A DNA stretch of 61,940 bases, filler included, from Basidiobolus ranarum (lineage: Eukaryota): the NCBI GenBank assembly GCA_040143965.1. It is 12 parts of 12 records of this genome, joined end to end, with 100 filler letters (N's around TTAATTAATTAA, not from the genome) between each part and the next. Parts side by side here need not be neighbours in the genome. Positions count along the whole stretch, not along the records: positions 15,543 to 20,618 come from JASJQH010008598.1; 11 more parts are not named here. One strand, 5' to 3'. The notes beneath the pieces are model-generated. The model was not told where the DNA came from, did not search any database, and was given only the letters and a program-made list of their open reading frames with translations. The position numbers and the translations under genes were made by a program. Numbering within the stretch: the stretch's first letter is position 1; the number at the start of each line of letters is the position of its first letter. Below, piece after piece: positions 1 to 61,940 of the stretch.

Positions 1-692
1 TTCAAAGTGTTGAAATTAGTCCCAAAGGTAAAGGCAAGCAAAAAGCCGCACAAACACCACAAAGCACCCTCAGTAGTGTCACACTACAAGGATGTACAAA
101 AATAGTCAAAGTGCTTGAGGAGTATTTTCAAAAGTATGAAGGGAAAAACACAATGCAAGTATGCAGAAAGTGGCTTCAGAAGAAGAACATTCAACTTGAC
201 ATTCAGTCTGGTGTTGACTATGCAGATATCTGGGAAGAACTTAATACAGAGTGGCACAATATTGCAGGGTATCCGCCAGATAGCTGGAAGAATGTTGATT
301 CAGTAACATTACTACAATGGTTGGCTTTGATGGAGACATTGATACAAACTTGTGTTGTATATGAGCTAAACCTTGGGTATGAAGAACTCTATAATAATAT
401 TCAGGAGAATATATCAAAGAAACTAGGGATTTCAAAGTGACAAATTAGCACTCAAGTAGTAAATGTGTAAAATTTGAGTTATTTTTTTGCACATGTGTTG
501 ATCCATAGCTTTCTAAGATTCTAGCCAATCATGTGCTACCATTTTGCAAGATCTTGAAATTTCACTGCTGAAAGTGAAAAAATTGATTAAAATCAAATCT
601 AACTTGACCATTTTATGATGGTAAGTAAATGGTCAATCAAAAATGGATTAAAATTGTGATGGTTTTCTTACAATAACAATCCTCAAATTTCT
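1..692 (+). mobile_element. Unclassified multicopy coding repeat ('family X'), 3' part including 109-codon ORF 111-440
   Basis: Aligns by eye with the reverse complement of ~54012-54705 on another contig; ORFs 111-440 and 54257-54595 translate to near-identical proteins; nearly CpG-free. Confidence 0.75.
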
Positions 693-739
693 CTTAGGGA
701 AAATGAAGTACAGGGCTTGATAACTGGAAGGGCAGAAGT

Positions 740-880
740 CATAGAGAGATATCAAGACAAATTCCCTGGATAGCAAACAGAGTTTCTACTTAAAGGAGAT
801 TTAGACCATGCCATTGATGCAAGAGATTGGGTACTTTTCTGCAAAGCGCTAATCATATGAATCCCTTGGAGTTGCAAAAA
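740..880 (+). mobile_element. Possible Ty3/gypsy protease-RT linker remnant
   Basis: Translates with a stop and frameshift to EVIERYQDKFPG*...DLDHAIDARD...MNPLELQK, resembling the gypsy 'DHxIDT...YRMSPLEL' linker. Confidence 0.35.
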
Positions 881-1951
881 TCACATTGATCACCGTTGAG
901 TTTGCTAGGAGATATTTTTTGCCTGCAACAAAGTTATAGCTTTTTTCAGCGCATCTTGTACAAGTTTTTCCTTTTATGATTGTGTACTTTTTGTCTTTAT
1001 AGGATACCTTGAGAATGTTTCATACAATGGTAAAAGAATGTGTTAGATACTTGTTTTAATATGCACCAACATGGAAAAGGCTTACATTGAGGCAGCTTTA
1101 TTCATAGACAAAATATAATTGAGAATATATTGTATACATAATGTATCTTTTAGAATAGAATATGCTGAAAATAGATAGGCTAAATTTTTATTAGAGTCCG
1201 GGTTACACTTCCAAGACAATGTCCATAACTTAATTCTCCAGTACTGGAAAATTTATGTGGCTTGATAAATGATCACTAGAACATTGATTACTATATATTC
1301 ATAACACTTAAGTTATTAGTAGAGTGCATGCTTTAGTCTCTTTTTGCAATAATCCTAAGAGAACCAAGATCTGTAGTTGTAATTCGTTTTCTGTAAATAG
1401 TTTTCGATTGTATATGGTTCTTGAATATATGTACACGGAACTACATCGTTACAACTCGTTGGCGAAAATTGAAAATGATGCTGCCATCAACGGATTACCA
1501 CAGGCACGAATTGGTGACCTGTTGTCAGCTCTAAAGAATAATAATAAGATATAGAGCCTGAGGGGGGTTCTTTCAGAGTAAAGAAAAAGGCGCAAGAAAA
1601 GATGGTAACAGAAGTATGAGTTTGAGTTCACAAGAATCTTCGTGTAGACTACACTACCCCAGGAAGAATTTAGCTCACTTTGAGATTTGAAAACTTACTA
1701 AATATTGTATATTATAGCTTTAAGCTTCGAGAGATTTAGGTAGCCAGTAGTGAACCTATTTAGGATTTAGAGGATATAGGGAGCAAAGAAGCTGCAACGA
1801 AAACTATTAACCTACGAGATGCTTCACTGCTGAAGAGTGACAACAGCAATATTCAAACTCTTCCATGGATAGAGATTTGGTGCTGTTGCTCATACAGCCA
1901 ATACACCCTTCAGAGTCACGAACCTGTTCTATGCACTACCAAGATATCGTA

Positions 1952-2231
1952 TAGGATTTTACTCTAAAATTAGACAATGTCAGTACTTTTTTTAGACGAA
2001 TCAAAATTGATTTTTAGACGCTTTACTTATCCTCTCACACATCACTAGTGTACGGTTATATGTAGTTAATGAAGTTGTAAATTAATGCCAACAATAATGT
2101 CTGAAAAAGAACCCAGTTTGTCTCAAAAATAAAATTCTTGCAAACGTCTCAAAAATGTGAATCGTCTATTTTGAATTTTCAGAGCATCTCAAATAGGATT
2201 TCCAATCGTCTCATTTTAGAGTAGAACACTG
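1952..2231. mobile_element. MITE-like non-autonomous DNA element (~280 bp)
   Basis: Imperfect ~28-bp terminal inverted repeats (TAGGATTTTACTCTAAAATTAGAC vs revcomp CAGTGTTCTACTCTAAAATGAGAC), TA on both flanks, subterminal TTTTAGACG / CGTCTCAAAA motifs in opposite orientation. Confidence 0.6.
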
Positions 2232-4305
2232 TAAGCAAGAGCCTGGATTACTAAATCTACAGCCATTCTCATTGGTGAAATTCAAATGATGATAAAACTC
2301 ATAGATTCTAGACTACGAGATTTTGCAAGCATCTGACTACAAGATGGAAACTTTGATTGGCTGAGCTATATAGCAACAAGCATGGAGCGAGCAGACTTTT
2401 AATCCATTGCACACATATGATCTAAGAGCTTCATCTGAGAACCCACTGAAGGTGACACTCATGATGTCAAGTATACATTTTCACCAGGGAGGACACTGTC
2501 GTAATTCAGCCTTGACCCTACATCGTGTGTAAGCAGATATATATCATGACTGTGCCTAAAAAACTGGGTTATTACACAACCAGTTTCCATATATATGCGG
2601 CCCACTAGAGCTTATAGGCTTGTTATTTAATACGTGATTCTGTAGATAAATTTTGAATGCACCCGCCACACAATCGATGAGGCGTAGACGGCTCCATGGA
2701 GCTCGGCCTATTGAAAGGACTCTGGGAAAGTAAGAGCATTTGAAAAGCAACGTATCAGTCTAACACGATATGATGATATACTAGCTAAGTAGTTAGTGAA
2801 ACCAAATATGCCTCTGGCTAACGTAGCACAAAAATAGGTCTACTGGTCCATTTGATAAACATACAACAACGATGAATTTCTGTCATGCAATGATGAATTT
2901 TCGCAGAATACACGCGTCAACCATTTAGACATATCCCAAAGTCAATTACTCTGGTATATGCAAATTAAGGAGACTAATTCAACATTTCGAAATTGAGAGT
3001 GCGTAGGTATATCAAAGCCGTTAACCATTACATCCCAGGTAGATAAGGCTTTATTGAACGAGAAATTTGCAAGAATAGTGGAATTTAATAAGAAAGCTGG
3101 TTGACTATCTAGTTAAAATTTCTCTTGATTATGTACGAAGGAGTAATCACAAAAGCTCACCGTCTTTCTTACTGGTATCATTCTCCTCGTCCTGTTTGTT
3201 TCCGCTTTACCTGAGTTCCCAATCACTGAATGGAAATGTGGATGTGGCTTAATATAAGCCATGTACTCGAGCTGCTTTAGGATGTTCTGATTCATAACAA
3301 GGGAAAATGGCGAAGCGTGGGAATCATGACTCAGGTCTCAATCCCGACTCCATGGTGGTAGATTTTTGTGTGCATCCAATCTGTGCTTCGAGTTACTCCC
3401 GCCATCCAACAACCGACAAGTAAGGGAATAAAATGATGGTAGCCCTAAAATGGTCAAGCCATTTCCTTATATGTTGTAAAATGAGCAATGCTTCCAATAT
3501 ACTAAACGGATAGGGAGGTTGCGATGATTTGCTCATTTTGAAGTTAATCATGAAATAGCGATCTTCCAGTTCACTAGGATGTGAAATTTTCGTTCAATTA
3601 GGGTCCATACCCTAAACTGCGCATCGGCAACAACCAATCACTGTTACCAATTTGATTGCAATGGTCTATATCTGGTATGACAGCGGAGTTGAAGTAATAG
3701 ATGCATGATTACTGGCAATCAAGAATTTGTGTTCCCATCACTTATACCATTGCCAACACCAACACTCCTATTTGCAGATATGAGTCAGATTCAACGTTGA
3801 TAAGATATGTCTGGTAATTCCGAAATACCTTTGGGCGATTCTTCTACCGGATGTTGTTCATCTGGAGCAAATCCCAAGAATCTTGTCATGGAATTTAGCG
3901 TGAGGAAGTGGACCCAAACATTGGGGCACAGAGGACTCAATCGTGTCTTGTGTGACCCTACGGTATTGGTAAGAGTCTTGAGGGCTCAACCATAATATTA
4001 GTCAACATGGTAACAATGCTAGATTGAGGAATGATGGCAAATGCTGCCCAACTACCTCATAATTTGAATGCACATTCTATATCGAGAATCTTCCGGACTT
4101 CAATCACAGTTCATGAATCTTAAGGATACATCTAGATTTGGTTTGAGACCATACTAAGGAATAAACATCCAAAGGTTAGCGCAATCTTCGACCGAAAACT
4201 CATTTAAATGCTGTTGGTCCCGCGAGAAAAAAAATCACTTCACTCGCTTTTCTTCGAGTATCATATATTTAGTAAATTCCTTTAGTAAACAGTATTTAAG
4301 TGTAA

Positions 4306-5083
4306 ATGGAGCAGATCGAAAACCAAACACCGATTCCCCTTCCTTCTCGAAGCACAGAAAGCACTAAATCCGTCGTTACATTGGTCGTCGACCCTGAGGA
4401 ACAGAAATCTTCTAACAATGAGAAAGTTTTTGTTGAATCTGACGATGATGATGAGTATCCTGAAGGAAGTCGTGGCTGGTTGGTGGTCGCTGGTGGTCTT
4501 CTCATTCATGTTGTCATTTTTGGTATCCAAAATACCTTCGGTATCTTCCAGGAGTACTATACCAATGTTATTTTTTCCAAATCGAGTCCTGCCTCTATTT
4601 CTCTAATCGGTACTCTTGGAGCAGGGATTCTAGCTTTTCTAACCTCAATCACGGGTAATCTGGCCGATCGCTTTGGCTACAAAACTACAATCAATCTCGG
4701 CGCTGTTATTATTGCCGGAGGTTTAGTTTGTGCTTCTTTTTGCACAGAGGTCTGGCAATTAATTCTTACCCAGGGAGTGATTTATGGTGTCGGGGCATCG
4801 CTCTGTTATCCTCCAGCAATTAGTGCACCACCTCAGTGGTTTTTCAAAAGAAGAGGTCTTGCCACTGGCATCGCTGTATCTGGCTCTGGCGTTGGTGGTT
4901 TGATACTTAGCCCAGTGACCCAAGCATTAATAAAGTCATTAGGCTATAGATGGGCTTTGCGAGTGTTGGCAATTTACGCCCTGATCTTCTTGATAATTAG
5001 TTCTTATCTAATCAAAAGAAGGTCATTCCCCAAACAGCGATCTGGAAGCAAGGACCTAGATTTCTTTAAGACCTTGAAATTCT
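4306..5083 (+). CDS. MFS transporter, monocarboxylate porter (MCH4/MCH5-like) family, 3' truncated by contig end
   Basis: YPEGSRGWLVV, FGIFQEYY, GNLADRFG, QGVIYGVG, QWFFKRRGLATGIAVSGSGVGG motifs; six hydrophobic helices; runs into N spacer. Confidence 0.92.
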
Positions 5084-5183
5084 NNNNNNNNNNNNNNNNN
5101 NNNNNNNNNNNNNNNNNNNNNNNNNNNTTAATTAATTAANNNNNNNNNNNNNNNNNNNNNNNNNNNNNNNNNNNNNNNNNNNN
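5084..5183. other. Artificial contig spacer N44-TTAATTAATTAA-N44 (first of 11)
   Basis: Identical 100-nt spacers at 5084, 10264, 15443, 20619, 25794, 30966, 36133, 41300, 46465, 51628, 56789; core has stops in all six frames; contig lengths fall from 5083 to 5052. Confidence 0.98.
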
Positions 5184-5730
5184 AAGTGCCAGTCTCTCGG
5201 TTGAAACTTTGACCTCTACTGTCACCGATACTGTAGTCGAAACCATTACACCTCCTGCGTCTGTTGTTTCTCATTCCGGTGCCCCTGCGTCGGTCAAGAC
5301 CCACGCTCCAGTTGAGTCTACCCACCTCGCCACCAGAATTGAAACTAAGTTTGTCACCAAGGAAATCATTGACAACCGTTCCGGCAAACCTGTAGCTACC
5401 TCCATCCTCCCTGCTAAACCCACCGAAACCATGGGTGAGCATTCTGCCAAGGGTCACAACGCCAGTGGTGGTGTTCCTCATCATGAAAGTGCCAGTCTCT
5501 CGGTTGAAACTTTGACCTCCACTGTTACTGATACTGTAGTCGAAACCATTACTCCTCCCGCTTCCGTTATTTCTCGTTCTGGTGGCTCCGCAACAGTCAA
5601 GACCTATGCTCCTGTAGAGTCTACTCGTTATGCCACCAGAACCGAAACCAAGTATGTAACCAAGGAAATCATTGACAACAGTTCAGGAGAGCCTATTGCG
5701 ACTTCCTATATTTCCGCCTCACCTACCGAA
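5184..5730 (+). repeat. In-frame 303-nt (101-aa) tandem repeat
   Basis: AAGTGCCAGTCTCTCGGTTGAAACTTTGACCTC at 5184 and 5487; unit TSTVTDTVVETITPPASV...TKEIIDN repeated. Confidence 0.9.
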
Positions 5731-6510
5731 TCCCATGGTATTCAATCTGATGAGAACAAAGTAAATGGAAGTAACAGTCGCACTAAAGTGTCCAATCGTA
5801 CGGCGTCGACTGTTTCGGCACATCAAAACCCCTCAGTAACCGTTGACCGTAGTCCTGCTGAACGTAAGCCTTCCGCGTACCATGGGCAAAATTCCGAGCA
5901 TCCCCAATCAACTGAAAATAGAGGTAAACCTGCGGAAACTCGTGGTCCCAAATCTCAGAAGCAATTACCAGCGCAATCCGTTGGTCCAAACTCTGAAGTC
6001 CCCAAGGCTTCTATAAATGAAAGTCACCATTCTGACTCTGTTCAACACAAGCCTACTGGTGCCCATGATCATAACTCTGAGGAGCAAAAGCCTACTGTCA
6101 CTACTGGTTATAACCCTGTCGATCACAAGCCCACTGAATCAAAGGGACCCCACTCTCACCAGAACCAGTCTGTTGAAACTCATGACCACAAATCTTCTGC
6201 AGATGTTAAACCTACTGTAACAGTTACTGCCACAGTTAAGGCTACTGTTGTTCATGAAATTACAGTTACTGCTATGCGCACTGTTACGGTCAAAGATCAA
6301 TGTGTTCCTACTACCGTCACTGTTCGTGATGTTAGTGCTACACCTGGACCAACTGGTGAAAAATGTATTGATGGCCACTATGAGTGTGCTGACTCCGGTA
6401 TTTCTACCAAGTTCAGTGTTTGCTCTAACGGCAAGACCTATCAGTACAATTGTGCTGCCGGTACGGTTTGTAGATCATTCAAGGATTCCATCATTTGTGA
6501 TTGGGCTTAG
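5184..6510 (+). CDS. Ser/Thr/His-rich cell-surface protein with C-terminal CBM19-like chitin-binding module, 5' truncated
   Basis: Frame open from contig start; low-complexity stalk; ends with a six-Cys module CIDGHYEC...FSVCSNG...CAAGTVC...ICDWA typical of fungal CBM19. Confidence 0.85.
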
Positions 6511-9500
6511 ATGTTGAAATTAGTATTGAAGAAATAGAAGGGTAGATTCGATGTTTATTAGACGGGAATGTCCCATTCTTCCCAATAGAAACCCCATAGA
6601 TATATTTAAATAAATCACCCCTCTTCAAAGTAAAGCTATTCTCATGTTTCGTTTATTTTAAATTTTTTTGATGTCTTTAAGATTTGCATCCATTGTTCCT
6701 TTGGATGACAAGTTTGGTTAAAATTGACAATATGGTGTACATGGTACTGACCCTAGACATCAACTCCACAATAAACCAAAATAACCCAGGCGGATGGTAG
6801 TTGATACCATCTGCATTCCTACCCACCTCCCGATAGTGGCTGGTAATCCTCATCGCGCGGATGACCATTAATATGTAATGTTTATATCACCAATCATGAT
6901 TCCTACGTTGATATGTATTTGGAGGCGATTACATACGAAGTACTTTTGTGATAAGCTTCTGGCCGGGAATGGATAATAACCATTCACTGAGAATTCATAC
7001 TGCAATAAAGCGAGCGGCGAACCTGTCCAGACAAGCCAAACCTAACAATCAGACATGCTTACATTTTCTAGAATGATCGAGATCGCATTAATGGAACGTC
7101 ATCACTTAACCAAAGACAATGGCTTTTTTGATTTCGAATTAGAGTGACATTCCAATACCAGGCATATCCAATTTGGCGATCACCAATGATATGCCTTAAT
7201 TCAGTTGTTTTTCAAATTGATATCCATTTCCATGATGAATTTTTCTTGATGGACGTAGTGACATTACGAATTTGGAAGATTGCCTTTTGAATTTCTATTG
7301 CCATTATTAGCCAATCATTTTGATTGGTTAGATTGCTCATTTTGATTAGTTCGGTTGATCATTTTGATTAGTTCGGTTGCTCCGTCAGTGGAGGCTCTTG
7401 TAATGTCGGAACTTCCAAATATACTCTTTTGGAGTACTTCATGTCCATATCGGTCCAATCTTTTGCCACTTCCATTTATGTAATGTGTCCAAATCCTGAA
7501 ATGATTGTTCGGGGAATATATTTCTCTATTTCAGAAGGTTGCTATATTTTCCGAGTGGTCCAATTAACTCCGATCTACCTTGCTATGATGCCGTTTCTGC
7601 GAACCTATTGCGTTTCCTTTTTTATGGAAAAAGAATGGTTTATCAGAAGCCCTTGCGTCACATGCTGAAAATCTCCATTGTTATGATCTCAATCAATTAG
7701 GGCTCACCTTGATATTTTACGGATGTTGGTAGCTAACATGAACTAACAAGTCTAGTCGGATATTATTAGTCCTGGGTAAATGCGATGGTGGAGGTATTAA
7801 AGGTGATTGGATGAGTTAGATACCAAAGTTCGGCCTAGTTTAGCATGATTCATCTCATAAAAAAGTGCCCTAACTATATCGCCAACCCATTTTACCTCAT
7901 GCCCAATGTCAACTGATAACGCAATAACGTATGTTAGGGGCGGACCTGGAAACATATGTACGAAAATTGGGGTCATAGAGATTGTGGCATACTTAGAGTG
8001 CATTCAAATTCAAGCAAAACTTAAAGATGGATGAGCTGGCGAGGAAATATGGTGGAGAAGTTACACCACAATGATCCCTCTCAAAACAAAAATAGATAAA
8101 CCAAGCCCAACGTACTTAACTATAAAGATTACATCCCAGTTGGAGGTGAATTGAAACAGTCTACAATCAAACGATGGTTTCGCTAGCAAAATAGTCTGGC
8201 TGCTTGTGCTTTGAGACTTTAATTATTATTATTAAGGTTATGCCTATCATTCATCAGCTCAATTATTGAGTGCCAACTTGATACACGTTCTTTGGATAAG
8301 CAGCAGACATGGAGCTGTTATTGAACGAGTCCACATGAAAAGCTAAGAGCCATTCGAGTGAGTTATCGTCGTTATCCACCTAGATATTCATAAATTAAAT
8401 TCTTTATTTATTAAAAGTATAATTCTCAAGTAGTTCATTGTCGCACAATCATTTTCAACTCATTCTAAACGCCAAAAACTCCTTCCACAGTATTTTATAT
8501 ATCTTAGAGGCACATTATTGCTAATCATATTGTATTATCTTTGATATTCTTATCTATATGTAGAGAGCTATGCGCAACAACGTCCACAGTAAACCAAATT
8601 CTTGGTTCTAGGCGCTTAACTGTATCTGTGGGCTATATTTCACTAAGCATCCTTGATGTCCGGAATGGCATGCAAAGTGTAGTAGTTGCAATATTTAGTT
8701 ATTAATGATGATTAGACTGCCAAGTTACTTTAGTTTGGAAAACTCACTAGGATTGCTTAACAAAATATGATCTCAAAAAAAAAATATTCAAGTAGACCTC
8801 AATATATTTAGTGGTGTTGATTTTCCAAACAATGAACGAGTTGAAATTGGATCATAAGTATTGCATATACACTATCGCTTAAAACTGATTCACTTTTTTG
8901 CATACATTTTTTCAGATGATAATATCTCGTCATTTACTACATGTTTTAACGTGCTATTTGTCACACTGATTAAGCAGGGTCCAAATGATAGTTCTCTATG
9001 TTATGAAGGTGAATCCACCAAGCTTGGTGATATTATACACACTTATATTCAGTGCAGTGAGTGAATCAGTTTTGAGCCATGTTTTTTACACTAAAATTAT
9101 ACAGTATCACCTATATTTCTAAATTCTACATTATATAAGAGCCAAATTTTTAACAGTATGGCTTTAGCCAAGGTCATTACATGTCTCGTATAAACCTTGC
9201 TGGCTAGCACCGAGTTAATCTCTGATCATCAAAAAATGTTGGAAAGGTGCTTAACAAAGTAGCAGAAGTTCCTTATGTTAAAATTTCACATATTGACACC
9301 CATTTTAACTTCATATATCTACTACTGCTTTTCAGCCATCCATACATTAAACATCACTTCTGAAATAATATTTTCCTCCAACATCTTCATGGTTTGCCAC
9401 AAGTTGATAAAAAATAATTTCTGTTTAAAAATAAAACTTGAAAGAGCTATGTTCTGTGTCCCTTTTAATGCAAATATTTGCACCAAAATGAACTCCATTC

Positions 9501-9766
9501 AATTAATCATCCACAACAGCTTGACAGATGGTATACAAGCTAATTGAATGGAATGAGGTGGCACCAAAATCTTTTAAAATTGGGAGCAAAAGCTAGTGGA
9601 ACTAAAATCTTACACTTGCACATCTGGTATCATTGAAACTTAAAAATATGAGTCTGGCATGTACATGAATACTAAATTTTATGTTTGGCCTAACGGTTGC
9701 TGAACCATTAATGTAATATTGGAGATTTGAAATTCAGGAGTGTATTCGATACTCCGATGAAATATC

Positions 9767-10080
9767 GGTTGAGGTATTTTGAGAGTTGTTGAAAGTGACT
9801 TGGAGAGCTAGAAGAACTGGTGGTATCACTTACTGATTTATTGAGTGCAGGTTGATATTTATACTTTTGTCAAGAATTAGATAAGCTAATATGTAGAGGG
9901 TCCCAGGAACATGTGTACCAAGTTTGGGGTCTTTTCGACAAGTTGGAGAAAGTCATGTAATCTGAAAACTTTCAGGTTGGTAAAGATATTTCAAGTACAT
10001 TCTGAATACAGATATTGAATAATAACATGGTGCTAGCTATATAACTATATAGATACTTCATTACCTAAAATAATCAAGAG
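9767..10080 (-). mobile_element. Degenerate copia LTR, family 2
   Basis: Similar to 20764-21111 (TTTATTGAGT, TTTTGTCAA, GGTCCCAG, AAGTTTGGGG, TTGGTAAA blocks); ends approximate. Confidence 0.65.
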
Positions 10081-11049
10081 ATGGGATTACTACTTGCAAA
10101 ACCAATAAAGTTTGACACTGCAGAGCATATACCATGGTTTTATACGCCCTATCCACTCACTAGAGGCCTATAGCCACATACACACATACCAAATTGGTAA
10201 GAACCTATATCATTCTTGCACACTGACAACTTTGAAATTCAGCTAACCTTAACAATCTTAGTTNNNNNNNNNNNNNNNNNNNNNNNNNNNNNNNNNNNNN
10301 NNNNNNNTTAATTAATTAANNNNNNNNNNNNNNNNNNNNNNNNNNNNNNNNNNNNNNNNNNNNGTGATTTACTGTTTGGTTAGACTGCATGTCTGATTGA
10401 CAAATGATGGTCATTACTGATTCAAATACAGTAGCAATATATAGCTAAGATGCACAGACGCGCTTACTTGAAGACACAGCCCAGATCCAATTAATGCATC
10501 ATCAACAGACTTTGTGGCAATCCATTTCATTTAATAGAACCTGTCGGCATATGCATGCCTTGCTCACACTGAGGCTGGCTTTGAGTAATGTTGATGGCGA
10601 AATGATTCCGAGCACATCTCCTTAATCCCAGACAACATGTTACCGCTACCCCAGAGGCACACTCTTATTCGCACCCTTATATTTCCCATTGCTACATATC
10701 CATCTGTTCCTTAACACATGAGCAGCTGATCTAACAAATCACTCTATCAAGGCTATTGTATGATTTCAACCACACAATTAGACTTAGTCATCAAATGGTG
10801 TCGTAATGCGAAATTGAGCCAGTGGCCTTTCACGTATATAATGTAACTTGGGGATACTCGTTTATTAGTCAGTAAATTAGATATATTATATATATACATG
10901 TGATATTGGCTCAGAATCATATTTTATATCTTGAAGGGAATATTGAGGCCTGGGAAATATTCGGGAGCAATGATGTTTAGAAGGCGGGCAGCGTAGCTGT
11001 CTCTTCACTTTGAACTAAACATTTCTTGATAATCAACTTGTACGTAAAT

Positions 11050-11494
11050 ATGGCCGATAATACCATTACCCAACGCTCCGTACCTGAGGATTCCACTCGC
11101 CCTCAACCTTCAGCTGAGAACAATCAGGTTAACAGACCTCTCAACAAGAATAACAAGGCCATAATCATCTTGGTATTTGTACTTACTTCATTGACGAACT
11201 CCCGTCTTACTAGAGGATTCTTGGCTAGAGTGTTAAAAATAAAAGGTACTTAAGATCCGGAGTCTTATAAAAACACCCAATTCATTAAAATGTTTCTGCG
11301 TTTTAGGTACGCTTCTTGGAGGGCCATGGATCTATCGACTTGTGTATGTTTTAGTTACACTACATTTATACCCATTTGTAATTTTGTTCTGGGGCTCTTT
11401 GTTTAATCATCGTAGCTATTTTGCTCGGGTGGTGGTCAAAAGATATGGAAAAATTATGCCTCTCAGCCTCAAAGCCAAACTTCTTGCTTTGTAA
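11050..11494 (+). CDS. Small membrane protein (127 aa, 2 exons: 11050-11245, 11307-11494), DUF6787-like
   Basis: 61-nt GTACTT..TTTTAG intron joins ...LKIKG to TLLGGPWIYRLVYVLVTLHLYPFVILFWGSLFNHRSYFARVVVKRYGKIMP...; two hydrophobic segments; family name is from memory of the motif. Confidence 0.7.
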
Positions 11495-12781
11495 ATCTCC
11501 AGTATTTTCATGAGTTCTCGGGACAATAAAGTTCTAACTTCCCTCTGAAAAATGAAACACATTTAAAGTACATCACACGAAGTAATGGTATTGATGTACC
11601 AGTCTGATTACTTAAAAATGCATTAGTGAATGATAATCAAGTTACGGAAGGATCAGCATGAAGGCTGGAGATGGATGGTTTCCTCTTTATTATATATCGC
11701 TGTTTGAAGAACTCAATCTATGAGTATGTATTGGCGACTTGTGTTGTATGCCGATATTAAAATACTAAGTAATCAAAGCTAAATGTGCATATGGGTGTTT
11801 AGATCAATCTACCATCAAAAGAGCATTCCAATAGAATTTTGATTAGTCTAGGATTGTGTAGAAATCTCCAGTCAAGATGCTTGGTGACTTGCTCTTTATT
11901 GATTGTGATGAGGGATAGATTATTAGAGCGTACCATAGATTTATCATGAACAGATGCTTGACCTCCATATGGCAGAAATCAGATCAAGAATACTCGATAT
12001 CGACAAGTCACGATCGTATAGCGTGTCATGCACACCCTTTGGACAAACAGCAACCTGCTTACAGATTGGAACTCTTGCAAGAATGGCCAGAGATTGGTTT
12101 GCTCATGAGATCAGAAAACCATAGATTTGGATACCGTTACTTGCCCAAACAGCCATGGAACAAGCTGCTTTCTCTCGTCATTAGTGGAAAATTCACGTCA
12201 ATTTCCACAATATTTGCAAGAACTGCGGACGGCATGATCACCAATTTGGACCAGCACAGAATTTCGCCGACTTGAATCGCCAATCGTGGTTTCGTCAACA
12301 GAGCGTAGGAATTGTCAAATGGCACACTGGGTTTTCAATCGAACTAATCTTACGTTTACTCGAAGCATCAGTACCGAAATTAGCGATCTACGATTGACAG
12401 GCAACTTTCGTATCATTGGTCACATTGCCTAGAAATCAAACATTTGAGTCATCGATGTTCGTTGGATCGAGTAGATTACTCTCAAATATTCGATCTGTGC
12501 GTTTCCCCTTTTCAGCCTTTCAGTAAAATGCTGAATTTATATGGTATATATGACCAATTAGATTCATTGGCTATCGGCCTCTAGTGTATTTATGTATGCT
12601 TTGTTTGGCATATAAAGGTCACAAGGGACTCATTGCTACATCATATAATCCTTACTTTGCTACCATATTTTCTTTACGTAGCTTTCTTTACCCTTTCCTG
12701 TTGCGAGCTTTGACCAAAAAATCACGTATCTCCAAATAATAGCACCTATCGATAGATAACTAGCATTTCTGAACACATTTC

Positions 12782-13741
12782 ATGATGTCCATCATGAGTG
12801 AAGTTGAAAACGTTCTCAGTCCGTTGACTTTACAATCCAATATTCAAGATACTTTGAAATATTTTATCTGCCCCATGTGCTCACAACTTTTTGAGCATCC
12901 TGTTACCCTACCATGCGGGTTCACCATGTGTTTCAAATGTCTACCCAGAGCACAAGATTGCGAGTTAGTCCGGTTTGCTTGTCCAGTCACCCAATGCCCA
13001 CAAAAAGTTCATACTCTATATGAAGCCCACATCGATGTTACGATCGTAAAGGTTTTGGAAGCATGTGTCAAAACATCATCGATACTTCTTCGACAAGCTT
13101 TGTATGAGCAAGATTGGCTTGATTCATGTAGTTCAGTCTCTGATTCATCGGAAGAAAGTCACTGTGAATTTTCTCTTCAAGGAAACATCGAGGAGCATAT
13201 ACTAGATGAATTAGAGTGCCAAGTATGCTATATGCTTCTTCTCGAACCGATAACTACTCAATGTGGCCATACTTTCTGCAAGGAATGTCTACTACGCTCA
13301 GCCGACCACAGCGACAAGTGTCCAATCTGTCGTCACAAACTCCCAGATTGCATCTCATTATCCAACCAGCCTCAAAATTGGCTTCTACATAACCTAATCA
13401 AGAGCAGCTTTCCTCAATTAGTGGAGAAAAGACAAATGGCTATTGCGATAGAAAAACAGGAGGCCATGGGTGATACCCCACTATTCGTTTGTGCACTCGT
13501 ATTTCCCAATATGCCATGCCATCTTCATATCTTCGAACCTAAGTATCGTCTCATGATTCGCAGGTGCCTTGAATCAAAGCAAAAAAGATTCGGCATGATG
13601 CTGCCTGGTCGTCGTGGATTACCATTCATGGAGTATGGAACTATGCTTGAAATCAAATCTGTTGAAACTTTACCTGACGGCCGTTCATTAGTAAATACGA
13701 ATGGGCTATATCGTTTTCGCAGGATAAGCCACAGGAAATAA
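12782..13741 (+). pseudogene. RING-RING-LON substrate-binding domain protein (LONRF / Mucor CrgA-like E3 ligase), truncated in the LON domain at ~13719
   Basis: Atypical RING (CPMC..PVTLPCGFTMCFKC), canonical RING (CQVC..CGHTFCKEC..CPIC), LON-N start (PLFVCALVFPNMPCHLHIFEPKYRLMIRRC...YGTMLEI...DGRS); last ~7 codons come from family X sequence. Confidence 0.85.
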
Positions 13742-15440
13742 GTCAAGAACCTTCAGAGTAACACCTGGTTTTGGTTTTTCCATGATTGACACAAATCCAG
13801 GTGATTTTGGGCAAGATTGCACACAGTTTCCAAAATATTAAACCACTCATCATCAGAGCAAGTGATGGCAGCTCTGACATTCAGAGTCTTTTGGTTTGCT
13901 GGTTTTCCTATGAGATTTTTACTTTCATGTGCCCAAGCAATTTTGGGTTGTTGTGTAGGCTTAATGGTCCAACACATATTCCACTCTGCTATGATTGTCA
14001 TGGTGACATTCATATGTATGTTGTGGGATTGATTGAAATCCCATATGAGAATGGACGGAGGGAGCAGCATATTGCTGTAGCTCAAGTACAGCATTCTGAA
14101 GATCTTGTATAATTGTTGAGTGACTCTCTAACTGTTGACTAGTTGCTTCCAAACACTGCATTAACTGTGATATTGCGGCATTATTGCTTGTCAAGGCCTG
14201 TATAGCAACTCCCTAGTTTTTACTTATGATTGCATACAAATCATTATGGTGTTCTGCTTACAATTCCCTTATTGTAATAATTCTATCCAAATTTTTGAGG
14301 GAGGGTTGTTCAATAGTGGGCAAAGTAGCCATTTTGGAAGTTGATGGTCTTGACAGTGTTTTGGTTGAACTTTGCTCAACTAATGATTTACCATGTAATT
14401 TGGGGATTACAATCTCATCGCTTGCACTATTGCTAGCTAGGAACACATCTGGTAAATTGATTAATGCTTCATCATTACTTGAGTTTGTTTCTGGCCTCTT
14501 AATGCCTTCCAAAGTGAATAGTGGATAGCTAGACTGCTCATCAACTAAGCCCTCTGTTCATGCCGGTTTTTTTCCATTTGTGCCAGCTGGCTTTGGCTTA
14601 GAAGCTGATTTTGACTTACACTTTAAATGCTCTTTGAATGGCATTGAAATTTCAAATGGTAAACTTGGTGTAATGAGATTGCTTAGGAACAGCTTATAAT
14701 AAACCAAAATCACCATCCATGACCGGAAATATCTTGTAAATCCCCTGATGCCTCATCTGTGACACTGACTCAGAATCCACTGATGATTGTGATGGGCTAT
14801 ACCTAAAATACAACCCTTACATGGGAGGTGTTCTTTTTTCCTCAATAACCTTCTCATGGCTCAATACAAATGTTTAAAGAAGCCCTGCTATTACTGTTGC
14901 AAATTCTTGTGCTATGAAAGCCAGAGGCTTCATAGAAAAAATAATCACAAGCATGGTCACTGTACAAGGCCATCAGCTGCACAAAGCCTGGTGTATAACA
15001 ACAGTAATAAGCATAGGTAACACTGCCAAAAGTCAAGATACTGTGGAGTTACCACAGTTATATGACCAGAATTATGTAGGTCAAAATGCAACTTTGGTCA
15101 AACAGTAAGTCCAGACAACTTTGAGGACTTGCTGCTAGATGTTGACCTTGGTTATTCCAATATGGATGGTAGTATATCAGAAGTTGATAAAGCACACAAC
15201 GGTTTTGTTATGGACTCTTTGTTATTGGCAAACATTAGTCCACTCATAAGACTTACAGTAAAGAAAGAAGCTTTGATTATTGAGGAGTGGAGAGTTTGAT
15301 CCAATCTTAGCAACCAGGTGTTTATTGGTTTTCTTACACTTTTACCACAGTTGATTGGTAACTGTTGCTTATCACAGACCTGGTACAAGTGGAAAACACT
15401 TGTCAATCATTTGACTTATAATCCTTCAGTAATTAAAATG
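13720..15440 (-). mobile_element. Family X repeat copy (decayed coding sequence)
   Basis: 13720-14400 aligns with 55075-55750; 14500-15440 aligns with 39520-40450; many stops and frameshifts; few CpG. Confidence 0.8.
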
Positions 15441-15699
15441 CCNNNNNNNNNNNNNNNNNNNNNNNNNNNNNNNNNNNNNNNNNNNNTTAATTAATTAANN
15501 NNNNNNNNNNNNNNNNNNNNNNNNNNNNNNNNNNNNNNNNNNATATTGGATAGTTCAAACTCATCCAAATTTCCCCAAAAAAAGCTCAGTTTACTCCCAC
15601 AGATGTTCTGAACACAACCATAGTGTTAGTTTTCTGTATTTCCACCAAAATGTATAAATCCTTCATTTCTGGACAATAAACAATTATCTAACAAAAGCT

Positions 15700-16200
15700 A
15701 TTCACAACGCCACTTTTCCAAAGTTCCTCCAAACAGCCCAAATTTACCCACTACTTATATCTTATGTAACTTGATAATCTATGGTACTTCTTTTCTACCA
15801 ACATCTATCATCCATGATGAATTACTACTCAATATTTTTTCTTTCCATAATTTTTACTCAGCAAGATTAATTATTCATTAATATCTTCTATGATTTAGCA
15901 TATACTAAACTTCTTTACTAAACCTTCTTATTGACAATGGAAATAATTCATTGATTTGGCAATTGATTTCATGAAAGGCTTTGCTCAATGCCTATTCTAG
16001 ATAACATGATGATTACTTGCCTAACCCATGATAGAATCAGTGATAAATATTCTTCAAGCTAAGCCACTATCATTCTCTGATAGATATAACTAACTTTAAT
16101 TTCTTCCAATTATGTTGAAAATCAATGAATGCAACAAAAATATCTTTCTTATTTCTTTGATTAAATGCCTTTGATATGTCAACTTTATCCAACAATAGCA
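15700..16200 (-). mobile_element. Highly degenerate non-LTR retrotransposon RT remnant
   Basis: KKDIFVAFIDF motif resembles the LINE RT '(V/L)FIDFxKAFD' block; surrounding frame broken. Confidence 0.35.
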
Positions 16201-18419
16201 ACTCTACCTCTAGCCCTGGCTCTGGTGAGATTCTTCTTAGCGGTTGGTACTGGTCAATAGAACCTGCTAAGACTGCACTAGCCACCTATCAGCAAGGAAA
16301 CTCAAAAGCTTTATGCCCCAAGTGTCTCACTGATCATTGATTTTGCAAGTACTCAAATGGAACTGGAAAATCCACCTATGGTTGCTTTAAATGCAAGAAA
16401 TGCTTCACTAAGCACAAAGCATCTCTGTTTTGAACTTTGTGCCTGTCACTACCTGAAATCATACTCCCTGCCAATAAATCCACCTGTCAACAAGAAAAAT
16501 CTGCAACACTGCCTCAGGAAGCCAATGATAACATGCTGAGTGCTACTGAGAATAAATAACTTCTCATTTGTTCCACAGATGAAAGTCTTTCCAGAATATC
16601 ATGCTTCAAGCAGGAATAATGGACATTATCACCTGTTTGATTGGGCCTGATGGACTACAGTCATCAACATGCACATTACTAGTTCTGTATCCATAAAGAT
16701 AGGTATCATAAAGATAGGTGTGAGGTATAATGTACTTAAATAGCACCCCAAGTATGATTTTAGTACATAGCAATGTGAATTACCATATGCACACAAATGC
16801 TTCATGATACAAAATTGTTTATCCTTTGCTGAATAACACTCAACCAGCAATTGAAAGTTGCTCTATGTAATGGGTTGGCATCACCAAGTTCTTACTCAAA
16901 TAAGGTTGTAACTATATGTATAACAAGTATCCATATTTTACACCATTCCTCTAGCTGGGAAGGAAGATTGGCTAAACAGAATGCTAAAAGGATGTGACTA
17001 AATCACATAAGTACCAAAGGAGGGGTTAAGACATCCTTAGCTTAAATACACAACCTATGCATGCTTAAACAAACTTCCAAAAGCACAAACCACACATGCT
17101 CAGCATGAAAAATGATGATGCTTCTAGGACCATTCTGCAACTCAGCATCATCTGCCTAATCTTTCTTGTTTTCTTGGATCTTCAATTGGTTACCATAATA
17201 AACCTGGCAAGAGCAGCATTCTCTGAGAGTAATTGTTTACATCATCTCTTCAGTCAATATATGGCCTAAGTTTCAATACAGTCTTTGTTAAAGCTACTCT
17301 ATCAGCCATTTCTTCACACCATGACTGTTTGTAATGGCTGCAAATCTAGCACATATGTATAAACATTCATTAAGATAAAGCATAGCAAGGTATTGAAACT
17401 TGCATTAAGAACCATGTTATGCTGGTATAGAATTGCTACCATATCAAGTAGCTTGGCTATTTTGTGTAAGAAAATAGCCAATAATGGCAGCCATAACTTT
17501 TATCCCTGGTTGATCAGGCCAGTGACAGTATGCTGTATTGCCATATCCACATCAATAATATATGCCTATCATAGGGTAATATGCTAAAGGGTTTCAATTC
17601 CATTGTATTTTGAGTGTCAACTTTGCTACTATACCATCTAGACAAAGGATTATCACCAATTATTTCTCAACTGATAAATTTATGGTATGCTACACCATCA
17701 AAGGATCACTCTTGGTATAAATATGGGTCCATATTGGGTGGCCAGACCAGAATATATAGTATAAATATCCCACAGTATCACTATTGTGACTTACTTTGTT
17801 TAAATAAATGCTCTGATATATAAATATATTAATGCTCCCAAAGATACCTTGGTTTTCCTAAAAAGGCCTCAGTACTCTGAAATATGTCACTATGGTACTA
17901 CATCCTTGCACTCAAATATGCCTAGTGTCCTCAGTGAAGGTCAGGGTGTTTTTTACTGAGATATACTATGCATATTTTCCTAAGAATACATACTAATGGT
18001 TGACCACACTACCATACAGCTTGTATCCAAATGACCATTTGTTGTTCCTTCAACATTGAATCCAGTATCTTTTATAACCAATGCCGCTTTCAAATGTCAC
18101 AGGTTACTTTGAAATTGATTTCTTTGTTAGATTTTGTCAATGCATATATGTAAATTGGATTTTAATCTCTTTATTGGAAACAAAGAAAACTAAATACAGT
18201 CACATGTATAAATCCAGTTTGAACTTGATTACTTTGTAATTCATTTAGTTACTCATTGTCATTACACAATCAATAATAAACAAGATCAATACCAGGATTG
18301 AACAAAGTATTGCTAAACCAATCACTAACCAAATGCAGGATTGAACAAAATATCACTAATCAAACAGCAAACCACTAATTGCTATTCAAACCAATTCTCA
18401 CTTCCAAATACCAAAACAT

Positions 18420-19700
18420 ATGCTACTCCACTATTAGTATCAATAGAGTCATATCAGATCCCTTTCCTAGACACAGGGGCCTTTTCCAAGGCTCACTTCT
18501 TTACCCTTTCCTGTTCAATATCTATATTGATGATCTAGCTGTTTCTCTGAATGCCAGATATACTTCCTCTATTGTCCATCTGCATTGCTCTTGGCTGATG
18601 ATATTCAGTTTTTTCCCAAAAATTAATCACATGCTCAGGAAATGCTGGATATGATTAGTCTCTGGTTCTTCCATAATGGGATGGTTCCTAACCCTTCAAA
18701 ATCTGCCTATGTGGGTCCTAATATGGATTAGAGCCTTCAGCTTGAAGGAATTTCCCTACCATCTCCTACTTCTTAAGCCTACCTTGGTCTCCTAGTCACT
18801 TAGCATGGTATTGATTGGGATGGTCATATATTGAATTGTGTAGATAAATCTTCCCACTCATTGGGTTATCTCCAGCTGAAAGGCAGCAGATGGCCTTGAC
18901 TGGTTAGGCTGCACCTTTTCAGATCCTTTGTCAGGTCTCAGTGGGAATATACTGCTCCCATGATGCTAGTAGCTGCACCTCAGGATCCATTTAGGAATTT
19001 TGAGTCTCTTCAAAGAAGTGCTCTTGGATGGGTTGTCAATGCTTCAGTCTTTCACTGCAAATGATACCATAGAATATTTCCTAGGCTCACTGGTATTGAG
19101 TTAGTACCAGACAGATTTGAGACTCTAGGGATCAGATTTGGATTACACCTTGCCAAATCACTCTCTTCCAATCCAATCAGGACAATGGCAAATGCCAAAT
19201 ACTACAAAGAAGTTGCTGCTACTGCTCTTTCCCTTATCAAGAAGAAAATCAACAAGTCAGCAGGTTACATCCAATATGTTGCCACCAACAGTGGTAACTC
19301 TCCAGACAACAAGTTGTCACTGTCTTGGGCTATGCTTCAGAGAAAAGTAAGAAATCTATCCAAAAGTAAGACTTCAAGAGATAGAATTTCTCATATTAAA
19401 GAGGAGAGCCATCATACACACAGTGGTGCTGATGTATTGCTCTACATAAAAGATAACTACTTTGCCATTCAAGCCATCAGATGGAGAATCAATACTTTCT
19501 CTCTGGGCCTAAAATGTCCAATATGCCATCATCCCTTCTATTACACTCATGCTGAAAAATGCTTTGGGTTTTAAAGATACAGATGCTCTCTTTCAGTTTC
19601 ACACACAGAGGGCTTTGAAGCAAAGATTGAGTGCATTGATTACTGCCATTAGTCCTGACCTACTCCTAGTCCACTTGAGTTGATGGACTCTGTGATTCAA
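18420..19700 (+). mobile_element. Non-LTR (LINE-like) retrotransposon 3' remnant: RT and C-terminal Cys/His region
   Basis: GLFQGSLLYPFLFNIYIDDL, then (frameshifted) LADDI, NGMVPNPSKS, YLG, FVRSQWEY and CPICHHPFYYTH; several stops. Confidence 0.85.
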
Positions 19701-19766
19701 TTGCTTTGGTCCTACATATATAGATATATTGGCATAAGAACTATATCCATTTGTTTTTGCACCAAC

Positions 19767-20495
19767 TTAGAGTTTAAAATTATCTGCACCTTTATTGTCC
19801 AGCGTAACTGCAGCGTAAATGTAAATATCTACATAACGTTCGTCTTTAGGCAACATATCATGAGAGCCACTGCGAATAACTCTTCCGACAGCCTGTTCAA
19901 CAGTACTGTCATTCCAGTGAGGGGTTATTCCGTGGAACTGTTTAACATTTTTTAGAGTTATACTTTCGCCAATTACTTTACTTCCCAAAAGTATCTGAAC
20001 ATACGCCCCATTTTTGTTTTTCGGAGAATTAAAACCTTCAAGACGATTTTCGTTGTTTGGTGATATTTCAGTGCTTCCAACACAGAACTTGTACCATTTT
20101 CCTTTGTCTATGTTATCCAAACTGTAGCCAAGATATAACTTGTATCCATGTTTTTCTAATATATGACTTAATATCATCAAACCTGATTCCCAAACCTTGT
20201 CTACAAAAACAAATGCTGGGTATCCTTTATTGGTGCTAAAGTGTTCCAGGAAGCTATAATATTTGCAGGAAGACATGTGCAACAGATCTCCGCTTAATTA
20301 CTTTTGAGATTCTTCTGGTAAGAAATATTTTTGGTATGTAATTTTTTTGGGGAGGTTATCAGAAGAAGTTATAATTTTATGCTGTTTGGTTTGGTACTAT
20401 TTAGTTGTGTTAATGGTTCTACCATACAATCCATTGGGAAACACAAAGGAAGAGATTTGCAAAAAACTTCTGTCAATGTCATGAGAAGCAATACC
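19767..20495 (-). pseudogene. Viral-type SF2 helicase fragment (poxvirus D6R/D11L, VETF-S/NPH-I family; NCLDV or linear-plasmid origin), C-terminal half
   Basis: SSCKY, FNSPKNKNGAYVQILLGSKVIGESITLKNVKQFHGITPHWNDSTVEQAVGRVIRSGSH...RYVDIY; same frame continues upstream through two stops (20298-20300, 20397-20399) to QISSFVFPNGLYG; no introns. Confidence 0.85.
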
Positions 20496-20751
20496 TAGCC
20501 TCTAAGACACCTGTGCCCCTTAACACTATATTTACATCCTAAGAACAGGACTACATTGGTCATCAAGTTAAGTATACATATGATCCAGTTTTGTCACAAT
20601 ATCTTAGAAGATTGATGTNNNNNNNNNNNNNNNNNNNNNNNNNNNNNNNNNNNNNNNNNNNNTTAATTAATTAANNNNNNNNNNNNNNNNNNNNNNNNNN
20701 NNNNNNNNNNNNNNNNNNTGAGAAGTAGACATTACAGAGAGTGCAAGCTCG

Positions 20752-20763
20752 GGGCTCATAACC
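20752..20763 (-). promoter_or_regulatory. Retrotransposon primer-binding site GGTTATGAGCCC (complementary to tRNAiMet anticodon arm)
   Basis: Directly abuts the LTR end (..TTTAACA|GGTTATGAGCCC) and precedes a gag-like ATGTCTACT; same type as Ty5/Drosophila copia. Confidence 0.8.
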
Positions 20764-21111
20764 TGTTAAAGTATTTGGGAGCCTGTTGGAAGTGGTTTGG
20801 AGAATTAGAGGAATTGGTGATTTTCACTTATTGATTTATTGAGTAGAAAGTTGACATTTATAGTTTTGTCAATATGTAAACAAACTAGCATGTAGAATAT
20901 GTTAAGGAAGGTCCCAGAAGCATGTGTGCAAAGTTTGGGGCTTCTAGCACAAGTTTGAAGAATCTCTATATCTGAGAACCTCCAAGTTGGTAAAAATACT
21001 CCAAGTAAATTTCAATTGAGAATAATGGATTATATCTCAGTGAATTATAAGATAACTAAGTACTAGGCTATATATGACTCTATAGGTGTTTAGGCAATGC
21101 TAATTTTAACA
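20764..21111 (-). mobile_element. Copia 5' LTR, family 2 (348 bp)
   Basis: TGTTAAA...TTTAACA inverted termini, adjacent PBS, related copies at ~9767 and ~61416. Confidence 0.8.
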
Positions 21112-24100
21112 AACTGAACCTTTCAGCTTAGTGTATGTCTTAATGAATATTAGATTGCAGCACCTCTCGCTGTGTCTCAATGAATACAATATCCCTCGTT
21201 TAATTACATCAAAAGCCTAGTATTCACTAGCACCTATGGAACACCAAGCCTAGCTGCCTAGCAAACCTATCCTCTACCAAAACATAGCAAGTAACTTCTA
21301 TTCTCAAGACTCATATTAGTCAGATCTGCTCTTATAGTATCTCCTGCTTAAACAGTTGTAAGATTCTGTACTTAATTGTTTCTTTGGTTTAGTAAAGTTC
21401 AAGAAATAAGGCAGAGGAATAAACTTTGAAAACATGGATATTTTTGGGTAATCAAGAAGGTCTAAGTTGCAGATGATTAGGAGTACATTAGAGAAAATTG
21501 TGATATTAACAGCCTAATTGTCAGTCTATTAACTTGAGCATGATATTATCTGTGCGGGAACTAATTCGTAATTGATTGCCATACAACTTGTTAGCAATTA
21601 TAGAATGTGTGGAATCATAGTATATATCGACATTGCTATGCTATAGTATGTACTACTCTCAATTTCCATCATGATAAGCCAAGTTACGCTATTTTAAAAC
21701 TCTTGTAAATAAGTTGACTAGAAATTTTAAATCTCTCCACTATTTCTCTGACAAAGAAATACCCAACTCTATGTATTTTAGTTTTGAATAAAAGTAGTCT
21801 TTTTAGCTGAGGTAATGCAACTATGATTATCTTTACATATAGTAGTAGAATATTCTTACCTGTATGCGTAGTCTTAAGTAACCACCATCATGTAATTTCG
21901 TGTGCGCTAACGGAGGTACCATGTACTCTTCTTGTCTAGTGTTACAGTTGGTTACTTCTTGCTGTACTAAGTTTTGACCTCGTGGTTATGGAGAAAAATA
22001 TACTTAATATTTGATCTTCTATTACCAAGGTTCCTTCCCGATACTATATCACCATAGCTTTTAAAATATTGTCTATAAGGAGTAGGTTTGTTGCGAGCAT
22101 TTAGAATTATAGAAGCACTTGAAAATTTTGTTTGTGGGATGTTTAAGGTATGCTCAATAGGAGCTAGCATTCCAGTATGATTGACAAACAAGAATGGAAT
22201 AAGCTAAGCAGTATATATGCATATTTCGGCGAGTAACTTTAAAAATGTTAAAAGTAACTTGACTTCATCTATACTACCAATGAGGTGGAGATATAATCTA
22301 GGATGATATGGTTTCTTGATACTCTCCAAGATGATACTTTCATTGTAATTTCAACTTTACCTTTTCTATAGTCACCTCCATATACAACTACCCATTAGTA
22401 ACGAAATTCAAGTCACAAAGCTTTGTTTGGATGATACCCAATATTGACAGTTTGTATTACATTCAACCAGAATATCTTGCAGGTTTGCAGTCAAATAGCA
22501 ATACGGTGTTGATATCCCAAGAATACTCACAAGTAATTAATTAAATAAAGTGTCTTTCAGAATTTAGTACACACTACATATTACAAAGATTATGAAGCCA
22601 ATAAAGTTCTCTTCAAAGAAATCCACTCAAACCTGACTCATTGCGACGATTAACTATCATCGGTGTTAACTTCGTAGCTAGTCAAGTAATCAAGATTTAC
22701 TCGAAAGACAATTCCTCTTAGGTTGCTTGTCTAATCAACACGTAAATTTATATTTGTAAAAAAGTGACTCATAACAAAGACACCAGTACTACTATATAGG
22801 TATGGCCTTTGAAATGGCAGCTTCATATGATATTGAAGCTTCTTTTCAGTATATTTACGATGGAGTATGAAGTAACTACTAAGATTCTCTAGAGGATAAA
22901 GGAATAAACTAATGCAAGACAGTCTAGAAACAACGGTACAGTGCATTACCGCTCTGAATTATTCCTCCATTTCTACACTGAAGATAATACCATTATATAT
23001 TTCTCTCGAGAGCTTCTAGATGAAGTTACATTACGGATCCATCAATGACATATTTGTTTCATACTTACTCACTACTGTTTTAAACATCTCTCAGTAGAAG
23101 GTGAATTACTTTTCAATATATCGAACAGTAGCTGTGAACGGTCACTTGATAAATGGTAAGAACTAAGGTAGCGCTGTACTTGAGGCATACTCTTCTGATG
23201 GAACAAGACAGTTAGACTTTGTAAGAAATATAAACAACCTTAAAGCTCGATTCTTCCGGTACATCAATAATTGAAACCCCGAAACAGACCAAGACAAGAG
23301 AAGTATGCTTAAATCCTCCGGTATGGCTTAATGCAATGCAAATCGACCAAAAAGGATATATAGCTTCTCAGCCAATGCGAGCCCTCCATCTGAAACACCC
23401 ACGAGCCTGGCCTGGTACCGAATCAACGATAAAATACCGGAATCGCCGGAGTACAAGTCGAACATCTGGCATGATCCATACCAAACCAAGCCCAAAACTT
23501 GCCCAAAAGATAGCGCAAGAAAGGTGGACTTCCTTGTGATTGCGATAGTTTTACTCGTGGATTGGATGGAATTCCTAATTAACCCAGGCACTTTAGCCAA
23601 TGATGAGGAACGAGCATTAGGCGGGGAATTCGATGGATTTCTAATAGAATCATTATCTCAGACTTGGCACATAAACGTAACAATTTCCACCAAACTTGGG
23701 ATCAATGAGGACGTGGATGCGGATGCGGATACGGATGGGGATATGGACTCGGATCGAATGGGGTCGAATGGAAGATTCCTAGAGCAGGATTTCGAATGAT
23801 GTCGCTTGATTTCTACTTTCTACAAGATTGGTGCCTAATTAGTAATGGGGTTCTATCGGCCATGGATGGAGTGATTTGGAAACTTTCCAGCACTCATCGA
23901 TAGGAACGGGGACATTTCAATGCTGGGTTAGATGGGGGATTTTTTTCTCCTCTTGATCCATGTTTTGTGAGTGATCTGACTTAATTAGTATTGGATCAGT
24001 ACCGCACTCACCGTATAAGAATATATAGGAATAGAATACTAGCATGGAATGGGATAGAACGGAATCGATGGTTCGAAGTGATCACTACGAACAATCAAGG

Positions 24101-24601
24101 AAATCCCTAATTAGAGTGGAAGTTGGTTGCAGTGCCCTGGGGACCCTTCTTGATCACTCACGGTTTACAGATGTGAGTCTGATGCTTCACACGATGTGTA
24201 GATTCACACATTCATGGTATGAGATTAAGTCTTTGGATGAATGGTTTTTTATGTAATCCTGCCAAGAGGTGGTTCCTCTCTAGCATTTCAAGTACATGAA
24301 TCAAAATTAAATATGGACTACATCGAAATCAACAAGTGAATCTAAAAGACACGAAAAGATAGAAGAAATGAAAATACACTATTCACATTGGAAGGATCTT
24401 TTCTTCTGAAGTATGGTGATGTTCCTTACTAGGGACAAATATCTATGTACAAATAAACGCCGTTGGATAGAATAAGTGGTGGGTGTCCTCTTTTGTCAGA
24501 TATATGTAGATGCAAACGCTTTGCTCGAACAAGAAAGATCAACAGTACTTAATACAATACCACCATTGGTTTCCAAAGGTTGGTCCTGGTTGGGGTGGAC
24601 T

Positions 24602-25793
24602 CTAGGCAGAGATAGAGGCTTCAGCTTGGTCGTTGCCTGACTCAATGGAGGCGGTTGCTCGGCCAGGTGCTATGTATGTCCCAGTACTATGTGGTAGCTT
24701 CTCTTTGCTGGCTCTTTCAGCGCATCTTTTCACCAAAGTGTGTCTTTTTAAAGCATCTAATCTTCCAAAGGTACGATCACACTTGGTACAACGATAAGGC
24801 TTAATTCCTAGATGGATCTTCTGATGGCGTTTCAAATCATGATTACGGCTAAAGCTTTGTTGACACGAGTCGCACTTGAATGGCCTCTCGGTGGAATGAA
24901 TGCGATAATGGGATCTCAAATTGTAAATGCAAGAGAAGGTTTTCTTGCAATTAGGATAAGTACAGGTATATACTTGGGAGACATTGCTGACATTGGTATT
25001 AGATGATTGGAAATTATCTGCGGTAGGGCTGTTAAGAATGTTGAGTGCAGGGTTGGGGTTAAATGAAAGCTGGGTAGCTGAGAGTGGCATGTCGGTTAAC
25101 CCTGGCATTTCAAATTTAGTCGGTGTTTGAGGAGTAGAGAAGTCAATTAGACCGCATTGAGGATCCATGAGTCCTACTTCCCAGGGCACGTATAGCATGT
25201 TAGGGAAGTTCTCGGTGGTGGGGGTCATTAAAGCGGATGAGAATGTGGGTGAGAGTTGGTCAGGGACAAGTTGAGGTGAAGGCGATTCGTTGACAAAGCT
25301 GGCTCCCTGTAACAGGAACGAGGGCTTGATGCTGGAAGAGACGTCGGAGGCGAAGTTTTCTGGGTGGATAGGTACGTCAGGGTCTATTTTCTCGAGGTCT
25401 GAGTCCATGTGGCATGGTATTGTGGTGGTAAAATGCATTCTAGTATATATAGGATCGATGGCAAGACTATTAGAGGTATTCATCATTGAGTTGTTGAAGA
25501 ACACATCATTCGACCCGGAGGGGAAAACCGGCGATATGGGTGAGGAATACGACCACACCGGAAAGCCAGGTGATTGAATGTTGCTGAAATTCGCTGAGAC
25601 AGGTGTCGTGGCCGATAGATTGGCGACATCATTCATATCAGAGCAATTCATCACCTGACTTAAAGGATGTGGGTATTGGGGCTGGTGAAAGTTAGAACAA
25701 GGTGGGGTTGGAGTGGGGGAAGGGAATTGATTATCTGAAGGAGCGATTGCAGCAGCGGAATTGACGAATGAATCCACAAACGTGGAGAAGTCG
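24602..25793 (-). CDS. C2H2 zinc-finger transcription factor (3 fingers, Crz1/Msn2-like), 5' truncated
   Basis: CTYPNC..YNLRSHYRIH-STERPF-CDSC..FSRNHDLKRHQKIH-LGIKPY-CTKC..RLDALKRH; Ser/Pro-rich N-terminal region; frame open to contig edge. Confidence 0.9.
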
Positions 25794-25949
25794 NNNNNNN
25801 NNNNNNNNNNNNNNNNNNNNNNNNNNNNNNNNNNNNNTTAATTAATTAANNNNNNNNNNNNNNNNNNNNNNNNNNNNNNNNNNNNNNNNNNNNAGAAGTA
25901 TAGAGACGTGGCTGTCCAATAGGCTAGAATCATATTGTTACTTTGGTTG

Positions 25950-28900
25950 CTACCAAAGTTCCATGACTTTGTTGTTGCACTTGAGAAAGCTGTAGCAGTT
26001 CATAACAATAGCATACGTATAGTGATTAGGCTTGACTGAAAGCTGCTGCATCTGTTGATAATACTCAAGAGCTTGCGGTATTTGGTAGCTTTTAAGATGG
26101 CCGTCAATCAAAGAATTGAATGTTTCAACAGTTGGTTGGATATTCTCATCAATCATTTGCTTGTAAAACTCTAAGGCCTTGGTCATTCCAGAATTCTTGA
26201 TGTAAGTATCAATCAGAATATTATAAGTCAAAGCATCTGCTTTCAAATCGTAGCTCTTCAGAGAATCATATATCTGATGAGCTTTCGGCAAATCCCCATT
26301 TTTACCATAGATATTGAGTAATGTATTGAAAGTAACTACGTCAGGTGCTAAGTGCGAATTAACCAGACTGTGATAGAGCGTCTCCATACGCGTAATGTTA
26401 CCTGACTTGCCATACATGTTAATAAGAATATTATGTATGCTGATGTTGGGTGGAATATTATAGTGAGTCATTTGATCAAATACTCGGGAAGCGGCTTCAA
26501 TTTGATCACAGCTGGCGAGAGTATTGATAAGAGACGTAAACAAAGCAATGTCTGGCTTTACTTTCCGCTTATGCATATCTTCGTATAGAGCTAAAGCTTG
26601 ATCCACCGACCTATTTCTGAAGCAACCTTCGATGAGAGATGTATATGTCACAACATCTGGATGCATATTCTGGCATATCATGTCATCAAAAATGCGTTTT
26701 GCCTCTGTCGATTCCGACTTCTTGGAGTACGCACTAATCAATGTATTGTAAGTGATAATGTCAGCGGAAATATTACAAGCTAGCATTTCGCGATACAACT
26801 CCACTGCCTTGGAAAGCTCATCGTTTTTGCAATAAGCATCAATCAAGGTGTTATAGGTGACCGCGTCAGGTTTGAGATTGCGTGTCTTCATTTCTTGCAG
26901 CACCGTTACTGCACTGTCCATAGCCGAATTCTTGGCATATGCTCGGATCAATATGTTGAAGGAAACGGCATCTGGAGCAATTCCTTTTCCAAGCATCTCA
27001 GAATATATGGTCTTGACTAGATCTATATCGGAAGCCTTGGAGTATCCATTAAGCAGTGTGTTGAATGTAATCAAGTTTGGTTCAATTTCTCTTTGAATCA
27101 TCTGAACATACATCTTATGCGCAAGATCCGGCTTGGATTCTTTTACGTAAGCATTCATGAGGGTGTTGTAGGTGATTGCATCAGGATCTATATTGTGTTC
27201 GAGCATTTCGTCGAACAGCGATTCAACCTTCTTCAGGTCAGAGTTCTTGGCATAGCAGTCCAATAGCTGTGTATATGCGTACACTTTGGATGCTATATTC
27301 TCACATGTTACATTGTGATGGACGTAGGAAATCAAGTCCATATCTTTATGGATCTTAGCGACTGAAAGCAATATGTTGAGCGATGAAATATCTAAACTCA
27401 AGCCGCAATCCCGTGCCCATTTATAAAGAGTTAAGGCTTCACTAGAGTTCCTTTTGCCTACACTTGATAACATCTCATAGATGCTAGGGAGGAATGTTTT
27501 CGATCCATCTCTCCATGTTTTTCTTGTCACTTCTTGGATCTGATCTAAGGATTTGTGCTGAATACCGAAAGCCAGAATCCCTTTCAATTGTTGGTTTGTT
27601 CGAATTGGCGCCTTTCTCTCTTCCAAATGAGCGAGTACTTCCATTCCTCGCTTACAATTGACCTCTGTATGGTCTTCGCTTAGTCGGTAAATATATTCAC
27701 ATGATTCATTGGTAAGGTAGCCAGATTCAGATAGGGATCTTTTCAGTATGGTCCATACTCGATGAGCTTTCTGGATCCCACATTCTTGTAGCGCTACATT
27801 CAAGATGGGCAATTTCCATTTATGAAAAGAGTAGGCTATTGACTCGGTGATTAGCCTTCCAGAAACCATGTTACGGCAAATGTCTATAGTTTTCCCTTTA
27901 TCTCCAGCCGTACAATACAAATCTAGAAGAATTTTGTACGTAAAGGCATTGGGTTCAAGTCCTCTGTGAATTATTTTGGTGTATACTTTCCAGGCCGAGT
28001 TGTGTTCCTTATTTTTAGTGTGAGTTTGAAGTAGTGCATTGTAAGTAATGATGTCGGGAGTTATATTTCGACTAAGCATTCCATCAAATAGTTTTTGCAC
28101 TGTTTTGAGATCCCCTTCTTTGGCATACGCATTAAGTAGTATATTATACGTTATGGTATCTGGTGAATTGTTTCCCGATAACATGGTTCTAAATAACGAG
28201 AGGCCTTCTTGATGTTGAGAATTCCTACAATACATGTTAATTAGGATATTAAACGTAGTTGTATTGGGATTGATCTTATGTGCCGGCATCTCCTCAAAGA
28301 GCTTGATTGCTTGGTCCTTATTCGAGCTTTTGACTAATCCGTCGAGGAGTGTATTGAAAGTAATAATATTAGGAGATATGCCCTGTTGACTGAGGGTATT
28401 ATACATCGCAAACGCTTTAGATATTTCCATGCGCTTAACATACGCATTGAGAAGAATATTGAACGTAATGATATCAGGCGGAAGTTTTCGGATACCCATC
28501 TCTTGATACAGTGCAAAAGCTTGATCCAGTTGTTGATTTTTCGCATAAGCATCAATGAGAGCACTGTACACCACCGTATTGGGCTCATCGATTTCCCGGG
28601 ACATTTCTTCATGCAGCTTTTTAAGTATGGGAACGTTTTTATGGTTCTTACAAGCCTTGAAAAGGGTACTGTAAGTAGCTAGGTCAGGCCTCAACCCTTC
28701 CTCCAATAGAATCTGATATGTATCATACGCTTTACGTAAGTCATTCTTTGCAATCTCATCTAACAATCTGTTTGTCGGTTTCCATATAATGTCTGACTGA
28801 AATTGCTTCAACTTACGAATATCTATCCGAATTTGACTTGAATTTCCTAGATTAACTTGAAGATATAGATTTCGAAGGTGAATATCTAATGCTTTTTCGG

Positions 28901-29081
28901 TGGTATCTAGGCTACTGATGGGAGGTTGCACTATCGTAGGTGTGGTGAAAGTTCGAGAAAAGCGAAACCCCTTCGTCTTATTAGGAGTTAAAAGTATATT
29001 CTTCCCAGTATTCCGACTATTCGCACTATTTGACAGGAAAGCATTCTTTCGTATTGTAAATTTTCCAAAAGCTACAAACAT
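25950..29081 (-). CDS. P-class pentatricopeptide repeat protein (1043 aa, ~21 repeats in two tracts), probably mitochondrial
   Basis: Regular 35-aa PD/PNxxT(Y/F)NxL repeats; basic N-terminus lacking acidic residues, resembling a presequence; 3' end lies near the contig edge and could be spliced further. Confidence 0.95.
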   Translation of the reverse strand: MFVAFGKFTIRKNAFLSNSANSRNTGKNILLTPNKTKGFRFSRTFTTPTIVQPPISSLDTTEKALDIHLRNLYLQVNLGNSSQIRIDIRKLKQFQSDIIWKPTNRLLDEIAKNDLRKAYDTYQILLEEGLRPDLATYSTLFKACKNHKNVPILKKLHEEMSREIDEPNTVVYSALIDAYAKNQQLDQAFALYQEMGIRKLPPDIITFNILLNAYVKRMEISKAFAMYNTLSQQGISPNIITFNTLLDGLVKSSNKDQAIKLFEEMPAHKINPNTTTFNILINMYCRNSQHQEGLSLFRTMLSGNNSPDTITYNILLNAYAKEGDLKTVQKLFDGMLSRNITPDIITYNALLQTHTKNKEHNSAWKVYTKIIHRGLEPNAFTYKILLDLYCTAGDKGKTIDICRNMVSGRLITESIAYSFHKWKLPILNVALQECGIQKAHRVWTILKRSLSESGYLTNESCEYIYRLSEDHTEVNCKRGMEVLAHLEERKAPIRTNQQLKGILAFGIQHKSLDQIQEVTRKTWRDGSKTFLPSIYEMLSSVGKRNSSEALTLYKWARDCGLSLDISSLNILLSVAKIHKDMDLISYVHHNVTCENIASKVYAYTQLLDCYAKNSDLKKVESLFDEMLEHNIDPDAITYNTLMNAYVKESKPDLAHKMYVQMIQREIEPNLITFNTLLNGYSKASDIDLVKTIYSEMLGKGIAPDAVSFNILIRAYAKNSAMDSAVTVLQEMKTRNLKPDAVTYNTLIDAYCKNDELSKAVELYREMLACNISADIITYNTLISAYSKKSESTEAKRIFDDMICQNMHPDVVTYTSLIEGCFRNRSVDQALALYEDMHKRKVKPDIALFTSLINTLASCDQIEAASRVFDQMTHYNIPPNISIHNILINMYGKSGNITRMETLYHSLVNSHLAPDVVTFNTLLNIYGKNGDLPKAHQIYDSLKSYDLKADALTYNILIDTYIKNSGMTKALEFYKQMIDENIQPTVETFNSLIDGHLKSYQIPQALEYYQQMQQLSVKPNHYTYAIVMNCYSFLKCNNKVMELW

Positions 29082-30155
29082 GTTTAGAAACCAATGCTGT
29101 CAAGTAATCCATAGAATGGTTGTATAAAAATGATGGGGTATAAGATACATAGCAGTCACTAACATTCGACTTCAAGCTAAGACAAAAATTTTCTTTGATT
29201 AAACATACATGAATATAGGCCTAGTACTACTCAACAACATCCCATCAAATCAATCTGCTTATTGAGTAAATCTAGGATTAAATAAAGACACTATTTGGGA
29301 TTTAACGCATTTCCAGTTGAAAAGCGCTGAAATGCAAGTGTTGATACTATGTATATAATAGAATCTTGGAGGTGATCAAAAATAAAATAATTGAAGTCCG
29401 TTTGTACCTGGCTTGGAAATATGAATTAGCGCAGTGTTATTGCTCCACATAGACTTTATAGAGCCTAGAAGTAAACAGAGAACTGCTTTTTTAAATTACG
29501 CCTCTTCTCTCGGCAAAGTAATGTTAGTTGGCATTGGCTGTGCATACTAAATTTATGTAAAATTGGCAAATGGCATATTTGCATAAATTAGGGATTTTCT
29601 AACTCCTAACTCGGTCACACTTATAATTCAGCAGGATTAGCGCAGTTGTTGGAGAAAGATATAGACACTCAACAAGTTTTTATAGTTTATGTTATAACTG
29701 AGCGTGCAGAGATCCCCAGGGTTAGAAATCTCGCAGTATAATCTCAAGATATTGCGGTAAAAAAATCATTTGATAATATTGATTTACTATGTGAAGAAAA
29801 ACTGCTGATTATTAATTGTAGATCTACTTTTATTTGGGAAAATTTATCTAAACGATAACATTCTTGTCACCGATAATTATGATTTTGCATAATTTTTTCC
29901 AATGACTACGACATCCTCTAGTTAAAAATCAATAGAATGGACCCGTGCCAAAAGTACCACTATGGTGGGATCAAAATATCACAGAATCCTCCCACCGAAA
30001 TACTATTTTAATCCTCGAAGTTTGCAACGAGGAAACTTTGCTTCTTGCCTCGCGATTTTACACCACGCGTTTCTAGACATCTTTGATCTATTCAAATTTG
30101 TGTCTTGCCGAAAATATCAGTTACCGAATAAACACTTATTCTAAGCCTCACATTA

Positions 30156-30965
30156 ATGGACGAAGAATTCTTTACAGGTAGAGCAATCAAACAAAGTTTT
30201 CACTTTTAACCTGAGACTTGGTTTGTTAATTTCCATTTACATAGAATATGGAGAGGAGGGAGAAGAAGAAGAATTGGAGGAGATCACCCAGGAAGATTGC
30301 TGGGCTGTTATCACTTCTTTCTTCGAAGATAAGGGTTTAGTTCGTCAACAGCTGGATTCGTTCGATGAATTCATCCAAAACACCATTCAAGAAATTGTGG
30401 ATGAAAGTTCCAATATGGTTTTACAAACCACTACTCAACATAGCGCTCATGGTGGTGAAGTTGCAGTGAGTTTAAATACATCAAGGCTTATTTTTTTCTT
30501 TTACTTAGCCCAAGTTATCTTACTTTCAATAGAAACGTTTCCATATTCATTTCGGTCAAATCTATCTATCCAAACCCACAATGACAGAGTCTGATGGTAG
30601 TACTCAATCGATGTACCCACAAGAAGCACGTCTACGTAATTTGACGTATGTTGAATTCAGATGCTTCGAAAGGATTAGTATTTATCTTCTAACCGATCTT
30701 CAATAGGTATGCTGCTCCACTGTATGTTGATATGCGAAAGCAAGTGCTCATTGGTGATCCCAATGATCCCAGAAATCGTGATAATACCAACTTTAACGAC
30801 TGGCATATGGTGGAGGATCGTACGGATCGTGACAGTGGAAACTTTACAAAAGTTTTTATTGGAAAAGTAAGCTAGATATGGGTATACTATTTAATGGTTA
30901 ATATGACTTACAACCCAGTATTATGTTTAGGTGCCCATTATGTTAAGATCAACGTTCTGTATCTT
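30156..30965 (+). CDS. RPB2: RNA polymerase II second-largest subunit, 5' part (exons 30156-30177, 30245-30465, 30533-30645, 30707-30866, 30931-30965)
   Basis: [78 protein letters not shown]; four GT-AG introns of 61-67 nt keep the frame. Confidence 0.97.
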
Positions 30966-31129
30966 NNNNNNNNNNNNNNNNNNNNNNNNNNNNNNNNNNN
31001 NNNNNNNNNTTAATTAATTAANNNNNNNNNNNNNNNNNNNNNNNNNNNNNNNNNNNNNNNNNNNNCTTTACAAGCATGTCAGGAAAGCTCCCAAATACAC
31101 TCAAGACTAAACTATGTCAACATCATATA

Positions 31130-31592
31130 TAGGAGCCCAAATGGTCAAGAGCTGATGAGCAAGAGATTTTATCCCATTTATATGATTAAGCATAGAATCA
31201 TCAGGATACATCTGAATTGAGAATAATTTTCACCTAAGATATAGCCTATTTGCCAGACTTTTAGTCTCATCTAGTCTCTAAGGTGTTTCCAAAGCATTTT
31301 AGATGTTGTGGCTGATTGTATGAGCCTCAATTGAGAAACTTGGAGATGTAGACAAAGTGTAGAGAGTGCTGTCCTCTGCTTCTTGTGAAAGGCAAGGATA
31401 GCTTCCGGTGGTGCCTTTAGCTCTATTTCTTCTCCTGTAACAAATCCCCAAAAGTCCTTGTCTCCTACCACCATTTTCATCTTAAACTTCCAAAAGTGAG
31501 AGTCTTCACCACCAAACTTCTCTGTTGATGCAAAAACATTGTTAATAGTACTGGTAGACAAATGTTTAACAGCTAGCTTGGGGCTAATAACA
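31130..31592 (-). mobile_element. Ty1/copia gag N-terminus with degenerate PBS (31581-31592)
   Basis: EKFGGEDSHFWKFKMKM..KDFWGFVTG...LWKHL then KSLANRLYL; PBS matches the 20752 site at 10/12 nt. Confidence 0.85.
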
Positions 31593-31943
31593 TTATAAAA
31601 TTGTTCAGGTGATTTGGAAGTTTTTTGGACAAGATTTAGATTTGTGAATCAGTCACTTAAGTCTTGTTGAATTGAATATGTCCTATTTATAGTTTACTAT
31701 GAAATAGGACTATTGGGCTTGCTTAGATCATAACAAACATGTCTTTCAAGCATGGGTCAATACTTGAGATGATTTGGAGAGGTTTTGAGAAAATAGTGAA
31801 AATTGGTAAAGTGATCTAATTGATATTTCTATCAATTAAAACAGTAAACACATGTTTTTGAATGACAGAATTCAGTGCTAAATAATCAGAATATGAATAA
31901 ACTGACTGCTAAATAATGAGTTGCTATTTGCCTGATTTCAACA
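31593..31943 (-). mobile_element. Copia 5' LTR, family 1 (~351 bp)
   Basis: Starts TGTTGAAAT on the minus strand; shares the TTTACTATGAAATAGGAC block with other copies; followed by PBS and gag. Confidence 0.88.
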
Positions 31944-31949
31944 CAAATA

Positions 31950-33350
31950 TAGCTAACTTGTCTCGGATGAACTTCTAGAGGATAGTGACCATGATATTCT
32001 GAAACCATGCAACAGAGTTGATTCCTCCTTGGCTGAGTCTTGTCTTTCTTGGTAGCCCAAAGGGAGTCTGAAGCCCAAACATGCCTCTTGAGGTTTTATC
32101 ATCAGGTGTTTTGTCATATCCTGAGTATAGATCATAGGTTGAATATATGGGAGCTCCAGCAAAGCTCTCTGCAAGTTTGTGAATGGAAAGAAGTACTCCA
32201 GCATCTCCAATGTTACTGCATTAGCTGGCAGCATGTCTTTTATAAATCTCAGTTTGCCATTCTTCTTTTTTGTGACAAACCAATGATTGGCATAAGATCC
32301 ATAGCATAATTGTATGATTCCATCTTTAATCTTACTCTTTAGAAGAGCATGCACATCTGGTTGTAGGCCTCCTGGTAATGGATAGGGCTTAAGTGACAAT
32401 GGTTTGTATTCTACATTTTGAAATTTATTGGGGCTTCAACTGAGGGCAATGGTAGTCGCAGTTGTTGGTCATTGTATGCAAAGGCTCTGTCATGTCTAAC
32501 AATTATATTACTAAAAAGTTTGACCTTTTGATGGCTGAGGTTGCTATTGCAATCTTGATGGTGGCTAGTCTCTCTGGAGCTAGTCTGTGTTAGTGTTGCT
32601 TGTCTGGTGGCTCTCTTTCCTGATTGGATGGTCTGGTTTTATTGGTGAGTGGTTCAAGATAAAGCTTTACTTTTGTAGAAACAGTCTTGTACTTGGTCCT
32701 AACACTTGCCTTGTGTACTTTTGGTCCTAAAGCAGCTCCCCAAGCTAAGTGTGGGTTGGATGTGTAATACATTTGATAGAGAGTAACATCTTCAATGGTG
32801 CTTCTGCACACAATTTGAGCTCTATGGTCAATAGCTGGTGCTCCACTGAAGTTGGCAAGTAATCCTTGGTTGCTTCTGCAAATGATGTGCCAATCAAATC
32901 CAGCAGGATATTTAATGACCATTCCTCTTGCTTTTATCTTTCAAGGTCTTCCAATTAGTACATTGAAGTTGGCCTTCTGGCAGATAAAAACAGGAATAGT
33001 GTGCTCTACTCCTTGTATGTTGGTAGGAAATTCATGAATAACCCATAAGAGTGAGGAGACTCCAGTGTTGGCTTCACACAAATTCCAGTGTGTATGAATA
33101 TATACTGGAAGCAAAAGTTTGCATGGTAATGACTTTTAGAAATCCATTGGCTTTGCACAGATCTCTGACCCACTATCAATATGGCATGGTATAAGGTCTT
33201 CATTGATAAATTGCTTGGTAGGCACCATTGAAAAGCTGGTTTTGGCAAACTCCCCTAAGTCATAAATTCAGTAGGTATGGCAGTATTGTCCTTAGCTTTC
33301 TAGTAAGTGTGCTTTCACAAAGTTCTGGTCTTTTAGTATGGCAGGGTTGT
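31950..33350 (-). mobile_element. Ty3/gypsy protease-RT remnant
   Basis: ANFNVLIGRP protease tail; RT block YANHWFVTKKKNGKLRFIKDMLPANAVT; frameshifts. Confidence 0.8.
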
Positions 33351-33353
33351 CTT

Positions 33354-33705
33354 TGATAGAAGTGTTTAGGGGACTTGGAAGTGTTTTGTACAAGATTTGG
33401 ATTTGAGAATTAGACACTTGAGTTTTATTAAATTGAATATGACCTAGTTATAGTTTACTATGAAATAGGACTATAGGACATGCTTAGATCATAACAAAAG
33501 TGCCTGTTAAGCATGGGTGAAAATTTGAGGTAATATGGAGAAGTTTTGAGAAAATGGTAAAAATTGGTAAAAGTGATCCAATTGATATTTCTATCAATTA
33601 GAGCAATGAACACACATTTTTGAATGGCAGAATTGAGTGCTAAATAATCAAAATATGAACAAACTAACTACTAAATACTGTGTTGCTATTTACCTAATTT
33701 CTACA
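33354..33705 (-). mobile_element. Copia solo LTR, family 1, with 5-bp TSD GTCTT
   Basis: GTCTT at 33349-33353 and 33706-33710 flanking TG...CA. Confidence 0.9.
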
Positions 33706-33749
33706 GTCTTTAAGTGCTAACATAATATCATATTAATAATAAAAATAAT

Positions 33750-33900
33750 CAGCCATTCTGTCTTGAGGAACATTGTAAACTTGGCAGAAAAGTTCCCATT
33801 GCCTGATGAATGCCTGAACCTTTGTTCCACAAAGGAAGTGAGTACCTGGGGACTCTCATAATGGTAGTTTTGAGTAGACATGTTTAGTATACGATAGCAT
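33750..33900 (-). mobile_element. Possible gypsy gag start belonging to the same gypsy remnant
   Basis: PGTHFLCGTKVQAFIRQWELFCQVY resembles the fungal gypsy gag 'PxFxGxxVxxFLxxYE' pattern. Confidence 0.35.
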
Positions 33901-35673
33901 GAGTAGTCTTTTTTGTTGTAGGTGCTGGGATGTACTGTAATATGAGTCTGTCTTTTGCCTCTCAGGTGTTTGTGAAAGGGGAATCAAGCCTCTAGAATTG
34001 CCTAGGGACTGCTAAAGCTCAATGCAATGTCCAGCTTTCTTCTGAATAATATGCTAGTGCCTGAAAATGAATATACTGGCTTCAATGTCCTTTGAGACTG
34101 ATCAGATAAAAATAGTATATGCAATCAAAAACTACTGTTGACTTAGCAGTTGAACAAGGATGTACTAGTAGTGGTTTATTCAAGGATATAAAAAAGTTCC
34201 TTTCCTATGCAAACAAAGCTGAAGATATATACAAAGTATCAGTAGATATAACACATACTTGTTAATGCTTCCTTTGGGCCAGTCAAGACCTTTCTAGTCA
34301 CACAGTAGCCAGTAATTGCCTCCAGTGTCCTTCTTGAGCTTCCTCTTCCAAGGTCATGTAAGCAGTGATCAAAATATGGGGTGATCACAAGGAGTAACTA
34401 TTAGTTAAAGATTTGTATACTTTTTGTTGAAAGATATGGCTCCTGTTTGTAATATTCTGAAGGTAGAAATGATTACTAATGACAGTTTCTGGAAGGTTCC
34501 AAAGAATTCTATGGGAGTGGATCAGGAGATGTGATATTATCAAAAATTATAAGATTTGTAAACCATGGAATATTCTTGAAGGTATTAAAATAATCCAGAA
34601 AGTCATGGAATATTCAGGCAAAATCAAGTTTTGATTGGTCAAGATTCAATTAATCATCAAGTAATCCAAGATTCTTGTGGATTGTTCTGGAAGATTGTTA
34701 AGATTTCCAATATATAGTAGGGCTATCATGGGTTGATAAAGTGAAATCTCAAATAATAAGGTATAGGTCTAATAGTGTGATATGATAAGCTAGAAAATAT
34801 GTGGAAGTAAAATATGGATAGTAAAATAGAAATTTTCAAAAGTAATGAAATGAGTTAGAAGTAAAAATAAATCAACATGCAGATGGACAGCAATGCTACA
34901 CCACTGCACCAGATCAATCTATATTGTCCCAGCTTAATTTGAAACTAGTAACATGCTCTCTACCATCTCTTAATAGTCATTACTCACTATTCCAAAAGCA
35001 ATTACTGGCTTTCATATCACTACCTTGGAAGCTAGATTTGAGAAATATTGTGGCTTATATAATCCAATACCTACCAGAGAGCAGCTAGTCAATTTATTTT
35101 GTTACTACAGCCACTATTGCCCAATCAGATTTTAATGCACCATCAATGGTGGTAAAAGTGGGAGAAGCTTCCATACCAAGCTTCAAGTAGATGAAGATTT
35201 AGCTTCAGTGATGAATGATGTTGAGGGTGCCTGTGACTGTCACAATAAGGCACTTGACAAGGACTGGAAACAGAGAAAAGAGGCTAGAAAGCAGGAGAGT
35301 ACATTGGTGTGGACCACTTGGCAAGGCAAGACAAGACTGGAAAGGGAAGATACTTTGGCAAGCATCTTTATTGATAACTGACATTTATGGCACTGAGGTC
35401 TGATCAAGGAAAACAAGGAGCTGATATAGATATTGCAGGATAGAATATAATATACTGAATAAGGAATATAATGTGGCAAGTCCAAGCATTGGAGTAATGG
35501 GGACTACAAGGACCAATACAATGAGGCATGAAGTAAGGATGATCAGATTTCCTTCCACAGAAGGTCCTGGCAGAAATCTACTATTTGTGGGATGATGTGA
35601 TTTGTCAGGCTTCATGGAATACTCCACAGAACATGACTTCTATATAAGGTAACCTGGATGAACCAGCACAAGA

Positions 35674-36132
35674 TTGCCAAGAAGGGATGGCACAGTAGAT
35701 ACAATAGCATACTCTAATTGTAGAAGAATTCCATTAGCAGTGGATGAGTACAACAAAATCAGAATCATCAGTATAAAGGGGATCAGCTGGAGCCAGAGCT
35801 TCCCATTAGGCACTATGCACTTAATATTCAACAACATTCTAATACTACTTACTCAGCTATATAGTGGAAAATTCAATATGAACAAGCCATTCAAGATAGG
35901 ATCAAAGTTTGAATCAATTGGGAAAATGCTTGAAAATGTGAAGATACCAACGTATTTTACCAGGACTCCCATCACTATCCACTCATCTAGGCATTTATTC
36001 AAATGCACAGACTGGAAGTATTGGATTTGTATATATTCAAGTGGAATCTTGAAAAGATTTCTGCCTGATAAGTATTGGCAACATTGGGAGTTGTTTGTTG
36101 ATATTGTTAATGTATTCTTAGGGCATCAACTC
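35674..36132 (+). mobile_element. CACTA/EnSpm (CMC)-type transposase fragment, cut by contig end
   Basis: SFPLGTMHLIFNN, IPTYFTRTP, FKCTDWKYW..YS..IL...LPDKYWQHWELFV pattern typical of fungal Tnp2-like transposases. Confidence 0.7.
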
Positions 36133-36232
36133 NNNNNNNNNNNNNNNNNNNNNNNNNNNNNNNNNNNNNNNNNNNNTTAATTAATTAANNNNNNNNNNNN
36201 NNNNNNNNNNNNNNNNNNNNNNNNNNNNNNNN

Positions 36233-39110
36233 AAGCAGCCATATCATCTGAAAAATTGGATGATGTACTATATACCAAATATAGACAAGAATCTACTCTC
36301 AGTAAGCCAAGCAACAACTCAAGGATGAAATTTGATGTTCAGTAAGGCTGGATGCACTATTACAATTCATCATAATACTAAGTTAGCTACGTGGGTCAAA
36401 ACTCAAAACTTATGTAAGCAAGATTCAACAAATTGCATTCTGAGCATAGAAACTTGGCCAAAACTGGTGAAATAAGCAGTCAAATGTGGCACAGAAGATT
36501 AGACAACATAGGGGTACACAAACTGACCCAAATAATCTGAAATCAGCTTCTTTCAGGCTTAGAAATTGAAAATAGCACTAAATTGGATCTATGTGAAGGT
36601 TGTATATATGGAAAACATACCAGAGAGCCATTTTCAGGCTCTGGAGAGATCAAATCCACTCAGAAATTTGCCCCAATTTATTCTGACATATGTAGGTTCA
36701 TAAAAGATGTCTCACTAGGTGGGAAATGGTACTTTATGATCTTTATTTATGACAAAAGAAGGTATACTTGTATTCCTTTTCAAATTCACATCTGAAGCCT
36801 TAGATATGTTCAAGCACTAAACAGCAGTGGTAGAGAAAGAATCAACACAAATAATAAGGGTACTAAGGAGTGAGAATGGTGCAAAATGCTGCTCTAATGA
36901 CTTTACCAGTTTTTGTTCTAATCATGGAACTGGACAACAAACTACTATACCTTGTACTCCACAGCAAAATGAAGTTGCAGAATATGCTAATAGGTCCATA
37001 GTGGAGATGGCAAGATCAATGTTATGTAATCAGAAGTTAGATTACCAATATTGGGCTGAATCTGTCTCCACTGCAGTCTATATCAAAAACTGATGCCCAA
37101 CAAGATTGCTACCTAATTTTACTCCATTTGAAGCCCTATATGGATCAAAATCCAGTGTGAATCAACTCAGGATCTTGGGTTACACAGCATATTGCCTAAT
37201 ACAGCTCAAAAACACTCTAATTTAGAACCCAAAAGCAGAAAATGCATATATCTTGGTTACTGTGATGGAACTAAGGCCTATATACTGTTTGATACCAAAA
37301 ATCAGAATTTAATAAAGTGCAGTGATGTGATTTGTGATAAAAAAGTAAAATTTTCACCTCAAATTACAGTTATGGATCCAGAAAACAAAAGCAGCACTAT
37401 TCAGGAAGTGGCTGATGATATTCCAGCTGTATCTGAGCACTATTCAACTGAAATTTCATTACCAATTATATTAAAGGATGATTCAGGACCTAGAAGTTCA
37501 TCCAAAAGGAGAAATAAGCCAGGAAACTGGTGGAACATTTCCAATGATCATGTATTTGCTCATGCAGCATTCTGTGACAGCCCACAGACACTAGATCAAG
37601 CTCTGGTGTTTCCAGAATCAAAATTATGGCAAAAAGCAATGTCTGATGCATTTTCCTCACTTCTTCACAACAAAACATAGGTTTCAAGTCCTCTACCATC
37701 AGGGAGATATCCAATAGGTAACAAATGGGTCTACAAAGTCAAGAACTAAGCTGATGGAACCATAGAAAGATACAAAGCAAGATTAGTTGCACAATGTTAT
37801 TCCCAGTCACCTGGAGTTGATTTTAATGAAACATTTGCTCCAGTAGCTAAGTTTAGCTGCATGAGATCAATACTAGCACCCTCTGCCTTCCATCACCTTT
37901 ATTTACATCAAATGGATGTAAAAACAGCCTTTCCAAACAGAAATCTAGAAAAAAGGATCCATAAGGACCATCCAGAAGGATTTGTTGACCCATAACATCC
38001 TGCTATGGTCTGAAAATGCAAAATTGCTACATGGACTCAAGCAAGCACCCAGGGCATGGTACCACAATATGATGCCTGTAAGTAATACTGGAATTCCAAA
38101 AATACATTTTTTAAAGCAAAACAACTGGAAATAGGCTTCTGATCTTGGCATTATATCTGTATGACTTGATTATGTCAACAAATGCTCTGGAAGCCATTAA
38201 TTAGACAAAAGTACCTTCTCAAACCAGTTTCAGATAACCAATATGGGTGAATTAAGTTTTTCCCCAGAATTGCAGTAAATCCTGCCAAATCTGTCTAGAT
38301 ACATCCTTACCATCCTAAAGCACAATAACACAGAGAACAGTAACCCCATATCAAAACTGATGGATCACAATATGGAATTAATCAAATTTGATAGGATTTA
38401 GCCCAACACAATTTAAATCAAAACCAGAAGTGTCCTTATCATACCATGATGGGTAGTTTCATCTCTAAGATTGTTGGAACACCTCTCAAGACTGCTGTGG
38501 CAGTGGGAACTGTCAGCCAATATCTCAAAAGTTCAGGATCTGGGGGCAAAACTGCAAAAATACAAAATTTCATGTATTTGAGAGGAACTGTTGATCTAGT
38601 TCTGGAATACTCTGGTAGTCCTGAAGCACAGAATTTTGAAGGCTACAGTGATGTAGACTGGGCAAGATATACTGATGATGGAGGATCAATAATTGTGTGT
38701 GCTTCTCTCTGTGGTAATGGAGCCATAAGATGAAATAGCAGGATGTTACCAACAATAACACTTTCAGCTGCACAAACACAATATATGGCTGCCTCTGCTA
38801 CTACCCAAGAAGCTATGTAGTTAAGGAATTTATTCACAAGCTTAGGATATATGCAAAAATATGCTATTACAGTATTTGAAGGTAATCAAAGTTGCATTTC
38901 ATTAGCTAAGAACCCTATATTTCTTGCTAGAACAAAACAAATGTGAAGTAGGTTTCATTTTGTTAGAAAAGAGATAAAGAATGATATAATTTCACTTGTC
39001 TATTATACTACTGAAGTAATGATTTCTGACATCTTAGCCAAAACTTTAGCTAGAGCACAATTTCAATCAGTAAGGTATAAGCTAGGTCTAGGCAAAATAC
39101 AAAATAATTA
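36233..39110 (+). mobile_element. Decayed Ty1/copia pol (pre-integrase, integrase, RT, RNase H)
   Basis: WHRRL, CEGCIYGKH, IYSDIC, LRSENG, TPQQNEVAE, YWAE, KWVYKVK, YKARLVA, ETFAPVA, HQMDVKTAF, GYSDVDWA, NQSCISLAKNP; many stops. Confidence 0.95.
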
Positions 39111-39122
39111 GTTGTGTAGGAA

Positions 39123-39501
39123 TGTTTCAAGTAGGTAGATAGCAACTCAATACTTGGTAGTTAGTTTATTCATATTCTGATTATTTAGCACTCAATTCCA
39201 TCATTCAAAAATGTCTGTTTATTGCTCTAATTAAAAGAAATAGTATTTAGATCACCTCTACCAATTTTCACTATTTTTTTAGCATTTACCAAATTTCACT
39301 ATTTAATCAAAACTTTGAATAATCTTCCCTAATTTTACCCATGCTTTACACCTATGTTTGTTATGGTATGAACACATCCAATTGCTCTACTTAATAGTAA
39401 ACTATAAATAGAGCATATTGAATCCTTTAAAACTTAATCATCTAATTCTCAAATCCAAATCTTTTCTAAAAGACTTTCATATCCCTTGAACACTTTTGGC
39501 A
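39123..39501 (+). mobile_element. Copia 3' LTR, family 1
   Basis: Follows RNase H and a degenerate PPT; reverse complement of the 33354 and 40471 copies. Confidence 0.85.
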
Positions 39502-39519
39502 GATTTAATTTCTGGCATG

Positions 39520-40455
39520 TTAATACCTTCCAAAGTGGATAGTGGATTGAATTGCTAGACTGTTGACCAATAAAGTACTTGGTTCTTGCTAGTTTTTGTC
39601 CTTTTTACCAGCAGGCTTTTGCCTGCAAGCCAATTTTAATTTGGATTTTGAACACTTTTTGAATGCCATTGAAATATACAGATGGAAGCTTGCTCTGACA
39701 AAACTGCTTAGAAACAGCTTATAATAAACAAAATTGCCATCCATTACCTGAAATTTCTTTAAATCCCATAATGACTCATCAGTGACACAATCTCAGATTT
39801 AGCTGATGATATTAATGAGATATTCCTAGAATACAACCTTTATGTTTAGGTGTTCTTTTTCCACAATAACCTTTTCATGCCACTACAACAAGTTTTAAAG
39901 AGTTGCTGTTATTATTGGCACACCATCTTGTACTCTGAAAGCAGCAGAGGCATAGAAAAAATTATCACAAGCACAGTCACTGTACAAAGCCACCAGCTGC
40001 ACAAAGCCTGGTCAATATCAGTAGTAGAAGGTGCACAATAGCAATTTTAGTTTTGCCTACTGAGTCCACTGGCTGTGCTTTAGCACAAAGAGTTGGTAAC
40101 ACTGCTTAGAGTCAAGATACTATGGAGTTGCCACAGTTTTGTGACCAGAATGATGTAAGTAGAAATGAATCATTGGTGAACCACTAAGTCCAGATAACTT
40201 TGACAACATGCAGCTAGTTGTTGAGTTGGTTATTGGCAAGCATTAGTCCACTTGTAACACTTACAGTAAGGAAGCAGCTTTGATTATCGAGGAGTGTAGA
40301 GTTTAATCAAATCTTAGCAACCCTATGTTTTCTGGTTTTCTTGCACTTTTACCACAGCTGACAGGCAACTGTTGCTTACCACAGACCTGGTACAAGTGGT
40401 AAGCACATGTTAATTGTATGACATATATTCCTTCAGTGATTAAACAATCTTCATG
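39520..40455 (-). mobile_element. Family X repeat copy
   Basis: Collinear with 14500-15440 (e.g. CAGCTGCACAAAGCCTGG, ACAGACCTGGTACAAGTGG). Confidence 0.8.
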
Positions 40456-40470
40456 ACCAAATAATTGTTT

Positions 40471-41299
40471 TGATAAAAGTGTTTAGGGGATTTGGAAGTG
40501 TTTTGGACAAGATTTGGATTTGTGAATTAACACTTAAGTTTTATTAAATTGAATAGGTCCTATTTATAGTTTACTATGAAATAGGACTATTGGACATGCT
40601 TAGATCATTACAAACATGCCTGTTAAGCATGGGTGAAAGTTTGAGGTGATTTTGAGAAGTTTTGAGAAAATTGTGAAAATTGGTAAAAGTGATCTAATTG
40701 ATATTTCTATCAATTAGAGTAATAAACACACATTTTTGAATGACCAAATTGAGTGCTAAATTATCAGAATATGAATAAACTAACTCCTAAATATTGCGTT
40801 GCTATTTACTTAATTTCAATATTCCCACTCAACTAATTATTTTGTATTTCTCTTAAACCTAACTTATATCTTAATAATTCAAATTGTGCTTTAACTAAAG
40901 GTTTAGTTAACATATCAGCTATCATTTTTCAGTAGGGCAATAGACAAGTTCAATTATATCATTCTCTATTGCTTCTCTAACAAAATGATGCCTAATATCT
41001 ATATTTCTTGTTCTAGCATGAAATGTAGGATTTTTAGCTAATGAAATACAACTTTGATTATCTTCAAATACAATAATAGCATGTTTTTGCATGTATCCTA
41101 AGTCTGTAAATAACTTCCCTAACCACATAGCTTCTTGTGTAATAGCAGAGGCAGCCATAAACTCAACTTCTGTAGTGGAAAGTTCTATGGTTGGTTGCTT
41201 CTTACTATTCCAAGTTATGGCTTCATTACCATAGAGAAAAGTGTATCCAGTTGTTGATCTTCTATCATCAAGGTTTCTTCCCCAGTCTGCATCACTGTA
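40471..41299 (-). mobile_element. Copia 3' end: RNase H, PPT (GAGTGGGAA) and LTR 40471-40821
   Basis: YSDADW, RRSTTGY, SKKQPT, EDNQSCISLAKNPTFHARTRNIDIRHHFVRE, ADMLTKPL. Confidence 0.93.
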
Positions 41300-41399
41300 N
41301 NNNNNNNNNNNNNNNNNNNNNNNNNNNNNNNNNNNNNNNNNNNTTAATTAATTAANNNNNNNNNNNNNNNNNNNNNNNNNNNNNNNNNNNNNNNNNNNN

Positions 41400-44300
41400 G
41401 CAATGAAGCACAGTCTGGAGGAAAGATTCAACATTCCATGGAGCAATACTCTGTACAAGATCCCTCTATGCAAGGGTCTTATGGCGGTGTGTCAGAATAT
41501 TATCAAGGTGGGCAGGAATACGAATCAAACCAGATGTACTATGACCAGCAAAGTCAACATCAATATAATTTGAATCAAGACACTCAAAGTCGGGATGCTG
41601 GGGCCATTCCACCTATCACCAATTATGATGCTGGCCAACATTCAGTGAGTTATTACAATCCTAATATGGGACAGGGCGACTCCAGAACCGGCTCTTATTA
41701 TGGTACTGAAGGTGTTACTAGAACTGATGATCCCCTTGGTAGAACTAAAGGATCTCCGATTGTTACATTTGGTTTTGGTGGCAAGATGATACTTATGTTC
41801 CCTCAAGTGGTTACAAGATTCTCGACGTCGTCATCTACTCCAGTTACCAAAGTGTACCCTGGAGAGCTAAAATTCCATAATTTGGGTAATACTATTGGCG
41901 AGAAAAAGGCCAACTCTTTCCCTGGACCTTTGCTTTTCGATAGCGAGAAAAGTTCAGTTAAAGCAAGAAAGAAGGCTGTTACCGAGTTTTTAGATGGAAG
42001 AATCGCGGAATTAAGCGCAAACTCATCGGTAAATGCTCCAACAGATAATGACGGGCAAAACGAAGTTATTCTATGGAAATTACTGAAGGTATTATGTGAT
42101 CACGACGGTTTATTATTGGGAAGGTAATGTTGATTTAGTGGATTAGCGGTAAATTCCTTTAAAATTTAGAATACTGACGATGTTATACTCACTAATTTAG
42201 TCCCGAAGTCGAGAAGGAAACCCTCGAAGTAGTATTCCCAGCATCTATGCATAAGCGAAATGAGGGTAGCGCGGGTATTAGCAGTAATGCACCACAACAC
42301 AAATCAGCATCACCTGGAGCATTGGACTCTCTCCAAGAGCTACTATTGAAGGGTGACCGTTCTGTTGCTACTAAATTCGCTATGGACAATCGTCTCTGGG
42401 CTCATGCACTTATTATTGGTAGTTGTGTGGGTAAAGAGACTTGGCAACAAGTTGTTCAGAAGTTCACTCAGGAGGAGCTTACCTCATCAAATGATTCCAA
42501 TCGAGAATCTATGACGGTTATGTATAACCTGTTTGCTGGTCTAGGAAAGGATGCCATCAAAGACTTTGTTCCTGAATCTATTAATGCTACCCAACCTAGT
42601 ATGTTCGTTCCAGCAGTGCTTCCCGAACCTCTAACTCCTAAAGCCACAAGTCAGTTATCACAAAACTCGGTATCTATCGAAAAGTTAACGAAATGGCGTG
42701 AAACCATCGCAATGATCCTTGCTAACAGAACTCCTGGGGATACTTTGGCTTTAACCAGCTTTGGTGATTTGCTGCGAAGCCAAGGATGGATATACGCAGC
42801 TCACATTTGCTATTTGCTCTCACCTCAATCATCTGTTCACTCAGGATTGGATACTCCATCAGTAAAAACTGTGCTATTTGGTGTAGACCATAGTAAGTAT
42901 CATGCTTGCTTTGCCCGTGACCTGAATGCGCTCGATCGTACTGAGATATACGAGCATGCTATTTCGCTACGGAGCTCAAGCCCCATCAATGGGCTTCCAT
43001 TTCTTCAACCTTACAAACTTCAACGTGCGTGGTATCTTGCTGATTGTGGCTACACAAGCGAAGCTCTCAGATATTGCGAGTCTATTGCCAATATTGTAAA
43101 AGTGCATCCAAAGGGTTCTCCGTATTTCCATGAACTGTTTTTGGAAAAACTTAAGGAACTTCATGAGAGACTTACCAAGTCACTAGGCGATAAGGCTACT
43201 TCATCGAATGTTTCAACACTTTCTTGGCTCACTGCTATGAAGAAACCTACCCTTGGTAGTTTAATGGATGCTGTGGATAGAGGTCTGAATCGATTCATTG
43301 TTGGAGATAGTGATGCCCCTAAACCCAAACCAGAAGTTACTCGGGAAATCACTGCAGACCCCTTCTCAACATATAATCCACGTGTTTCAGTGCTACAGGC
43401 ACCAAATGTGGATGTTCCCGTACGAAGTGCTTCTGTTAATGATATAACATCGAGATATGAACACCAACGTCAATTCAATCACTTCGGTGATACTACTCAT
43501 GCACATGGTAGACGGTCTGCTTCACCTAGTAGCCCATCCTCCGCGATCAACCAATATGAGGGAATCCCTATGGCTGTAGGACGCTCATACACTACTCCGT
43601 TCATTCCCACCAATGTCAGAGGAGAAGCGGAATCAAAGATTACCGAGGGCTACGAGTCTCCTTATGATCCACCAAAATCCTCTAATGGACTGGTGAACGA
43701 GCAGCACACTGATCAATCTCAAGCTCAAAGTGTAAATACATGGGAAAATACAGGCTACGGTTATGGTTATGGATACGAGCAAAACAATGAGTACAATGCT
43801 CAAAGTCAACCAAATGACTCTTCATATCCTGAACAAAGCAACTCCAATGCCTATCAGTATGGATGGTCTCAAAATCCCACGAGTGAACAGGACAATTCAT
43901 ATGGCTATCAAGCAACTTCTGCTAACGATGTAAATGATTACAGTAACAATCAAGAGGGCCAGTTTGTTTCTCTCATGTCCAATTCGGCTCCACTTGTTCC
44001 CACCTTTGGTTCTACCGATACTAAGCCTTATACCAACCAGTACGCCTCATCGACCCAGCCTATTAATGATGTAGATGACGATGACCTTGGGTTCGGTAAT
44101 ACCTCTCTCGGTGGCAGAAAGCAGCCTGATACTACCAAATCTAATGATGACTCGCATGAGGGGCAAAAGGAAGAAGAGACATCGAAACCAGAAACAACAG
44201 AGAAATCAGAGAATAAAGAACAGCCAGAAAATAGAAGTAGCTGGAGCCTTTTTTCATTCCTCGGACGTAAAAAAGAAAGCGGCAAACCAGCACCAGCTAA

Positions 44301-44625
44301 AGCGCATTTACCCTCAGGAAATAACTTTTATTTCGACGAGGCACAAAATAGATGGGTTAATAAAGCAGCGTCAGCAGAAGAGAGCAAGCCCGCAGCTTTA
44401 CCTCCTCCACCACCATCGGGTCTTAATAGAACCCAATCTGCATCACCCACCGTCGGAGCATTCTCTGGTGGCCCACCAAGTGCACGCTCAAGTCCAGGCC
44501 CTAGTATGTTGGCTCCTCCAGGGCCAGGAATCGGGATGCCAAGAAGTCACTCTAGCGCTAGTGGTACCGCTCCAACTCGTCGTGGTGTGAGGAATCGCTA
44601 TGTAGATGTTATGAATCCCAACTAA
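41400..44625 (+). CDS. SEC16: COPII coat assembly protein Sec16, 5' truncated (intron 42124-42200)
   Basis: PIVTFGFGGK, FPGPL, LWKLL, LLKGDR..A..FAMDNRLWAHALII, WRETIAMILAN, AAHICYLL, TEIYE, C-terminal AHL..GNNFYFDEAQNRWVNK and RYVDV; 77-nt intron joins the two ORFs in frame. Confidence 0.95.
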
Positions 44626-45589
44626 TATATATTTTCTATCGAACCTTTTCCAAGCTAATTACATTTTCCCAATGGACCACTACATTTCATGAAACTCAAT
44701 CAATCTGTACGTGCGTTTGATGATTTGAGGTCGCATAAGTAGGGAAAAGATGTCGTCTCTTTTGACCAACTCGGGGCCACCTTTCTTTTACTTCTCTTTA
44801 CATTTGATTTCTTTTTGTTTCTACAATTACCACTTGATTGTATACAAACACTCATTTATTCCCATCTGGATACTTGACAGGGGTTTTTTTCCTACTTGTT
44901 ACAATACTTCTTTTATTATTCATACTCTTCTAGTTAGTTTAGCTTGTTAACATATTCCCTTTTTCGTGACAACCTAGTTTTTGTAACCAAGAGCAATAAA
45001 GGCATATAGTATTGAATGGAATATGCATATCAAAATTTAGGGAATTCAACTTCGATGGATATTATAAATATTATTATTATATTATTCGAATGGACATCAT
45101 ACTATTAGCAATTAAGAACCCAATCTATCAACCTGTACACACATCAATATATTCGTGTTTTTACTTTCATGTGAACATCTCTAAGTTAGGAAAGCAAATG
45201 CTTTACGTAGCCAAACTGGTGAAGACTAATATCATGTATAGATCAGATGAACCCTAATATATTAAGACGGTATGGAATAAGAATATCCGTTGGTCACATG
45301 GGCATAGATGTCAATGAATAGAGTACGTGAATGTGGAGGTGGGTGTGGGTGTGAGTGTAAGTGTGTGTATGTGGGTGGGTGTTGTGTGTAAGATAGCGGG
45401 AAAGAGTATCAAGAGAATTTGTATGTATACAAGCACTAATATATATAAAGGAAAAAGACAAAAACTTTGGAGAGGATTATTGTGGTGCATGAGGCAACAA
45501 AGATAGGCAACAGAACAAACTATAGATCAAGTATCTTTCATCAACAGACTAGTCGAATTTGGTGTGTGACTTGACAAATGCACAAACTC

Positions 45590-46464
45590 TCACTCAGCTG
45601 TAGTACCTTCATTGAAAAAAGAAGTATCGAATAAATCGGACATGCTTCCAGCTCCCTCGTTTCCAGAATGATTACCACCTTGACCGGATGGAGGTTGACT
45701 ATTCCCACTTGGTCCACTTAAGGAGCCCAAATCATCAGGGTTGTTTAAGAACATTTCAAAATCAATATCGCCCATCATACTTGAATCAAAGTCCGTCCCA
45801 AGAAAGCTATCATCTCCGAGGAATTCCTTGATAATACGTAGAGTACGTTAATCTTTGTCCCGATATCGAGAAATACTCTAGTTGAAAATACCTGATCCAT
45901 TTCATCTGCATCCCCTTTGTTCGCATCTGTAGCATTGTGGCTAGGTGCTTTTTCCTGAGGTTTACCATTTGCTCCTGGTGGATGATTATTTTTACTTTGT
46001 TGTGCCCCCAAGTTATGGTTTGTTGATTGAGCACGATTTTGAGGCGACACTGAGGGCTGTGGTGTAGATCCAGGTGGAGGAGCTGAAGTAGGTCCTTGTG
46101 AATTTGGATTCAAATTATTCGAACCTGCTGGGGATCGCATGTTTTGAAATCCATCTTGACCATTTAACGCAGCATTATTGTTGTTAGGAGCATTCATTTG
46201 ATGCATTCGGTTCATATTTAGATTCCCCGGTTTTCCTGCGTTTAAATTGGCTCCGTTCTATAATGGTAAGGATTGAATTAGCTGAGATTTAAAGGAAGAT
46301 TAAATCATATCATTAACTTACAGGTTCTTCGTTATTCATCCCTGGAACTTGGTTCATTCTCTGGTTTCTCATCAAGTTACTTTGATTTTGCTGAGCCTGA
46401 GCCTGAGCAAACTGTGCTGCTCTCATTTGTTGTAACTGTTGCTGTTGCTGCTGCTGTTGTTGTT
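45590..46464 (-). CDS. 3' part of a Gln/Asn-rich protein, likely a transcriptional regulator (exons 46464-46322, 46257-45892, 45826-45590)
   Basis: PolyQ at contig edge, two GT-AG introns (64 and 65 nt) keeping frame, acidic/Phe-rich tail DIDFEMFLN; identity (e.g. Flo8/Adn1-like) not established. Confidence 0.75.
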
Positions 46465-47570
46465 NNNNNNNNNNNNNNNNNNNNNNNNNNNNNNNNNNNN
46501 NNNNNNNNTTAATTAATTAANNNNNNNNNNNNNNNNNNNNNNNNNNNNNNNNNNNNNNNNNNNNGGGAGACTGGATTAAATGGGAAATAACTTGCCATGG
46601 TCACCAACCTTCAGTGACATTCATCCTAGCTAATAGAAAACAGCAGTTCCGTTTTTCCACATGTGGGTGTGTTCAAAATGAAACCCCTCGGGACTGGTTT
46701 AATATAAATGCATCAATGCAATACATAACCCATGGATAGCACTACCTCTCCCAGACATTACATTCCATACATGAGGTATATATAGCTCTTGTTTGACTAG
46801 TATATAGGTGTGGATAGGAAGAGACTTGGAACCATAGGAAGATATTATAGTTTACCCAGGAATACAAACATATAGATTTCCTCATTGAACCTAGTGGCTG
46901 AGATTCATCTTAATTCGCTATAGATTATAAGATCTATGGACGGTGCATCCGTGATTATTTGCGATTAGCATACCGCAATGGAGCTACCACAATTTGAAAT
47001 GATTTGACCCCTTAACCTTGAGGTTCTTGCCTGGATGAAAGAGCCCTGTTGTGATTCAATAAGCCCAGCACGGTGGCTTCTAATTTCATTTCCATCGGGT
47101 GTACTCTCGTATTGTTACTTATTATTTCAGATATTGAAGGCTGTAACTATATAGCCAATTTTACATTTCGTTGCTTTAACTCATTCTATTCTGGTCGAAT
47201 AAGTAGCGTTACTACAGCCAAGCCCTGTTTCAATTATCAGAGGTCAGTTGTGTGATATTTGCTGAATTCAGGCACTGTGTCATGCAGAGGACGAAGAACT
47301 CAACAGTACTCGATATTTTTAAATTACCAGGTAAATCTTAATTTAGGAGGAATATGATTAAAAGTCACCTCCCTCGACTATTCGAATTACTCGGTACTAC
47401 CGTGATCGGGGTGGAACGCTCCATTATTGAATCAGGAACTTGTATTTTTATTACAAATCCTTCTCAACACCTGATGATAACAGGTGATATATAAGAACAG
47501 TCGAGCTTCTCTCGCTCTCGATTCCACATCCGTAGCTTGTACCATCTCTTTTAATCGGATTTACTGAGAA

Positions 47571-47993
47571 ATGAATGTGCCTACCTCAACTCGAGCCTCA
47601 TATCGCAGAAATTCTTCACACATTACCTGTTTGGTGTGTGGTAAATCATTTAACCGTAAAGATAACTACATTCGTCACTTTCGCACTCATGTAGGGGATC
47701 TTCCTCATCCTTGTCCTTATGCCAGCTGTGACCAAGGCTTTACAAGGAGTGATCAGCTCGCTAGACATATGGCATCTAAGCATCTAGAGCTGTCTATCTC
47801 GCTACCAGAGAATGACTCCAGCTCTACAATCTCCTATGATTCCACTGAGATGACATATGATTACCCCAACGAATTTAAACGTTCTTATTCAAACATCACC
47901 TCTTCAGTAAATATTCAAAATCTTACCAACGTAACTCTTCCCAGTGCACCTCAGTATCTGTCGAGAATGGGGTTAACGTATTTACTGAACTAA
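47571..47993 (+). CDS. Small two-finger C2H2 transcription factor (140 aa)
   Basis: CLVCGKSFNRKDNYIRHFRTH...CPYASCDQGFTRSDQLARHMASKH; TATATAAG ~80 nt upstream. Confidence 0.9.
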   Translation: MNVPTSTRASYRRNSSHITCLVCGKSFNRKDNYIRHFRTHVGDLPHPCPYASCDQGFTRSDQLARHMASKHLELSISLPENDSSSTISYDSTEMTYDYPNEFKRSYSNITSSVNIQNLTNVTLPSAPQYLSRMGLTYLLN

Positions 47994-49951
47994 TATCAAA
48001 GTTTCAAATGGTCTGAAATGACTCTGTGTATAGTGGTCACCATTTCTGGCATACTATTTTGCATTGTCCAATGTATATATACACCTTATCTTCATCTTAA
48101 TAAATATACATATGAATGGTCCATTGAGATATCGCGGCTGACTAATATCCATGCCATAGGGATTCCAAAATAAGACCCGATCTAATGCTCTAACAACACC
48201 ATAAAGGGCTAGACCTATTCCGGTTGCAACTCGAATACGAAAATTGGCTTCTTTTGTACCAGTTATGCTATATCCCCTCTACACGATTAGATTATTCAAG
48301 ACTCTTGTATGGATTAGGTGTTTGAATAATCCCGAATTCCCGCTCACTGATCATCCCAAATATTAACTGGTTTCATTCCTACTTGCACCTACTATCCATT
48401 TAGCCCATCCAATGTGTGTACTAGACGAATTGAGAATGTGGTTTCTCCAGAAGCATTTAGATCGGGTTGAGTCAAGTCGGATAAAAGCGTATGTGGGCGG
48501 AAATTTCAATTGAATGTGCTACATCCGTGAAGTTTGGTCCCTGCTGACTATTCAACATACTGAAATTTCCATTCAGAATGGAGATGCATTCATATATAAT
48601 GCACTTGAGAGATATTCCTCAAATGAAGGAATCGTGCATCAATAGGGGAAAACGGATATCGGGATGGACTGAAATGGATTTGGTTATCACTGACCTTATA
48701 GGTGATAAGATTCCTTTCCTATTCAGTAAGTTTCAGGCTCTGATCAGGATCACGGCTCAAAGTATGCAATCTTTCCATTCAAGCTTTCAAACGAAGGTAG
48801 AAACAACAATTAATAAATAAAGTAGGACTCCAATACCTGCTCCAAACTGCGCAGGATCCGAGGTTCATCCAATCAGCGGTTAGGGCGGCTTGGAACTACA
48901 TTTGGGTAGCACATGATCCCAGCTGCACTCAATTTAGCATAGTACGTGTTTAGAATGATCTGAATTTTGCTCTGGGAACGAGATCTTAGGCATCAGTATT
49001 TGTTGTGTCCATGAGAATGCAACGCTAAAGCCCAACTTCAATCACGCAGTTTTACGCATATAACATGCCATGGAGTCAAAAGTGGCATGAATTGCTATTA
49101 ATCATGCTCTGATTTCACAAGAACCTCACTAAGCGAAATTCTCTACCAAAACACGATGGATTCAGAATCGACTCCAATGATATTTCCAATTTAAAAGAGT
49201 ATGAGAGTGTGAATTCTCAATATCTGTTCCTGAGGTAAGTGGTGCACACCTGCCATTTCCGGTGTAGATTTGGTTGCTGACATGAGCAAAACCAAGCCAA
49301 CCATTGAAAGTAGCATAAGATGCACGCCGCGCCAATCTTCGCCATTAGTCTTGGATAATATAGTAATACGCGTATCACTTGCTACTGAGTGGACGTTTCA
49401 TGGCAATCTGGTGAAGATAAAGAGGGTCAGGTGTTAAGATGTCTCAGTATCGCTATACCTACTTTTGGATTTAAGCCCTTGGATATTCATTTGTAACGGA
49501 ATTTTCACTATCCAATATATTATCACCTTGATTTTTATAGCGAATTGTGAGCCATTCTCTACTTGAAATTATCCCAGTTCCCAATTATCCAGGGTTTTTG
49601 AAAGGTCAATCACCAATCTCGATATGTACAGAAGCCAAGCTTTGTCTTAATAAACATCCGGACACTGCAGACCAATATAGAATGGCTACATATCATTTTA
49701 CCTCCTTAACAAGATGATCTTATCAATTTACACAACATACAAATAATGTGTTGAATACCGCCAAAACCATCACATTCTGTGTAATTTATCAGCAATTCGT
49801 AGTAGATATTATCGTGATGGAGTGTCATGATCGCGCTTTGAATGTTGGGTGAGGTGACACGGTCCACAAATTCGTTTGCGGTATATAATGTCCGGATCTG
49901 GTTCATAAAACCTTGAAGTTTAAACATTCACAAATAGTTATCCCTCTCGTG

Positions 49952-50374
49952 ATGAGTACTACCACCCGCGCTTCTTTACGCAGAAAGAGTATCTACATAA
50001 CCTGCTTCATCTGTCAAAAGACCTTCAATCGGAAAGACAACTTTATTCGCCATTTTCGCACTCACACTGGTGAGCACCCTCACCCTTGCCCACATACACA
50101 CTGTGGTCAAGGTTTTACGAGAAGTGATCAGCTTCTAAGACATTTAAATTCCAAGCATCCAGAAATCACCCACACCCAAGCACATGTGAATAACCATAGC
50201 TCGGCACCCACCAAAGTACTTGTGAAATCTACATCCAATCGTTCATTTAGTTTCCTGCATAGTCAGCCAAATAGTATCCTTTGCTCCCCCATGAATATTC
50301 AAAACTTGGTGCACGAATATTGTCTACCTTCCGAAGAAACCTCCTCTATGAGGTTGAACTTTTTGCTGAACTAG
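49952..50374 (+). CDS. Small two-finger C2H2 transcription factor (140 aa), tandem paralog
   Basis: CFICQKTFNRKDNFIRHFRTHTGEHPHPCPHTHCGQGFTRSDQLLRHLNSKH; ATG at 49952 aligns with the paralog start; TATATAA ~70 nt upstream. Confidence 0.9.
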   Translation: MSTTTRASLRRKSIYITCFICQKTFNRKDNFIRHFRTHTGEHPHPCPHTHCGQGFTRSDQLLRHLNSKHPEITHTQAHVNNHSSAPTKVLVKSTSNRSFSFLHSQPNSILCSPMNIQNLVHEYCLPSEETSSMRLNFLLN

Positions 50375-51727
50375 ATGTTCTGTAGCATTAGCAAACAATC
50401 ATCTACATGTACATTGAAAAGCTTTTCATTCACCTAATTTCCTCTTGTACAAACTGAGACTACGTGAATGATTGTGGTATTTTGTTTAATATTGTAAATC
50501 AACAGATAAAAATGTTTCTAATCTAGAATCCCGTTTCAATCCCATAGTTTGAGAGAGGGAATTTGGAATGACTCTAGCTCTCCTTCATTCTCCTACTCAA
50601 GGAGTGAAGATCAATTGGAATCGACAGTAGTTTATAAATCCTTTGGTCTAATAATATATACATACAAATTAGTAAGCTATTCATATTCCAATCCCTCATT
50701 AGTTTTAAGCGCCTCAGGCAACTATGTACCGTTAGAGTCAGGAAAGACTCCTACAAACAGGATCCTCCAAAACGATTTTAGGACACTTCGCATAGTCCAG
50801 TTGCGTTTATCCCGTTTGAGAGAATGGAAAATCCCATGGTTTCATTATCTGCACATAACTATTTAACTATCTGACTCAGCCTCTGACTAAACATATAAAG
50901 GTTAATTAAAGGGAATTATGCAGCCAGCTAGATGTCAGATCAATAATTGTCAGAGATTCTGATGTGTTAAAAAATGATTGATAAAATGATCTCATGAGTA
51001 ATGAGCCTAATCATTGGTTCCTAGGGTTACTCAAATATTTCATTAGACTATAGTGGCGTTACATGAGAAGGACATTACAAACAGTTCGTAATGGTCAAGT
51101 TCCTGACCATATAGTCACTCACGTTGCACCACTGGGATATCCCAGGATCTGAGCATTTTGAACCGGGTACAATAAAGTTGGATTTTGAAATTCTCCGTTC
51201 TCTGAAGAATCTGCGATTATAAATTAGATGAGGAATTTTTTTCAGCAAACATATGCTAAAGGACACGAATTGACTAGAAGCGGGTGTGTCTAAAAGCCAA
51301 TTTGGAATTTATACTAACAAGTACAGTAATTTGCCTGTATTCACTGACAATAGTAAAGTCCCATTTTTTCCACTTTAAGTACGGCCTCTATTCATCGAAC
51401 ACTAATCTTCACCATAATCGGAAGGTCATTATCTCAGGATCGAATCCTCAGGTTCTGGATTAATTAGGAATGTGAGAAAATTTAGATCTCAGTGATCAGC
51501 ACCTAAGGTCCCCGCGAAGACTGTTTAAAGGGATGCGATATATTAGTGCGTGGTGGAGTAGATATCAGGGTACACTTACGAATTAGGCAATTCAATAGGT
51601 TTGTTTTTCTGTTGTGTTCGATCATTGNNNNNNNNNNNNNNNNNNNNNNNNNNNNNNNNNNNNNNNNNNNNTTAATTAATTAANNNNNNNNNNNNNNNNN
51701 NNNNNNNNNNNNNNNNNNNNNNNNNNN

Positions 51728-51993
51728 ATGTCCTATTTATAGTTTACTATGAAATAGGACTATTGGACGTGCTTAGATCATAACAAACATGCCTGTTAAG
51801 CATGGGTGAAAATTTGAGGTGATTTGGAGAAGTTTTGGAAAAATAGTGAAAATTGGTAAAAGTGATCTAATTGATATTTCTATCAATTAGAGCAATAAAC
51901 ACACATTTTTGAATAACAGAATTGAGTGCAAATAATCAGAATATGAATAAACTAACTACTAAATAATGAGTTGCTATTTACCCAATTTCAACA
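51728..51993 (-). mobile_element. Copia LTR family 1, cut by contig start
   Basis: Near-identical to the corresponding part of 40471-40821; ends AATTTCAACA. Confidence 0.88.
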
Positions 51994-52014
51994 GAATTTG
52001 TCTATTGCTGCATA

Positions 52015-52467
52015 TAACTTGTCTATTGCCTTACTGAAGTAATGATAGCTGATATCCTAACCAAACCTTTAGCAAAAGCACAATTTGAATTATCAAGATA
52101 TTAGTTAGGTTTGAGAGAAATACAAGATATTTAGTTGAGGGTGAATGCTGAAATTAGGTAAATAGCAACTCATTAGTTAGTAGTTAGTTAATTCATATTC
52201 CAATTTGTGTGTTTATTGCTTAAATTGATAGAAATATCAATTAGATCACTTTTCCCAATTTTCACTATTTTCTTAAAACTTTTTCAAATCACCTTAACTT
52301 TTCCCCCATGCTTAACAGGCATGTTTGTTATGCTTTAAGCATGTCTAATAGGCCTATTGCATAATAAACTATAAATAGGACATATTGAATTCAATAAAAC
52401 ATAAGTGTCTAATTCACAAATCTAAGTCTGGTCCTAAACACTTCCAAACCCCCAAACACTTTTATCA
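52015..52467 (+). mobile_element. Copia RNase H tail, PPT and 3' LTR (52146-52467)
   Basis: VYCLTEVMIADILTKPLAKAQFE, then GAGGGTGAA|TGCTGAAATT...CACTTTTATCA. Confidence 0.88.
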
Positions 52468-52468
52468 A

Positions 52469-53834
52469 CTACTAGTGTTTTGTAAAGCAGGAGCCATTGG
52501 GCCTAAATGAAAATCAGGATACTGTATTAGTCAGGGACAAAAGATTGGCCTAAAAACATGTGAATGTCTTGGTTATACATTTGATTGGGTAAGTTACAGT
52601 ATCAAGTGTTTATTGTTACACATTCAGTAATTGGTAAGTCACAAACTAAGGGATGAACTTACTTTGTCAGTTTCCCAAAATCTTGATTTGGCAATACTAA
52701 ATCAGGTAACTTGGTACAGGCTGGCACAACATCTCCAACAGAATCTTCATATCAGATTGTGATCCAATCTAGTGCTATGGGACACAGCCATGGTAATGTC
52801 AGATTGCACCAGATAGTGTACTAGCAGGCTGGATCAAGGGGCACAATCTGACCTGATTCAATGGTACAAGTCTATTGTTACACATTCAGTAATTGGTAAG
52901 TTACTAACTAGGGGATGAACTTGCTTTGTCAGTTACCAAAAAGCTTAATTTAGCAACACTAAATCAGGTAACTTGGTATGGGCTGGCACAATATCTCCAA
53001 AAAATTCATCATGTCCAATTCTGGTGGGATAGTGCCATATTGTTCCTTATAGTATCCAATCAAGTGTTATAGGACCAAGGCTTGAAAACTGCCAGATTAC
53101 ACCAGATGGTGTGATAGAAGGTGGGAGTGAGCATTACAATCAGACCTGGTACAATGGCACAGGTCTAATACAAGCAATTTCACTACAATTAAATGAAAAA
53201 TGTATGTCAATCAAAAGCTTGTGCAGCTGTATTGGCTTGATATGGTTCAATCCATTCACATTCTCACCCAATTAGAAGCTTATATGATTGGATAAATAAT
53301 TTGCTGATCTAAAAATGATTAATCAAGTAAGCTTGATCATTGCTATTGTACTGCAGAATGATCCATCATCCAGTGATGTCATTTGTCACCATTGTGCCAA
53401 AACAACTAGTGTTTCATAATGCAGGAGCCATTAGGCCCAATTACAAATCAGGATATTGTGTTGGTGAGGGACAAATGATTGGCCTAAAAACATGTGAAAG
53501 TCTTGGTTATCATTTGATTGGGTTAGTTACAATATAAATTGTTTTGTTACACATTCAGTAATTGGTAACTTACAAACTAGGGGATGAACTTGCTTTGTCA
53601 GTTACCCAAAATCTTAATTTGGCAATAACAAGTTGGATAACTTGGTACTGGCTGGCACAATATCTCCAAAAAAATCATTATGTCCAATTATGGTGGGATA
53701 GTGCTATATTGTTCCTTATAGTGTCCAATTGAGTGTTACAGGACCTAGCCATGGTAACTGACAAATTGTGCCAGATGGTGTGATAGCAGGTGGGATTGAG
53801 CAGCACAATCTGACCTGGTCCAATGTAACAAGTC
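52469..53834. repeat. Diverged direct repeats: three ~260-290 bp units (52614, 52876, 53545) plus a duplicated ~145 bp leader (52469, 53402)
   Basis: TGTTACACATTCAGTAATTGGTAA, GGATGAACTT, GGCTGGCACAA, ACAATC(T/A)GACCTG recur in each unit. Confidence 0.85.
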
Positions 53835-53835
53835 T

Positions 53836-54003
53836 ACTGCTGTACTTGAGCTTCCACAACATGCTGCTCCCCCTGTCTATTCTCATACCTGATTTCAATC
53901 AATATCTGACCATATATACAAATGTCACCATACTAATATAGCTGCACAGAATATGTGTTGGACCAATAAACCTGGACAACCACTCAAAATTGGCTGGGCA
54001 CAT
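53836..54003 (+). mobile_element. Short inverted family X fragment
   Basis: TGCTGTACTTGAGCT...AATATGTGTTGGACC matches the reverse complement of ~13930-14095. Confidence 0.7.
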
Positions 54004-54009
54004 TCTGTA

Positions 54010-55750
54010 ACAGAAATTTGAGGATTGTTATTGTAGGAAAGCTGTGACATATTTAATCCATATAGGATTGACACTTTACTTACCATCATAAATGGATCAA
54101 GTTAGATTTGATATTAATAAATTTTTTCAGTTTCAGGAGTGAGATTTCAAGATCTTGCAAAAGAGTTGCACATGATTGGCTACAATCTTAGAGGACAATG
54201 GAGCAACACATGTGCAAAAAATGTAACTTAAATTGTACACATTTACCACTTGAATGCTAACTTGTCAACAATGAAATCCCTAGTTTCTTTGCTATATTCT
54301 GCCGGGCATTTTTATAGAGTGCTTCATACCTAAGGTTGAGCTCATATCCGACACAAGTTTGTATTAATAACTCCATCAAAGCCCACCATTGTATTAACAT
54401 TGCTGAATCAACATTCTTCCAGTTGTCTGGCAGATACCCTGCAATATTGTGCCACTCTGTATTAAGTTCTTCCCAGATATCTGCACAGTCAACACTAAAA
54501 TGAATGTCAAGTTGAATGTTCTTCTTCTGAAGCCACTCTCTGCATACTTGCATTGTGTTTTTCCCTTCATACTTTTGCAAATACTCCTCAAGCACTTTGA
54601 CTATTTTTGTATGTCCTAATATTGTGACACTACTGATGGTGCTTTGCAGTGTTTGTGCAGCATTTTGCTTGCCTTTACCTTTGGGGCTAATTTCAACACT
54701 TTGAAAAGTACCTGTTGAGGTTAGAGAGCCATTGTAGTGTTTTGCTGAAGTTTTGGCTTGTTGAAAGAAGCCAGGGGTTGCTTAAACTTCCAAGTTTAGC
54801 ACTCTTCCAACTGGTGTACCAGGTTCTATGGTAGAATTGAGCCTTTTTGCCAGTACATTTGACTCCAGAAGTACAGATTTTTGTATTGGTATGCAGAATT
54901 TGATAAGTGGAAGAGTAGATCCCAAACTCACTGGCTCCTTGGCTTTTCCCGTGGGCTCCTTGAAGACTTCTTTAGCACCACTTTTTTTCTTTCCAAGTCT
55001 TTAATTACTTTCAATATTACAATGTTTCATTAATAAGCCTATTTGAGCCCAATTGCCATTCGGCTGCAAAAACCCAGGATAAGCCACATGAAATAAGTCA
55101 TGAATCTTCAGAGTAAAGCCTGGTTGTGATGTTTTGCAATTGGCTTAAATCAAGGTGATTTTGGGCAAGATTCCACACAGTTTCCAAAATGTCAAACCAC
55201 TCATCATCAGAGCAAGTGGTTGCAGCTCTGAAACTCCAAGTCTTTTGGTTTGCTGGTTTTCCTATAATATTTCTACTTTTCTGTGCCCAAACAGTTTTGG
55301 GTCTTTGTGTAGGATTAATGGTCTGACACATTTTCTGCTCTGCTAGATTGTCATGACACTGCTGTATAGTTGTGGGAGTAATTGTAATCCCATATGAGAA
55401 CAGACAGAGCAAGCAGCATGCTGATATAGCTCAAGTACAGCATTCTGATGGTCTTGTATCATTGTTGAGTGAATCACTAACTGTTGACTAGTTGATTCAG
55501 AACACTACATGTATTGCTTTATTGTTGCATTATTGCTTGTCATAGCCGGTATAGCACTTAGTAGTTTTACTTTCAACTGCATGCAAATCACTATTGTGTT
55601 CTGCCTGAGATTCCCTTGTTGTAATAATTCTATCAAAATTTCTACAGAGGGGTGATCAATAGTTGGCAAAGTACCCATTTTGGAAGTTGATGGGCTTGAT
55701 ATTATTTCTGTTGAACTATGCTTCTGCAATTCACAAAATTTGCCATGGTT
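54010..55750 (-). mobile_element. Family X repeat copy, longest piece of the 3' ORF
   Basis: Overlaps both the 1-692 and 13720-14400 copies; largely continuous frame with a few stops and frameshifts. Confidence 0.8.
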
Positions 55751-55759
55751 GGTCACTTC

Positions 55760-56788
55760 TTAGTATTCCAAATTATTGCTCCATTACCGTAAAGAAAAGT
55801 GTAACTAGTGGTTAATCCTCTATCATTAAGGTTTCTTCCCCAGTCTGCATCACTGTTGCCTTCCAAATATTGTGCATCAAGAGTATCAGAGTAATCCAAA
55901 ACTAGATCTGCAGCTCCTCTCAAGTATCTAAATATTTGTTTTACTGCAGTTGTGTTCTGAGATACTGGAATATTGAGTCAATGGGTGACAGTTCTCACTA
56001 TGACAGCAATGTCTGGATGGGTACCAATCATTTTGTACATTTGAATACCCACCATTGGTGCTAAAGCAACTCTGTGGCTATGATTGATCATTTTGGGCCA
56101 AATTGGATGAAATTTTGACTTATTTCATATTGGGACCCATTGGGGTTGATGCAGGCTTGCTATATTCTCCATGTTGCAGCATTTTAGGATGTCTGGAGTG
56201 TATCTAGACTGATTAAGCATCATTTTCTGATTGGTTTTATCTCTCTTGCTCTGAATTCCAAGTAAATAACATAATTCACCCATATCACTCATCTGATATT
56301 GGTTTGACAGGCTTGTTTTTGTCTTATTGAGCATATCTAGAATATTTGTGGCTATTGTCAAGTCAGCCACATATAGTGCCCAGATAAGGATCCTATTTCT
56401 GGTTGTTTTGAAATAAATAATGTGATCTTCTATGAATATTTTGGAATTCCTGCAGTTCTAAATAGGCATTTATCTGGTTGTACAATGCCCTGAGTGCTTG
56501 CTTGAGTCTATGTAGCAGTTTTTTCAGTTTACTGATCATATCAGGGTGCTTTGATCAACAAATCAAGCAGGTTGCTCTATACAGATCTTGTCTTCTTGAT
56601 TACCATTCAGCCAGGCTGTTTTTACATCCATTTGATATAAATGAAGGTTATTGAAGGCTAAGAGAGCCAGGATTAATCTAATAGAGCCAAACTTAGCAAC
56701 TGGAGCAAAGGTTTCATTAAAATAAACTCCTGGAGTCTGGGAATAACCTTTTGTGACTAATCTTGCTCTCTTGCTTTCTATGGTCCTA
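55760..56788 (-). mobile_element. Decayed copia RT / RNase H fragment
   Basis: KARLV, ETFAPVAK, QMDVKTA, LKQA, LYVADL, MSDMGELCYLLGI, HPDIA, KYLRG, SDADW. Confidence 0.92.
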
Positions 56789-58411
56789 NNNNNNNNNNNN
56801 NNNNNNNNNNNNNNNNNNNNNNNNNNNNNNNNTTAATTAATTAANNNNNNNNNNNNNNNNNNNNNNNNNNNNNNNNNNNNNNNNNNNNCTAACGCCGCTG
56901 CTGTGAGCGTAATGACCTTTGTTACGTTCATGATTAAGAGTACGCCAGAATTGTTCAATATGAAGCAGAATTGGACGACGAGAAGTTCGACACTTATGAA
57001 GATAGTCATGAAGAGCAAGAATTGATTGAGTAAGCAAAACCATAAGGTGACTGACATACTGAAAGCTGCATGAATCACCAGCTTCTACATACGTAAGAGC
57101 ATCTGATCCTATGTTGAATCAGATACTGCAAGTAGACTGCCCTAAATAAATTTCTTTTTCTGATGAATATATTTGAAGCTCCACCACCATTTTTCTTTGA
57201 TACTGCTTATGAAACTTTATTGTGATGGCATTGGCTTCCCAAAGTAACAATGCATTCATCATGTATACCTCGCAAATAATTCGAAAACGCGTCCACGCAA
57301 GGACACAGACTCATCCCCGTATTCTTGGATATCTTTACATATCCTTAGAGTAAGGATCAATCATTCGTTCCCAATATATCGGTAATTATTTATTTAAAAT
57401 GACTTTTGAAATGTTCACTTTTACAGCAGTGTATGATGATAATGGATTTCTTGTAAGTGCTTATCGGAAGTGTTTAATGTATTCAGAAAGCATAGATTTG
57501 CAACGAATCATGTATTTAGTTAGAGTTAAACTAAGGTGGTATAAGTAACAGGTAAGATGCACTTCAAACCTTAGCAATATGGAGTAATGACTCGAGTATT
57601 TTGAAAAAATTTGTCTTTCCTGAATACTTGCAGCTTGAATTCGCTACTTGTAATTTGAGAATATCTTGAACTCTATACGTGCTGTTTGAAGAATTAGACA
57701 CTCGACTAAAGTATTTCTCACAAAATTACCCATTGGTTCTGGCCAGTACTTGACTTCATGTTTGCTTTGTTCATGATAGACCATTTTAAAGTCACATCTT
57801 CTAATATGTTATCTCTAGTTGGTAACTTAATTGTAATTTACACTTTCCGTGTTTTTGTCTACAGAAAGCAAAGCGAAGTCAAGATGTGGCTATATCGTTG
57901 CTTTTATCTTAACAGACACCTGGAAACTATTCTTGTCTAAAAGAATGTATACTACTTTGATTTAATCCTCAATATTTTAATGATCGTCTTACTGATATCT
58001 CAAGTGATATTCAGTAAATAGTTGTTGGCTTTTGTTTAACTTTACAAATATCCAAATTTATTTCTCCTCATTTAGATTGACTCGCTTTTAGATGCGAATC
58101 TTTACACTATTTCCAAATTCGGGAAGTCCAAAAAGGATTTCTACTGATATTGGTGTAACCAATGATGATGATCAGACTAAATAACTTTGGTAACAAACCA
58201 TCAGACTGGTCTAAACGTTGACATTTGAGTAGATGCTACTTATCATTCGAATATCTTCATCTTCAACATACCAAAATCGTTCATTTCAAATCCATATATA
58301 GTAATCTGTTTATTCTCACAAAGTTCGTGAACTTTTTTACAATTTTTTCATTTTACAATATGCACCGCCAGAGAAGCCAGCCTCTAAAATATTGGACTCA
58401 GTACGAATCAC

Positions 58412-58804
58412 CTAGCAGCTGGTGAAGGACCAAGAGATCGAGACCCTGCCAGCAGCTTCATCTGCTACTTTGTTGAAAGCAGCTGGGCTAAGATCAAGAT
58501 CGCCGTGTTTACAGCTAGGGCATTTATCAACAATCTTGACTTTGACGCTTCCTTTGGGCCCTGTGACGGTGGCACATTTGAAGCAGGAAAGAGAACCTCT
58601 GGGTGCGTTACCATATTGAGGAGCATTCAGGGCAGCGATCATGTCATTTGATCCATTGGTAATCTCGCATGCACCAAGTCCAGGAGCGTAGTATGTCCCT
58701 TCACCTTGAAAGCCACCCACCTTGACTGGAGCAGTAATCACAAAGCCAGATTGGAAAGTAATGACGGTGGCAGCAAAAAGAGCGAATTTAGAAGTAAACA
58801 TCAT
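58412..58804 (-). CDS. Secreted expansin-like / RlpA double-psi beta-barrel (loosenin/barwin-like) protein
   Basis: Signal peptide; GEGTYYAPGLGACE, MIAALN, GPKGSVKVKIVDKCPSCKHGDLDLSPAAF, ISWSF. Confidence 0.93.
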   Translation of the reverse strand: MMFTSKFALFAATVITFQSGFVITAPVKVGGFQGEGTYYAPGLGACEITNGSNDMIAALNAPQYGNAPRGSLSCFKCATVTGPKGSVKVKIVDKCPSCKHGDLDLSPAAFNKVADEAAGRVSISWSFTSC

Positions 58805-60472
58805 GATAGTAGTTTGAATTCTCAGAGTTAGACAGTATAGGATGGGTATTGATGAACAAGAAAGTGACTATTTATATTCTAACCGTTGCTTGAAAATCTC
58901 TACGCGAACGACTGGATTGGTGTGGAATTTGTTCAATAATTTCAAGGAACAACCATATTAAGCCATTTGTATAAACTCTTCTCGAGATCATATAAGGCTA
59001 TTCTCATTTATGGACAGACACCAATGAATCCGAATTCCAAAGCCAACGCAACTTTACTTCTTTATTAAGACAATCCAAGTCTTGAACTAGGCGCTATTGA
59101 TACTAAATGAAATGACGCTAGCTCGTCAAAACATCCATGTAATATCAGCAATCAAGTAAAAGTGAACTGTGCCATAAATGGGGGCAGGCAATTCCCTAAA
59201 TGTTGGGTCGAAAAAGGAGAAGGAACTGAATCGAGCCCTCATAAAATGTTTGCTAATTGATCGAAAGTGTGACAACGTAACTAGGTTTTCTGTGTCACTT
59301 TCTAAATTGGATATGGGCTTCACTAAACAGAAAGTAGTGTCAAGATTCATTACATCCTTACAATGGAATGGTAACAGTATGTTTGAGTTGCTGCTCCCAA
59401 CAGAAATGCTACATCCCAACAAGGCAAGTTAGAGTGAGGTGTACTTTCCTTATCAGAAACGCTTAGAGTAGTCCGAAAAGTAGACCAGCGTGGCGCGCGC
59501 GAAAACAGTTCGTATTATTTTTGAACCAACATGTCCAAGAACCCATTCTATCTGGTCCAAAGCTATAGTTCAATGTACAACTCTAACTGACAACCCAGTA
59601 GTCGTTCTTGAAACAGCGTCCCAAAAATCATACATTCACTTGGTAATGTTATTGAATAACTCAAATAAGGAAATGTTGACTTCGATTTCTTGGACTTTCC
59701 AAAGTGGATGCTATGCCGATGATGTCTTCATTAACCAGTCACATAGAAGTATCCCTATCAAGATTTGACCATACGTCCGATCAAAATTCGAAGTCAATTC
59801 GCGGACACAGTTATCAAATCAGCTTGTGGTTTATCATGTTTTGATAGGTAGGAGTTGAGGAAAGGAAATCAACCTTACAACTTGAAACATTGCCTATAAC
59901 ATGATATTCGTGTTGATTTGTTGAGACTAGATTCAAACTGAGATTTTAACCAGCGAAGATCTTCAAGGTTTGACTCCATTGGCCAGTCTGAACCAGCCGG
60001 TTCCTGAATGATAAATCTTCGGTAGAGACAAACTAATCACAATGCTCATGTTTCGGATAATGGACGTTCCTTCCTTGAATGATACAACGTCATAATAGTT
60101 ATTAAAACCTCTACGGTCTATTGTTATATGAGCAGCAACCTGGAAACGTTGATTTTGCGTTGCAGAGTCGCCTATTTCACATTCCGTTTTATTGAGATAT
60201 GCACAGGCGTATATACCGTGTAGTATATTTGGCATTTGTATGCAAAAGTAATGATGACTTAATATGCTAGGCTCACACCTAATCTTCCCAATATCTTACT
60301 CACTGAATGTCAACAAGAGCAATCCTAGCTATCAAGTCAGGCTATACATGAAAGTATTGTAATTCAAATGAAATTTAACAGAGAATCTAGTAAATTTGAA
60401 GCAGTTCTTTGTAGCCTACCAAAGTTTATTACGTTTTGGGGGCGCATCCTTTCTTGTGGGTTGAAACGGCAT

Positions 60473-60670
60473 TAAGAATGTGAAAATCTCAATGGTAGAA
60501 TCGAGGATCCGACTAATTGGTGACGAATTAATCAATAGTTGATCATAAAGTGTACGACGAGAATCAATCAATAAGAATGTGAAAATCTCAATGGTAGAAT
60601 CGAGGATCCGACTAATTGGTGACGAATTAATCAATAGTTGATCATAAAGTGTACGACGAGAATCAATCAA
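60473..60670. repeat. Perfect 99-bp tandem duplication
   Basis: TAAGAATGTGAAAATCTC...GAGAATCAATCAA at 60473 and 60572. Confidence 0.95.
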
Positions 60671-61415
60671 TTTTGAAATACGATTTTTATCCAATTATTC
60701 TAATCTTTGACATTAAACTCTAAAAATGGTATCCAATACATGATAGGATTCCCCTTCCTCTTCACTGTACTTTACTTCGACATATCCAACACATAAAATC
60801 TAACAACTATCATTCCCCAAGAAGGCGTAATATCCTAAACCAACCTGGACATTTCGGCAGCCAAGGGCTTCAAGGAATATATTCCGAAATCAACAACCTT
60901 AAACTTAATTTAAGTTTCTCCAGTAATTTTTACTATGGAGAATATAACGAGTCATCAATATTTGGGTATTTTTTTTCTATCTTTACTCATACTTGTTGGA
61001 TATATCACATCAAAGTTAGCTAAAATTATTAGCCCAATATTACTTTGTTCAAAACCCGAACATATACAGATGATGTAAGAACTTTTCAAGATATAAAAAG
61101 CAACTAGATATTTTCAAAGCATTAAAATAAATTGCACAATATGTTTATGTCCTCAGCTGATGCTCTAAACATAATCCTATTATTTGTTCTCTATTTATGC
61201 CAGTATAAAAGCAATAGTTTGATTTGGTGAATAAGCACCTCTCAAGCTCATATTAACTCTATATCTTATTAATACACTGACAAACCTCCAGGCTGCATAA
61301 TGGTGTTTTTTCTCAGAATTAAGATACATTTCAATCAGGATATAGTAGGAGTAGCATAAAAGTTGTTTGTTTTCAGACCTAAAAGTAGCAGAAATATTAG
61401 AACAAAACACTTAAC

Positions 61416-61800
61416 TGCTGAAGGGTTCTGGCAGCTATTGGAAGTGGCTTGGAAAGTTAGAAGAATTTGTAGATTTCTATAATTAATTTATTGTGTGGAA
61501 AGTCAAGATTTATAATTTTGTCTGCTTAAGGAGCCTTTTGGAAGTGGTTGGGAGAACTAGAGAAACTAGTGGTTTTCACTTATTAACTTATTGAGTGGAA
61601 AGTTGACATTTATAGTTTTGTCAAGATGTAAATAAACTAACGTGTAGAGTGTGAAAAGTCCCAGAAATATGTGTTCAAAGTTCAGGGCTTCCAGCACAGG
61701 TTTGAAAAATCAATATATCTGAGAACTTCTAAGTTGGTAAAAATATTATAAGTATATTCCTCTTGCCAATAGTGTTGGATAATGAATCTTTATTCAACAT
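61416..61800 (-). mobile_element. Copia LTR family 2, with a partial extra copy of one end
   Basis: 61530-61750 aligns with 20780-21000; 61416-61520 repeats the same end block; boundaries approximate. Confidence 0.75.
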
Positions 61801-61940
61801 TATAGTTAACTTTAGTTATGATACATATGTCAGAAACAGAAAGCAATGTATCTATAGCCCCTATATTCAAAATAGGAATATCTCTATATCTATATAACAA
61901 GTATGTCTTATTACCCCCACTTATCTATTATATCTTATTA

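Follow-up and report, generated by a model that had tools for sequence, protein, structure and literature searches.

A stretch of minus-strand coding sequence in the genome of the fungus Basidiobolus ranarum carries the motifs of a viral-type helicase, interrupted by stop codons. The locus raises the question of where this gene came from, whether from a cellular helicase of the fungus, from a virus of the NCLDV type or from a cytoplasmic linear plasmid, and whether the copy lies in the fungal chromosome. An earlier note on this DNA had proposed that a fragment of a giant virus or virus-like plasmid was captured in the nuclear genome. Based on the analysis described here, the sequence is very probably a dead endogenous fragment of a D6-like SF2 helicase, derived from a pithovirus-related, NCLDV-type element of fungi belonging to the "fundsalphavirus" group.

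Position and state of the helicase relic

The window, i.e., the whole 61,940-base stretch of DNA that was analysed, is made up of 12 parts of ≈5.05–5.08 kb, joined by 11 artificial spacers of 100 bases (5084–5183, 10264–10363, 15443–15542, 20619–20718 and seven more). The spacers were recognised from 22 runs of N and have the form 44 N, TTAATTAATTAA, 44 N. The parts are separate contigs, so any reading that crosses a spacer is invalid. Three proteins from other parts are recorded on contigs of 5,052–5,063 bases, which suggests that every part is a complete contig from a fragmented, annotated assembly. The genuine context of the helicase relic is part 4 alone (15543–20618; 5,076 bases); the spacer at 20619–20718 (again 44 N, TTAATTAATTAA and 44 N) marks the join to an unrelated contig, and the sequence above 20618 belongs to that different contig.

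The relic itself occupies ≈750 bases on the minus strand (19733–20483) and corresponds to approximately residues 316–565 of a D6/D11-like (VV D6-like) SF2 helicase of ≈950 aa. It covers the second RecA lobe with motifs IV–VI, and faint similarity may extend to ≈20510. The longest open stretch (19767–20297, minus strand) runs from stop to stop and comprises 176 codons plus the stop; a predicted protein in the ESM Atlas begins at its eighth residue, a methionine, and has 169 codons. Upstream of this stretch, the frame is interrupted by a TAA at 20298–20300 and a TAG at 20397–20399 (both minus strand), each of which is a sense codon in P0160, an intact relative described below. When P0160 was compared to the window with tblastn, its residues 316–553 aligned to 20483–19770 without gaps across both stops, with 192 of 238 residues identical; a different alignment gave 79.8% identity over 242 residues. 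The extension of the frame through two in-frame stops, which the earlier note had made by hand, is thus correct, and the motifs that it quoted are all present in the minus-strand translation of 19767–20618 (SSCKYY, FNSPKNKNGAYVQILLGS, GESITLKNVKQFHGITPHWNDSTVEQAVGRVIRSGSH and VDIY, with QISSFVFPNGLYG further upstream). Beyond the terminal stop at 19767–19769, ≈9 matching codons continue in another frame (QKQMDIVLM in the relic, HKQMDIVHM in the relative), placing a frameshift just past this stop, and the helicase homology ends at ≈19733 (19733–19769, minus strand).

No counterpart of P0160 residues 1–315 or ≈566–956 (≈390 C-terminal residues) was found in the window by tblastn. From the 5′ break of the relic, 135 bases (20484–20618) remain to the contig end; they have no assigned feature, and helicase homology was absent there at E ≤ 10 with P0160 and at E ≤ 0.5 with 83 family queries. 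Because the flanks at either end have no helicase homology, the relic is truncated on both sides inside its contig. The second RecA lobe (Helicase_C) can be recognised, including QAVGRVIRSGSH in the translation, and the ATPase lobe, i.e., the first RecA lobe with Walker A/B and motifs I–III, is missing. Within the relic, 31 of the 33 columns that are invariant among 29 family members are kept and two are changed; near-invariant columns number 38, and 35 of these are conserved. What survives is part of a family member and not a functional helicase; it is inactive today, and the 169-codon ORF is a by-product of annotation.

The rest of the contig (15543–18300) is A+T-rich (GC 0.35–0.37), filled with stops and devoid of any assignable gene or other viral gene. 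The GC content of the relic (0.352) is like that of its flanks (0.348–0.372). A Pfam search of three frames of 15543–19742, with stops read as X, gave zero matches; there was neither a second viral gene nor an unambiguous single-copy host gene on the contig, and blastn revealed no repeat in common with the other 11 parts. When the 157 ORFs that neighbour family helicases at other loci (see below) were compared to the window with tblastn, only the helicase found a match. The 83 family helicases gave 94 tblastn matches, of which the 12 that lay off the relic all had E ≥ 0.033 and were judged to be due to chance.

Next to the relic, on the plus strand, tblastn homologues delineate a decayed, 5′-truncated non-LTR (LINE-like) reverse-transcriptase remnant of ≈1.4 kb (18301–19665), the 3′ end of which lies ≈70 bases from the truncated 3′ end of the relic. 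It matches the C-terminal residues 577–991 of P0382, a 994-aa protein with PF00078, at 56–77% identity in two frames. The sole named relative is a "LINE-1 reverse transcriptase-like protein" from the zoopagomycete Smittium mucronatum (36–42%), and the Pfam RVT_1 match (E 0.0054) was below the cut-off. We considered a simple insertion of the LINE into a complete helicase gene, and rejected it, since the remnant is ≈1.4 kb long and no C-terminal helicase sequence occurs past it in the contig.

Several observations agree with the location in a fungal contig that had been proposed before: the relic shows 89% identity with a protein of Basidiobolus meristosporus, the LINE remnant has its named relative in Smittium, and a protein encoded on another contig of the window falls in the same cluster of at least 90% identity as a B. 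meristosporus protein. From the decay of the gene and its LINE neighbour, we infer that the relic has a chromosomal location. The contig might instead be a contaminant, or a chimera of free viral DNA with fungal repeats rather than an integrated copy: the assembly is highly fragmented (contigs of ≈5 kb), just 135 bases separate the relic from the end of its contig, and this contig carries no host gene. However, a virus able to replicate should not contain just the inner quarter of an essential gene, broken by two stops and a frameshift, and the nearest named relative belongs to the same fungal genus. Stops, frameshifts and long contigs were used as the same argument by Gong, Zhang and Han (2020; Virus Evol 6:veaa008, PMC7017919). 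We therefore consider contamination or chimerism highly improbable.

Other contigs in the window contain repeats of their own. Two pairs of similar ORFs occur on different contigs (1–440, plus strand, with 54257–54781, minus strand; and 13753–14127 with 55098–55430, both minus strand), e.g., QSVEISPKGKGKQ, and seem to stem from a host repeat. Fragments resembling LTR retrotransposons (integrase, RNase H and RT-like) could be seen by eye at 31953–32435 (minus), 37132–37680 (plus), 40922–41347 (minus) and 56125–56457 (minus).

Helicase type and closest relatives

When the 176-aa frame of the relic was compared to all PDB chains at E ≤ 1, there were two matches only, to the vaccinia proteins VETF-S/D6 (7.8e-11) and NPH-I/D11 (5.9e-8), with the relic aligned to residues 325–479 of the D6 chain. 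Pfam recognised just the generic Helicase_C domain (PF00271; E 1.5e-7, 32.1 bits against a cut-off of 23.5), which was also found when the whole relic was read through with X at the stops (3.1e-7). A family profile, built from an alignment of 29 full-length relatives of the relic, matched D6 (PDB 7amv chain W) at 3.9e-33, with profile positions 47–581 aligned to chain residues 37–585, and D11 (PDB 6rfl chain Y) at 1.9e-29. These two vaccinia proteins are thus the best and second-best solved relatives. They differ from the family in that the family proteins are ≈300 aa longer and have a C-terminal domain of their own, and the relic differs further in having no ATPase lobe.

We also built an AlphaFold model of P0160 on the 29-member alignment (mean pLDDT 81.3, pTM 0.60). 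Its top fold match in BFVD was the "VV D6-like helicase" of Pithovirus sibericum (UniProt W5S4I8; E 2.1e-48, TM 0.55/0.48), a comparison between two predicted models of proteins that share just 19% sequence identity and have 1104 and 956 aa, respectively. Further BFVD matches were to Marseillevirus LCMAC102, a Solivirus, two Pithovirus MAGs and an ascovirus. Among the ESM Atlas neighbours listed for the relic, by features and by structure, all were viral, most commonly Nucleocytoviricota, with one structural neighbour from Uroviricota.

A decayed paralogue of a cellular fungal remodeller of the SNF2/Rad54 type was considered as an alternative, and 10 of the 29 family members do pass the Pfam SNF2-rel_dom threshold. 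However, no cellular SNF2 chain was among the PDB matches of the relic at E ≤ 1, the family profile reached cellular SNF2 proteins at 1.8e-6 at best and in the N-terminal lobe only, compared to 3.9e-33 for D6, and every Atlas neighbour listed is viral. With the PDB, profile, fold and Atlas comparisons all pointing to a viral D6/D11-type protein, we rejected a cellular SNF2 identity, the probability of which is negligible. The D6/D11 assignment made in the earlier note, as opposed to cellular SNF2, is upheld by all four comparisons.

An exhaustive search of 1.84 billion representative sequences yielded 6533 proteins at E ≤ 1e-3, including 36 at E ≤ 1e-30 (best E 2.0e-68), well outside what chance would produce; the best of these relatives were 67% identical, had 912–950 aa and were matched in their middle. 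A word-indexed search for longer proteins gave 106 proteins, the best of which was P0160, an intact protein of 956 aa that is 86% identical to the longest open stretch at full coverage and 81% identical over the whole relic. The contig that encodes P0160 has 3,016 bases, ≈145 more than its ORF; it could represent a transcript or else a short contig of DNA.

The closest named relative is a partial protein from B. meristosporus CBS 931.73 (ORX78497.1), with 50 of 56 residues (89%) identical to the relic; its last 459 codons are free of stops and align with P0160 without gaps (372/459, or 81% identity). Other named relatives came from Linnemannia elongata (three), Mortierella alpina (KAG9320969.1) and Spizellomyces "palustris" (two records), and there were also one streptophyte-like EukProt entry and one protein labelled as from a Phenylobacterium MAG. 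The family proteins range from 830 to 960 aa and share a conserved C-terminal domain of ≈400 aa. Twenty intermediate matches were checked by name: the first ten included five fungal records (Basidiobolus, Mortierella and Spizellomyces), the second ten had generic labels, and no plasmid (YKP4) or named virus sequence was found among the 20. One of the Spizellomyces sp. "palustris" proteins (P0159, YP_009659052.1, 577 aa) is a family member with a RefSeq YP_ accession, a type presumably given to organelle, plasmid or virus records, which would suggest that the gene was annotated on a non-nuclear replicon of the chytrid.

A tree was calculated from 84 sequences: the relic (with X at the stops), 43 proteins from the collection, 16 helicases from the family loci described below and 24 distant NCLDV helicases (from IMG/VR and metagenomes), thinned from 84 loci at 45% identity. 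One fragmentary locus helicase (L093), cellular SNF2 proteins, killer-plasmid YKP4 proteins and named virus sequences, including Pithovirus, were left out. The tree was a quick IQ-TREE run with LG+G4 and no mixture model on 870 columns, of which the relic occupies 27%; five sequences had long branches, and a join of long branches was flagged in one case. The relic grouped with P0160 (SH-aLRT 99), followed by P0002 and P0001 (100). A clade of 59 sequences (100), set apart from the 24 distant helicases, took in the relic, all fungal records (Linnemannia, Mortierella and Spizellomyces) and the 16 helicases from compact loci.

Gene neighbourhoods and the source of the gene

P0160 used as a single-protein query against viral contigs retrieved zero related loci, and it was a scan based on the alignment that identified 17 loci with family helicases, three from IMG/VR (L001–L003) and 14 from metagenome contigs (L081–L094). 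With one exception, a fragment of 2.8 kb, these loci had coding fractions of 0.77–1.0 and long uninterrupted ORFs; such compact contigs resemble replicons more than fossils. Their 157 ORFs were clustered, and the cluster representatives were scanned with Pfam. Besides the D6-like helicase, present in all 17, the most frequent neighbour was a divergently placed protein of 590–770 aa (15/17), the profile of which matched mRNA guanylyltransferases (1ckm, 2.4e-12) and cap N7-methyltransferases (4.5e-5), identifying it as a fused capping enzyme. The divergent, adjacent arrangement of helicase and capping enzyme was seen in L001–L003, L081–L092 and L094 (e.g., L090:1792–4104, minus strand). A classical family-B polymerase (PF00136 and PF03104) was present in eight loci, the N-terminal part of Rpb1 in seven, Rpb5 and HET-domain proteins in five each, and Rpb2, the C-terminal part of Rpb1 and UDG in four each. 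When 54 more clusters were surveyed through their representatives, further families came to light, e.g., MutS, dUTPase, DNA ligase, NucA/NucB and lysozyme. This census covered the locus flanks, which are sections of contigs of 35–92 kb in full length, and in the 25 of 38 Pfam families listed there was no capsid, A32 or protein-primed polymerase (PF03175), and no D5 primase-helicase was found among the ORFs scanned in the family loci. In the tree, the clades on either side of that of the relic included loci with this polymerase and RNAP context, so that the NCLDV-type gene context is seen in the sister and outer clades and not for the immediate clade of P0160, P0001 and P0002.

In yeasts, plasmid genes are known to have been captured in the nucleus. 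The relic might likewise be a captured YKP4 helicase gene (pGKL2 ORF4), its donor being a zymocin/pGKL2-type element, either a linear plasmid of the cytoplasm or a virus-like element. Heneghan, Salzberg and Wolfe (2026; PMC13348850) described killer-plasmid-like elements in Coemansia (Zoopagomycota), Cunninghamella, Umbelopsis and Podila (Mortierellomycotina), with YKP3 (a capping enzyme), YKP4 and a protein-primed polymerase. As in the loci of the relatives of the relic, an NCLDV-descended helicase there sits beside a capping enzyme gene on a fungal extrachromosomal element, the pairing that we observed in 15 of 17 family loci. One Umbelopsis element carries a HET-domain protein (PMC13348850), and HET ORFs occur in five family loci. 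Since the plasmid helicases themselves derive from Nucleocytoviricota (PMC13348850), likeness to D6 is compatible with a plasmid origin.

The polymerase argues otherwise. The protein-primed type defines the plasmids (PMC13348850), whereas the loci of the relatives have the classical PF00136/PF03104 polymerase (8/17) together with split RNAP genes in NCLDV style, and PF03175 was absent among the 25 of 38 Pfam families listed; it is by this gene content, rather than by comparison with YKP4 sequences, that the loci are set apart from the plasmids. The family proteins are also 830–960 aa long with a conserved C-terminal domain of ≈400 aa, the top fold matches are D6-like helicases from pithovirus and marseillevirus, and Basidiobolus is not mentioned by Heneghan et al. 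(PMC13348850). The statement in the earlier note that virus and plasmid could not be told apart is largely answered by the gene neighbourhoods of the relatives. We consider a plasmid source very unlikely; in all likelihood, the donor belonged to the NCLDV-type group that has already been described in the genus and was not a plasmid of the yeast type. The specific link of this donor to Pithovirus rests on the fold comparison and on Gong et al. (2020).

With an NCLDV-type donor, the intact protein of ≈950 aa would most likely have been a DNA-dependent ATPase of the transcription machinery of the element itself. Two features suggest this: likeness to VETF-S, which in vaccinia is the small subunit of the early transcription factor, and a conserved position next to capping and RNAP genes in the relatives. 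Viral DNA would have become integrated in the chromosome of a Basidiobolus-like fungus, where the helicase copy would then have decayed. In the sequence itself, the ATPase lobe and the C-terminal domain are missing, what is left has two stops and a frameshift, two invariant residues are changed, and the LINE remnant borders the 3′ break. The module of capping enzyme, helicase and RNAP in the family loci mirrors the YKP3/YKP4/YKP6 housekeeping set of the fungal killer plasmids, and the helicase family could stand near the origin of that module on the NCLDV side.

The HET-domain proteins comprise nine ORFs (PF06985, 5.3e-15) on the compact contigs L084–L087 and L091 (e.g., L091:11970–13997, minus strand), and their presence on virus-like contigs argues for a fungal host. 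In one locus, the family-B polymerase (L088:3891–7391, minus strand) contains an intein (PF14890, 2.8e-7) inside the polymerase domain.

Relation to known viral elements of fungi

Gong et al. (2020; PMC7017919) screened 1,006 fungal genomes for DNAP and defined the "fundsalphaviruses" as endogenous NCLDV elements close to Pithovirus, found in 14 species from six phyla, with B. meristosporus, B. heterosporus and two Mortierella species among the hosts. The genes shared by these elements include D5, a D6/D11-like SNF2 helicase, a SAM methyltransferase, RPB2, RPB5 and a split RPB1, and premature stops and retrotransposon neighbours were noted (PMC7017919). The term "fundsalphavirus" was not found outside this paper in the literature searched, and it was also the only relevant report found on Basidiobolus and giant viruses, in a search that had supplements outside its scope. 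More recently, Myers et al. (2026; PMC13533422) found no NCLDV capsid gene in an hmmsearch of 40 non-zoosporic fungal genomes, and a single non-zoosporic match, in Dimargaris, in a wider search of Mycocosm.

The relic resembles these elements in several ways. It occurs in the same host genus and represents the same D6/D11-like SNF2 helicase gene, and it has similar pseudogene features, a retrotransposon neighbour and an affinity to Pithovirus. It groups with taxa named by Gong et al., being 89% identical to the B. meristosporus protein, with three Linnemannia elongata sequences and one from Mortierella alpina in its clade. As in an endogenised copy, its frame is broken by two stops and shifted once, and both ends of the gene are cut off. 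The same linked genes, i.e., DNAP, the methyltransferase/capping enzyme, the N- and C-terminal parts of RPB1, RPB2 and RPB5, are found in the loci of its relatives, with the exception of D5, which was unseen in the loci examined. Unlike the published elements, the relic is a lone fragment of 750 bases with no polymerase nearby and no other viral gene on its contig.

Endogenous NCLDV elements with a D6/D11-like helicase have already been published for B. meristosporus and B. heterosporus (PMC7017919), and the relic thus loses the role of pointer to an undescribed replicon that it had been given. Taken by itself, it is functionless, a further molecular fossil of viruses that were known from the genus before. 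Its value is that of a marker. The screen of 2020 would have missed it, because DNAP was the only probe, and other fragments that consist of the helicase only would have escaped in the same way. Zoopagomycota therefore probably harbour more of these relics than has been estimated.

Because close, intact copies exist, one may ask whether a replicon of NCLDV descent persists in terrestrial fungi. Three diverged copies of the gene are now apparent (the relic, P0160 and the B. meristosporus sequence), and two of them are free of stops. The 3,016-base contig of P0160, being barely longer than the ORF, would fit a transcript, and the intact copies together with the compact, gene-dense soil contigs that carry fungal HET-domain genes would fit an extant episomal element. 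The relic might then be one dead copy of a lineage still alive in Basidiobolus-like fungi, as an extant, NCLDV-derived episomal element of terrestrial fungi, a reading that we regard as speculative and rather unlikely. Such a living element would possibly be capsid-less, and might supply the relative that the killer-plasmid transcription module lacks on the NCLDV side.

Two of the soil loci are closely tied to known fungi. The helicase of L087 is almost identical to a Linnemannia elongata protein, with branch lengths of 0.04 and 0.02 in the tree, and that of L091 is identical to P0007, the 90% cluster of which includes the Mortierella alpina protein. Some of the soil contigs classified as viral may thus be chromosomal or episomal DNA of Mortierellaceae with intact genes.
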